DNA of 63,744 nt, counting the filler, from Octopus bimaculoides (Eukaryota), in NCBI RefSeq assembly GCF_001194135.2. It is 7 parts of 6 records of this genome, joined end to end, with 100 filler letters (N's around TTAATTAATTAA, not from the genome) between each part and the next. Parts side by side here need not be neighbours in the genome. Positions count along the whole stretch, not along the records: positions 55,764 to 62,178 come from NC_068994.1; 6 more parts are not named here. The stretch is one strand, 5' to 3'. Position numbers and translations under genes: made by a program. Under the pieces are notes generated by a model. It was given only the letters and a program-made list of their open reading frames with translations, had not been told where the DNA came from and made no database searches. Below, one piece after another: positions 1 to 63,744 of this stretch (position 1 is its first letter; every line of letters starts with the position of its first letter).

Positions 1-39
<39 letters not shown>

Positions 40-70
40 ATTTGTATCTGTCTTTGTCTCTCTGTATATA

Positions 71-276
71 CTCTTTTATTCTCTTACTTGTTTCAGTCAT
101 TGAATGCGGCCATGCTGGAGCCCCGCCTTTAGTCGAACAAATCGACCCAGGACTTATTCATTGTAAGCCTAGTACGTATTCTATCGGACTCTTTTGCCGA
201 ATCGCCACGTTACGGGGACGTAAACACACGAACATTCCGTTGTCAAGTATGAGGGGGCGGGGAATAAACACAGACG
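71..276 (-). mobile_element. SINE family A (abundant tRNA-derived SINE), 3' half
   Basis: Reverse complement matches the tail of the full-length copies at 47382-47770 and 59043-59468 (…GTAACTTAGCGG…GGTCGATTTG…GCATGGCCGCAGTC…TGACTGAAACAAGTAA). Confidence 0.85.
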
Positions 277-369
277 TACAAATATATCTCGATCCAGTAA
301 CACGGTTTACAAACTCTATGCTTGGAATGACCAATTTTAAATACTATTGGAACTTACATACAAGGTACA

Positions 370-851
370 GGAAACTTTATCCCAAGTCATTATATCGGGT
401 CTGTTGTGCTTACATTCTATTGAGGTCTTCATTGGAACAGCCCACCAGTACTCATTTTTATTATCAGTGGCTATGGCTTCTATATGCATATCATTATTCA
501 TTTTGCTTCAAGATTTCTTGCCAATAGAGAAAGAACCGATTTCTAACCTAGAACCAAGAGTCCTTCATTGGAATTTCAACATCAACAACAGGGTATTTTT
601 GTATGTATGCATGTATGTTTCTCTTCTCTATCCCAAATCATTATATCAGGTCTGTTGTGCTTACATTTTATTGGGGTCTTCACTGGGACATTCCACCGGT
701 ACTCCTTTTTTTTATGAGTGGCTACGGCTTCTACCATATTGTGGGTTCTTATTTCTTCGTCCTCGGGATTATCCTTCCTATAAAATGTCCTAGCTACAAC
801 ATCATGTCTCATCGGTAAAAATACCGCGATGACATTTTCGGACAACTGCAT
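370..851 (-). mobile_element. Rearranged 3' fragments of an RLE-type LINE (endonuclease region plus 3' UTR)
   Basis: Minus frame reads HDVVAR…CKHNRPDIMIWDREEK, a PD-(D/E)xK-type motif, and it occurs twice (about 370-490 and 625-830). The 505-600 segment matches the 3' UTR at 11330-11440 and 60655-60770. Confidence 0.75.
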
Positions 852-915
852 ATGATGTGGGTTAGGGTTAGGGTGAACTCCACAAAGTCTCCATCGGGTG
901 TCACATTTTACGGCT
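812..915. mobile_element. Short MITE-like element with internal GGGTTAGGGTTAGGG
   Basis: Imperfect terminal inverted repeats (CGGTAAAAATACCGCGATGAC / CATCGGGTGTCACATTTTACGG) enclose telomere-like hexamers. Confidence 0.35.
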
Positions 916-1491
916 TTAACTGCATCTCTATCCCTTTTGNNNNNNNNNNNNNNNNNNNNNNNNNNNNNNNNNNNNNNNNNNNNNNNNNNNNNNNNNNNNN
1001 NNNNNNNNNNNNNNNNNNNNNNNNNNNNNNNNNNNNNNNNNNNNNNNNNNNNNNNNNNNNNNNNNNNNNNNNNNNNNNNNNNNNNNNNNNNNNNNNNNNN
1101 NNNNNNNNNNNNNNNNNNNNNNNNNNNNNNNNNNNNNNNNNNNNNNNNNNNNNNNNNNNNNNNNNNNNNNNNNNNNNNNNNNNNNNNNNNNNNNNNNNNN
1201 NNNNNNNNNNNNNNNNNNNNNNNNNNNNNNNNNNNNNNNNNNNNNNNNNNNNNNNNNNNNNNNNNNNNNNNNNNNNNNNNNNNNNNNNNNNNNNNNNNNN
1301 NNNNNNNNNNNNNNNNNNNNNNNNNNNNNNNNNNNNNNNNNNNNNNNNNNNNNNNNNNNNNNNNNNNNNNNNNNNNNNNNNNNNNNNNNNNNNNNNNNNN
1401 NNNNNNNNNNNNNNNNNNNNNNNNNNNNNNNNNNNNNNNNNNNNNNNNNNNNNNNNNNNNNNNNNNNNNNNNNNNNNNNNNNNNNNNNNNN

Positions 1492-1528
<37 letters not shown>

Positions 1529-1769
1529 ATCCGAAGCTTCCTGTCTTTACGAGAACGATGCTTTTTGCGAACTACATTTTTTGTTATCTATTGAAATAAC
1601 TCTCGCCTATGTAAGGGCTTTTCCCCAAATCCTCACGGCTTAGAGATTCTGATATTGTCAAATCCCGTTAGATTGGTGTAGATTTAGTAGTTATGGCGAT
1701 TATCCATCGAAACATAACTGTTCTCACTCTTTTCATGTTGTTATTGTTATTACGGTACTTTTAATCTTC

Positions 1770-2052
1770 TCTTTTATCTTTTACTTGTTTTAGTCATGGG
1801 ATTGCGACCATACTGGAGCACCGTCTTGAAGGGTTCAGCCGAACCAATTGATCCCCAGTACATGTTTCTTTCTTTTTTAAGTGTGGCACTTATCCAGTCG
1901 GTTTCTTTTTGTCGAGCCGCAAAATCTCGGGGACATAAACGAACCAACATCAGCTGTCAAGCGGTAGTGGTATACAAACGCAAACGCAAAGACGGACATA
2001 TGTATATATATATATATGTATGTGAATGTGTGCGGTTGTATGTATATGCATG

Positions 2053-2095
<43 letters not shown>

Positions 2096-2899
2096 ATACA
2101 AAGAATATATATACATGTATACACACATATATGTACATACTTACATCTACATGTGTATATACATGCATATCAGGGTACAGGACGTTAGAACAATAAACTA
2201 CNNNNNNNNNNNNNNNNNNNNNNNNNNNNNNNNNNNNNNNNNNNNNNNNNNNNNNNNNNNNNNNNNNNNNNNNNNNNNNNNNNNNNNNNNNNNNNNNNNN
2301 NNNNNNNNNNNNNNNNNNNNNNNNNNNNNNNNNNNNNNNNNNNNNNNNNNNNNNNNNNNNNNNNNNNNNNNNNNNNNNNNNNNNNNNNNNNNNNNNNNNN
2401 NNNNNNNNNNNNNNNNNNNNNNNNNNNNNNNNNNNNNNNNNNNNNNNNNNNNNNNNNNNNNNNNNNNNNNNNNNNNNNNNNNNNNNNNNNNNNNNNNNNN
2501 NNNNNNNNNNNNNNNNNNNNNNNNNNNNNNNNNNNNNNNNNNNNNNNNNNNNNNNNNNNNNNNNNNNNNNNNNNNNNNNNNNNNNNNNNNNNNNNNNNNN
2601 NNNNNNNNNNNNNNNNNNNNNNNNNNNNNNNNNNNNNNNNNNNNNNNNNNNNNNNNNNNNNNNNNNNNNNNNNNNNNNNNNNNNNNNNNNNNNNNNNNNN
2701 NNNNNNNNNNNNNNNNNNNNNNNNNNNNNNNNNNNNNNNNNNNNNNNNNNNNNNNNNNNNNNNNNNNNNNNNNNNNNNNNNNNNNNNNNNNNNNNNNNNN
2801 NNNNNNNNNNNNNNNNNNNNNNNNNNNNNNNNNNNNNNNNNNNNNNNNNNNNNNNNNNNNNNNNNNNNNNNNNNNNNNNNNNNNNNNNNNNNNNNNNNN

Positions 2900-2937
<38 letters not shown>

Positions 2938-3070
2938 GTTTCTTTTAGTTTCCTTCTACCAAATCCACTCACAAGGCTTTGGTGAGCCCGGAGCTATAGT
3001 TGAAGACTCTCACCCGAAGTGCCACGTTGTGGAAATTAACCCGGAAACGTGTAACTACCACATAGCTCCC
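1770..3070 (-). mobile_element. SINE family A copy split by its internal microsatellite and an assembly gap (tail 1770-1990, head 2935-3070)
   Basis: Both halves match family A on the minus strand in the expected order. An unrelated repeat fragment (2115-2201) and Ns lie between them. Confidence 0.65.
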
Positions 3071-3130
3071 TATAAATTTGATATTCTTTCAATATTTATC
3101 AAGTGTGTTCATTAATTCTTTATCTGTCAT

Positions 3131-3251
3131 CAAACTCGACGAGAAACCTGCTGGATATCCGGTTAGATTTACAAGGAGTGTCTTCGAGGAGCTTCCATCT
3201 GGATGCACTCATCTTAATAATATTTAGGAAAAATTGCCTCCGTCGAGTTTG
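3131..3251. mobile_element. Small MITE-like element with 11-bp perfect TIR
   Basis: CAAACTCGACG at 3131-3141 and CGTCGAGTTTG at 3241-3251. Confidence 0.4.
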
Positions 3252-3495
3252 TTCGTAATATTGGTTTCTAACAGTATTGATTATCTGTCAGTGATATTCC
3301 TTGCTTAAGAACAACACCAACGATCTACAAACAGCAAAACATATATATTATGCTTGCAAAAGGAGAAAAACCTGTTATATGTTCCCGACATGATTTGAAA
3401 ATATATTTATCGAAAAATGGGGTACGTTTTGAGCGTGGAAACATATTTAGTTTTGCTGAAAGAAAACTAAAAGAATAAACATTACTTCATACACG

Positions 3496-3532
<37 letters not shown>

Positions 3533-3539
3533 ACACGAT

Positions 3540-3722
3540 GCGCATCTTTCAGTTTCCGTGCNNNNNNNNNNTTCCGTGCCTACCAAATCCACTCAAAAGT
3601 CTTTAGTTCGCCTGAAGCTTCAGTAGAAAACTCTTGCTTAGCGTGCCATGCAGTAGGACTGAACCCAGAACCATGTGGTTGGGAATCAAACTTCTTACCA
3701 CATAACCACCCCTGTGTCTCAT
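3540..3722 (-). mobile_element. SINE family A 5' half
   Basis: Reverse complement contains GGTTATGTGGTAAGAAGTTTGATTCCCAACCACATGGTTCTGGGTTCAGTCC, like the head at 59043. Confidence 0.8.
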
Positions 3723-3814
3723 ATTTTTCGAAAATTCTCGGGACATATGTGTATATGTTGTGTTGGAGTGCCTTGAGTTGTACATGTATGTTTGAATGTG
3801 TGTACGTGTTTTTA

Positions 3815-4025
3815 TGTTTGCGCATGCGCGTTTCTCTTTGTCTCCCACCACAGCCTGACAACCGGTGTCGGTTTGTTTTCGTTCACGTTACTTCGCAGTT
3901 TGGTAAATAAAGAGAACAATAGATTAAGCACCAGGCTTAGAAAAGAAAATCAGTACTAGGCTCAATTTGTTCGATTAAACCTTTCAAAAGCGGTGCCCCA
4001 GCATGGTCGCAGTCCAATGACTGTA
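3815..4025 (+). mobile_element. SINE family A 3' half
   Basis: GACAACCGGTGTCGG…AAGCACCAGGCTT…GCGGTGCCCCAGCATGGTCGCAGTCCAATGACTG. Confidence 0.8.
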
Positions 4026-4614
4026 GCAAGCAGAAGATAAAAGTAAATACTGGAGCGCCATAGTTATGACCTGTTACGAAACTACTGTCTATAGCTATGG
4101 TAATGCTCTCCCATACATTTATGTAATCGAAACTAATTTTTTGTTTTAATTAACTAACTACACCGAAATTGCACAATCCCCCATGGCCCAAAATATAATT
4201 AACCTACACTAATCTGCCTTAACTAATCTCTAACCAATTCCTTCTTTTAGCTACATACGTAAATATCTAACATGGTATGATCTCTCTTCAAGCTTTACCT
4301 TATCCTCTCTGCTTATCATTTCCCTGCAATTTCACTATATAACATTTAGCACGCACATACACAAACGCACGCACATACACATCAGTGCAATACCCTTGTT
4401 GAATTAATACAATATCTCTTTCCTATATTAACATTTAATCCCATAAATATGCACATGTATTTAATTTAAATATCCCACTTGATTAATTTTCACTTCCCAC
4501 TCACCATTAATTGCTTATTAATATTTTAAACTCACAGCTCATTTTACAAACACATTTTTCCCCCTTTACCCAGATATAACAAACTAACCATTCTACCTTT
4601 CTGAATTTTTTTAC

Positions 4615-4850
4615 TTCAGTTTATCTTTCCTCGTTCATCTTTTACTTGTTTCAGTCATTAGATTGTGGCCATGCTGGGGCACCACCTTCAAGAATTTTTT
4701 GTCTTTTAGCCGAATGAATCGACCCCTGTATTTATTTTTCTTTTAAGCCTGGTACTTATTCTTATCAGTTGTCTTTTGCCGAACTGCTAAGTTACGGGAA
4801 CGTGTAAACACACCAACACAGGATGTCAAGCGCTGGTGAGCGACGAACAC
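4615..4850 (-). mobile_element. SINE family A 3' half
   Basis: TTTTACTTGTTTCAGTCATTAGATTGTGGCCATGCTGGGGCACC…GCTAAGTTACGGG, the reverse complement of the family tail. Confidence 0.8.
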
Positions 4851-6255
4851 CCCCCTCCCATATATATATATATATATATACACATATAATAATCAGTAAG
4901 GTATTTCTCCAAACGTTTACCGGTTTGCTGACAGGNNNNNNNNNNNNNNNNNNNNNNNNNNNNNNNNNNNNNNNNNNNNNNNNNNNNNNNNNNNNNNNNN
5001 NNNNNNNNNNNNNNNNNNNNNNNNNNNNNNNNNNNNNNNNNNNNNNNNNNNNNNNNNNNNNNNNNNNNNNNNNNNNNNNNNNNNNNNNNNNNNNNNNNNN
5101 NNNNNNNNNNNNNNNNNNNNNNNNNNNNNNNNNNNNNNNNNNNNNNNNNNNNNNNNNNNNNNNNNNNNNNNNNNNNNNNNNNNNNNNNNNNNNNNNNNNN
5201 NNNNNNNNNNNNNNNNNNNNNNNNNNNNNNNNNNNNNNNNNNNNNNNNNNNNNNNNNNNNNNNNNNNNNNNNNNNNNNNNNNNATAAATTATTCATTTTT
5301 CTAAAACCAGCATTCTCCATTTCAATTTACATACATTTACAATACAATTTAATTTTACTTTAACTTAAAATTCTATGACTTGTTAATTCTAAAGCACATT
5401 TTGCTGTCACTTTATTTTTGCTTTTTTTAAAGTTTCTTCATTAATCTATTATTTATCTTTTATAAATGTATTTACGCGGATATGTTTACAATAACAAAAT
5501 CTTAATAATACCTAAAAGTAATTTATCTCCCTTCATATGAACTCTTTATGCAAAAACAATTCAGCAATTTCTTTTAGTTGTTTTGGTGAACATCGATAAA
5601 ACACGAAGATTTATTTTCATTTCTGTTATTTGACAAACAGACACTTTGTATCGTTTTCCACTATACATTTGTATTCTCCATCTTCTTTCGTGTTTACTCT
5701 TTTCCTCTCGCCCACTCAATTTTTTTCTCCCCCCTTTATTTTCCATCTCTCTCTTTTTTTGTTTGTTTTCATTTTCTATTTCTCTAAAAAGACTAAAAAA
5801 GTTATCGCAAACTTACTCCCTGTCAACTGTTCAAATGCCTGACAAAATGCTTTGCTTATGCAATTCATATACAATACATAGTTTATCTATTTTATTCCAT
5901 CGCTACACTCTTAACCACTCTCACCTATACTACCCAGTCACTAAACGTCTTCATTTTAGAAAAAATAATTCGACTGTTACATAATCAGTTAGCTTGCCTT
6001 ATTAGTAAAACTTAATATAATTTAATTCCGTTCTAACGTCAAGTCAATTTCCATAAATCTGTCTTCTTAAAAATAGATAACGCATCGGAAAGATAATTTA
6101 TAACTTGATGAAATCTACGGATTAAATCATTACCGCAGAGAGTTACAAAATAACTCCTATACATACACACATACATACATACAAAAACAAATACACACAC
6201 ACACACATATATATATATATAAACATACTCCCTCACATACAGATAGATATATATA

Positions 6256-6645
6256 GGCGTGGCGGTGTAGTAGGAAGTTTGCTTCCCGACTACATGGTTC
6301 CGGGTTTAGTGTCACTGCGTGGCACCATTGGGCAAGTGTCTTCTACTATAGCTTTGGGCCAACCAAGTCCTTGTAAGTGAATCTGGTAGACGGAAACTGA
6401 AAGACGCCCGTCGTATATATGTGTATATATCTCTGTGTGTGTCTGTGTTTGTCCTTCTACCACCACTTGACAACCGGCGGTGGTGTGTTTACGTCATCGT
6501 AACTTTGCGGTTCAGCAAAAAGTAACTGGTAGAATAAGTACTAGGCTTTTAAGAAGTAAGTACTGGGCTTGATACATTCGACTAAAAATTCTTCAAGGCG
6601 GTTCTCCAGCATGGCCAAAGTCTTATGATTGAAACAAGTAAAAGA
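6256..6645 (+). mobile_element. SINE family A, near full length
   Basis: tRNA-like head with B-box-like GGTTCCGGGTT, CORE-like GGGCAAGTGTCTTCTACTATAGC, internal (TA)/(TG) tract and the family tail. Confidence 0.88.
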
Positions 6646-6667
6646 GATATATGTGTGTGCGCGCATG

Positions 6668-6822
6668 CGCGCAGGCTTGGCTGTATGGTACAAAGTTTGT
6701 TACCCAACCAAATGGTTCTGGGTTCAATCCTATTGCGTGACATTTTGCGCAAGTGTCTTTAACTATAGCCTCAAGCCGACCAAAGCCCTGTGCGTGGATT
6801 AGGCAGACGGAAACTGAAAGTA
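6668..6822 (+). mobile_element. SINE family A 5' half
   Basis: GCAGGCTTGGCTGTATGG…GGTTCTGGGTTCAATCC…GGAAACTGAAAG. Confidence 0.8.
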
Positions 6823-6950
6823 AAACAGGAATGAAAGGAGCCCATGGGTAAGAAATAGTTGAGAACCACTAAGATAGAAGGAAACTTCTTTTTCGACCAG
6901 CAAATAATCAAAGAAGAAAGAAAGAAATCTTTCAAAAATGATAGTCCTTA

Positions 6951-7650
6951 TTGGGTTGTCCAAAAGGTCCGTTCGGTTTTGTCGAACTAAATTTTAAGCA
7001 ATCTAATGAAAAGTTAACCTCATTCTGTCCTTTGCGCATGCGCGTTCGTTCGATACTTGACACTTCAACGTGGTTCGACGCGAACTTACGATGAGACAAG
7101 GTGAATTTTGTGTGCTTGTAATCATCCTGAAAATGGAAAACCAAAACGAACGTTATCGACACTTCATGCTTTTACCTTTTAAAAAAAGTCAAGAAAGCAG
7201 CGGAATTTTAACTTGTTTCTCTTCCCATGAACAGGACCGTCAATTGGATGAATCTGTGACCAGCTAGACAAATCAACCGATTTATTATATCCATCTTGCC
7301 AGTGCCAGACTGCACACACTTTTGCAGACGTTGCTGAGTTGGGCTGGGAAGTTTTGCCAAATTTTCCATGTTCACCCGACCTTGTGTCTCCAGACTTCCG
7401 CCAGTTTCGATCTCTTTAAAATTCATTGAATGGACAGACCTTCAACTCTGAAGAGTATGTAAACATTCACCTGGAAGAGGTTTTCGCCAGTAATGACAGG
7501 AAATTCTTTGAGCAGAGAATAATGTCAACGTGATGCCAGAAGATACTGGAACGGAACAGCAATTATATCACTGATTGAATAAATCGCCTTGTCTTTAAAA
7601 CTTGTTTTATTTTCGCTTAGATAGAGGAACGAACTTCTAGGGCAACCTAA
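6951..7650 (+). mobile_element. Internally deleted mariner transposon with both TIRs and TA flanks
   Basis: Left TIR TA|TTGGGTTGTCCAAAAGGTCCGTTCGG and right TIR GAACGAACTTCTAGGGCAACCTAA|TA. The N-terminus MENQNERYRHFMLL is joined to the C-terminal LGWEVLPNFPCSPDLVSPDFRQFRSL…NSNYITD* (degenerate YSPDL motif). Confidence 0.85.
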
Positions 7651-8067
7651 TACTTCTGAGATGTTTGTGTAGGACAAGGGAGTGAGAAAGCGATAGAGGG
7701 AGAAAGAGGGATACGGAGAGAGAGAAAGAGAAAGGCGGGGAAAAGTAGGGTCAAGAGAGAGAAAGGAGTAAAAGGAGTGGTAGACGGGCAATTAGGGGAG
7801 ATGATGGTAGTGGTGATCGAGAAAATGGCAGCTTTGAATGCTAGATGTCGTTGAGAAACTACTCAAGGTTCGTTAATTATTGTAATCAAACATGATCTTA
7901 ACTAGAAAGAAATAATTATAAGTTAATTGGGATTATTGGAGTTATTAGTACAAAGGGTGTGAGAAGTTTCGTTAAAGTTAGACATAAGTGGGATAAAGAG
8001 TTTGACTGGAGTTAAACGACGGGGATGATGGGAGGGGGCTGTGTAAATTGGATTTGAACAAAAGCGG

Positions 8068-8235
8068 GCGCAGGAGTGGCTGTGTGGTGAGAAGCTTGCT
8101 TCCCAACCATATGGTTCCGGGTTCAGCCTCTCTGCGTGGCACCTCGAGCAAGTGTCTTCTACTATAGCCTCAGGCCGACCAAAGTCTCTTGTGAGTGGGT
8201 TTGGCTGATGGAAACTGAAAGAAGTTCATCGTATA
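8068..8235 (+). mobile_element. SINE family A 5' half
   Basis: GCAGGAGTGGCTGTGTGGTGAGAAGCTTGCTTCCCAACCATATGGTTCCGGGTTCAG…GGAAACTGAAAGAAG. Confidence 0.88.
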
Positions 8236-8453
8236 TATCTAAATAAATGGAAGTAGAGCGACAAGTTACTGAAGAGATTGCAAGAGTGCAATGAAATGAT
8301 TTAACAAAAAAACTAAATACTGTTTATAAATTAATAAAGGACTGAACCAGTGCGTGTGTTTATTACCGGCATAATGCCTCTCCCAAGGTTTAATTGTATT
8401 TCTTTCAACACACGTATCCACATCAAGAATCTTGCACACGAAATACACATACG

Positions 8454-8491
<38 letters not shown>

Positions 8492-9929
8492 GTGTGTGTG
8501 TGTTTGTGTAAATTTAAGTCACAATATATGGATTCAACTAATCCGATGGTGCTCATAAAAAAGCTCCTTAACGTATCATTCTCCAAATCACATACAATAT
8601 ATAGTATAATACAAGTGACAACCATAAGGAGCATATAAAGTTATAAATAACGAGTGAAAATAGTATGATAAAATTTATTTAACCATTGGAAATTCTTATA
8701 TCACAACAATTGTTTCGCAACTTAAAACATGCATAAAGTATTTATTTTATTGTATTTTATAATAAGTAAATTAATTTCATGTCCGCATTAATATAAACAC
8801 TCTTTAAATTAATGCAGATATTAAGCTAGCTCATCGGATGAGAGAAAAAAAATCCATGTTAAACAATAATCCCTCGACATAACGTTATTTGCATATAAGG
8901 GCTCATATGCCTATGTATGTGAAGAGTGGATCCAGCGGTTTCCACGCAAGAATCCTTCAAGGTTCATCGGAGGTGGAGACGTTTGCAGCAATGCATTGTG
9001 GTGTGCAGAGAGCCGGATGAGGCAAGCAAGACAACTTGGTCATCCACTGCGTCTGTCTCCATGCTCAGTCGTTTTGACGTGGTCTTGCTAGATTGAAGAT
9101 GGTTACGGATGAGAAAGTGAGGTTGACAGTACGCAACTCATCTTCACTCTAAACAAAGTCAGAGCAGAAGTTATCAGCCATTTTTAAGGATGACTAGAAG
9201 ATCCCCGTCACTTCGATGGCCGAGCGTGCGCTATGCACGCGCACTCACAAACGTATACACACGCACAAACGTATACACACAAATTCACATACACACGTAT
9301 TCGCATACACACACGTGTGCGTATTTGTGAAAGACAAAGAAAGAGAGAATAATTTGTGAAAATCTTCGAATGCTGTACATCATTATAATTCTTCTAAGCC
9401 TTATTTTTATATGGAGAGTTCTATTGTGAAAAATCGTATCCTTCACATGCAACCATACGGTTATCTATTATTACACCAAATTGATATTTGTAGCAAAATA
9501 CCATAATTATATATGAATTTCTCATCTATCCACAGGTTATATATTTTCACAGCATGGCTATATGTATAGTTATTTAAGACATGGTACATGATTTTCATAT
9601 AAACATATATTGACTATAAACCATGCTGTGCTGGTAATTTCTGTTATTAAATTGTGGCCTGTAACTTAGTATCCAATATGTAAATATTTGCCCGATTACG
9701 AGCACTTTCTGTACTAAAGTTTTGCAGAAGAACATATATTTTCCTTCACTTTGGTAGTTGATAATTGAACTTACTATTTGTGAGGAGTTTTATTTAATAT
9801 GAAACTAACAAGAGCTTATATTGCTTCTGTAGTGTAACATATTCGAAACCAAATCGCTGAATAGTTGAGTAAGCGTCAAGCTTTAATCACAGTCATTTCA
9901 CATGGTCGGCCGATTAAATGACCAAGCAG

Positions 9930-10290
9930 CACCGAGCCATTACTTGATTCGACTTCCTATAACCTTCTAATGAGGCTTATAAGAGTGTGAATTTTTAGTG
10001 CCATACTTCAGAATGTCAAAGCTATAGCGGTGACAATTCCATCCCCATTCTCATTTCAATCTCAAGCCGGTTCTAGATACAGAATTCCGAGGCAGGGGTT
10101 TTAACAACTTCATACTCATGTTTCCATTCTCCAACCATACAGCTTGAAGGTACAGATTTGCCGTCACGAGTGTAGTACAATATTTCTCCAGTTGTGATGG
10201 CCTAGTCAAACAGATCTATACGCACCAAGTATTTTGTCATGGAGCCCAGAGTCTTGTCTGTCCTAGTGTGTATAAATCTTTGTTTTTACT
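9930..10290 (-). pseudogene. Possible degenerate protein-primed DNA polymerase B fragment (Polinton/Maverick-like)
   Basis: Frame-shifted minus-strand pieces GQTRLW, ILYYTRDGKSVPSSCMVGEWKHE and GTKNSHSYK resemble, in order, Polinton PolB segments as recalled. The catalytic DTDS motif is not intact. Confidence 0.3.
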
Positions 10291-10706
10291 CTTCATCCGA
10301 AGACCAACCCGGCAGACACAATGCTCAGTAAATAAATCTCCTGTTAATTGTTTGTATTTTACACGCAGCCAACAACCAAAGACAACCATCATAGAAGAAT
10401 ACCTCGCATACAACAGTTGTTTAACTAAGTGTTATATCTTCACAGCAGAAGATTAATTATGTTTGAAAAACATGATGTATATTGTTTTCATACATACATA
10501 CATACATACATGCATACATATACTCATAGTTAGATATACATACATACACGTACACACATACATATATATGCACACATACAAATATAGAAACATACATGGG
10601 TACATATACATATACATGCACACATACATACACAGTCACACATACGTAAAATGTACATATATCATAAGTACCTATATATATATACCTACTCGCATATATA
10701 CACGCG

Positions 10707-10806
<100 letters not shown>

Positions 10807-10900
10807 CATACAGTTCAAATTTACAGAAAACAAAAGCTGAAGTCAGGTGAAGGAACAAGAAGCAGGTGTATTAGTTTGGCGCTCAGGAACAATTGAAAAA

Positions 10901-10940
10901 TCTTTGACGTTTCAAGTCTACACTCTTCGACGAGATTCTT
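10901..10940 (-). ncRNA. Degenerate copy of the hammerhead-like Penelope terminal motif seen at 40116-40152
   Basis: Minus strand reads …CGTCGA AGAGT GTAG ACTT GAAACGTC AAAGA. Confidence 0.4.
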
Positions 10941-11050
10941 TCAGTTTCAGTCTGCGAAGTCCACTTACAAGGCATTGGTCGCCTGAGGTTTTAATAGAAG
11001 ACACTTGCCCGAGGTGCTACGAAGAGGGACTGAATCTGGAATTACGTGGT
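10941..11050 (-). mobile_element. SINE family A 5' half (partial)
   Basis: TTCAGTTTC…ACAAGGCATTGGTCGCCTGAGG…AGAAGACACTTGCCCGAGGTGC…GTGGTTGGTAAGCAA. Confidence 0.75.
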
Positions 11051-11054
11051 TGGT

Positions 11055-11459
11055 AAGCAAAAGAAAATACCTACGTTGAACTATTGAGAAATCTAGTTAC
11101 TCTACCCAGATTACAAGTTCAGGTTTATACCTGTAATTATTGGCGTACTGTGATATGTAACACACTGCTGATCCAGCGAGTATAGATTGAAGCCATCACT
11201 GGAATTGTAAAATTCTGTAAAACTTTTCAGAAGTTTGCCATTTAAGTATATATGCGCACATCTAGACATGCAACTGTATAAATCTGCACATGCACTGATT
11301 CCAAATACTGCACATATACACACATATATACCCTGTTGATGTTGTTGTAATTCCAACGAGGGAGCCTTGGATTTAGGTTAGAAATCAGTTCTTTCTTTAT
11401 TGGCAAGAAATCTTGAAATATAACTGCATAATGACATACATACATACATACATACATAG
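11055..11459 (+). mobile_element. 3' end of an RLE-type LINE with (CATA)n tail
   Basis: Translates KENTYVELLRNL…YPDYKFRFIPVIIGVL, the RLE C-terminal pattern. The 3' UTR ends AATGA(CATA)n and is shared with 505-600 and 60655-60950. Confidence 0.75.
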
Positions 11460-12199
11460 ACCAACCTAAATAGCTTAAATAATACTTTTCTTTCCATTCC
11501 AGAGATCAATTACGTTGCTAATGATTGGTTTAAAAGGAGACCAGAGAGAAGACAGTTTAAATTGGAGTAAATCTACGCTGAATTAGATGACAAGGGATTA
11601 AAATATTTCAAAGATTAAGGGAATTAATTGGAATTATTTAAGATTATGTTATGCAACACAACATACAGATGTGATTGTAATAACAACTTGGACCGACCCA
11701 GTACCTTTGAAATATGTGTTTATATTCATGCACATATAAATGAATATAAACTAAATTCGTCCTCGGTCGATATCGACGACGCTTATTTCTAACAGTCAAT
11801 TCTAGGGTGTCTATTGATAGGTTAAAATCGAAGAATTTCAACTGACACGTGCTTGCTTTTGATAAATATTTGGGATTTGAACTATACCAGTGGCGCCTAA
11901 AGTGGGCGGTACTTCCCAACTGGGTGGGGGGAAGATCCAGCCCTTGGGGGACGGTACTGAAGAACAGAGGGGGTGATAATGGGGTTGCTAAAAGGAGGCG
12001 ATAGATGTAAGAAAAAGATCCCAAATAAAGGGTTAATTTGGTTAAGTTTTATTTGTGAAATACAGTTGTTTGAATTTGATACAGAAAGTGGTCTCTGACT
12101 ATGGTGGTGTATGGTGGTGGTGGCGCGAAAAATTTTGGAAACCCTCTGATTTATACTGTTACATGGAAATAAGCTGAAAAATACAAACATTTGCATTAT

Positions 12200-12420
12200 A
12201 TGTGTGAGTGGTGTAGTGGCTTTGGCGTCATGGGTTCGATTCTAGGATGCTAGTTGTGACTTTCAGTGAGACATCGCTTTATTTTTACAGTTGTCTCAGT
12301 ATACTCAACTGAATATGATTACCATGGAGCACCTGCGGATTTAAAACAGCGACGGAATGTTGCTTTGTCCACGAGGAAACCTTGTATTTTCAGTCATTTA
12401 CATACAACGGAAACTGAGGT
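12200..12420 (+). mobile_element. Degenerate tRNA-derived CORE-like SINE
   Basis: TGGTGTAGTGG (A-box-like), GGGTTCGATTCT (B box), then TTACAGTTGTCTCAGTATACTCAACTG. Confidence 0.5.
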
Positions 12421-12583
12421 AATTTCCAGTATAATAAGTCCCTAGGCTTGAGACAAACTCAACTTTTAATAGACGCGCTTGACCTCAGCTACGCATATAA
12501 TATAACAATATTTCCATACTCATTTTCATATAGCAATTTACGCCCTTCGTTCTTCAGTAGCTATATATTTTTAAGTCCTTCAC

Positions 12584-12645
<62 letters not shown>

Positions 12646-12655
12646 NNNNNNNNNN

Positions 12656-12686
<31 letters not shown>

Positions 12687-13124
12687 GAGAGAGAGAGAGA
12701 TACACACATTTATACACACACACATATATATATACATACATGTATGTACGTATCGCTATCTCTCTCTCTCTCTCTCTATGTGTGTGTGTGTATATATATG
12801 TATATACATATGTATGCATGCAAGAATGTATGTCCTTCACTTTTGCTATTTCCAGCTACTCCAAAAGTACTTAAGGAAGTAACTCACCACAAACAACATT
12901 TTTATGTAACAAGTTACCGTCCTTATAAAAGTTTTTGCCAAAAGTGACGCTTCCTGAAACACAATATGGCTACACTTGATCTTTATAACGAAAGGAAAGG
13001 GTAAGTATGCGTCATAAGGGGAGTTATTCCAGGTGCAGATACTTAAACTCATAAAATTACGCTGGATCCCGGATTTAAGAAGTTGGTTCTCTTCATCGTC
13101 TCAAAACCGTTGTCATAACGTATG

Positions 13125-13443
13125 GGAACAAACTTACCAACGTACCATTCTCCGAGCCTTCCGGCAACTCCAGTCCGACCCCTCCTCTTCGCACATCTTC
13201 TCTAACCGACCTCTCCCCTCCTTCAAACGAGCCCACAACCTACGAGACCTCGTGGTCCACAGCTTCTTCCCTAACCCAACGTCTCAACCCGGCTCGTTCC
13301 CCTGCTCCCACACTTGCCCTTACCTCTCCGACACTACCCTCCTCACCGGCACCCATCATCGACCCTATGATATCACCGACTCCTTTACCTGCACTTCTAT
13401 CAATGTCATCTACTGCATCTCCTGCTCTCTCTGCCCTATATAC
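13125..13443 (+). mobile_element. Penelope-like (Neptune-type) element, linker and start of GIY-YIG endonuclease, cut by a gap
   Basis: RPLPSFKRAHNLRDLVV…GSFPCSHTCPYL…FTCTSINVIYCISCSLCPIY matches the PLE pattern NLRDLLV…C…CP…FTC.S.NVIY.I.C..C..YIG. Confidence 0.8.
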
Positions 13444-13543
13444 NNNNNNNNNNNNNNNNNNNNNNNNNNNNNNNNNNNNNNNNNNNNTTAATTAATTAAN
13501 NNNNNNNNNNNNNNNNNNNNNNNNNNNNNNNNNNNNNNNNNNN
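13444..13543. other. Artificial 100-bp scaffold linker, N44-TTAATTAATTAA-N44 (others centred near 25425, 35527, 50152, 55713, 62228)
   Basis: An identical six-frame-stop 12-mer is centred in N runs six times. Counted exactly here as 44+12+44 = 100 bp. Confidence 0.9.
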
Positions 13544-13713
13544 GCAAAAAATTGACTCTGATTCAGTTTCTCGCACATAATAAACAATGAATTATTTAGA
13601 AAAATAAAAAAAAACATGTTTATTAATAATATTAACCATTCAAATAGGGGTACTGGTATTAGAAAGCCCCCGAAAAATTCGGTAAAAATAAAGGTGGTAA
13701 AAGTAAAAATCTA

Positions 13714-13757
<44 letters not shown>

Positions 13758-13758
<1 letters not shown>

Positions 13759-15300
13759 TCAATTATTTGTTATTCATGGATGACCTCAAGCTTTATGGTA
13801 AAGATGAAGCTCTAGTCAGTTCCCTCGTTGATACGGTGTATACCTTCAGTGCTGATATTAGAATGGAGTTCAGACTGAGAAAGTGTTATGTGTTAATCTT
13901 GAAGAGAGGCAAAATCAAATGTATGGACGGGCTAACGATACCGTCGGGGGAGGTTATGAAGCAGATAGAAGAGACGGGCTATAAGTACTTGGGGATTTTA
14001 GAAATGGATAAATTGATGGAGAAAGAAGTGACAGAAAAATTTAAGGTGAAGTAATTGCGCAGACTGAGACTGATCCTTAAGTCGAAATTAAATGGACGGA
14101 ATAAGATTGAAGCTATCACCACCTGGGCGGTTTCACTCCTTAGATATGGAGCAGGGGTAATCGTATGGACAGTAGACGAACTAAACAGCTTAGAGAGAAA
14201 GACAAGGAAGTTGCTAAGTAGATATGGGACACTCCACCCAAAAAGTGACACACACAGACTATATGTACTAAGAAAAAGAGGTGGGAAAAGGACTTATTGG
14301 ATGCGAACACAGCATTAGAACAGAAGAAAACAACATAGCATGATATGTTAAAAATGCCACAGAACCGCTATTATTAGAAGTAAGAAGGTGAGGTAGGATG
14401 AAAGATTTGAAAGATAAAGCACAAGAAATTGAAAACGAATGAAATTGAAAATAGGTTGGTAAAGAAAAGAATGCATGGTCAATTTCATCGGGATGTTGAA
14501 GATAAGACAGATAGAGAAAAAGATGGCTGTGTATGACTAAAACTGATTTAAAACCGGAAACAGAGGTTCTAATCTGTGCTGCCCAAGAGCACCACTAGAA
14601 CAAACAACATAAAATACAGAATAGACAACACATCAGAAAGTGATAAGTGCAGAATCTGTGGACAAAATAGTGAAACTGTGTGGCATATTACCAGCCAATG
14701 TACACCACTAGCTCAGAAGGAATATAAGAGACGCCACGACAATATAGCCAGGCTTGTCCATTGGACACTTTGCAACAAGTATGGACTTGACAGAGCAAAA
14801 TATTGGTACGATCACAAACCCGAAGGCATCATCGAACATAAAAATGCAAAGATCCTGTGGGATTTTATGATTCAGTGCGACCATGAGATAGAAAATAGGA
14901 AGCCAGACATAGTCTTAATTGAGAAAGTAAACAAACTATGCTGGATCATAGATATAGCATGCCCAGCCGACATCAAGGTATGCGATAAGGAAGAAAGAAA
15001 AGTCGAGAGGTGTGACAGGTTAACTTGGGAAGTTAAGCAGTTGTGGTCGATGAAAAAGGTGGCAGTAGTACCAATAATTATCGGAGCCCTGGAAACAGTG
15101 AGCAAATATCTGGAGAAGTACGTGAAACAAATAGGGGCTGCACTAAGGGTGAAGCACTTGTAGAAAACAGCATTGCTTGACATCGCCCGAATACTCCGGA
15201 AGGTGCTCGAAAAATAAGAGGTGTCACCTTAGTTCACTGATAGTGAACAGCTGACACCGTAGTACATCTCCAGCGTTAGAAGCTGTGCAAAGGCAATGAT
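13758..15300 (+). mobile_element. 5'-truncated R4/Dong-like RLE LINE (RT C-terminus, CCHC zinc knuckle, RLE endonuclease, 3' UTR), degenerate
   Basis: LLFMDDLKLYGK, YKYLGILE, LNGRNKIEAITTWAV, CRICGQNSETVWHITSQC, RHDNIAR, NRKPDIVL…IIDIACP.D, VVPIIIGAL. Flanked by (AAT)n on both sides. Confidence 0.92.
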
Positions 15301-15301
15301 A

Positions 15302-15332
<31 letters not shown>

Positions 15333-15333
<1 letters not shown>

Positions 15334-16808
15334 CTTGACCGGGTAGTCAATACTGTCCAGGGAATATGCACTACGCGCAAAGATAACAAGACAGTTAGTA
15401 ACTATGGTATCGGGAACAACACTAATAAAAATGAAAATAAAAATAAAAACATAAGTTCTTCACACAAACCCCAAACTAATTATTGGGATAAGAAGTATAG
15501 CGTACATAAAGGTAAAAACGGGAATAAACGTGACGTAAAATAGTATAACTCCACTCACTTCAATTACATAAGAGATACTATTATATGTAGAAAATTATTT
15601 AGCATGCTAAAGTGCAATTTCCCTCCTTCACACAAATATTACCGTTTATTCTCCCATAGAAATGTTAAGGTCTCTTACTCAACACTCCCTAATCTAGGTA
15701 CAAATATAGCTGGCCTGAATAAGAAGCTCATATCCATGGCCTGGAAAATTAATAATAATACCCCGAACAGCACTGCTCCTAATAAGAATTGCAGTAGGAA
15801 TAACAATAATAATAATAATATTAATATTCCTCCTATCACTACCATCTCAACCGACATTAATACTGTACACGCCGATATCATCAGCGAACAAGTCCTGTCA
15901 GTAGATATAATTTTGGCATCAATCAACCTGCCACTAAAATGGACAGTAGCTGTAACAACTCTGCCGCAACAGCTAATGGTAGCAGGTTATTGATTCCATT
16001 AACTTAAGCTCACACCATACCACTCCCTACAACCTTACAACCCTAACACTCTCTCCACTAGCAGGTCAGAACCACCTACTTACTTCCATTCATGTTGTCG
16101 ATATGTTCAACGTACACTGTCCATCCTCGATCCTCTAGTATCACTATCTGAAAGCCAAATCTCTTACAACAGTGCTTAGTACCAACATTCTCCGACCCTG
16201 GGCTCCGTAACTAATTATATTAGTATTGATCCTAGTAATATAAACTCCGGTAACAATCATGCGAACACCAGTAATTCTTGCGAATTTGAACTATTACGCC
16301 ATAATAACGTAGGATTGCGTACCCGTAATAATAAAGTTCATGTCTTGGAAAATGTTGAGTGCAATTGCTTAGGTAAAATGTCATGTCCGCTTTCTGGTCG
16401 ATGTCTAGCAGTAAATGCGGTTTACAAATGTAATGTTGTGACGGAGACCAATACTTGTACTTATATTGGCTACTCCGTAAATCTCAAGGAATGCTTACGT
16501 AACCACTATTCTTACTTTGAATTAAGACACATAGAGCGGGTAGAACTTCTCTAGCCACGAAGATTTGGGAGCTCAAGATCGACAATGTTGAATTTGATTT
16601 GAGCTGGGACATTATTAGGGCCGCTAAACTGTACTCAAACAGCAGATAAGGGTGCAGGCTTTGCTGCACGGAATTGTTTGAAATTTTGAAGAGATCAAAT
16701 TGCGAAAATCTAGTAAATAATAAACTAGACTTTCGTCTAGCATATATAAGGCTACCCGCACCATTAAATATTTTAAGGACATTAAACGACCTCTATAAAA
16801 GCTCTTAA
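15333..16808 (+). mobile_element. Naiad-like Penelope element, RT thumb to GIY-YIG endonuclease, pseudogenised
   Basis: RDVK*YN…FPPSHKYYRLFSHRNVKVSYSTLPNL, then CNC…CPLSGRC…VYKC…YIG, then (after a frameshift) TSLATKIWELK…SWDII…CRLCCTE. This motif order is that of Naiad/Chlamys PLEs. Confidence 0.8.
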
Positions 16809-17960
16809 CCGAGGGTTAATCTAATTTACTCCCTCTATTGTTGACCCAAAAGTCGATTGATCTGTTTAATTGTTTTGAGTCCTTCAAGTCTCGTTCTTCT
16901 TTACCATCACTTCCTAACCATTCTTACTATACTTGCATCGTGTGCTATATTGAAGGAACTAATCATTCTATTTGTGGCGTCTCCAGTATTATGCAATAGC
17001 GATAGCAAAGATATCTAACCTAGAAGTAGCAGCCTACACACCCTAGCCAGTTCTTTTCTAATCCCACTAAGTAAGTAAGCCTTATACCAAGATACAGTTA
17101 TTTGTGCTGTGCTTGTTAAATAATAGATGGAACACCCAATCTAATCCTCTTACCCGCGACTATTCTCTGGAGTTGTATTACCTAATTCACACAATGGTGA
17201 TTGTATTATCTAATTAAATAATATCGACACCACCTATATAACAGTCCAAATTGTTAATCATTAGACTACTTCCTACAGCTGGCTTTTTTTGATATCCTAT
17301 CTGGTATTTCCTCTAACTCCGTACTAGGTGTAGTTTATCCTCACGATAAGTAGTACTCTACTATTACTACCAGGTTTTTGCTCTCCAGGCAAACATGTCC
17401 TAATATTACAAGCGGTCTCCACTAACCCTTACAACAACACTCTATATCTTTCCACTTAACCAGATAAATCAATCGCGCTTAACACTACAATTCCTTAAAA
17501 GTTAAATCTCATTATTCGATTGCTTTCATACCTTTACCCAATATTTAAACTATACCCATAGAATACCCCTAAATTCTATGTATCTCTGTCCTCTTCCCTT
17601 TGTTCTTTACCCTTATCTCTCGAATGCATACATAAACCTAATTGGCTTATGTATGCATTTATTTTTCTTTACTTTTACTTTTTGCTTTTTTTATTCTTTC
17701 TTTGTTCTTTATCCTTAACTTAACTTCGGTCCTCTCCCAGCTACCTACTTCTCCAAGCATAATATGATAAAATATCACCAAGCTTCGTGGCGCGGTCTTT
17801 TCTCTAGTCCTTGAAGGCTTGGTATAAAAATCGGCCCTTTCTCGTCTTGTATGAGCAATAACGAACATCTTCATGCACTACCTGCCTGATAAGAAACTCA
17901 GACACTCCCATTTTCTTGGTGATAGTGCCCAACTGACCGTACTATACTTTGTAGTAAAAA
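16809..17960 (+). mobile_element. Probable non-coding tail of the Penelope-like element
   Basis: A C/T-rich stretch continues directly from the endonuclease stop and ends in an A run. The assignment is an inference. Confidence 0.4.
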
Positions 17961-18044
17961 AAAAAAAAAATGGGTATGCATGAAATTAGAAATATAAAAT
18001 GGCGACAATTTACCCATCACACCTTGTATATATATATTCTTTTA

Positions 18045-18110
18045 TTCTTTTCCTTGTTTGCGTCATTTAACTGCAGTCATGTTGGAGCACCGCCTTGTGT
18101 GAGTGTATGT
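18045..18110 (-). mobile_element. SINE family A tail end
   Basis: CTTGTTTGCGTCATTTAACTGCAGTCATGTTGGAGCACCGCC. Confidence 0.7.
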
Positions 18111-18111
18111 A

Positions 18112-18147
<36 letters not shown>

Positions 18148-18824
18148 GGTGCANNNNNNNNNNNNNNNNNNNNNNNNNNNNNNNNNNNNNNNNNNNNNNN
18201 NNNNNNNNNNNNNNNNNNNNNNNNNNNNNNNNNNNNNNNNNNNNNNNNNNNNNNNNNNNNNNNNNNNNNNNNNNNNNNNNNNNNNNNNNNNNNNNNNNNN
18301 NNNNNNNNNNNNNNNNNNNNNNNNNNNNNNNNNNNNNNNNNNNNNNNNNNNNNNNNNNNNNNNNNNNNNNNNNNNNNNNNNNNNNNNNNNNNNNNNNNNN
18401 NNNNNNNNNNNNNNNNNNNNNNNNNNNNNNNNNNNNNNNNNNNNNNNNNNNNNNNNNNNNNNNNNNNNNNNNNNNNNNNNNNNNNNNNNNNNNNNNNNNN
18501 NNNNNNNNNNNNNNNNNNNNNNNNNNNNNNNNNNNNNNNNNNNNNNNNNNNNNNNNNNNNNNNNNNNNNNNNNNNNNNNNNNNNNNNNNNNNNNNNNNNN
18601 NNNNNNNNNNNNNNNNNNNNNNNNNNNNNNNNNNNNNNNNNNNNNNNNNNNNNNNNNNNNNNNNNNNNNNNNNNNNNNNNNNNNNNNNNNNNNNNNNNNN
18701 NNNNNNNNNNNNNNNNNNNNNNNNNNNNNNNNNNNNNNNNNNNNNNNNNNNNNNNNNNNNNNNNNNNNNNNNNNNNNNNNNNNNNNNNNNNNNNNNNNNN
18801 NNNNNNNNNNNNNNNNNNNNNNNN

Positions 18825-18873
<49 letters not shown>

Positions 18874-20239
18874 ACACACACAAGCAGTTCATCTCGGCGT
18901 TGCCCGGGTGCTATGACCTACAAGCAATTGTATTCCTTGCTCCTTTCTTTTGGGCAGAACCGGCACAGCTGATATATATAGTTAATGGAAGTTATTGTTT
19001 GTTTAATAGTGAAGGGCGAGGGTGCAATTTGCATGAAAGTGCATTCTGTTCTTAAGAAGGATCAGAAACTATGTATTATTTTATCGTACAAAAAGAGGTT
19101 AATACGATTTTGTTCAGAAATCACGTTTTCAAAATATTAATTTCCCCCTATCCTCACCGCAATTTCTTAATTTGTAACTTTTTTTTTGTCTACGTAGATA
19201 CAGAGATTACGAATCTGGAAAAAAAAAGATATTTTATAGTTTAATTTTTCTTAAGAAAACACTCGATGCCCCTTCCCCCACCTCGCTCCCCCATCTTTCA
19301 AAAAGCTAAAATCTCACTTTTGTCTGATGTTTTCCGCATGCGCAGAATTCTACTGAAATAGTAGACTTAAAAAATACCAGACTACCACCAGCAAACCCGA
19401 CATGCTAGAAACAACAGGTAAATGACGTTATTTCTGAAGAAACTCTCCCGCTTTCCAAAAAGCTAAAAGTGAAACATTGGGAGTGTGTAGTTTTTCGAAA
19501 GTGGTGAGGTAATAGGTAGAATTCTTAAAGATTCGTACTCTTTTTTTCTTCATGGATTACCAAGAATAAAAAAATGAATTTGGTGTGGAGATGGAGAAAA
19601 TTAAAATATTGAGAACGTGTTTTCTGGGTGAAATCCTAATCTCTTGTATCGCAAACATAAGAATCGGAAGAAATTTAGGAAAAAAATAAGGTGGGGGACG
19701 GAGATGTCACCTCGGACATGCTAGATAGAAGAGGTAAAGGACAGAATTTCCTTTTAAGTTTATATCGAAGATCAGGTTTATAAATACGCTCATCATAAAC
19801 ACAAATTACGCAATAGAAAAAGATAATTTCAATTGGATTTGAGCTGTAATTTGCGCGAGCACAATGCATGAATTAACATAATTTGCACCGAAGTTTTACT
19901 TAGAGTGTGCGTATGTGCATGTGTGTGTGCATGTGTGTATGTGTGTGTGTATGTGTGTGTATGTATGTGTATGTGTGTGTGTGTATGTGTGTGTATGTGT
20001 GTGAAAGGAATGCTATTTTATAGCATTCTTTCGTTTTTGAAGCAAAGTTGTCAACTCGACATATATGGGATCATATGATTGTTCGTTAATTTCTGTAAAA
20101 TTGTTTTAATTTCTGTATGCTTTGAAGAGAGCAGAAATTGAAAGGGAGGATAAAGTGAAAAGGCGACATTTGCTTTGAAGTGAGAGGATAAAGTAAAAGA
20201 GATGAGAAAGTGTAAGATGTACGTGTATATGAAATGGAC

Positions 20240-20256
20240 GTCTGTGAGAGGGAGAA

Positions 20257-20311
<55 letters not shown>

Positions 20312-20617
20312 AAGAGAGAGTGAATGAATGAATGAAGGTGTGTGTTGTGATGTATGAATTTTTTTGCATGTATGTGTAAGTGGCACTCACTAATTATCTC
20401 TCTCTCTTTCTTTCTCTCTCTCTCTTTCTTTCTCTCTCTCTCTTTCTTTCTCTCTCTCTCTCTTTCTTTCTCTGTCTCTCTCTTTCTTTCTCTCTCTCTC
20501 TCTCTTTCTTTCTCTCTTTCTCTTCTCTCTTTCTTTATCTCTCTCTCTCTTTCTTTCTCTCTCTCTCTTTCTTTCTCTCTCTCTCTTTCTGTCTCTCTCT
20601 CTCTCTCTCTCTTTCTT

Positions 20618-20680
<63 letters not shown>
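20240..20680. repeat. (GA)n followed by a compound (CT)n/(CTTT)n tract
   Basis: Visible directly; it explains the ER- and LS-repeat ORFs. Confidence 0.95.
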
Positions 20681-20703
20681 TATTATTTTTCATACACACG
20701 TAG

Positions 20704-20792
20704 GCAGGGGTAAAGAATATGCACACCACCCGTTTTCGGCGTAAACCTAAACTTAACTCTAAACACCGGGAGTGCGTATTCTTTACCTTTGC
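20704..20792. mobile_element. 89-bp MITE-like hairpin element with ~24-bp TIRs
   Basis: GCAGGGGTAAAGAATATGCACACC versus GGGAGTGCGTATTCTTTACCTTTGC (reverse complement GCAAAGGTAAAGAATACGCACTCCC). Confidence 0.6.
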
Positions 20793-20816
20793 TCATAGAT
20801 ACATATGCATACATTT

Positions 20817-20848
<32 letters not shown>

Positions 20849-21959
20849 GCTGTATTTTCTTATAACATGTAGAAAAATGGATCTCTTTTAATGCCATGTT
20901 TTTGGTCGTGGCTTATTTTAATACAATATTTATGTGTACATTTTCATAATTGTTTGTCTAAGTAGAATTCTACGCATGCGTGAAACATCGGACGAAAGTG
21001 AAACGTTAAAAGCAAATCGAAATATTTTCCGAAAATGACCTCAAGATTGTGTGACCCAGCCTAGTTGCCAAGGTTATTTTAGTTGTAAAAGAGAGTTGTT
21101 GAGTCAAAAACATAGTTTATTTGGTAGACAGATAATAAGCAGCTTTCATTATAATACAGATATGACTAATTCTGAGAAACAGTACTTTCATTATTCACAC
21201 ATCGTCACTCTCGTAAGGCAACACTTCGTAATTTTGGTTCAAATTGGAAGTGTGAAACTATTTACATTTTGTAATGAAACCTGGCCGGTGTAGAGAAGTG
21301 TATTTGAAATAGCTATAGCTGGTTGTTGCGATAACGTAGAAAATATGTAAATGAAAATAAAGTTTATTTGGCAAGTGTAATTGAATTGATTGTTCTGGTC
21401 TTAACATCAGTTGGTAAGAATAGAAAATCATTTGATGACACCTTTTTGTTTGTAATTGGCTATCTTGTTGCAGGTTCAATCCGTGGAATATTGAAATGAT
21501 GCCCATCTTGTCCATTCTACAGAATAAGAATATACTGGAGAGTATGATAAGAGGGATGAGTCTTTGAAACACGTTTAAGGTTGTTATCTCGAAAACGACT
21601 GAGAATATCAGGATTTTTATGGGGATTACCAACCATAAGGATGGCTACTTCATTAGACGTGTGCTCATTAAACCAGCGTAAAATGTTCTTTACTATAGTT
21701 TACTAGAGACATAACGAACGCAGAAACACACACACATACACACACTCATAAAATTGATAATATTGAAAAGAGCAAAACGTAGGCACACGAAGTTCAAGCG
21801 AAACGAAATGTAGTCAATATAGGAACAAAACATACTCTCTGTAGCATAGTTATGCTATAAAAATATGGAAAGTCACCAACTTAACAAACGTTGGTATGCG
21901 TCACCAATGTAAGAAAGTACAGAAAGTCAACATTTAGAACTTGTACTAAATTTTATAAA

Positions 21960-22374
21960 ATTCACGATTGAATGAATGCAGTAATGGTGCGAGTAGCAGT
22001 ACCTGGAGGAGGGATGCGGGTGGGAATCCTTGAGGGACCGAACATGCGATGCTAAACGATTCCGACAGGTTGCCATTTACTTTGACCACCGAACACATGT
22101 CGCTGTACATTGCAGCGATCCAGCCTCTGAAAACGGGACCTAAACCAGCCGCCTTAAGGACAGCCCCCAAGTACTGATGGTCGACTCTATTGAAAACTTT
22201 CGATTGATCCAAATTGATCAGGGCCCTACCCATGCCAGGTTCTTTACTAACTCTCTCTATGATATATTGCGTGAGGTGGTGGTTGTCGTGGATAAATCTG
22301 TTGGGGATAGCGCAAGTCTGCGCATCACCCACCAGTCTGTGAACGACAAGCGCCAACCTCTTTGCTAACACCAG
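21960..22374 (-). mobile_element. L1/Tx1-like LINE reverse transcriptase fragment
   Basis: LAKRL…AQTCAIPNR.IHDN…ALINLDQSKVFNRVDH…VKVNGNLSESF…SVPQG, matching RT domains 2-4 of the L1/Tx1 type. Confidence 0.9.
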
Positions 22375-22850
22375 AAACTGAAGACCGGTGGCTATGGATG
22401 AAGAATAGTGACCTGAAGATAGAGAAATAAGTACTTATATGCGCATCACAAGAACAAGCGTCAAAGACTAACTCTATGAAGTGCAGAATCGACAACACTA
22501 CCGACAGTGACAAATACAGAATGTGTGGTGAGAGGGGTGAAACGGTATGGCACATTGTTAGCGAATGTCCGAAATTGGCACAACACGATTACAAAAGACA
22601 CTGGGATCTCTGTGGAAATCACGACCTACAGAGAGCCATGAGGTGGTATGAGAAAACCCCAGAAGGAGTCACCGAGAATGAAGAGTGCAAAGTCCTATGG
22701 ATGCAATAATTCAGTGCGATCACCTGACCAGACATCGGAAACCGGTCATTATTGTGTTGAATAAAAAAGAAAGAAGTTTCATGATAATCGACATAGCATG
22801 TCCCGGTGACAACAGGATCAAAGAGAAAGAGGAAAAACTGAACAAATAAT
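22375..22850 (+). mobile_element. R4/Dong-like LINE fragment (CCHC and RLE region)
   Basis: WLWMKNSDLK, YRMCGERGETVWHIVSEC, and HRKPVIIV…IIDIACPGD. Collinear with about 14510-15000. Confidence 0.88.
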
Positions 22851-23199
22851 TATGGTTTCTGATTTTGCTCTCCAATTCTCTCTTGATATGACATGTAATA
22901 GCTTTCATTTTGTTTAAAACTTCGTCGCTGTAATGTTTACTTTCATTTTGTGATCTGATTAGATAAGAATAATCAAACTCTAAACGTCTATAACCTTTTC
23001 AAAAATTTGTCTGGAATAACAGTCGGATTTAGCGTGAAAAGTTACATCAATATACCAAATTTGAAAATTCTCACATAATCTTAAAATTTCAGAATCTCTG
23101 ACAGCAACAGAAAAGCTCCCCTCTCTCTCTATCTGCCTCTTTCTGAGCATTGAATGCATTAATTAGATGATTAGCACACAAGAGCCTCTGTCACACAAA

Positions 23200-23581
23200 C
23201 TCAGGAGACGATGTCTCATTTCAGTTCAAACTACCTCAATTTCCACTGAGTCTTAGTTTTGCCAGGACCACCAACAAATCCTAAGGGCAAATATTTTCGG
23301 TCGCTGGTTTACACCTTGAGGAGCCCTGCTTCACCCATGGTCAGCTTTACGATGGATGTTCAAGAGTAGAAAATTAAAATAAAAAAAACTTTATATCTAT
23401 ACACCAAATAGAAAACCAAACAAAACTTCTTTTATAGATACATTATAGGTTGCACCCAAATAATGCAGAAATACGCCCTACCCTCGCCGGGAAGACATGG
23501 TCTGACATGGAATAAAATAAAACTAATATAAAGGAATTCAAGTGTGAAAATTATCCGGCAAACGACGGGGTAATCAGCTAG
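23200..23581 (+). mobile_element. Helitron 3' remnant (PIF1 helicase motifs V-VI and CTAG terminus)
   Basis: QFPLSLSFARTTNKS*GQIFSVAGLHLEEPCFTHGQLYDGCSRV. Ends CCGGCAAACGACGGGGTAATCAGCTAG|T, a degenerate subterminal hairpin plus CTAG followed by T. Confidence 0.85.
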
Positions 23582-24028
23582 TCATCTCTATTTTTCACTT
23601 CATTAACAAATTTTCTGACTGAAAAGACCGATGGCAACAAATGCTATATAGAAAATATAAGCCATTTCATATAAAACGCTGTTTTAAAGCTGTATACAAG
23701 AAATGAGCAGCCAGAACCAAAATGATTCTCTTAAAAGATTGCCGATAGTTTTTCCCTACAAAACTGTAGTAACAGTAAAGAGATGTAAATTTATAAAGAA
23801 TATTGCTTACATGAATTTTAATCCCAGCGTGTAGCTCTTGACAGAATCATAAATAGACAAGAGGGATTTAACATGAAATAAAGACAAGCGAAATAATGGT
23901 TTTGGTAGAGTTACCTCCCTTACATCAAAACTACTAGTTCTGCTTAATTCAAAATTTTCAGTCCGTCTCTCTCTCTCGCTTTCTGTCTCTTTCTCTCTCA
24001 TGTGCACCTTCACACGCTCTTTCTCTCA

Positions 24029-24079
<51 letters not shown>

Positions 24080-24099
24080 ACGCTCCCTCTACCTTTTAC

Positions 24100-25350
24100 T
24101 CTCTAGACTACAAGAAAACCTTTGACTCTGTTCCCCACTCATGGATGCTAGAAGCCCTTCGACTTGCTAAAGTTCCAGTGAGAATAATCAAAATTATAAC
24201 TGACCTGACTTCATCGTGGGCCACCATCTTGAAATTAAACACAAAGAGTGACTGTATTATCACCGATAGAATACAGTATCGCAAAGGCATATTCCAAAGA
24301 GACAGTCTCTCTCTGTGATGTTGTTTATACTTTCTGTAAACCCCTTGTCATAAATGTTAGGGAAGTTTGAAAGATATGTCACTGGTTTACAAGGAAACAG
24401 AAATACCAAAATTACTCACTGTTACTTTGTGGATGACTTGAAACTTTATGCAAAGAATATGCATGAAATGAAACAGAGCCTTGACCTAGTTACAACATTC
24501 TCAAAGGATACAAGGTTAGAGTTTGGTCAGGATAAATGTTGCTATATGGTTGTAAATAGGGGGAAAACTATAAACCAGACTAGTAACATCTCCATTAATG
24601 ATTTGACTGCGTCCCCTGTATCTGACGAGGAATGTTACAGGTATGTAGGGGTGGATGAAAATATATCTTACAGTGGCACCTGTAACAAAACACATGTCAC
24701 TAAAGAATATCACAGCAGAATAAAGAAAATTTGGACCTCAGAACTCTCTGCATTCAATAAAACAGTGGCCTACAATGTGTTTGCAGTGCCAGTACTCATA
24801 CCAACATTTGTGCTGCTTGATTCGGCGCTTGATGAGATCCGAGCCATTGATGTGAAAAGCCGAAAAATACTAACAAGCACACATAATTTCCACATAAACA
24901 GTGATGCTCACCGCCTCTACCTAAAATGAAAACAAGGAGGAAGAGGTTTAACATCGATCCAAAATGCCTTTAAATGTCGCATCATATCCGTTCGGTAACA
25001 TCTTTTAACCACCAAGTATCGAAGTGTATCTCTTGATCAAGTTCGCTTACATGAGGCTGATAACATCATAAGACTTGGAAGGCAGCTCCTTGAGCAACAA
25101 TCTTTGTATGATAACCTAGAATACATGCCCAAAGAAATCGCACGACTCTACCGCAACGTATCATCAGATGAAAGGATGAGCTTATATGAGCAGAAGACTA
25201 TGCATGGACATGTTACGAGAAAGCTCCGTGATGATAGTAACATCGATCATCAAAGCAGTTTATCATGGACGAATAGCCGGATTACTAACTCCCACTTTGA
25301 AGGGTATGCGTTTGCAATCCAGAAACAGGAAATATCAAAACTGAAGATAT
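24100..25350 (+). mobile_element. RLE-type (R4-group) LINE reverse transcriptase fragment, second family
   Basis: LDYKKTFDSVPHSWM, KGIFQRDSLS, HCYFVDDLKLYAK, YRYVG, RIKKIWTSELSAFNK…RLYLK…GGRGL. Confidence 0.88.
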
Positions 25351-25544
25351 GACCCACATCATAAGCAGTTGTCCGNNNNNNNNNNNNNNNNNNNNNNNNN
25401 NNNNNNNNNNNNNNNNNNNTTAATTAATTAANNNNNNNNNNNNNNNNNNNNNNNNNNNNNNNNNNNNNNNNNNNNGATGGTGGCGGCGGGGATGCTGGGA
25501 ACGGAGAAGTCTGTTTGTGTTAGATTCTTTTAAAAATAATATGG

Positions 25545-26760
25545 CGTCGAATAAATAAATAAATAAATAAATGAATAAATAAATAAATATACTCACAAAA
25601 CATGAAAAAAATAACAACAAAACATATATAAACAAATAAATGTTAAGAAAAAAAGATTGTAAATATTTTTTACTGTCTTTCCACGTCCACCTTCACTCCC
25701 ACGTAGAAGGAAAGACGGAAGGAAGGAAACAAGGAAGGAAGGAAGGAAGGAAGGAAAAGGAAGGAAAGAAGTTGACATTTGTGAAAGAGGAAAATAATCA
25801 AAAAAAAAGAAGAAACGAATTAGGAAGCGAACAGATGAAAGAAAAAGTAATGAGAAATGAGAAGAAGAAAGGAGGAAGAAGAAGAAGAAACGAAGGAAAT
25901 TGAAAGAGAGGGACGGAAAGACGAAGAAAGAAAGAAAGAAAGTAGGAGAGAGAAAGAGAGAAAGAAAGGAAGAAAGAAAGAAAGAATGAAAGAAAGAGAA
26001 AGAGAGAAATAAATAAATAAAGAAATAAAGAAAGAAAGAAAGAGGGAAAGAAAGAAAGGCAGAAAGAAAGAAAGAGGGAAAGAAAGACAGAAAAAGAAAG
26101 AGAGAAAGAAAAGAAGAAAGAAGGGAACGACGGAGGGAAACAAAGAAGGAAGGGAAGAAAGAGGGAAAGAAAGAAAGAGGGAAAGAAAGAGGAAAGGAAG
26201 AACATAGAGATGGAGAAACGGAAAGAGAGGAAAAGAAACAAAAGATGCGAAGACAGAAGGAAATAAAGAAAGAAAGGAACAATTGAAGGAAGGAGAGAAA
26301 GAAATAAGAAAAGCGGAAACAAACGAAGGAACGAAGCAGGAATGAAAGAAACAAGAGAGAAGGAAAGAAATAGAGAAGTAAAAGAAGGAAGAAATGGGAA
26401 GACGGGGGAAAGAAATTGGAAAGAAAGAAGGGGATGAAGTGAATATGTACGAAAGAAAGAGAAGGAATGAGAGAAGGAAGAAATTAAGAAAGAAACGATT
26501 GAATGAATGAAGTAACGAAAGGGGGAGTGGGGCGGAGAAGAAAGAAACTACAAAAGAAACTAAGGAATGAGCGAATGAAATAAATAGGAAAAGAAGGAGT
26601 GAAAAGACAAATAAGTTAAGACTGGCGCTGAAGGAGGAAGAAAGGAAAGAGGTTAGAAGAGAAGAAGGAAGGAAGAAAGGAAGGAAGGAAGGAAGGAAGG
26701 AAGGAGGGAATGTGGTTGGGTAGGGTAGGGTAGGATGGGGGGAGAAGGTGAGATAACGGC
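25545..26760. repeat. Long purine-rich low-complexity tract, (GAAA)n/(GGAA)n
   Basis: Visible directly; the F/L/S-rich minus-strand ORFs here are compositional. Confidence 0.9.
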
Positions 26761-26974
26761 TGAGATTGGCATCATGTCATTTCGGGTGCTTTATCATCGT
26801 TGAATACAACACCCGGTTTAAAACAGATGTGTAGCCTGGCATAGATATATTCCATTAATATGAATGGGAAAACAATATACCGAGNNNNNNNNNNNNNNNN
26901 NNNNNNNNNNNNNNNNNNNNNNNNNNNNNNNNNNATATATATATATATATATATAATATATATTATATTATTAG

Positions 26975-27100
26975 GTGCAGGAGTGGTTGTATGGTAAGTA
27001 ACTTGCCATGGTTCTGGGTTCAGTCCCACTGCGTGGAACCTTGGGCAAGTGCCTTCTACTATAGCCTCGGATTTGGTTGACGGAAACTGAAAGAATTTCT
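26975..27100 (+). mobile_element. SINE family A 5' half with deletions
   Basis: GCAGGAGTGGTTGTATGGTAAG…GGTTCTGGGTTCAGTCCCACTGCGTGG…GACGGAAACTGAAAGAA. Confidence 0.8.
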
Positions 27101-27109
27101 TTTCGCGCA

Positions 27110-27340
27110 GAGAAGAATGTTTGGAAAACTTTCTACAGAGTATGAAATTGTATAACAAAAGGGGATCATGTGAGAAGAAAACTGTTGCGGAATTTGTGCC
27201 GAAATTAACTAAAATTGTAGAAGAAAGTTCCTTGTTGAAAACGTCAATTCTGGATAAAACGCCAAAGAGAATATTTGCTTCTGGAACGGATAAAACAAAA
27301 CAATGGTCCGCAGATTCAAAGCTTCTGGAACTGAATCACA
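27110..27340 (+). mobile_element. Possible pogo/Tigger transposase fragment
   Basis: LENFLQSMKLYNKRG…AEFVPKLTKIVEE…KTPKRIFAS resembles the Tigger HTH-DDE junction as recalled. Confidence 0.45.
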
Positions 27341-27492
27341 TCATTGTTAGGTTGTAAAGTTTAGGCCGACTATTTTATGACGCCATTTTCCCGTTATAAA
27401 TTAATAGGGTTCTTAATCCACGTGAAAATATTCTCCCAATTTATGATCAGGATTATGCCAGCGTAACCATTTTCGCAAACAAGAAAATCTTG

Positions 27493-27587
27493 GCTCAATA
27501 AACACTCACAACGCCCAGTCTGGGAATCGAAACCACGATCCTATGACCGCGAGTCCGCTGCCCTAACCACTGGGCCATTGTGCCTCC
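27493..27587 (-). mobile_element. Isolated tRNA-like head of SINE family C
   Basis: Nearly identical to 58345-58443. Minus strand has an A box (TGGCCCAGTGG) and a B box (GGTTTCGATTCC). Confidence 0.85.
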
Positions 27588-27799
27588 ACAATCACTGACA
27601 TGAAAGAATACATTTCGCCCAAGGTTCTATCTATCTCCTTTACTCCGGACTTCAGTTATCGGCTTTGAACAGATGAAATATTTTGTCGATGTTTTTGGTT
27701 TTTGAAATCAAAACGTAAGGGGCTGGAAGAAATACTGTATAGAGTCTCTCGACTCTACCTCATCCCCACCATGAAGCAAGATACTCTGTCCGTATTTCT

Positions 27800-28092
27800 A
27801 TCAATTCATTCTACCCTGGACGGATACTTTAATTATCAACTCCGACGAGATGAGATACATTGTTGACCTCGTTGGTATCTGAACTCTTGGCGTAAAGAGC
27901 CGGGAAAAAAGACCGCAATCTGACATCTCGTCCGCGGTTCTATCAATTCCACCCTGAACTAGGACTTTAATTATCAACCCCAAATAGATGAGATGAATAA
28001 CTGACCTCGGTGGCATTTGAACTTCGAAAGCAGACAGCCGGCACAAATATCGTACTGTATTCCATCCGACGTTGTAACGACATTGCCAGCTC
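27800..28092 (-). mobile_element. Two tandem degenerate copies of SINE family B (Meta-domain-like)
   Basis: ACTTTAATTATCAAC…GATGAGAT…TGACCTCG.TGG.AT.TGAACT occurs twice, about 148 bp apart. Related copies at 37690, 38140, 56580 and 59820. Confidence 0.7.
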
Positions 28093-28219
28093 TTGGCTAC
28101 ATTCAACGCGTACACACACGCTGATAAGTAAATTAATTCACTCGAATAACTATCAATTAGAAAGATTAGATTAGATTTATCTAAAGGGGTGGGGGTGGGT
28201 GGATGGGGCAAGTAGGGCT

Positions 28220-28482
28220 AGCGATGATGGTGGTGGAGTGATGATGATGATGATAATGGTGACGAAGTGATGAGGACGATGATGATGATGATGTGGTGGT
28301 GGTGGTGGTGATGTTGATGATGATGGTGCCGAGGATGATGATGATGGTGATGGTGATGCTGCTGATAATGATTCAACGACTGAATGTAAATAAATTGATT
28401 CCGTGTCTGTGGATTCTTGACAGCAAGTTCTTGGACGACTCAGAAATAAGAAATAAAAAAAAACATGCAATGCAAAAACACA

Positions 28483-28533
<51 letters not shown>

Positions 28534-28663
28534 CACACACACGCACACACACATATATATATAGTTGATGTTTTGTACGAATGAAACATTTGTAGCTATT
28601 ATTGTTGCTGCTGTTGTTGGTGGCAACGATAATGATGATAGTGATGATGATGGTGATGATGAC

Positions 28664-28702
<39 letters not shown>

Positions 28703-29230
28703 AATGATGATGTTGATGATGATGACGATAATGATGATGATGATGATGATGATGATGAGGATGATGATGATGAGGACAATGTTGCCCGCGTTGTTCATAT
28801 TCTTCCATAAATGTATTAATACTCGTAGATTTTTGGATGTTGCTTTTACTCAGACGTCGATGTTATTGATGGAATTGTTACTGTTGCTGCTGCTGCTGCT
28901 GTTGTTGTTGTTGTTGTTATTTATATTCTTCCACTAATGAATTAAACATTTGCGTCTGTTGCTATTGCAATTAATGATGATGATGACGATGATAATGACG
29001 ATGGTGAAGATGGTTATGATGATGATGATGATGATGATGATGAGGATGTTGATGTCATTATCATCATCATCATCATCATCATCATCGTCATCATCATCGT
29101 GATCATCATCCACTAATGAAATTTATATTTCTAATTATTGTTTTGGCTGTTGTCGATGATGATGCTTGCTTTATATACCTTTTCACTGATGAAATCATAA
29201 AACACTTGTCGAATTTGTTCCTTCGCTTCC

Positions 29231-29265
<35 letters not shown>

Positions 29266-29290
29266 CGAAAACAACGGCAAGAACAACAGC
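28220..29290. repeat. Cluster of trinucleotide repeats (GAT/TGA, GGT, GCT, GTT, CAT, CAA) plus (CA)n
   Basis: Visible directly; source of the poly-D/M/H/Q/S ORFs. Confidence 0.95.
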
Positions 29291-29788
29291 GTAAGAATAA
29301 AATAAAACAAACGCAACAACAAAGAAAGAAAATAAGAAAAAAAACAACCAAATAACGAAAAAAAAACAAGAAATAGAAGAAATAAACGTAACAATAAAGA
29401 TAAAAGATGAAAAACTCATAAAAGAAGAAAATAAACATTAAAAAAAATTTCAATAAGAAATTTACAAAGAAATATAAAAAAAGACAAAAAAAAATGTCAT
29501 CTCCGTTGATGCGGTGATAAAGACGAGGAAATTTCAACTTGAAGGGAATTTTGGAGGGAAACTTCAAGGTTGTATGAAGTGCAATGTACGGTGTCGTTGA
29601 GTGCGAAATGATTTATGCAAATGAGGTTTCGTACCCTCGCGATTAAGTACTTGTTTTTCGCTGGTGGTGTTTTGGTTTTAATGTATCATATTTTATTTGT
29701 CTATTTGTTTTATTTATTTATTTATTTTGTAAATCCAAGCATTATATTGTAGTATATTTGAAATTTTGGTTTTTGCTAATGATGTCGA

Positions 29789-29927
<139 letters not shown>

Positions 29928-29944
29928 GTCTGTCTATCTAACTA

Positions 29945-30195
29945 AAGTGTTGCTTTACAATCACATGTTTCCGGGTTCAGTCACACTGTGTAGGACCTTG
30001 GCTGGCCAACTCCTTGCGAATGGATTTGGTAGATGGAAACTAAAAGAAGCCGGTCACAAATGTGTGTATGTATATATATATATATGTATATATATATATG
30101 TGTGCGTGTGTGTGTGTGTTTGTGTGAATGTATGTATGTGTGTATATGTTTGTGTGTCTGTGTTTGTCGCACCCTCCACCATCGCTTGAAAATCT
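29945..30195 (+). mobile_element. SINE family A, partial, with internal microsatellite
   Basis: CACATGTTTCCGGGTTCAGTC…GGATTTGGTAGATGGAAACT…GTGTTTGTCGCACCCTCCACCATCGCTTGA. Confidence 0.8.
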
Positions 30196-30624
30196 ATCTG
30201 TTTGTCTATCTCTTTATCTGTGCGCTTGCGCACATCAATGAAAGTCGTAAAACAAAACCTCAGAGCTTTAGTGCTCGGTGAATTATAGAGATGTGAATGA
30301 CCTGGCTGCCATTGAAATTGTGGAACGGCTTAACTTATCACTGATTCTCTGAGTCGCTGAATGCAAGAATAGTCTTAGAGTGGATTCTTTCATGTCAGTG
30401 ATCATTGAAGGGTAATTAAGAAACTTTTATATCTATGGGTATTGATTTTTTCCTCACGACTTTAAGCAATTATATATTGAATCATATTCGCTTTATCTAT
30501 ATAATCTGTATAGTCACCTGTGTACCTAATTGTATAAACGGTGTGCAGCCATTAATTCAGACACATTTTCCCCCTCCAATTTTTCCTCTCTCCATCCGTT
30601 TTCTCTCCTCATTCCTCTCAGCAT

Positions 30625-30650
30625 GTAATAATAATAACATCAACAACAAC

Positions 30651-30693
<43 letters not shown>

Positions 30694-30702
30694 GTAATAA
30701 TG

Positions 30703-30762
<60 letters not shown>

Positions 30763-30769
30763 GTAATAG
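30625..30769. repeat. (AAT)n microsatellite
   Basis: Visible directly. Confidence 0.95.
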
Positions 30770-31042
30770 TGGACGGACTAGCAATACTGTCGTGGGAGGT
30801 TACGAAGGAGATAGAACAGACGGGCTAAAAGTTCTTGGGGATATTGGAAATGGATAAATTGAAGGAGAAAGAAATGACAGAAAAACTTTAGGTGGAGTAC
30901 TTGTGCAGACTGAGACTGATCCTTAAGTCGAAATTAAACGGATAGAATAAGATTGAAACTATCAACATCTAGGCGGTTTCACTCCTTAGATATGGAGCAG
31001 GAGTAATCGCATAGGCAGTAGACGAACTAAACGGCTTAGATA
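30770..31042 (+). mobile_element. Second fragment of the same Dong-like family as 13758-15300
   Basis: Aligns by eye to 13926-14192 (…AGACTGAGACTGATCCTTAAGTCGAAATTAAA…TTTCACTCCTTAGATATGGAGCAG…). It starts directly after the (AAT)n tract. Confidence 0.9.
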
Positions 31043-31851
31043 TATATAAGTGTGTCTGTATACTTGTGGTTTGCTTGCAAACAAACATGGACAATGGCTA
31101 TATTTAGCTTCTTTTATTAGTCAACTAGTTAATCAATTAACCATTTAACTTAATAACTGCTTCACCAATCCTTTACTCAATCAATTAGTTCGTTAATCAA
31201 CAGTACTTTTGTCGCCATTATTTATTTCGTCGATAAGTTGCTGTCATCTGTTTCAGGTTTGTCACGGTCCTAAATCAATTTTACTCGTTCTGACAATTGA
31301 AGATTCGTGCCAATGAAAGTGCCTTCATATCGATTACTCGACATAGCAACGATAACAGCCAACTGATCAGGCAAGTTCACTTTAACGTCTGAATTTTTTT
31401 CTTTTAGCATATTTCTGTGGAAACCCGCTGTCTTTCTTCCAATTAATTTTGAAAAGTGCGAAGTATTCAATGGAATAATTAAGTCCCTATGAATTAATAT
31501 GAAATATACATATTATGGTAATTTTTTTAAATAAAGAAAAAAATATGATTAGGTATTTAGAAACTGAAAAGTAACTTGTATAGATGTGTGTAAATAATAA
31601 TAAAAAAATTAGACGAATACAGATAAGGAAATAATTTTATTCTCAAACGCAGAATAATGCTAATAATACAGCAAAAACTATCCATATTTTGCAGAAAAAT
31701 CTGCCAGCGGCCAGCCATGAGACTCAAACTCACATTCCTGTGATTACGCGTCAAGTGCTTTACCTTTAAGCTATACTGCTCCACGCGAAAAATTCTTCTG
31801 CAAATTTAAGATATAAATCTAGCTTTATAAGACACTATTGTAAGTTAAATT

Positions 31852-31926
<75 letters not shown>

Positions 31927-32655
31927 NNNNNNNNNNNNNNNNNNNNNNNNNNNNNNNNNNNNNNNNNNNNNNNNNNNNNNNNNNNNNNNNNNNNNNNNNN
32001 NNNNNNNNNNNNNNNNNNNNNNNNNNNNNNNNNNNNNNNNNNNNNNNNNNNNNNNNNNNNNNNNNNNNNNNNNNNNNNNNNNNNNNNNNNNNNNNNNNNN
32101 NNNNNNNNNNNNNNNNNNNNNNNNNNNNNNNNNNNNNNNNNNNNNNNNNNNNNNNNNNNNNNNNNNNNNNNNNNNNNNNNNNNNNNNNNNNNNNNNNNNN
32201 NNNNNNNNNNNNNNNNNNNNNNNNNNNNNNNNNNNNNNNNNNNNNNNNNNNNNNNNNNNNNNNNNNNNNNNNNNNNNNNNNNNNNNNNNNNNNNNNNNNN
32301 NNNNNNNNNNNNNNNNNNNNNNNNNNNNNNNNNNNNNNNNNNNNNNNNNNNNNNNNNNNNNNNNNNNNNNNNNNNNNNNNNNNNNNNNNNNNNNNNNNNN
32401 NNNNNNNNNNNNNNNNNNNNNNNNNNNNNNNNNNNNNNNNNNNNNNNNNNNNNNNNNNNNNNNNNNNNNNNNNNNNNNNNNNNNNNNNNNNNNNNNNNNN
32501 NNNNNNNNNNNNNNNNNNNNNNNNNNNNNNNNNNNNNNNNNNNNNNNNNNNNNNNNNNNNNNNNNNNNNNNNNNNNNNNNNNNNNNNNNNNNNNNNNNNN
32601 NNNNNNTATATACATATATATACGTATATGTATATATATATGTATATCTAAATAG

Positions 32656-32715
<60 letters not shown>

Positions 32716-32844
32716 TGTATGTATATGTAGATATGTTTATATATGTATGTACATTTATCTGTGTCTGCGTGTTTGTGTGAATATACATGCATACATATAT
32801 TAATATATTTCCACAATCACACACATTAACAAGCATATAATGAA

Positions 32845-32900
<56 letters not shown>

Positions 32901-33487
32901 ATAATAATAATAATAATGATAAATAACTTTCTCATTATATCCTTGTGTTCGACATCTGAATCACACTGCGGAAGTAGAGAAGCGGAAAACACAAAAATAT
33001 ATTTATTTAAGAAGCTAAATAAAAAAAAAAACAAAAAAAAAATAAAAAGAGACAACTACAAGAACAACAACAATTACAACACCCACTACCACCACCACCA
33101 CCACCACAACAACAACAACAAAAACAAAATCAACACATTTTTCTCGTTTATGATATTCACGTCTTGTTTCCTTATGAAGTCTTTTTAGAATAATCAAAGC
33201 ACATAACACTAAATTCAGATTAAATCATATTTTAAAAGGAATTAATGGTTAGATTCTATGAATCTGATATCGTTAATCGCCATTTGCACAAGTGTGTAAA
33301 GAAGGAAGCAAAACTTTCTGTTTGATATGCAAATTAGAATGAGATTTTCAGAGAGAATTTCAAAGACATTTCACTGGAAATTTATATTTTTGATTCTTGA
33401 GTCAAAAAAAGTGTGCGTGTGTGCGAGTATTTGTGTGAGTTTGCATGTGTTGCATATATTGCATACATATGTATATGTGTATATATA

Positions 33488-33522
<35 letters not shown>

Positions 33523-34204
33523 ATATANNNNNNNNNNNNNNNNNNNNNNNNNNNNNNNNNNNNNNNNNNNNNNNNNNNNNNNNNNNNNNNNNNNNNNNNN
33601 NNNNNNNNNNNNNNNNNNNNNNNNNNNNNNNNNNNNNNNNNNNNNNNNNNNNNNNNNNNNNNNNNNNNNNNNNNNNNNNNNNNNNNNNNNNNNNNNNNNN
33701 NNNNNNNNNNNNNNNNNNNNNNNNNNNNNNNNNNNNNNNNNNNNNNNNNNNNNNNNNNNNNNNNNNNNNNNNNNNNNNNNNNNNNNNNNNNNNNNNNNNN
33801 NNNNNNNNNNNNNNNNNNNNNNNNNNNNNNNNNNNNNNNNNNNNNNNNNNNNNNNNNNNNNNNNNNNNNNNNNNNNNNNNNNNNNNNNNNNNNNNNNNNN
33901 NNNNNNNNNNNNNNNNNNNNNNNNNNNNNNNNNNNNNNNNNNNNNNNNNNNNNNNNNNNNNNNNNNNNNNNNNNNNNNNNNNNNNNNNNNNNNNNNNNNN
34001 NNNNNNNNNNNNNNNNNNNNNNNNNNNNNNNNNNNNNNNNNNNNNNNNNNNNNATATGTGTGTATGTATGTATGTATCCTGGTTGATATAAACGTCTACT
34101 TATATATCCGAATGCGTATGCAGACCCTTTTGCTTTCCCACACGCATACATTATCATAGATTTACATGTTAATTGAACCTGCTAGAAAGTACAACCCCAT
34201 AGTA

Positions 34205-34495
34205 CTTACCACTCTCCAACATGGCTCAGAGTCGAGGGTCACTTATCGCCACCATCTACGACTATTCTATTGGTTCCACCAGCGCTGACTCCGCACCATC
34301 CTCAACATACACGAGAGTGACTTCGTCAACAATGGTGAAGTCCTTAAACGGGTAGAGGTCACCATCATTGAGACCATGCTGCTGAAGTCCCATGTACGCT
34401 GGGCAGGGCGCTTCTCTAGGATGAAGCATCCTTGTCTGCCCAGAATCACGCTGTACAGCAAATTCCCCACTGGCCATCGTGACGGTGGTAACGTA
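34205..34495 (+). mobile_element. RTE-clade LINE fragment (post-RT region)
   Basis: HQR*LRTILNIH…EVLKR…IETMLLKSHVRWAGRFSRMKHPCLPRITLY…GHRD matches the RTE/BovB pattern LRWAGHV.RM…LPK..LY. Confidence 0.85.
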
Positions 34496-34832
34496 AGGTA
34501 ATTAAAGTTACCTGTTCGAGTCATGCCGACTCATAAGGGCCGGTTTCCTGGTTTCGTGGCGTGTATATTCTGGATGGTCCCTGGATGGGACGACGATGAA
34601 AGCTTTTTGAAAACTTTACGTAGGCCTCTGAGCAAGTATGGCAAAATTTGATGCAGAATCTCTGCTTAACTTTCTGTTATGGTTAATGGTACGATCCCAC
34701 GCTACACACCTTTCTTCCACGCCCAGCTGTAAACAGCGAAAGTGAACTAGGACTTTAAAGTTTAGTGCGCTGCGACAGCAGAGTTGTAGGTCAATTTGTG
34801 ACAAGCGGCTTCACTCTGTGCGCTTTAGTTTC

Positions 34833-34871
34833 GTTACTATGGCAACAGTCTAGTTACTATGGCAACAGTCT
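34833..34871. promoter_or_regulatory. Tandem pair of RFX X-box-like motifs (GTTACTATGGCAAC x2, 20-bp period)
   Basis: Exact direct duplication of GTTACTATGGCAACAGTCT. It matches the X-box consensus at all but one position; function is unproven. Confidence 0.4.
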
Positions 34872-34919
34872 GATCAAACCACATATATATATTTTTTGAT
34901 ACATAAATACATAGATATA

Positions 34920-35010
34920 TGTAGAAGACACTTGCCTAAGGTGCCACGCAGTGGGACTGAATCCGGAACCATGTGGTTGGTAAGCAAGCTATTTACCACA
35001 CAGCCACTCC
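34920..35010 (-). mobile_element. SINE family A head
   Basis: GTAGAAGACACTTGCCTAAGGTGCCACGCAGTGGGACTGAATCCGGAACCATGTGGTTGG…CACAGCCACTCCTGC. Confidence 0.88.
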
Positions 35011-35446
35011 TGCGCCTATATGTTTGCAATTTGAAGGCCATTCATAGGGGATTACGTATTATGTCCCAGCACTTTCATAATATAGATTACTCGAACAGAA
35101 TAAATCTAGATATAAACATCAGTAGCAAAAGCACAAATAAAACTTTCATTAAATATATCGATCTCTGTTGAAAGAAATGTACAGTTGAAACGAACGCCTT
35201 GTCTAGATTAATGTAACGCATATATGGACTGGAATGATTGAACGAGATCGGTTCAATTGCCATATTGAGTTTTGTTCATACATCGATAGGTTATTAAGAA
35301 AAAAGAGTTGAAGAGTCGAAAAAACATTGTTGGATGCGTGGAAATTAAGGAAGTTGTATGTGTATGTAGTATTCTGTATATGAGTGTCCATGTATGTGGT
35401 GGTGGTGTTGGTAGGAATGTATTTCTTTATATCTTCATATAACAAC

Positions 35447-35477
<31 letters not shown>

Positions 35478-35710
35478 NNNNNNNNNNNNNNNNNNNNNNN
35501 NNNNNNNNNNNNNNNNNNNNNTTAATTAATTAANNNNNNNNNNNNNNNNNNNNNNNNNNNNNNNNNNNNNNNNNNNNATGTATATATATGTAAATATATA
35601 TGTGAAATATATGTAAATGTATATATCTACAAATATATACATGGGTGTATGTAAATATATAAAATCCCATTATAATAACGCATATTTTCAGAAAATTTCA
35701 TTATTGACTC

Positions 35711-35741
<31 letters not shown>

Positions 35742-35929
35742 ATGTATATTCATATCATATATATTTATATGTATATATACGTTTGTATGTATACATATAT
35801 GCACACACACACGTATGTGAGTATGTGTGTGCAGATTTACAATAAATACATTATATACATACAAGTAAGTACAGGCATATGTGTGCGTCTGTGTACGTAT
35901 GTGTGTGTGTATGTGCGTCTGTGTACTTA

Positions 35930-35960
<31 letters not shown>

Positions 35961-36234
35961 GCAGTTGTGACTGCTTGCGACGTAATATATCAAATTAAGT
36001 CGCAGTTCTCAGAAATTAATTCGTCTCCATGTTTTCTCACCCCAGTTTCTCTTTGCCCTTTCTACGTCTTGAATTCTACACATTTATCTATTCCCGTTTC
36101 TATTTATACATCTTAACACTTACGTCCTCATAATCCTGGCTCCGTCACACCGTAACACCTACTGAACATCGCAGAAAGTACTGAACATCATTAGCCTTCA
36201 TACAATATATAGAATATATATATAGAGAGAGAGA

Positions 36235-36564
36235 CATGCTGGAGCACCACCTTATTGGGTGTTACTCGAAGAAATTGACCCCAGGAATTATTTTTTCTAA
36301 GCCTGGTATTTATTCTATCGGACACTTTTACCAAACTGGTTATGTTACAGGGACATAAACACACCAGCATCGATTGTCAAGCGATGACGGGAGAACAAAC
36401 ACAGACACAGATACAGGCACACATACACACTCGCGCAGCTTCTGCTAGTTTCCACTCACAAGGCTTTGTTCAACCCGAGGCTATACTAGAAGACACTTAC
36501 CCAGGCTGCCACTCAAGAGGACAGAACCCGGAAGCAAGCTACTTGCCACACAGCCACACCTGCG

Positions 36565-36568
<4 letters not shown>
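36235..36568 (-). mobile_element. SINE family A with internal deletions
   Basis: CATGCTGGAGCACC…CAGCATCGATTGTCAAGCGA…CACTCACAAGGCTTTG…CACAGCCACACCTGC. Confidence 0.8.
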
Positions 36569-36603
<35 letters not shown>

Positions 36604-36738
36604 NNNNNNNNNNNNNNNNNNNNNNNNNNNNNNNNNNNNNNNNNNNNNNNNNNNNNNNNNNNNNNNNNNNNNNNNNNNNNNNNNNNNNNNNNNNNNNNNN
36701 NNNNNNNNNNNNNNNNNNNNNNNNNNNNNNNNNNNNNN

Positions 36739-36776
<38 letters not shown>

Positions 36777-37689
36777 TCTATATATATGTATTTATATATA
36801 TATATATATATTTATAGGCTTATGCCTTATTCAGTTTGTTGTGTTTTAATACATGTAAAATTAATTATGAAATTACAATTAGTGATTAAAGATACTGTCA
36901 TCGTGGAACATGATGTTGTATTTCTCAGATAAGCCATATTGATAAATATCTCCCATTAGTTTTACTGGTCCGCTTCTCACAAGGAGAACGTTTCCTGATT
37001 TCATATAGAATTAACAGTTTTAAAATTTCAATTCTAAATATATGTGTAAAAGCGTATTTGATTTTTTTTTCTATTCGGTATTAAAGGTATATTTGCATTG
37101 CCCATAATTCAGTTGGAGATGTTACAAGTATATAATTCTTTTTTATCTTGGAATCATGGTTTTCAGAAACTTTTGTACGACACACGATGGAAAGAGCTGA
37201 AGAATTACCATTTAAAGAGCATTTGATTGCACCGATACCACCATATTTTGTAGTGCCGAGCGAAACTACTGAGGTTGTACAAGCTCTATTGCTGAGATTT
37301 GGTTTATGATGTAGTGAAATGACTATTATTTGCGTTTATGATATTCCTGTAAGTATGTTTTATGAAAGGTATATCTATTAAGATCCATAAGCTCTATATA
37401 GGCACTTTTAAAATAAGACGGCAGATCCACATCATTCATCAGTTATTCACAACTTTACTATAGCTCATCAACAATTAGATGTCGCTGTTTACAATAGAAG
37501 ATATTACACGTCGAAGTCCTCCCAAACAAACTCAGTTGGTGAAATAACACATGTACAGAAGATCGTAAACGTGAATTGGATCGAACTGAATACGCTACTC
37601 AGATTTACAAGTTTGAAAATATCTCAATTCAAATCTATTAACGTACACATATTCATTAAGATCATTTTATTTGTACCACACACTCATTG

Positions 37690-37775
37690 GCCACTTCATC
37701 CTTCGGGGTCGATAAACTAAAGTTCCTGTGAAGTATTGGGCTCTATATAACCGATTTGACCCTGTCCCCAAATCT
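37690..37775 (+). mobile_element. SINE family B fragment
   Basis: CACTTCATCCTTCGGGGTCGATAAACTAAAG resembles the MetaSINE core (CATCCYTCCGRGGTCGRTAAAATGAGTACC) as recalled. Confidence 0.55.
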
Positions 37776-38139
37776 TAGGTCTTGTGGCTATTGCAACGGG
37801 TCAACGTCATTAATGAATTTACTTTACAGGAGTAAGTCTACTACATATACATGCGTGAGTATGTGCCACGGGATGTGTGTATGGGTGGGTGGAGTGAACA
37901 AACGTACTGCATCGAACACAAAAGGTTTGTGTTATTTGCTTCCGTTCGGGCTTTTCCCCCGTTTATGCTAAGTTGATCTTGCGATTCATATCTCAAGAGA
38001 CTGACAAGATAATCACCAGATAACTTACTGTTCTTCACTTAGCCAACAAATTCTCGTAAAATACAATGAAAAAAAAAGTGATAAGTATTATAACAGGAAA
38101 CGTGATATGAACATAATTATTGGTTTGAAATTATGGTAC

Positions 38140-38320
38140 AAGGCCAGCAATTTCGTAGGAGGTGATAATTCGATTACATCGATCCAAGTAATTAACTAGT
38201 ACTTGTTTTATAGACCTCGAATGAATAAGTGGCAATGTCGACAGCGGCGGAATTTGAACTGAGATCCAAAAGGCGCTATGCAATTTGCCCGGCCTGCTAA
38301 CGATTCTACCAGCTCTCCGA
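38140..38320 (-). mobile_element. SINE family B copy
   Basis: GATTACATCGATCC…TAGTACTTGTTTTATAGACCTCGAATGAAT…GTCGACAGCGGCGGAATTTGAACT…CTAACGATTCTACCAGCT. Confidence 0.7.
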
Positions 38321-39986
38321 CTTACATGATTATTGAAAATATTTATATTTGTAATATTTCAAATGCTTCTTTTGGCTTTCAATACTCTGAAGTAGCAGCT
38401 AAACAGTGAGAGTTTTATAATCTGTTAATACCGCTCCTATTCCAAAACTTGGAAATAGTATATGTGTTCTTGATGCTCACGTGCCAAGATTTAATTCCTG
38501 ACAATCGATGGATTACCGTATATGTTTCTATGGATTCGATTATATGAAAAATAAGACTACTTTGTAAGACTACTTTGCGCATTCGCAATCATCAACACTC
38601 TCACTCTCTTTCTTTCTCTCTCACTTTCTCCCCGCATTTCCTGCATAATGGATTGTTTCTAATTAATTTACTCAATCCTAATTAATTCACTCAATCCTAA
38701 TTAATTTTCTCGATCCTAATTAATTTAGGATTGAATTCCTCTTCGTCATTTAGATTCCTTTTCTTTTCTCTTACTGTTTCAGTGTTTCACCCTCTCGATT
38801 TCCTCAGTCGACAAACTGCCATCTTAAAATCTGATCGAGCTGGAGTAGGTCCGTACTTCCGATTCTGTTGCAGGTCCTCAGCTGGAGCTGCACAGAAAAG
38901 TCAATTAATCATCGGTGGCTGAATTCCTTTATCTGCCAATAGGTCCCTTAATTAGTCCTCGGCTACAAGTGTTATGTACAAAATGGCGATCTGGTTACTT
39001 TATTCCATTATTTCGGTTTACACACGTTTCGCTTTAATAAATGAAAGTCGATAGTCCACATGTTATCATGAAATGCTCTTACGCTTCACATGACAATTCT
39101 AGCTTTGTTATTGCTATTGCCGTTTTTATTGCCGTAACATTAGCTACTGATACTGTGGAAGTTGCTATTCTACAATTTTTGTTTGTTTTTCCCATTACAT
39201 TTTCTTATTTCTTGTATAATTATTAGACAGGTAGAATCAATTCATCATCGGAAAATATTGCACATTTTTGCATTTAGTCACTTCTCTTTTCGCCCTGATT
39301 TCGGATTACATACGGATCGACTTTTCATTTCTTGCTCCTGGGATCAATAAAATATCAGCTAAATTATTTCAACATGCAATGCAGCATCAAGTGTACTTTT
39401 AAGACTTTTAATAATTGTGCAAGATTAGTTTTTTAGCCTGTATGCCGGTGCAGGGTAGAAAGTTTGTACGTTAAACATTGAATTACAGGTTGTTTTCCCC
39501 CTTTTTTTTTTAGCTGTTTCTGATAATATTTTGAGTTCCGTTTGTTAAAGAGAATAAGTACTAAATGTGTTGTGTGACGTATTAACGGGTGATCATACAG
39601 AAATGACCCGGGGTCAGAAAAGGTAATTTCGTTTATTCTTTTCTTCCTTTATTATTTTACTTGTTTCATTCATTTGACATTTTAATTCCTATTGGTGTGA
39701 TGTTTTCGTCAGAAAACATGGAAATGCGTATGAAAGGGTATGGATTTTAATTTCGGATTTTGGTTACTGATATGTGGGCTGTGACCTCCGATAGCCTGGT
39801 CTAGAGGTATACTCCAAGTCATTGTTATTTGGTGGGTTCGATTGTTTTGGGGTTATACGTCAGTGTTTACACTGTACTGTCAAAATTAACATTCGGTTTC
39901 CGCTCCCAGTACCCATATTTTTATCACTATGCCTTCAAGATTTCTCTTGGTCTTAGATAAAAACTTTACATGTTTTGACAGAGTTA

Positions 39987-40026
<40 letters not shown>

Positions 40027-40115
40027 GAGAATATACGAAAAAACAACAACAGACGAGGACAGGTGGTGTAAATAACAAAAGGATGTATAAGTATGACGCT
40101 CGGGAATACGGAAAG

Positions 40116-40152
40116 TCTTTGACGTTTCGAGCTACGCTCTTCAACAGAAAGA
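40116..40152 (-). ncRNA. Minimal type I hammerhead-like motif with variant core, in a probable Penelope terminal repeat
   Basis: Minus strand reads TCTTT-CTGTTGA-A-GAGC GTA GCTC-GAAA-C-GTC-AAAGA: 5-bp stem I, 4-bp stem II, palindromic ACGT stem III and a GUC site. The core has U at position 6 instead of A. Confidence 0.55.
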
Positions 40153-40199
40153 ATACGGAGACAAGGAGAAAAACACGGAGAAAAAAAATTGAATAGTGT

Positions 40200-40335
40200 C
40201 CAGTCGTGGGTGGCAACCAGCTCGAACTGTCTCACGTGTAAAGACATCTGGTAACATAACTGGCGAAAGAAGGCCACGAATGACCCCTCCTTTTTATTCC
40301 TTTGTCCTTCTAATTGTTGTTTCTCCTGCCTGCCT
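40200..40335 (+). repeat. Unclassified dispersed repeat; inverted copy at 63240-63385
   Basis: Shared CAACCAG.TCGAA…CTCA.GTGTAA…GAAAGAA.GCCA.GAATGACCC.TCCTT…TGTCCTTCTAATTGTTGTTTCTC. Confidence 0.7.
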
Positions 40336-40843
40336 TTGTATCGTCTGTCAGTTCGAATGTTTTATTGTCCCCTATTGCATTCTTGTTCCGTTTTATTTCA
40401 TATATTTGTGCATGCGCAAACATGGCTATAGAGACAAGTGTGGTTTATAAATGAGGCATACCTGACTTCAGTCTCCTGGCTTTGAGCAGGTGTCTTCTGA
40501 TAATACGTTGTTGATAGATATTTAGAGAAAGCTTTGGTCGTATGTCGTTGCAACACGATTTCCTTCGATTTACAGCTTTCAGAATTCAACTTCTCATGTA
40601 TAGCCGTGGTTTCACAACATCTACTTCTTCTATCGCTGTTAAAATATTACCGTGAGACGGCCATGTTCAGTGCCTACATCTAACACCACCACCCCGGTTG
40701 TGTTTTCGTCTCAGCATCACGTTCCGTTGTCTAATTTTTTTAACATTATATTTTTTATTTTATAGTTCATTGATATAAGTTCTAGATTTTGTAATAATTT
40801 CTTACATTACCGACAATGTTCCATATCCGCGGCCATAAAATAA

Positions 40844-40886
<43 letters not shown>

Positions 40887-41070
40887 GTAGTAGTAGTAGT
40901 AGTAGTAGTAGTAATTGTAGTAGTATTGTTGTTGTCGTTCTTTTAGCTTTGTTTCCGTCGTATTTATAACTAGCAGTGTTTTTAATACAGCAACATAGAC
41001 ACTCAAACGTAGACATATACACATATATCCCTACATCCACACACACACACATATATATGTATGTATGTAC

Positions 41071-41117
<47 letters not shown>

Positions 41118-41582
41118 CATATGTATATGTATATATACTATTTACATATATATATGTCTATATATATNNNNNNNNNNNNNNNNNNNNNNNNNNNNNNNNN
41201 NNNNNNNNNNNNNNNNNNNNNNNNNNNNNNNNNNNNNNNNNNNNNNNNNNNNNNNNNNNNNNNNNNNNNNNNNNNNNNNNNNNNNNNNNNNNNNNNNNNN
41301 NNNNNNNNNNNNNNNNNNNNNNNNNNNNNNNNNNNNNNNNNNNNNNNNNNNNNNNNNNNNNNNNNNNNNNNNNNNNNNNNNNNNNNNNNNNNNNNNNNNN
41401 NNNNNNNNNNNNNNNNNNNNNNNNNNNNNNNNNNNNNNNNNNNNNNNNNNNNNNNNNNNNNNNNNNNNNNNNNNNNNNNNNNNNNNNNNNNNNNNNNNNN
41501 NNNNNNNNNNNNNNNNNNNNNNNNNNNNNNNNNNNNNNNNNNNNNNNNNNNNNNNNNNNNNNNNNNNNNNNNNNNNNNNNNN

Positions 41583-41637
<55 letters not shown>

Positions 41638-41859
41638 AAGACGACACAGTGGATGAAGGGGTAGAAATATGTGAACAGACACGGCAATAACCAGGAAACA
41701 CGGATAGAGACGAAAGAGTAAGCTGCGAGACGGAGAGATTTAAAGGAATCTAAAAACTATGGCATTCATTTCATTCCAATGCAAATACAATCTTTATTTT
41801 CCTTCTTTTACGTCCGCTTGATATTTTTATTATTACCCCATATAAATGCCGCTGCTGTT

Positions 41860-41869
41860 GATGCTACTG

Positions 41870-41925
<56 letters not shown>

Positions 41926-41952
41926 GCTACTACTACTACTACTACTACTACA
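41860..41952. repeat. (TAC)n microsatellite (another at 32845-32900)
   Basis: Visible directly. Confidence 0.95.
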
Positions 41953-43599
41953 TCTTTGATTATATTCCATTATTATTACCACAATATTTTTTCACCCTTT
42001 CCACACTCATCCATTTATTTATTCTAATTGTGGCAATTTTAATCAATTTCTTCCCTCTGCTTCTGTTGTCAAAGAAATCGATATATATATACATATATAT
42101 ACATACATACATACATACATACATACATTATATATATATATATACATATAACCGTGTGCGTGTGTGTGTGTATAGAGTTAGATGCGATGGCCAAATAGTG
42201 GTCTGTTAGAATTTTAATGGTCTTAGAAGAGCACAACACTGAATCAATACCAGCGAAATAAAGAAGTATTTGTAAAAATCCCGATCAACATCGCCGCCAT
42301 ATTTGATAATATAAAAGAAGAGGAGTGGAAGGGGGAGTAGGAGAGGAAGGAGGAGGAATGGGAGGAGGGAGAGGAGTAAAACTACTTGAATTTTTTCTTT
42401 TATTTTTGTTTCTAATTTAGTTTTGGTTTTCTAATTTCTTTCCACAGTTTTCTCTTCACAAATTTCCATCCGGCTTACCTTCCCAGAATTCTCACTCACT
42501 TGCTTTATTAATTTCTGTCTTTGATTCGCTTCTCTCCTTCTTTCACTTCTTCCTTCTTTCTCTCTTTCCCCACTCTCTGTCTCTCCCCTCTCTCTCTCTT
42601 TCTTTGCAGTTATCTTCTTTTTCTTTCTCTATATTCCACCCTTTGTTCCGTCTTTCTTTCTTCACACTTATCGCCTTCCTTTCTTTCTTTCATTCTGTAT
42701 TTCTTCGTTTCTTTCTTACGTCATTTTCGTTTGTTTGCTTTCACTTCATTTTCATTCGTTCAGAACTCAATTTCATTCACCGGAATCCTTCATTCCTATT
42801 GACCATCTTCTTTTTTTCGTTTTAAACACACTTTCTCACCCCTCACTCATTCACTCCACCTTTCACTCTCTCCCTTCACTGCTTTCTACACTATTCTTAC
42901 ACTTTCCCTCCCATATCCTCCTACCTTCTGATCCATTCATAGATCTACAAACATTCACACACATAACACCGCTGACGTAGTTTTCAATCTTCTTACTTTC
43001 ACACACACTTCCCCAGTATTTATCTTCCTTCACCCTCTCTCTCCCTCCCTCTCTCACTCTCGGATTCTTTACTTTCTCTTGTTCACAGTTGATTACTATC
43101 ACTTATGGTAACAATCGGAATGCATTTGTGTCTTAGAATGGCTTTCGTTGTTGACATGTATCTACAACCCCTGCACATGCACACACACACAAACACACAC
43201 ACATAATGAGTTGTATAAAGTAATGGATCCAGAGAATGGTTTGGTTATCACAAAAAGCTCTTGTTACGGAATCGGCTAACAGTCCGCATTACATTGTATG
43301 ACAAAGAAGTATAATATAAATTGTTAATGTAATGTAAACGCCAGAAGATCAGATCGATGAAATTATATCATGAGGAGTACACAAAACCATAAAGTCAGAG
43401 TTTATGGGAGGTGAACATATATTTTACCACGTGACATACATAACTTCCATAGCGTTAAGACCGTTTCACAGTCTTCTTCGTATAGTATTGATGTCTTCCA
43501 TGTTGACATTAATGTTGTATGGACAAGGTTGCCAAGAAAATTTGCAAGCTCACTAAACAGAAAACCTGTGTGTTAATCTGGACAAAAAACGCTATAAAC

Positions 43600-44080
43600 A
43601 CTTACGGAATGCTCCGAAATCCTTATGGATTTGCTTGCATGAACCGAGCATTTTTTTCCATGTGAACAAGAGGCCAGGAAATGCGAGTCCACCGGAAAGC
43701 TTATGCTTATCCATTTGTTTTCCACAGATGGGTTTTCACATACCCCTATGGATTCCAGACTCCCAACAAAGAGTACTTTGTGGAGAGTTTGAGTGTGTCA
43801 ACGCATAAAGACAGATTTCTTCTGCTCGGGTCGGTGGTACCCACAGAAGAACAGTGCCCCAGGCCACAGTCTCATCCTAGTAACCATCTACCTGATCGAG
43901 ATGGGCATCAAAACTGCCTCGTCCTTACAGACCTGTCGGTACTCCTTTTAACTGTTGTTCGTTCCCAACGCTGAAGAAGATGAAGGAGGTTGTAACAAGG
44001 ATAATGGTCACTCGTTTAAAAGTACTTCGATGGCACCTTCACGAGGTGGAAGGAGAGCACCTTCAAGTACACTAGGCAGC
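43600..44080 (+). mobile_element. Degenerate mariner transposase, catalytic region
   Basis: Across frameshifts: ARKCESTGKLMLI, QTPNKEYFVESL, FFCSGRWYPQKNSAPGHSLILVTIYLIEMGIKT (compare W.FHQDNAP.H…YL.KMGIKT), KMKEVVT. Confidence 0.7.
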
Positions 44081-44149
44081 ATTCACTGTGGGATAAGCCT
44101 GTTGTAGTTCAGGCTTACGCCGCTAGAAGTCACTTGATGCGACACTGAG

Positions 44150-44398
44150 GCATTAGTCTGCCGACCTGCTGCATCGGGTGGAGTCGTACTGCCAAGTGGT
44201 GCATCTTTGTTTTGCAGTGCCTTTCCCCTGTTCGTCGATTTTTGCGATGGATGAAACGAAGGAACAACGTGCTTCTGTGAAATTCTGTTTTCTGCTGGGA
44301 AAAACCGCGGCCTAAAACGTTGTCATGCTTCAAACAACTGAAAAGGACGCTGCCATGAGCGAAACAGAAATGTACGAGTGTTTTTTGCGCGTTAGGAA
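44150..44398 (+). mobile_element. Mariner 5' region and transposase N-terminus
   Basis: MDETKEQRASVKFCFLLGKTAA*NVVMLQ…AMSETEMYECF matches the mariner HTH start pattern EQR..IKFC..LGK.A.E. Confidence 0.75.
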
Positions 44399-44399
44399 T

Positions 44400-44448
<49 letters not shown>

Positions 44449-44690
44449 NNNNNNNNNNNNNNNNNNNNNNNNNNNNNNNNNNNNNNNNNNNNNNNNNNNN
44501 NNNNNNNNNNNNNNNNNNNNNNNNNNNNNNNNNNNNNNNNNNNNNNNNNNNNNNNNNNNNNNNNNNNNNNNNNNNNNNNNNNNNNNNNNNNNNNNNNNNN
44601 NNNNNNNNNNNNNNNNNNNNNNNNNNNNNNNNNNNNNNNNNNNNNNNNNNNNNNNNNNNNNNNNNNNNNNNNNNNNNNNNNNNNNNNNNN

Positions 44691-44735
<45 letters not shown>

Positions 44736-45897
44736 TCTAAACTACTAAAATATTAATAATGAGAGCCCAGAAAATGATAATATGAAAGAAACTAACTTGT
44801 TGGATTTCTATATAAAAGTCAGGTATTAAGAACAAACAAGACATGAAAGATGTAAGTATAAATATTGTATTGATTGACCCACAATAGCAATTGCAACAAT
44901 AACAAGAACCACCATCAGCACTCACATAAAACACCGTACTACAAAATGTACAACATCTCTAGAAGTTTCATTAAAATAATAAAAAATAATTTCGAAAAAT
45001 GTAATAATTCCGATGTGTAAGGACTATTTTGTCTGTCTTTTCCCGGTTCATATTTTTCGTTTCGTTGCACTTTACAGCCTTTAAGCAGTGTTTATATATC
45101 TGTTCAAGCAAATGTGATATACTCTGGGATCATCGTATTCTTCTGATGATCACCTTCATGACAACATTTGCCCTTCATCGACACACAACAGTGGATTTAC
45201 TGATAATGATGTTCACCAAAAACTGAAGGGAAATGGGTGAGCCAATGAAAATGACGTTTATTATAATATAATTTATATTAAAAGAACAACAGTCGAGAAA
45301 ATATTTGTTGAAGAGAGTGAAAAGTTAAATGATAAGAGATAACTGATGTAGCAATGATAAAACCATAGATACAAACAAAAGATCTAAAAGAAATATTGAT
45401 AACAGTTATATAAAGGGCTGATGTTGAGATAATAAAACTGTAGCTATAAGAACAATGTGTAGCAGTGAGATAAAAATGATAACAGATAAAAAGTACGATG
45501 CAGGGTTTAATGATAACAACTCTAAAATTGAAATATTGAAAGATGGAAGGAGACAGAAATATTGGAAAAGAGAGACAAAACTCTATCAACAGATATTGAT
45601 ATTATAAAAATATTTTATGAGGAGTAATATAACATGGCCTAGATTGACATAACAAACTCCTATTAAATATAACAAAGTTCAAGTTGATAACATCTACGTC
45701 ATGTTAAATGCAACAGCTTATAGCACCTTACTTTAAAAATGATAGTAATAACCAAAGATGCATAATACTGGTTGCAAGCTAATGACACTTAGCTCTCATT
45801 CAATATAAACAAGATATAACTATGTGACATCAAAGTGTGACTCACCCACAGTCATGTGTCTGAGAAGTGAACTTCTCACCATACAGCCACACCTGTA

Positions 45898-45944
<47 letters not shown>

Positions 45945-46160
45945 CTTTTATTCATTTACCTGTTTTAGTAATCTGACTGCGGCCATACTGGAGTACTGCC
46001 TTAGAAGGTTTTTAGTTGGAGAAATCGATTCCATTACTTATTCTTTTGTAAGCATAGCACTTATTCTATCGGTCCCATTTGCCGAAGCGCTAAGTTACGG
46101 TGACCTAAACACACCAGCATCGGTTGTCAAACGATGCTGGGAGGACAAACTCAGACACAC
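45945..46160 (-). mobile_element. SINE family A 3' half
   Basis: GACTGCGGCCATACTGGAGTACTGCC…GCTAAGTTACGG…CACCAGCATCGGTTGTCAA. Confidence 0.85.
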
Positions 46161-46677
46161 AAAAACGCACACACACACACACACACACNNNNNNNNNNNN
46201 NNNNNNNNNNNNNNNNNNNNNNNNNNNNNNNNNNNNNNNNNNNNNNNNNNNNNNNNNNNNNNNNNNNNNNNNNNNNNNNNNNNNNNNNNNNNNNNNNNNN
46301 NNNNNNNNNNNNNNNNNNNNNNNNNNNNNNNNNNNNNNNNNNNNNNNNNNNNNNNNNNNNNNNNNNNNNNNNNNNNNNNNNNNNNNNNNNNNNNNNNNNN
46401 NNNNNNNNNNNNNNNNNNNNNNNNNNNNNNNNNNNNNNNNNNNNNNNNNNNNNNNNNNNNNNNNNNNNNNNNNNNNNNNNNNNNNNNNNNNNNNNNNNNN
46501 NNNNNNNNNNNNNNNNNNNNNNNNNNNNNNNNNNNNNNNNNNNNNNNNNNNNNNNNNNNNNNNNNNNNNNNNNNNNNNNNNNNNNNNCTTTTGTTTTGCT
46601 TTTTTTTTTATAAATTCCACCATATATATATATATATAAATAAGTATACACACACGCGCGCGGGCGCACACACGTGC

Positions 46678-46728
<51 letters not shown>

Positions 46729-46855
46729 TATATATATATATATATATATATATTTCAAATGCAATATACATTAGTTTTAGCCAATGGACGGAGTAGTAGA
46801 TATCGTATTAAAGCCTACGGCTTTCATCGACAATGATCCGAGCGTTGATTGGTGG

Positions 46856-47160
46856 AGAAACACACCATCGTTGGCGGAATTTGTTAAAGTAAAATTTCCT
46901 ATGGCGTCACAATAACCATGTAAACATTTTGAGCTCTGAATGCAGCAATTTCCTTCATCATGTTACTTAATTCATAATATCAGTAGATGAAAGTTTGACT
47001 ATATTTGTTTACATTATCCTTCTACTAGAAACAAAGTATTATACGTGTGTGTGCGTATGTTTAGATCGTATGAAATAAGCAATTTGAGGATGTTTACGGG
47101 TACCTGTGACGCCACTGGAAGGTTTACTTCAAAAAAACTCCGCCAATGTTGGTGTTTCTT
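46856..47160. mobile_element. ~305-bp MITE with ~70-bp imperfect TIRs
   Basis: Left AGAAACACACCATCGTTGGCGGAATTTGTTAAAGTAAAATTTCCTATGGCGTCACA. Reverse complement of the right end is AAGAAACACCAACATTGGCGGAGTTTTTTTGAAGTAAACCTTCCAGTGGCGTCACA. Confidence 0.8.
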
Positions 47161-47381
47161 AAATACTCAGCACTCGCATGACTCTCCATGGAAACCGGAG
47201 ACGTGAATATGTTCTACCTTGATTGCTGAAATTAATGCATATTGTGGAGGAGGAATAAAAATACGAAACTTGTGCGTTTGTATATTTAAGCATATATACA
47301 TTTGTACATACGTATATAGACAGTGATACTTTACTGTAGCGGCGTAAATTCATCGACTGCTATTTCCAGTATATATATAAG

Positions 47382-47770
47382 CGCAGGAGTGGTTGTGTGG
47401 TAAGTAGCTTGCTTACCAACCACATGGTTCCGGGTTCAGTAACTGCGTGGCACCTTGGGCAAGTGTCTTCTGCTATAGCCTCGGGCCGACCAAAGCCTTA
47501 TGAGTGGATTTGGTAGATGGAAACTGAACGAAGCCTGTCGTATATATGTATGTGTGTGTATATGTTTGTGTGTCTGTGTTTGTTCCCCCAGCATCGCTTG
47601 ACAACCGATACTGGTGTGTTTACGCCATTGTAACTTAGCGGTTCGGCAAAAAGGCCGAACGATTTAGTACTAGGCTTACACAGAATAAGTCCTGGGGTGG
47701 ATTCGCTCGACTAAAGGCAGTGCTCCAGCATGGCCACAGTCAAATGACTGAAACAAGTTAAAGAGTAAAG
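47382..47770 (+). mobile_element. SINE family A, full length
   Basis: Complete head, CORE-like segment, internal (TA)(TG) tract and tail ending in an AAGAGT-like repeat. Confidence 0.92.
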
Positions 47771-48012
47771 GGTAAAAGAGTAGGAGAAGTGGATCTGTGT
47801 CCGACAGGCAGTTTCCACGTTCGGTATAAAAGGAGTTTTTTTAACCCAATAAATTTAGGCTATTATTTCAGCTTTCTTTGCTCCGAGGTTCACTTTTCTC
47901 CAAAACAATTATTTCAGTTTTCGAAGTTTCTTAATTCTTACGACGTCAACAACACACACACTCACGCACGCACCCACACATATGCATATATGTAATAAGC
48001 ACACACACAGAC

Positions 48013-48071
<59 letters not shown>

Positions 48072-48148
48072 NNNNNNNNNNNNNNNNNNNNNNNNNNNNN
48101 NNNNNNNNNNNNNNNNNNNNNNNNNNNNNNNNNNNNNNNNNNNNNNNN

Positions 48149-48191
<43 letters not shown>

Positions 48192-48868
48192 CACACACAC
48201 ACACTGATATAAGTCTATTCATAATTTATCATATGCCTGTCCCTTTAAGCTATCTATATATTTCTATGCATTATACACAGAATCTTGTACTCCTGTTTCT
48301 TGTGAATTCTTTCTTGCAGACGATGATACGTTTAAAGAATATTCACATTATTTGCTGTATATTTTTTTTTTCCTACGAAGTATTTGTCTTTGTGAGAAAT
48401 ATTTAAGAGACCGCTACTGAGTATTTTGCTATAAATTCTGTATGCTGTTATATTTCATTGTAAATATTTATACATATTGATACTATAGATGGATATTGGG
48501 TTAGTATCTGCAAATATCTGAAAAGTTACTTTAAAATATCCCGCAATGACCGGTGTATACCAACCATGTAACACCGCGAAAATTGATTCCGTTTTCACCA
48601 GTACTTATGAAAGCTGATGCTCGGGATACTGTGCATTGTCTTCTACTAAAAGCAAAGTAATTTATCCTGTAGTCAAGGTTGTATATATAGAAGACACACA
48701 TATATATAGAGAGACATATATATTGATATATGTATAAATATTTCTTTGTCTTGCGTCAAAACGTTCAGCTACCTTAACGCGCGCGCATGTGTGTATGTGC
48801 ACGTCTGTATCTATTTGAGCATAATATATGTGAGTGTTTGTGTGTTATGTCTGTTTCTATTTGCCTAT

Positions 48869-48918
<50 letters not shown>

Positions 48919-49712
48919 TGTGTGTGTGTGTGCACATACATACATGCAGACGTACAGTAAGTACATTGTGAGTACATCTTGATTACAGAAACACTTATAA
49001 CTGTATGCATTAGGGTCTATAAATTGGTTCGTTCATAACATAAATCAATACGTACAAACTCTCTCTCTATCTCTCTGTCACACATACACACAAACACACA
49101 CGCACATACACATGTCTAGATATATGTGTGTGCGTGTGTGTGTGACTATGTGATATTGTACGTGTGCGTGTATATCTATGTATGTATTTCTGTGCCTACA
49201 ACACTGTCTATACAGTTGTCGATTACGCCGTCTTATATAATTGTTCTGCCATAGCAACAGCGAGTCACGGTGTCTGTAGGAAGCCGTCAGTAATATTTTC
49301 CATCATCTTATCTCTTCTAACAAACATGTCGGATTTTGACACATTGACCAACGAATCGGCCATCTTGTTTAGAGACGGTGAAACTAATCCGTCATATCTC
49401 TTAGATTGCTAGAGTCTTTAAAACCGCTGGCGTGGTTATAAATTACGAAGGTCGATGTGCAAACTCGTCCCTTGTGTATCTCTTCCACTACTTCTCTCAA
49501 TTTTCACTGCTCTTACACTAACTATCATTCGCTGTCTGCCATTGGTTTTCCACTCAGTGATATGAAGTACTTGTGTATAGTACCCGTGTATAAGTGAGTG
49601 TGTATAATGTATAATATACATGTATGTGTGTGTGTACGTGAATAGAATATATGTGCGTATGTGTGTAAAGTATACCTGTGTATAGTATATGTGGGTATGT
49701 GGTTGTATGTGT

Positions 49713-49749
<37 letters not shown>

Positions 49750-50020
49750 TGCTTATGTGCGCTTCTATGTACGTATGTAGGTGTATGTGTGCAATATATA
49801 TGTTTATGTATGTATTTAAGTTCTTGTTGCTATGACTGCCGCCTTCCATTCACCCCACTTTTTCACTTGACTGCTCTTTCTTTCTTTCTTTCTTTCTCTC
49901 TCTGTGTCTTCTTTTCTTTTCAAATATATCTCTCCGTCGTTTCTTGGTGTATATATGTGTATACATATATACATGCATACATACATACACACATACGCAC
50001 AGATATTTACATACATAAAT

Positions 50021-50102
<82 letters not shown>

Positions 50103-50465
50103 NNNNNNNNNNNNNNNNNNNNNNNNNNNNNNNNNNNNNNNNNNNNTTAATTAATTAANNNNNNNNNNNNNNNNNNNNNNNNNNNNNNNNNNNNNNNNNN
50201 NNATCCTGTTAAAAACTTTTCCGGGAGTCAATAATAACATAATCCCTCTATAATTTCCGCAAAAGCTTAAATCACCTTTCTTTTTTTTTTTTGACAAACG
50301 ATGCTGGTGAGTGTGTGTCCCCGTAGCAGTTTGGCCAGTCCATATTGCTGATAGCTTTATTTGTTGCTAAGGATATGTGTGGTCGCGTTCTGTTATGGTG
50401 ATTGTGGATTATTTTCAAATTTTTATTTAGTATTTTCTTCCTAATGACTTCTTTACTGTTTTCAG

Positions 50466-50515
50466 TGTCTTAGTGTACCGCTCATTGTTCACTACAGCCA
50501 CGTTCCAGGAAATCA
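50466..50515 (+). CDS. Candidate 50-nt exon (VLVYRSLFTTATFQEI), possibly upstream in the lectin-GPI gene
   Basis: Branch-point-like CTAAT, pyrimidine tract and TTTTCAG acceptor; donor CA|GTGAGT. It ends in phase 1, compatible with 58784. An alternative acceptor at 50431 keeps the same frame open. Confidence 0.4.
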
Positions 50516-51147
50516 GTGAGTGACTCCCTTACCATCCTTTAAGCAGTTACCATGACAAATTCCCCACATTTACATNNNNNNNNNNNNNNNNNNNNNNNNN
50601 NNNNNNNNNNNNNNNNNNNNNNNNNNNNNNNNNNNNNNNNNNNNNNNNNNNNNNNNNNNNNNNNNNNNNNNNNNNNNNNNNNNNNNNNNNNNNNNNNNNN
50701 NNNNNNNNNNNNNNNNNNNNNNNNNNNNNNNNNNNNNNNNNNNNNNNNNNNNNNNNNNNNNNNNNNNNNNNNNNNNNNNNNNNNNNNNNNNNNNNNNNNN
50801 NNNNNNNNNNNNNNNNNNNNNNNNNNNNNNNNNNNNNNNNNNNNNNNNNNNNNNNNNNNNNNNNNNNNNNNNNNNNNNNNNNNNNNNNNNNNNNNNNNNN
50901 NNNNNNNNNNNNNNNNNNNNNNNNNNNNNNNNNNNNNNNNNNNNNNNNNNNNNNNNNNNNNNNNNNNNNNNNNNNNNNNNNNNNNNNNNNNNNNNNNNNN
51001 NNNNNNNNNNNNNNNNNNNNNNNNNNNNNNNNNNNNNNNNNNNNNNNNNNNNNNNNNNNNNNNNNNNNNNNNNNNNNNNNNNNNNNNNNNNNNNNNNNNN
51101 NNNNNNNNNNNNNNNNNNNNNNNNNNNNNNNNNNNNNNNNNNNNNNN

Positions 51148-52300
51148 CAACTTACTGTAAAAGAGGTAGTAATTTTACCTTGTACTTATTCTTAGTGCAA
51201 GTTTTGAAGAGTGCAGTTCGATTTGAACAGTTTGTTTTCAAAGCTATAATGGAAGTGACAAAGGAGCATATTGTGCATATTTTGCTTTTTGAGTTCAATA
51301 AAGGCAGCAATGCAATGGGAAATGCGAGGAATATTAATGCAGTATATGGGGATCGGACAATAAACGTAAGCCAGTATCAACGGTGGTTCCAGAAATTCTG
51401 AGCCGGAAACTACAGCCTAGAAGACGAGCTTCATCCTGGAAGATGTGTAAAGCTCGACGAGGACGTCCTGCAAACCCTGGTAGAACAAAATCTCATCGTA
51501 GCTGTTGAGGAACTTGCAGAGAAGCATGGATTTGGTCAGTCAACAATTCATCGACACCTGCGTGCCATCGGAAAATTTAGAAAAATGGGTCAATGGGTTC
51601 CTCATAAACTTTCCAAGTCTAATCTCGTGCAGAGAGTAAATGTGCACTCTTCTTTGGTGCCACGTCTCACGGATGAACCTTTTTTGACCGAATAGTGACT
51701 GGTGATGAGAAATGGGTTTTCTTTAAAAATGTCAAGCACCGAAGACAGTGGGTAGAGAAAGGAGCAACACCGGCATCCCAGGATAAATATCGTCGTCACT
51801 CACGTAAGGTACTGTTATCTGTTTGGTGAGATAGGAAAGGTTTAGTCAACTTTGAACTTTTAAACCCAAACAAAACGATAACAAATATCTAGTGCGAGCA
51901 GCTTGAGCGGCTTACGTCAACGCTAGAAGAAAAACGGCATCTTTGGTTTCAAGACGAAAGGCGTTCTTCCATGAGGATAATGCTAAGCCACATACAGCGA
52001 GGACAACATTCCAAAAGCTGGAGCAGTTTGAATGGGAAACGATGCCGCACCCATCATATTCACCGAACGTTGCCTCATTTGATTATCATTTATTCCGCAG
52101 TCTTCGAAATCATTTGGACGGAAAAATATGAATTCTGTAGGCGAGGTCAGGTCAGTACTAGAGGAGTAATTTTCGTCACGAACAAGTGAATTTTGGAAGA
52201 CAGATCTTGCAAATCTACCACATAGATGGAAGAGCATTGTAGAAAATATATTTTAGATAATAAAGAACTTTGTTTATCTTAATTTTGAAAACTAAAATAA
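51148..52300 (+). mobile_element. Near-complete mariner (DD34D) transposase pseudogene
   Basis: ATG at 51249 (MEVTKEHIVHILLFEF); WVPHKL, VTGDEKWV, FFHEDNAKPHTA, HPSYSPNVASFDYHLFRSL. Several stops and frameshifts; the left end lies in a gap. Confidence 0.92.
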
Positions 52301-52499
52301 ATATATACGTATATATAGCTGCCTTCGTTATTTTATAACTTTCACATTACTATTTTTCTGAATCATCCATTGTATCATACTGTACTGACAGTCAGGATTT
52401 GACCAAACCATTCAGTGACGGAGTGGTCATCACTGAGGAGCACTAATTTGAAGCGAAACTAGAATTCTAATATGATGATCTCGTTAGCTGTAGGGCGGT

Positions 52500-52589
52500 T
52501 AGTTCCCCTGTCTGTAGCTCCCCTGTCAGTAGCTCCCCTGTCAGTAGCTCCCCAGTCAGTAGCTCCCCCGTCAGTAGCTCCCCTGTTAG
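52500..52589. repeat. 15-bp minisatellite (TAGCTCCCCTGTCAG) x6
   Basis: Six consecutive units with 0-2 mismatches each. Confidence 0.95.
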
Positions 52590-52724
52590 ACTTGTGCATT
52601 TTTGCGGCTAGATAGTTTTTACCTCTTATTTCTAGCAATGTAGGTGATACCCAACACTGCCAGTCACAGACAATTGGCTTCTTCCTTTTTGGTTTCATAT
52701 TGCTCATAGCCGCCTTCGTTATAC

Positions 52725-52771
<47 letters not shown>

Positions 52772-52800
52772 CATATATACACGCACACACACACACACAC

Positions 52801-52850
<50 letters not shown>

Positions 52851-53014
52851 GTATATATGTATGTATACATGTATGAATATAATATACATACATATATGCA
52901 GGCATACGAAAATGTACATACATTCGTATATATTTTATATTAGTGTAGATGAAGGCATATATATATATATCTTTATCAATCTCTCTCTCTCACTCACTCT
53001 CTCTCTCTCACTCA

Positions 53015-53061
<47 letters not shown>

Positions 53062-54433
53062 NNNNNNNNNNNNNNNNNNNNNNNNNNNNNNNNNNNNNNN
53101 NNNNNNNNNNNNNNNNNNNNNNNNNNNNNNNNNNNNNNNNNNNNNNNNNNNNNNNNNNNNNNNNNNNNNNNNNNNNNNNNNNNNNNNNNNNNNNNNNNNN
53201 NNNNNNNNNNNNNNNNNNNNNNNNNNNNNNNNNNNNNNNNNNNNNNNNNNNNNNNNNTATATATATATATAGGTATGGATATAGATACAGACATATGCAC
53301 ATTGCAATTTGTAGTGGTATGCTCTGAAAATAACTTGCCTTGGATCTAATTCTGACTTCAAAAATGGTAATAAGAAATGATAAGGAACATTTGTTTGAAC
53401 TTACTTGCTTTTGTTCCCAACAGAAGCATTATTTTCTAAACGTATAGTAATTTTCTGCGTTTCCACTTAAGTGTAATGCAATTGACCTTTATGTCAATTT
53501 AAGAAAGATCTCAAGATTTAATTTTGTTGTAATTCTTTTTTTCTTTTTTTGCTGTTCGGAATCGTTTTAAGAAGATCTAAACATATGTTATTTAGCTGAA
53601 GAAGGATATCAGTATAGTACGTTCTAGTTACACAGAACATACTATACATGCAGAAGTCAAAGTGACCTTGTTGTCAATCAACTTTAACTCGTAGTGTTTC
53701 ACTCTACTTTTTCAAATTACGATTCGTTTCTGCTCTTACGCATTTGACATTAAAAGAGGAAATTAAATTCTTTAAGAATTCAACCAATATTTTTTTTCAC
53801 GTAAATTGGAACATTTGCTATAAGTAGAATGTTGGCGTAAAATGTGTATGTATGAATGTATATGTGTGCGTATGTGTGTATGTGTATGTTTGCATATGTA
53901 TGTGCATTTATGTATGTAGAACGTAGACAAATCCAAGGTAACTGTTTACTCTGAAGTATAATTTGAAGTGGGCTTAGTTGCCTACAGATAGGCATAATTT
54001 AGAATTAAGCAATAAAAAAAGAAGAGGTCTAAAACTATGCCTTTAAAACATGGCATACACATTAACAATGATTGGTACTACGAGTTTAGTGTGTGTTCCA
54101 CGGAATGAAAGAGGACAAATGGCTAGGACACAGCGAGGCCAATCTAACCAATGTCAGACTGGAGCAACAGTTTTAACAATTATGTGCGTGCGCTTGTGCG
54201 TGTGTGTGTGCGTATGTGTGCGTATATGCACACTCACACACAGATACACACATACAGGTGATGAAATTCTGATGAAGTGCCATTCTAATGTCTAAAACCG
54301 CAAATGTAACGTAAATTCCCATTTCAAAATTTTGAGTAAACTGGCGTTGCTAACAGACCTGGAACATAAAGAATTGTAACTGATCATTAAATATGAGTTA
54401 AAGTATTTCTTCGTTCCTTTATTTAGATTACAA

Positions 54434-54484
<51 letters not shown>

Positions 54485-54486
54485 CA

Positions 54487-54528
<42 letters not shown>

Positions 54529-55353
54529 TATATTTATACGTATTTCATCAGAATCATCTATATGATTTTTAAGTTACTTTCTCAACCCTGGCTGCAACAA
54601 TAACAACGGCAGTTACATAAGGAACAAGAGCAACAACAACAACAACAACAACAATAGTCTACAGGAACTATTGTTGCATGAGAACGACAAATTGCAGTTT
54701 CAGAAACGTTAGAATGATCGCCTTGTTCTCAGTCGAAGACTTTAGTAACAGAAAGGTGAGCAGAAAGCCCATCAAGAAATCAAGGAAAAAAGGATCAAGA
54801 ACTAAAGATCCGTTCCAGTACATGGTGTTGTGACAGTTTGGATGAAAAACAAACTGGAGAATAGAGACAATCTTTCAAGGATGGTCAAGAAAAGAATCAA
54901 AAAAGCAAATGGAAGGCTCGTAAGGTGTAAAAAGATAGACCTACCGCCAACAGAGTTATCCCGCCTTAAGGACGAGTTAGCAGTGTCAGGAGAAAAGTAT
55001 CTATGCTGGTTTGTTGCTGTAACTTAGTAGATTTAGTCAGCAGAACTTCAGTTGACAAATAGCATATACGAGAAGCTGTCAAACAATCAATGACTGAAAT
55101 TGAAAATTTCTTATGTTACCGATTTATGATTCAACTACTCTTTGAGAAAATAAGTAACTCAATTCGATGAAGTTCTTATACTTGTCAAACTTTTTATACG
55201 AATTGTAACAGTTGACTTTTTCAAATCCACAGTGTGCTATCTTGGGAAAATGTCATCCATCTAAAATAGTGAGTGAAATTTGGTTGGCTAAATATAAAAC
55301 GTTTAGGTATATCTATCTATCTATCTATCTGAATGTCTGTCTGTCTGTTTCTC

Positions 55354-55394
<41 letters not shown>

Positions 55395-55409
55395 GAATAG
55401 TAAATGAGT

Positions 55410-55662
55410 ATATGCATATATACGTACAGGTATGTGCATACCGACATCCACCTGTATGTATAGGTGCATATCTGGGTACAGGACATTGCAAACAAAATGT
55501 AGACGAGAAAACACACAAGCCACATAGAGAACATTCTACTTCATCAGCTACCCCCGTTTTAACACCGGCGTTTCGAAGAGCTGGGCAGGACGCATCGTTA
55601 AAACGGCTCTTCCCATGGACCGCAAATTAAATTTGTGTACACAAAATAAATCTTGCCATGGA
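55410..55662. repeat. Unclassified dispersed repeat; partial copy at 2115-2201
   Basis: Shared CATCYACMTGTRTRTA…TGCATATCWGGGTACAGGAC. Confidence 0.55.
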
Positions 55663-55763
55663 GNNNNNNNNNNNNNNNNNNNNNNNNNNNNNNNNNNNNN
55701 NNNNNNNTTAATTAATTAANNNNNNNNNNNNNNNNNNNNNNNNNNNNNNNNNNNNNNNNNNNN

Positions 55764-55895
55764 AGGGTTTAAAAAAGCTGAAGCACCGCTGCAATAAGTG
55801 TGAAACTGAGAGGGGAATATGCTGAATAAAATCATAATTAAGTGAGCCTCCTGTATTTTTTTACCCAAAGTCAGGAACTTTTCGAAACGCCCTCG
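55764..55895 (+). mobile_element. Mariner 3' end with right TIR
   Basis: GFKKLKHRCNKC (mariner C-terminal pattern) followed by GTCAGGAACTTTTCGAAACGCCCTCG|TA, whose reverse complement TACGAGGGCGTTTCGAAAAG is a mariner-type TIR. Confidence 0.7.
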
Positions 55896-56139
55896 TAAAT
55901 AAATACTATAGGTTTCAATGCATTAATTTGCCCGCCCCCCCCGGCTTAAATGTTGTTAAGGCATTACTGCCACTTAAGATGAACCACCGCGACTCGGTAG
56001 CGGTGGTTCAGGGCTGACGGTTTCCGACTCGTTCTCAAAGGCTTGATTACTTCGATGTAGAGCGGTGGATTTACATACTCTGTTCGTCAAAGTTGTGTCA
56101 TCACTCACGGCGCGCCTTTACGTTTTAGTTCTTTAGTCA

Positions 56140-56520
56140 TCGCTGCAGGAACCCAGGGTCCTTGTTGAGATTTTTCGCTCGAACTGAGACGCAGGAGTGT
56201 CGTGCTGGACACGACAGTAATCGTGGTTGCCTGCACTGTACTGAATAAACATGAGCCGATGACATGAGTATGCATTTAACGAGGACAAACTGGTGATTTT
56301 GTAGTTCGGTACGGTGGCAAGTCAAAGTTGGGAAGCGTTTGGGTCTGTGGAGCGAGGGTCCAGTTAAGATGCTTGGTGTTGTTTGTGCGTCAAACCTTTT
56401 GGTGTAGAGTGCTTGGGATGAGCTAGGTTACTAGCAGGGTGGCCAGCGTCACACAGAAATGGGCTGAAAGGAAGCTCAAACAGAATGCACGCGCTTTGAT
56501 GGCGGATTCAAACATCATTC
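56140..56520 (+). mobile_element. Degenerate L1/Tx1-like RT C-terminal fragment
   Basis: ADDM, LWSEGPVKMLGV and RVASVTQKWAERKL across frameshifts. Confidence 0.6.
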
Positions 56521-56579
56521 ATCATGGCCATATTTTGGCGTAAGACCATTAATTTCGGGGAAGAGCTAAGTCGATTACA

Positions 56580-56745
56580 TAGAACCCAGTGTTCAACTGG
56601 TACTTGTTATCGATCTCGAAAGGATGGAACACAAAATCGACCTCGGCGGAATTTTGAACTGAATTTGAAAGACGGACGATATGCTGCTTGCATTTTGCTC
56701 AACGTGATAACAATTTGGCCAGCCGGCTGCCTTGCCCATGTAATT
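56580..56745 (-). mobile_element. SINE family B copy
   Basis: CAACTGGTACTTGTTATCGATCTCGAAAGGATGGAACACAAAATCGACCTCGGCGGAATTTTGAACT…GACGGACGA…. Confidence 0.75.
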
Positions 56746-56759
56746 TATTACTGCCGCAA

Positions 56760-56831
<72 letters not shown>

Positions 56832-57285
56832 ATACAAGTAACCCGCATTGTTACTCCTCATCCATATCTCTCATATATATANNNNNNNNNNNNNNNNNNN
56901 NNNNNNNNNNNNNNNNNNNNNNNNNNNNNNNNNNNNNNNNNNNNNNNNNNNNNNNNNNNNNNNNNNNNNNNNNNNNNNNNNNNNNNNNNNNNNNNNNNNN
57001 NNNNNNNNNNNNNNNNNNNNNNNNNNNNNNNNNNNNNNNNNNNNNNNNNNNNNNNNNNNNNNNNNNNNNNNNNNNNNNNNNNNNNNNNNNNNNNNNNNNN
57101 NNNNNNNNNNNNNNNNNNNNNNNNNNNNNNNNNNNNNNNNNNNNNNNNNNNNNNNNNNNNNNNNNNNNNNNNNNNNNNNNNNNNNNNNNNNNNNNNNNNN
57201 NNNNNNNNNNNNNNNNNNNNNNNNNNNNNNNNNNNNNNNNNNNNNNNNNNNNNNNNNNNNNNNNNNNNNNNNNNNNNNNNNNNNN

Positions 57286-57314
<29 letters not shown>

Positions 57315-57318
<4 letters not shown>

Positions 57319-57530
57319 TTGTGTGCCTGTGTTTGTTCGCTCCACCATCGCTTGACAACCGGTATTGGTGTGTTTACGTCCCCGTAAATTAGCGATTCGG
57401 CAAAAGACAACCGATAGACTAAGTACTAGGCTTACAAAGAATAAAAGAATAAGCCCTGGGATCGATTTGCTCGACTAAAGGCGGTGCTCCAGCTTGGCCG
57501 CAGTCAAATGACTGAAACAAGTAAAAGAAT
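57315..57530 (+). mobile_element. SINE family A 3' half (head lost in the gap)
   Basis: CCACCATCGCTTGACAACCGG…GTACTAGGCTTACAAAGAATAA…GGCGGTGCTCCAGC…TGACTGAAACAAGTAAAAG. Confidence 0.9.
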
Positions 57531-57665
57531 AAAATAATACAAATGAAACGAAAATCAAAATGGATTTGAAGTTTCTTAACCGGGAGGTTCATCAAAATGC
57601 TTTAATGGAATTCGGAATTTAAGAATTTAGGACTGATATCCTAATTGCTACTTGACTAAAGAAAC

Positions 57666-57980
57666 TGGCGCTCCGTCGCTTACGACGACGAGTGTTCCAG
57701 TCGATCCGATCAACGGAACAGTCGGTTCGTGAAATTAACGTGCAAGTGGCTGAGCACTTCATAGATCCGTGTACATTTAATGTATTTCTCCAGGAGATTC
57801 AGCGTGACACAGAGCCTGGCCCTTTGAAATACAGGTACTACCCATTTTTGCCAGCTAAGTAGACTGGACTAATTCGAAGTGAAGTATCTTGCTCAAGGGC
57901 ACAACTTGTCGCTGGAAATCGTACTCACAACTTTACGATCGTGAGCCGAATAGCCTAACCACTAAGCCACATATCCTCAC
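57666..57980 (-). mobile_element. SINE family D (tRNA head, CORE-like segment, tail shared with family C)
   Basis: Minus strand has GTGGCTTAGTGGTTAGG (A box), GTGCCCTTGAGCAAGATACTT (CORE-like), and a tail aligning to 58066-58235. Confidence 0.8.
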
Positions 57981-58050
57981 CGCCACTTGACTAGATTAGA
58001 ATTAATTGTCGAATTCCACACTTTCTGACATTGTCGACGTTGTATATAGT

Positions 58051-58443
58051 GTTGTTGTTGTTGTTGGCACTCTGTCGCTTACGACGTCGAGGGTTCCAGC
58101 TGATCCGATCAACGAAACAGCCTGCTCGTGAAATTAACGTGCAAGTGGCTGAGCACTCCACAGACACGTGTACCCTTAACGTAGTTCTCGGGGAGATTCA
58201 GCGTGACACAGAGTGTGATAAGGCTGACCCTTTGAATTACAGGTACAACAGAAACAGGAAGAAGGAGTGAGAGAAAGTTGTGGTGAAGAGTACAGCAGGG
58301 TTCACCACCATCCCCTGCCGGAGCCTCGTGGAGCTTTTAGGTGTTTTCGCTCAATAAATACTCACAACGCCCGGTCTGGGAATCGAAACCGCGATCCTAT
58401 GACCGCGAGTCCGCTTCCCTAACCACTGGGCCATTGCGCCTCC
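58051..58443 (-). mobile_element. SINE family C, full length, with (CAA)n tail
   Basis: Head GGAGGCGCAATGGCCCAGTGGTTAGG…GGTTTCGATTCCC; ends …CGACAGAGTGCC(AAC)n. Resembles the described octopus OK/OR SINEs; the exact family name is unverified. Confidence 0.88.
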
Positions 58444-58529
58444 TGTATATAGTGTAAACATGTGGTATAAGCATTACTATCTTTCAAAATCCTGCTGCAT
58501 TTCACATGGAATTTTTGGTCCTCCAAAGT

Positions 58530-58611
58530 CGTCTTGGTGTATAAGTCGATCCACCATCTTTTGGCTGTAAATTTTAGTTTGAAAAATTCGACTTGTATGC
58601 TGGAAAATACG
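58530..58611 (+). mobile_element. pogo/Tc2-type right-end remnant
   Basis: Internal inverted pair GTATAAGTCGA…TCGACTTGTAT followed by GCTGGAAAATACG, resembling pogo-type TIR ends as recalled. Confidence 0.45.
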
Positions 58612-58783
58612 AAAGCTAATTGGTCTTTTATATTTGACAATTCCCAATTGTTCTGTTGACCATTCTTGAACTTTTGACTTTAAATGGGGGAAGCTGTGAT
58701 TATGCTTGCAAAGACGATAGATATTATTTATATTCATGTTTGGAATTATCTTTTGAAACCTCCGTCCTTCTTCTGTGATTCAG

Positions 58784-59011
58784 ATTGTGTCATACGTACT
58801 CGATCAGGGAGCAATCCTTATTTCGTCCTCACTTACCACCCTGCGACACCGGGCTTTCGTATAAAACTTGTTAGTCTATGGCAGCAGACATCCTACCACC
58901 CCTGCCGGCCTGGTTCCACTTTATTCTACAATGAAACGATGTGGTGGCTTGACAAAGGATGCGAGGGCAGGTTTCAAATTCTTGAATGCCCTTTACTTCC
59001 GATCGATTATG
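58784..59011 (+). CDS. Internal coding exon encoding an ADEL/DUF3011-like lectin domain
   Basis: Acceptor TCCTTCTTCTGTGATTCAG, donor ATG|GTAAGT, 228 nt, phase 1 to phase 1, no stop. It encodes xCVIRTRSGSNPYF…IKLVSLWQQTSYHPCRPGSTLFYNETMWWLDKGCEGRFQILECPLLPIDY, matching the recalled ADEL repeat pattern Q.S..PC..G.T…TMWVD.GC.A.F. Confidence 0.85.
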
Positions 59012-59042
59012 GTAAGTTTTTGGCTCTTTATATACATATAAA

Positions 59043-59204
59043 GACGCAGGAGTGGCTGTGTGGTAAGAAGCTTGCTTCTCAACCACATGGTTCTGGGTTC
59101 AGTCCCACTGTGTGGCACCTTAGGCAAGTGTCTTCTACTATAGCCTCGGGCCGACCAAAGCCTTGTGAGTGGATTTGGTAGACGGAAACTGAAAGAAGCC
59201 CGTC

Positions 59205-59258
<54 letters not shown>

Positions 59259-59468
59259 GTATGTATTTGTGTGTCTGTGTTTGTACCCCCACCATCGCTT
59301 GACAACCGATGTTGGTGTGTTTACATCCCCGTAACTTAGCGGCTCGACAAAAGACAACCGATAGAATAAGTACTTGGCTTACAAAGAATAAGTCCTGGGC
59401 TCGATTTGTTCGGCTAAAGGCGGTGCTCCAGCATGGCGGTAGTCAAAATGACTGAAACAAGTGAAAGA
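59043..59468 (+). mobile_element. SINE family A, full length, intronic
   Basis: Complete head-(TA)n-tail copy starting about 30 nt after the exon donor. Confidence 0.93.
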
Positions 59469-59477
59469 ATATATATA

Positions 59478-59608
59478 CAGGGTGTCCACAAAATCTGGGT
59501 ACATGGGGATTAACATACTTTAAGAAATTATTATTTCTTATATTCAATAGTTTATGTTATGATTTTATTTACTCCATGTACCCAGTCTTTGTATATGTGG
59601 GTACTCTG
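59478..59608. mobile_element. 131-bp Tc1/mariner-type MITE with TA flanks
   Basis: Left TA|CAGGGTGTCCACAAAATCTGGGTACATGG. Reverse complement of the right end is TA|CAGAGTACCCACATATACAAAGACTGGGTACATGG. Confidence 0.8.
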
Positions 59609-59739
59609 TATATAAATATGATCGAGGTGGCACGATTTTCCGAAAGAAGCTAGGAACTTTTGTTTCCATTGGTTTGGCAAATAGTTGATATTATTCTACA
59701 GTCGCAGCTCCTGATAGAAGCGTTAATGTTTTTCAGTGT

Positions 59740-59945
59740 CAGAGACGAGATTTGAACATAGATATCGCGAGGCATCATCCCGTCCGACGCTCTAAACAAT
59801 TCCGCATTATCCACCGCCCTGAACTGGTATTTTTGTTTTTATCGAGCTCGAAAGGATAGAAAGACAAAGTTGATCTTAACGTAATTCGAACCCAGACTGC
59901 AGAGAGTCAGAAAAAATATCGCGAGTCATTCTACTCAACACTTAA
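59740..59945 (-). mobile_element. Degenerate SINE family B fragments
   Basis: GAACTGGTATTTTTGTTTTTATCGAGCTCGAAAGGATAGAAAGACAAAGTTGATCT…TTCGAACCCAG. Confidence 0.6.
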
Positions 59946-60504
59946 ATTTATTTCATGAGGAGTCAAAATTTTCGTCGCACAGCTGCGACCTTTTCACTGA
60001 CATAACTGCAACTACTTGAAACACTGTTACCAGTCAATTCTGAATGAGTTAGTTTTTTTCTTTTCTTCTTTTTATTCTAGTTTGTTGAGCTTAGAGACGT
60101 GTGTTTGCTGTACTTACGTACACAGACTCTCATCCCATCGTATCAGTCACTAATCGGTTAGTCATTTTTAGTTTACACACACACATATTTGTATGTAAAT
60201 AAGTATATAGTTAAGTGTAGCCACATTTGTAAGTTTATATTAATGCTTTTTATGTTTATTACTATTGCTTTCGCTTTTAACATTTGACCATTCATCAAAA
60301 CACCACAAAGACCTCTAATGCCCCAACACATAATTTTTAAAAGTCTGTTCCCAGTCTTTGTACACTTTAAAGTATATAGCAGAAATTTCTAATTTCCAAG
60401 ACTTAAACCACAAAAGAAAAGTTTTGATATAATGTTTTGTACGGAAGGAAAATTTAATAGCACGATTTTGTGAGTTATGAAATGCGTCCTTGATGATGTA
60501 GCGT

Positions 60505-61100
60505 GTGTATGTATGTATGTATGTATGTATGTATGTATGTATGTATGTATGTACGCATGCATGTATGTATGTATGTATGTATGTATGTATGTATGTATGT
60601 ACGCATGCATGTATGTATGTATGTATGTATGTATGTATGTATGTATGTATGTATGTCATTATTCAGTTTATTTCAAGATTTCTTGCCAATAAAGAAAGAA
60701 CCGGTTTCTAACCTCGATCCAAGGGTCCTTCATTGAAATTTCAACATCAACAGCAGGGTATTTTTGTTTGTATGTATGTATGTATGTATGTATGTATGTA
60801 TGTATGTATGTATGTATGTATGTATGTATGTATGTATGTATGTCATTATTCAGTTTATTTCAAGATTTCTTGCCAATAAAGAAAGAACCGGTTTCTAACC
60901 TCGATCTAAGGGTCCTTCATTGAAATTTCAACATCAACAGCAGGGTATTTTTGTTTGTGTGTATGTATGTATGTATGTATGTATGTATGTATGTATGTAT
61001 GTATGTATGTGCAGATTTGTATGTTTTATGTTTGTATACTCATGCATATATTTGCATATCTAGATATGCTCATATATATTTAAATGATAAACGTCTGGAA
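60505..61100 (-). mobile_element. 3' UTR of the (CATA)n-tailed LINE, with the terminal ~110-bp unit tandemly duplicated between (TATG)n tracts
   Basis: Near-identical units at about 60655-60768 and 60843-60953. The 61008-61100 segment matches 11225-11290 on the opposite strand. Confidence 0.85.
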
Positions 61101-61834
61101 AGTTGTACATGTATGTATGTACGTACATTTATCATTTCATGTGGATCATTTGATCAAATCCAATTCAAAGCATGTACCACTTTTAGCCATGAACTCCCTA
61201 TAAAAATAGAGCAAGCTTCAAACACTAGTCAGAAGCAAGACAGCTGTGACACAAGCCACGTCTTATGTCTTTGGATAATGGAACAGAAAGTTTAACATCC
61301 AACATATATTCTTATTTTTATTCGTATATTTCCTTTTATACCTCCTGTATCTCTCCCTTTCCAAAATAACTCCTTATACAGAACTCTATCATTTTCTTCT
61401 ATTTAACTCTCTCATATCGTCTCTGATGAAATGGGATATCTTTATATCCACGAAACAGCTGTAAGACTATCTTTCTCTTTTATAAAATGTCCTAGAAATT
61501 TCACACTGCTTTGGCTTAGTTGTCTCATCTTTTTAAACATGTATGTGTATATGCATGTATGTATGTATGTATGTATGCATGTATGTATGTTTGTATGTAT
61601 GTATAAATCTTCTTTCTCTCTTAGTCTTTCCCTCTCTTTCTTTCTCTTTCTGTTACTAGTTTTAGCTAGAGGCAGTATTTAGTTTTGGTTTTCTTTATCG
61701 TTGCCTTTTTCCAACACTCGCCATAAACCCCACTGCCCACCTACTGTTTCTAAGCTTCGTCTCTTTAATATCATCCGTCTGTCGCTCAATTGGCAAATAT
61801 ATAAATAATCGTTATTATTGTATTTTTCCAACAG

Positions 61835-62157
61835 CCTTGACACCAACTGAAGCGCCCGGAGGGAGTCTGGAAGTAAACGAAAATCACAAAAGCAACAGGA
61901 AGCATTTTAAATTCGACGCCGACACTATAACCCCGGGCTATTACCCGAGCGAAAGAAGGAAAACCGTACAAGGGAGAAGCGGCAACGATCGAAAACAACA
62001 CACACACGAAGTAGAAGCTTCCGGTAACGTTCATCCACTTACAATGGAGAAGAGTGACACAACCACTGCCAGTCGTCATGAAGCCAACAGCTCTCCAGCA
62101 CTATTGATCACGACTTTGTTGCTAGTTGTCGCCCTTGGAATACATACTCTTCTGTAA
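61835..62157 (+). CDS. Terminal coding exon: polar stalk plus hydrophobic GPI-anchor-like signal
   Basis: Acceptor TTGTATTTTTCCAACAG, phase 1, in frame with 58784-59011 (G|CC = Ala). It encodes ALTPTEAPGGS…SDTTTASRHEANSSPALLITTLLLVVALGIHTLL*, with no charged cytosolic tail. Confidence 0.85.
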
Positions 62158-62685
62158 CTGTATATACATATATATATANNNNNNNNNNNNNNNNNNNNNN
62201 NNNNNNNNNNNNNNNNNNNNNNTTAATTAATTAANNNNNNNNNNNNNNNNNNNNNNNNNNNNNNNNNNNNNNNNNNNNAATTGCTAAAATATTATTTATT
62301 AATTATAATATATGACAACACCTCTGACAGCTGATTTTATAATTATCTAAAATTATCTAAAAGTAATTTACATTACTTTTAGATAATTTATAAAATGAAT
62401 CTCAACATATATTTCTAATGGGTATATCTTTACTACCTTTGAAGAGATTCATTTTATAATGATTACTGAATTGAAACAGCTGTCAGAGATGTTGTCTTAC
62501 TTTATAATGAAGGAATAATATTTCATTAATTACCTGTCCATTTTCTCTTTATTCATTAAATATATAAATATATGAACCAGGGTTTATATGTTTACCTTAT
62601 AGTTGAACTTTCTATAGATTGGTAACTAACCAGTATTTTCATTGGATTTTATTATCCCTTAATGAGGTCTATAACCTTTACCTGA

Positions 62686-62721
<36 letters not shown>

Positions 62722-63239
62722 TAGTTATTTGTTAATTAGTGTTTTTATATGCACAAAAATATTGAACATTGACATAATAAAAAAAAATCTAAATGCAAGT
62801 GTAGAACTTGATATTTCTAATAATTTTTTTTTACTGTGACTTTGAAGTTTAACAGAATACGACTTATTCATACTACTGCCGTATAGTATACAATCATTAT
62901 CAATCAAATGGTTGTATGATATATATTTTGTGTGTGCAGTTAGATGTTCGACTACAAATGTATATATGTATAAGTAAATTTTAAACATTATTCGTGTTCT
63001 CTTTTTATATTCTGTCACACATGCAACCAACCCCAGAACTGAATCTACAATTTAAATCAGATTTGGCACTTACATAACTACTATATTCAACCAATAAATA
63101 CGATTCCTTCATTATTGTTTACCTCACTGTGTTGCGAAACCTATGTTATTGTACATAACCATTTCTGGCATATATAGATATAAAAATAAAATGAAAACGC
63201 AATAGAGGGCATTAAAACGTTCGGATAGATAGACAACAC

Positions 63240-63385
63240 AAAGGCGTACATGAGAAACAACAATTAGAAGGACAGGCGAAAGAAGGACGGGTCATTCTTG
63301 GCTTTCTTTCATCAGTCAAGTCCCAGAAGTTACGACCATTTCGGACAGTTACACTTGAGATGTTTCGATCTGGTTGTCTCCGCAA
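63240..63385 (-). repeat. Second copy of the unclassified repeat at 40200-40335
   Basis: Reverse-complement alignment by eye. Confidence 0.7.
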
Positions 63386-63489
63386 AAAGTCTAAGTTAAG
63401 AGCATTAGGCCCCTTTATAAGAAAGCTAGCAAATGTGTACGGCAACAAAGACAAAAAAAAACCGGAGAACATGGTACACAATTACTACT

Positions 63490-63720
63490 CACTTCAAACC
63501 ATTTTAAACTAGTGACAGACATTTTTTCCCATTCATTTCAGTTTTCAGCAAGGTCTTCCCAATGGCTTGAAAATATACTGAAGCTTAGCCTTGTTATTTA
63601 AGAGGGGATAGCCTACAAGGTATTTATTTTTCCAAAGCTGACCATAGAACAGTTGTTTGAGGAGCCTATCACCTTTCATCTGAACCAACTTCATTTTGCC
63701 CCTTAATCCTGCAAATATCA
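63490..63720 (-). mobile_element. RTE-clade LINE 3' coding fragment
   Basis: Minus strand reads MKGDRLLKQLFYGQL…(frameshift)…WEDLAEN, matching the RTE pattern M.D.RLPKQLFYGEL…WE.LA.DR..W. Confidence 0.7.
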
Positions 63721-63744
63721 TATATGTGTGTGTGTGTGTGTGTA

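Follow-up and report, generated by a model that had tools for sequence, protein, structure and literature searches.

To our knowledge DUF3011 is a mostly bacterial domain which defines a small and poorly understood lectin family. AKL from Aplysia kurodai and ADEL from A. dactylomela are soluble egg proteins of three repeats and ~218 mature residues which bind galacturonic acid and galactose (PMC5484111). Carbohydrate binding is the sole activity demonstrated for the family (PMC5484111, PMC8306185) and the members tested are the Aplysia egg lectins only (PMC5484111). Gastropod capsulin and GalUA-lectin proteins are built of 12-26 repeats with PAPLTT-type linkers and have no membrane tail, and bacterial DUF3011 proteins (Acidobacteriota, Pseudomonadota and others) carry 2-6 repeats with an extra N-terminal Cys pair and without a terminal Cys, a stalk or an anchor signal. 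Our literature search found no description of a cephalopod or tethered DUF3011 protein, in agreement with a preliminary description of the DNA analysed here, according to which such a lectin is not known to have been described in cephalopods, and searches on the locus name and on cephalopod GPI-anchored lectins found nothing relevant.

Here we describe LOC106874738 of Octopus bimaculoides, a single-copy cephalopod gene encoding the 307 aa protein XP_014778059.1, the 3' half of which lies within our window, the whole stretch of 63,744 nucleotides (filler included) that was analysed. Our analysis demonstrates its gene structure, its coding constraint, its DUF3011 membership, its architecture of domain, stalk and tail, and its conservation in cephalopods. 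The piece that carries the 3' half corresponds to 16310-22724 of L001 (chromosome CM046614.1). LOC106874738 has four coding exons, the final two of which occupy 58784-59011 and 61835-62157 of the window, and exons 1 and 2, which encode repeat 1 and the signal peptide, are located upstream, beyond the 55764-62178 part, with exon 2 mapping to about 13795-14010 of L001. When the piece was searched by tblastn with the full-length protein, exons 3 and 4 and no others were matched. The spliced gene proposed in the preliminary description agrees with the NCBI and UniProt models, with the intron positions of orthologues and with purifying selection; both of its exons are real, but they make up only the 3' half of the coding sequence, which has four exons. 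Its joined 183 aa frame with phase 1 splice sites is likewise present, the 183 window-encoded residues being identical to residues 125-307 of XP_014778059.1 (identity 100%, coverage 100%). The gene model and its Pfam match are already in public databases and the gene is unstudied. The features are as follows.

55764-58783, plus strand: 3' part of intron 2 (exon 2 was mapped upstream of the piece)
58784-59011, plus strand: coding exon 3, residues 125-200 (splice sites, 100% match to XP_014778059.1, Argonauta conservation)
58786-58995, plus strand: core of DUF3011 repeat 2, C126-L195 (PF11218, Cys spacing, conserved columns, AlphaFold2)
58930-58938, plus strand: N-glycosylation sequon N174-E-T, in the loop that precedes the WW motif (NET/NES in relatives)
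59012-61834, plus strand: intron 3, phase 1 (GTAAGT to a pyrimidine tract and CAG)
61835-62157, plus strand: coding exon 4 (preceded by pyrimidine-rich ...TTGTATTTTTCCAACAG, ending in TAA)
61835-62082, plus strand: polar stalk, residues 201-283 (composition; AlphaFold2 pLDDT 40-58, indicating disorder)
62083-62094, plus strand: A284-N285-S286-S287, candidate GPI omega sites (rule-based scan)
62095-62154, plus strand: hydrophobic C-terminal segment P288-L307, PALLITTLLLVVALGIHTLL (Kyte-Doolittle, AlphaFold2 helix 288-306)
62155-62157, plus strand: TAA stop codon (equivalent protein end in Argonauta and O. sinensis)

Exon 3 is 228 nt long, is in phase 1 at both ends and holds all of DUF3011 repeat 2; it is preceded by ...TTCTGTGATTCAG and ends in ...GATTATG/GTAAGT (the slash marks the splice site). 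As introns 2 and 3 are both in phase 1, the joined frame reads D/CVIRT...HTLL to the stop, and in both exons the remaining two frames are interrupted by stops. The portion of intron 2 in the window contains microsatellites and interspersed repeats and includes an N assembly gap at 56882-57285, and intron 3 is filled with SINE-like repeats, microsatellites of the (TA)n and (TGTA)n types and a tandem duplication of 187 bp. ARAGORN found no tRNA on the piece and a focused Rfam search with the two tRNA-like SINE heads gave no tRNA match. Rfam matches to mir-297, mir-1277 and mir-3149 were rejected as artefacts because they scored far below the gathering scores and fell on the (TGTA)n/(TA)n microsatellites.

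Such microsatellite- and SINE-rich surroundings raise the question as to whether the two frames are open by chance alone or belong to a piece of decayed pseudogene amid repeats. Comparison with relatives argues strongly against this. Positions 58753-59017 form the sole nucleotide block of the whole gene conserved in synteny with Argonauta hians (79.6% over 265 nt), and intron 3 shows no conservation with Argonauta apart from low-complexity matches. Within exon 3, 35 of the 49 differences from Argonauta fall at third codon positions (dN/dS = 0.05), and the splice sites of the Argonauta equivalent are identical (CAG/AT and ATG/GTAAGT). The borders and splice sites of exon 3 are also as in octopus in a decapodiform genome contig, the four-exon structure is common to Argonauta and this contig, and an mRNA-like cephalopod contig (L003) carries one unbroken ORF across the equivalent junctions. 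Orthologues are present in at least four cephalopods, octopods and decapodiforms among them. With the low dN/dS, the conserved splice sites, these orthologues and a high-confidence predicted fold, exon 3 is confirmed as real, beyond chance, and the conservation already refutes the chance-ORF or pseudogene explanation, with next to no probability left to it. No octopus transcript contig for the protein was found in the collection searched; as the 90% cluster has NCBI and UniProt members only, the backing for junction 59011^61835 comes from gene models and relatives only.

The DUF3011/ADEL-like assignment of the preliminary description, for which a profile search against Pfam PF11218 had been proposed, holds for the whole protein, which scores 55.8 bits (E 7.7e-15, two matched stretches) against a gathering threshold of 25 bits; repeat 2, encoded by the window exon, by itself reaches 18.7 bits (E 0.0018), below that threshold. 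The protein has two 71-residue repeats, each on its own phase-1 exon, which are 30% identical to one another and have the same Cys spacing of 39/19/9. In repeat 2 the cysteines C126, C165, C184 and C193 are encoded at 58786, 58903, 58960 and 58987, and the Cys/Trp domain noted earlier comprises four Cys and three Trp, with the family motif QQTS...C...WWLDKGCEGRFQI. A profile built from 588 family repeats aligns repeat 2 with all invariant columns kept (two Cys, F, G, S, W and Q), namely Q, S (95% of repeats), C (100%), W (85%), G (97%), C (100%) and F (100%). Repeat 2 departs from the family at W/Y/F->L, G->F, V->L and R->E, the first three of these being replacements of strongly conserved positions, and the changes from WVD to WLD and from GC-R-A-x-F to GC-E-G-x-F first seen in the preliminary description are real and rare across family repeats. 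Repeat 1 is canonical (YGY, WWV, GCxAxF). The remaining domain details noted earlier, including the NET sequon, were found in the sequence, and the N174 sequon has a NET or NES counterpart in the decapodiform orthologue as well as in O. sinensis and Argonauta.

HMMER searches returned 248 matches, among them gastropod proteins annotated as ADEL, GalUA-lectin or capsulin and bacterial DUF3011 proteins. In phmmer searches the matches included an Aplysia californica 'lectin ADEL-like' protein (E 9.9e-11), a Patella 'lectin ADEL' (E 3.6e-6) and a Plakobranchus 'D-galacturonic acid binding lectin'. The best non-cephalopod whole-protein matches were an Elysia marginata 'capsulin' (E 2.7e-31) and a Plakobranchus ocellatus lectin (1e-14), which share the octopus-type repeat unit and differ in their many repeats, their linkers and the lack of a membrane tail; the scores of such gastropod multi-repeat proteins are high because many repeats are summed, single repeats reaching only 1e-4 to 1e-6. 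The best non-cephalopod matches to single octopus repeats were bacterial (E about 3e-10), with the shared core motif RQxS...C..G..WG....IWV..GC.A.F.V. Repeat 1 matched Aplysia ADEL-like at E 2e-8 and bacterial repeats at 3e-10, and a single-repeat search with repeat 2 gave no match to Aplysia or Patella ADEL-like repeats. These relationships were judged by pairwise identities and best-match scores rather than by a tree. A phylogeny of the 71-residue repeats was judged too weak for deep relationships.

Like the octopus protein, AKL and ADEL belong to PF11218, consist of tandem ~70-residue repeats and take the secretory route. They also share its Cys pattern, in which each repeat starts with one Cys, has two invariant ones in the centre and ends with another, the second N-terminal Cys of bacterial repeats being missing from both sets of proteins. 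In contrast with AKL/ADEL, the octopus protein has two repeats followed by a stalk of 83 residues and an anchor signal at its hydrophobic C-terminus, and so falls outside an ADEL/AKL type defined by three repeats, solubility and ~218 residues. Its identity to them is only about 25-30% and its terminal Cys lies two residues later. By these comparisons ADEL is no nearer to the octopus protein than the DUF3011 proteins of bacteria are.

In order to examine the fold we used AlphaFold2, which models repeat 2 alone as a six-strand all-beta domain with pLDDT 94.7. In the full-length model residues about 50-195 have pLDDT >90, the stalk has 40-58 and terminal helices are predicted at 20-39 and 288-306. 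Sequence searches of the PDB gave no meaningful match, whether the query was the exon peptide, the whole protein or a profile of 65 repeats, no solved DUF3011 structure was found there, and Foldseek with the repeat model identified no significant neighbour in the PDB (best E 0.4, TM 0.50, probability 0.92). A lectin-fold assignment was dropped, there being no significant fold neighbour and the best being resistin and PCSK9 modules. The resistin head domain and the PCSK9 C-terminal modules are, like the octopus repeat, small disulfide-rich six-strand beta sandwiches, but at 10-13% identity, a fold match of E 0.4 and no sequence-profile relationship the likeness is best taken as a resemblance rather than homology.

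That these weak best neighbours are non-lectins bears on whether the DUF3011 domains here bind sugar at all or function in protein-protein adhesion or as structural elements, the Aplysia lectin label being non-transferable. Low identity to the functionally tested lectins, the lack of a direct match of repeat 2 to Aplysia or Patella ADEL-like repeats together with its three substituted conserved positions, and the restriction of functional tests to the Aplysia egg lectins (PMC5484111) would all fit such a role. It must however be set against carbohydrate binding as the only activity demonstrated for the family (PMC5484111, PMC8306185), the canonical repeat 1 and the arrangement of tandem small beta domains on a stalk, which we take to be a common lectin-receptor layout. 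On balance we consider a non-lectin role unlikely, though a serious contender, and favour the lectin reading, in which we infer the activity of the octopus protein from distant homology.

The ends of the protein suggest how it would reach and be held at the cell surface. By rule of thumb the N-terminus has a signal peptide with a hydrophobic core at 27-40 followed by S-V-S-A/E, kept in orthologues, and a helix is predicted at 20-39. The polar stalk, put at ~85 aa in the preliminary description, runs from 201 to 283 (83 residues), has a composition dominated by T, S, E, K, R, G and P, and is only about 40% identical to that of Argonauta with its length and character kept. The ANSS and terminal hydrophobic stretch described earlier are at 284-287 and 288-307. 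E283 is the last charged residue and no cytosolic tail follows the hydrophobic segment, which spans 20 residues with Kyte-Doolittle values up to 2.8 over 15 residues. GPI potential was assessed with a simple rule scan rather than a trained predictor, the rule asking for small amino acids at the omega and omega+2 positions and for a hydrophobic core about 9-10 residues further on. The scan placed omega at A284 or N285 (A284-N-S or N285-S-S), 22-23 residues from the C-terminus, and N285-S-S doubles as an N-glycosylation sequon. A-N-S-S lies 9-10 residues ahead of the hydrophobic C-terminus with no charged tail, and the spacer to the first hydrophobic residues is short, which counts against a GPI signal. 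Argonauta has G-N-G-G-S-S at this position, and a hydrophobic tail devoid of charged residues is also present in O. sinensis and Argonauta despite the ~40% stalk identity. The putative GPI anchor of the preliminary description is thus consistent with the classical rules and with conservation in these two species. The decapodiform orthologue has ~12 hydrophobic residues followed by 10 polar ones (KSSHICSGLN) and, its tail being short and then polar, the anchor signal is not uniformly classical.

The short spacer would also suit a type I membrane protein in which the C-terminal helix stays uncleaved and spans the membrane with no cytosolic tail, as would the uncharged C-terminal run of 20-24 residues, which has a bilayer-spanning length and is predicted to be helical. 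An absence of basic or cytosolic residues after the helix, as found here, is typically seen in GPI signals and is unusual for a type I protein, and the ~12 hydrophobic residues of the decapodiform orthologue are too few for a membrane span, so that we regard an uncleaved helix as improbable. Among the best 150 family representatives the tail occurs in cephalopod orthologues only. Its lack in all other sampled eukaryotic members, together with the lack of an octopus transcript contig in our collection and the existence of a second UniProt isoform, by which the gene models differ, might suggest that the product is secreted and soluble like ADEL/AKL and that the hydrophobic C-terminus is a gene-model artefact or belongs to a minor isoform. 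The tail however shares its exon and frame with the stalk, with the stop directly after, is kept in three octopod species and has a counterpart in decapodiform orthologue transcript contigs, which also end in a hydrophobic segment, making a soluble product a very slim prospect. The C-terminus fits a GPI signal, and within its known family of lectins the protein may be a tethered form.

We therefore slightly favour, as the best explanation, a GPI-anchored, stalked, two-domain cell-surface lectin encoded by a single-copy cephalopod gene. The 307-residue product would enter the secretory pathway through its N-terminal signal peptide, presumably cleaved, and would display a tandem pair of all-beta, disulfide-bonded DUF3011 domains, each of 71 residues and encoded by its own exon, held off the membrane by a disordered and probably glycosylated 83-residue stalk. 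At A284 or N285 the C-terminal signal would probably give way to a GPI lipid anchor. Given their homology with AKL/ADEL, both domains would most likely be carbohydrate-binding, with binding and specificity presumed on this basis, and the whole may act as a bivalent cell-surface lectin in cell or matrix adhesion or in the recognition of microbial glycans. More speculatively, and less likely than not, a domain otherwise known from bacteria and secreted egg proteins of molluscs might have been made into a GPI-anchored, stalked bivalent receptor in cephalopods which could sense uronic-acid-rich microbial or matrix glycans, with inclusion or skipping of the symmetric exon 3 toggling between one and two domains. 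The skipping isoform, in which exon 2 joins 61835 directly, is A0A0L8GTL6. If true, DUF3011 lectins would have their first membrane-bound example here, and the protein would be a candidate pattern-recognition or adhesion receptor specific to cephalopods.

LOC106874738, the function of whose product we infer, modestly extends a known family of lectins by a new cephalopod branch and is neither a new type of system nor a new kind of biology. It shows that DUF3011 is conserved in cephalopods, in octopods and decapodiforms, in a distinct architecture that sets two domains on a stalk with a probable lipid anchor, and the two-domain protein offers a compact construct for structural and glycan-binding work. 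With its repeats encoded one per phase-1 exon it adds a data point on the arrival of a mostly bacterial domain in molluscs, and it gives the DUF3011 family a probable cell-surface branch.

The piece at 55764-62178 corresponds without a mismatch to positions 16310-22724 in the O. bimaculoides locus on chromosome CM046614.1 (L001; assembly GCA_001194135.2) and carries two spliced exons, exactly as a preliminary description of the sequence had proposed. Both introns are of phase 1, the joined exons encode 183 residues and the remaining reading frames of the two exons are closed.

58784-59011: coding exon 3, preceded by ...TGTGATTCAG; 3' end ...GATTATG, followed by GTAAGT
61835-62157: coding exon 4, preceded by a pyrimidine tract and CAG; TAA at its 3' end

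A search of 5.8 billion proteins matched the 183 residues to XP_014778059.1 (uncharacterized protein LOC106874738, 307 aa; UniProt A0A0L8GU44) with 100% identity and 100% query coverage, so that of the four exons of its CDS the window carries the last two, exons 3 and 4. The first two, for the signal peptide (exon 1) and the first repeat (exon 2), are located 5-9 kb upstream and beyond the piece. In another public model of the gene (UniProt A0A0L8GTL6, 231 aa) the exon for repeat 2 is skipped and exon 2 is spliced straight to exon 4, which keeps the frame because both introns are phase 1; this model could represent genuine alternative splicing to a one-domain form or an annotation error.

The orthologue in O. 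sinensis (XP_029645105.1) is 93% identical; that in Argonauta hians is 56-58% identical and shares the four-exon structure. Just one syntenic nucleotide block in the whole gene, 58753-59017 (79.6%), is conserved between Octopus and Argonauta, and within exon 3 third codon positions account for 35 of the 49 differences, with a dN/dS of 0.05 (Nei-Gojobori). The CAG and GTAAGT sites flanking this exon are preserved in Argonauta, and a decapodiform genome contig (L004) contains both repeat exons with identical phase-1 borders. A 1.9-kb contig without introns (L003), which comes from a sequencing-run assembly, codes for a 352-residue orthologue in a single ORF across the equivalent junctions, and near-identical proteins occur on more than 80 sequencing-run assembly contigs. 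Neither the search of 5.8 billion proteins nor the protein cluster yielded a transcript contig of this kind from Octopus for the LOC106874738 protein, so the support for the junction 59011^61835 comes from gene models, conservation and relatives.

The introns are rich in repeats. Intron 2 contains a 404-base assembly gap of N's (56882-57285), present at the same length in the chromosome-level assembly, with (TATC)18 on one side (56760-56831) and (TATG)n on the other (57288-57318). Intron 3 has extended (TGTA)n microsatellites as well as 2.4 copies of a 187-bp unit at 96% identity (60506-61010 and 61539-61604). Rfam matches to mir-297, mir-1277 and mir-3149 were sub-threshold, all fell on the simple repeats of intron 3 and were rejected as artefacts. 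Interspersed copies of 87-91% identity lie in both introns (57342-57508 with 59289-59447; 57666-57814 with 58065-58213), with further copies elsewhere in the locus. By eye, 58345-58445 (-) and 59036-59125 (+) look tRNA-derived, with A- and B-box-like motifs resembling SINE heads; no tRNA was called in either segment by ARAGORN or Rfam. No gene was called within 10 kb either side of LOC106874738 in O. bimaculoides, and in Argonauta the opposite strand carries a rhodopsin-type GPCR gene (7tm_1; L002 22637-28419) some 4 kb downstream.

That LOC106874738 is a gene and a member of the DUF3011 family is practically certain. Against Pfam PF11218 (cut-off 25 bits) the whole protein reaches 55.8 bits (E 7.7e-15); exon 3 alone scores 18.7 bits, below the cut-off. 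HMMER, run in full over 1.84 billion representative proteins, returned 248 matches, and those with names fall into two groups: bacterial proteins annotated 'DUF3011 domain-containing', and gastropod proteins annotated as capsulin, D-galacturonic acid binding lectin, lectin ADEL-like (Aplysia californica) and lectin ADEL (Patella vulgata), together with an unnamed hypothetical protein of the bivalve Solemya velum. In the 588 repeats taken from 151 proteins two Cys and one Phe never vary, and strong conservation is also seen for G (97%), S (95%), W (85%) and Q (70%); repeat 2 retains every one of these. The deviations first read from the sequence, WLD for WVD (L occupies that position in 0.5% of the 588 repeats) and GC-E-G-x-F for GC-R-A-x-F, were borne out against the family, and repeat 2 also carries L-F where a W/Y/F-G pair is usual.

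The two octopus repeats share 30% identity and the same Cys spacing (39/19/9), and all seven cephalopod repeats align without gaps over 71 residues. Copies of repeat 2 are 52-86% identical between species and repeats 1 and 2 only 23-32%, and the duplication is therefore older than the octopod/decapodiform split. Outside the window, a 170-aa protein from a sequencing-run assembly (P0108), with a signal peptide and a single repeat, comes closest to repeat 2 among non-orthologous matches (E 2e-14 within the repeat set) and may be a one-domain cephalopod paralogue.

From a 65-repeat alignment AlphaFold2 predicted the window-encoded repeat as a six-strand all-beta domain (model ma19c3cb41b73; mean pLDDT 94.7, pTM 0.81). 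Foldseek found no significant neighbour of it in the PDB, the top matches being weak (resistin and PCSK9 C-terminal modules; E 0.4, TM 0.5). Sequence-profile searches of the PDB with DUF3011 queries were empty, and the family is thus without a solved structure. The full-length model is organised as follows.

Residues 20-39: signal peptide, helix
Residues about 50-195: two repeat domains, pLDDT >90
Residues 200-286: stalk, pLDDT 40-58, disordered
Residues 288-306: C-terminal tail, helix

The N-terminus has a hydrophobic core of 13 residues followed by V-S-A|E. The terminal hydrophobic stretch described after ANSS is present, the protein ending ...RHE-A-N-S-S-PALLITTLLLVVALGIHTLL-stop, with E283 as the last charged residue and no further residues beyond the hydrophobic run. 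A scan with simple GPI rules (small residues at omega and omega+2, hydrophobic tail from omega+9) places the candidate attachment site at A284 or N285. The tail is the same in O. sinensis and is kept in Argonauta (G-N-G-G-S-S, then a 20-residue hydrophobic end) though stalk identity is only about 40%; the decapodiform orthologue is less classical, with A-N-S-G-K-A-N-S, about 12 hydrophobic residues and then KSSHICSGLN. Among the best 150 family representatives a hydrophobic C-terminus occurs in the cephalopod orthologues only. Membrane tethering through the C-terminus is very likely. Judged by sequence, the tail is more in keeping with a GPI signal than with a transmembrane helix, and a GPI anchor specifically is reasonably probable.

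The only function-tested DUF3011 members, AKL and ADEL, are soluble three-repeat egg lectins of sea hares that bind galacturonic acid and galactose (PMC5484111, PMC8306185, PMC13027682). The octopus protein shares their Pfam family yet is not ADEL-type, having two repeats, a stalk and a tail. Compared one repeat at a time, its best matches outside cephalopods are repeats of bacterial type (E about 3e-10). Repeat 1 matches an Aplysia ADEL-like protein at E 2e-8, and for repeat 2 single-repeat comparison detected no match to the ADEL-like repeats of Aplysia or Patella.

The protein would be a secretory-pathway product, probably reaching the outer face of the plasma membrane, where a GPI anchor would hold it and its two rigid DUF3011 domains would be displayed on a stalk that is flexible and probably glycosylated. 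Repeat 2 has a conserved N-glycosylation sequon (NET/NES). By family analogy the two domains would bind carbohydrate bivalently; carbohydrate binding as such we favour modestly, and the whole arrangement, a GPI-held, stalk-mounted, two-domain surface protein binding carbohydrate, by a narrow balance.

The preliminary reading of the gene is sound. NCBI and UniProt already list the gene model and its Pfam hit, with the protein still unnamed, and our literature search found no report on cephalopod DUF3011 proteins or tethered family members. The protein adds a new member to an established lectin family, of which it may be an architectural variant. Taken singly, the repeats of cephalopods score no worse against bacterial DUF3011 repeats than against those of gastropod egg lectins, despite one phase-1 exon per repeat and a molluscan Cys layout, in which the octopus repeats have the first and last Cys without the second N-terminal Cys of bacterial repeats. 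These scores, the Cys layout and the exon pattern bear on whether the animal domain had a bacterial origin once or more.
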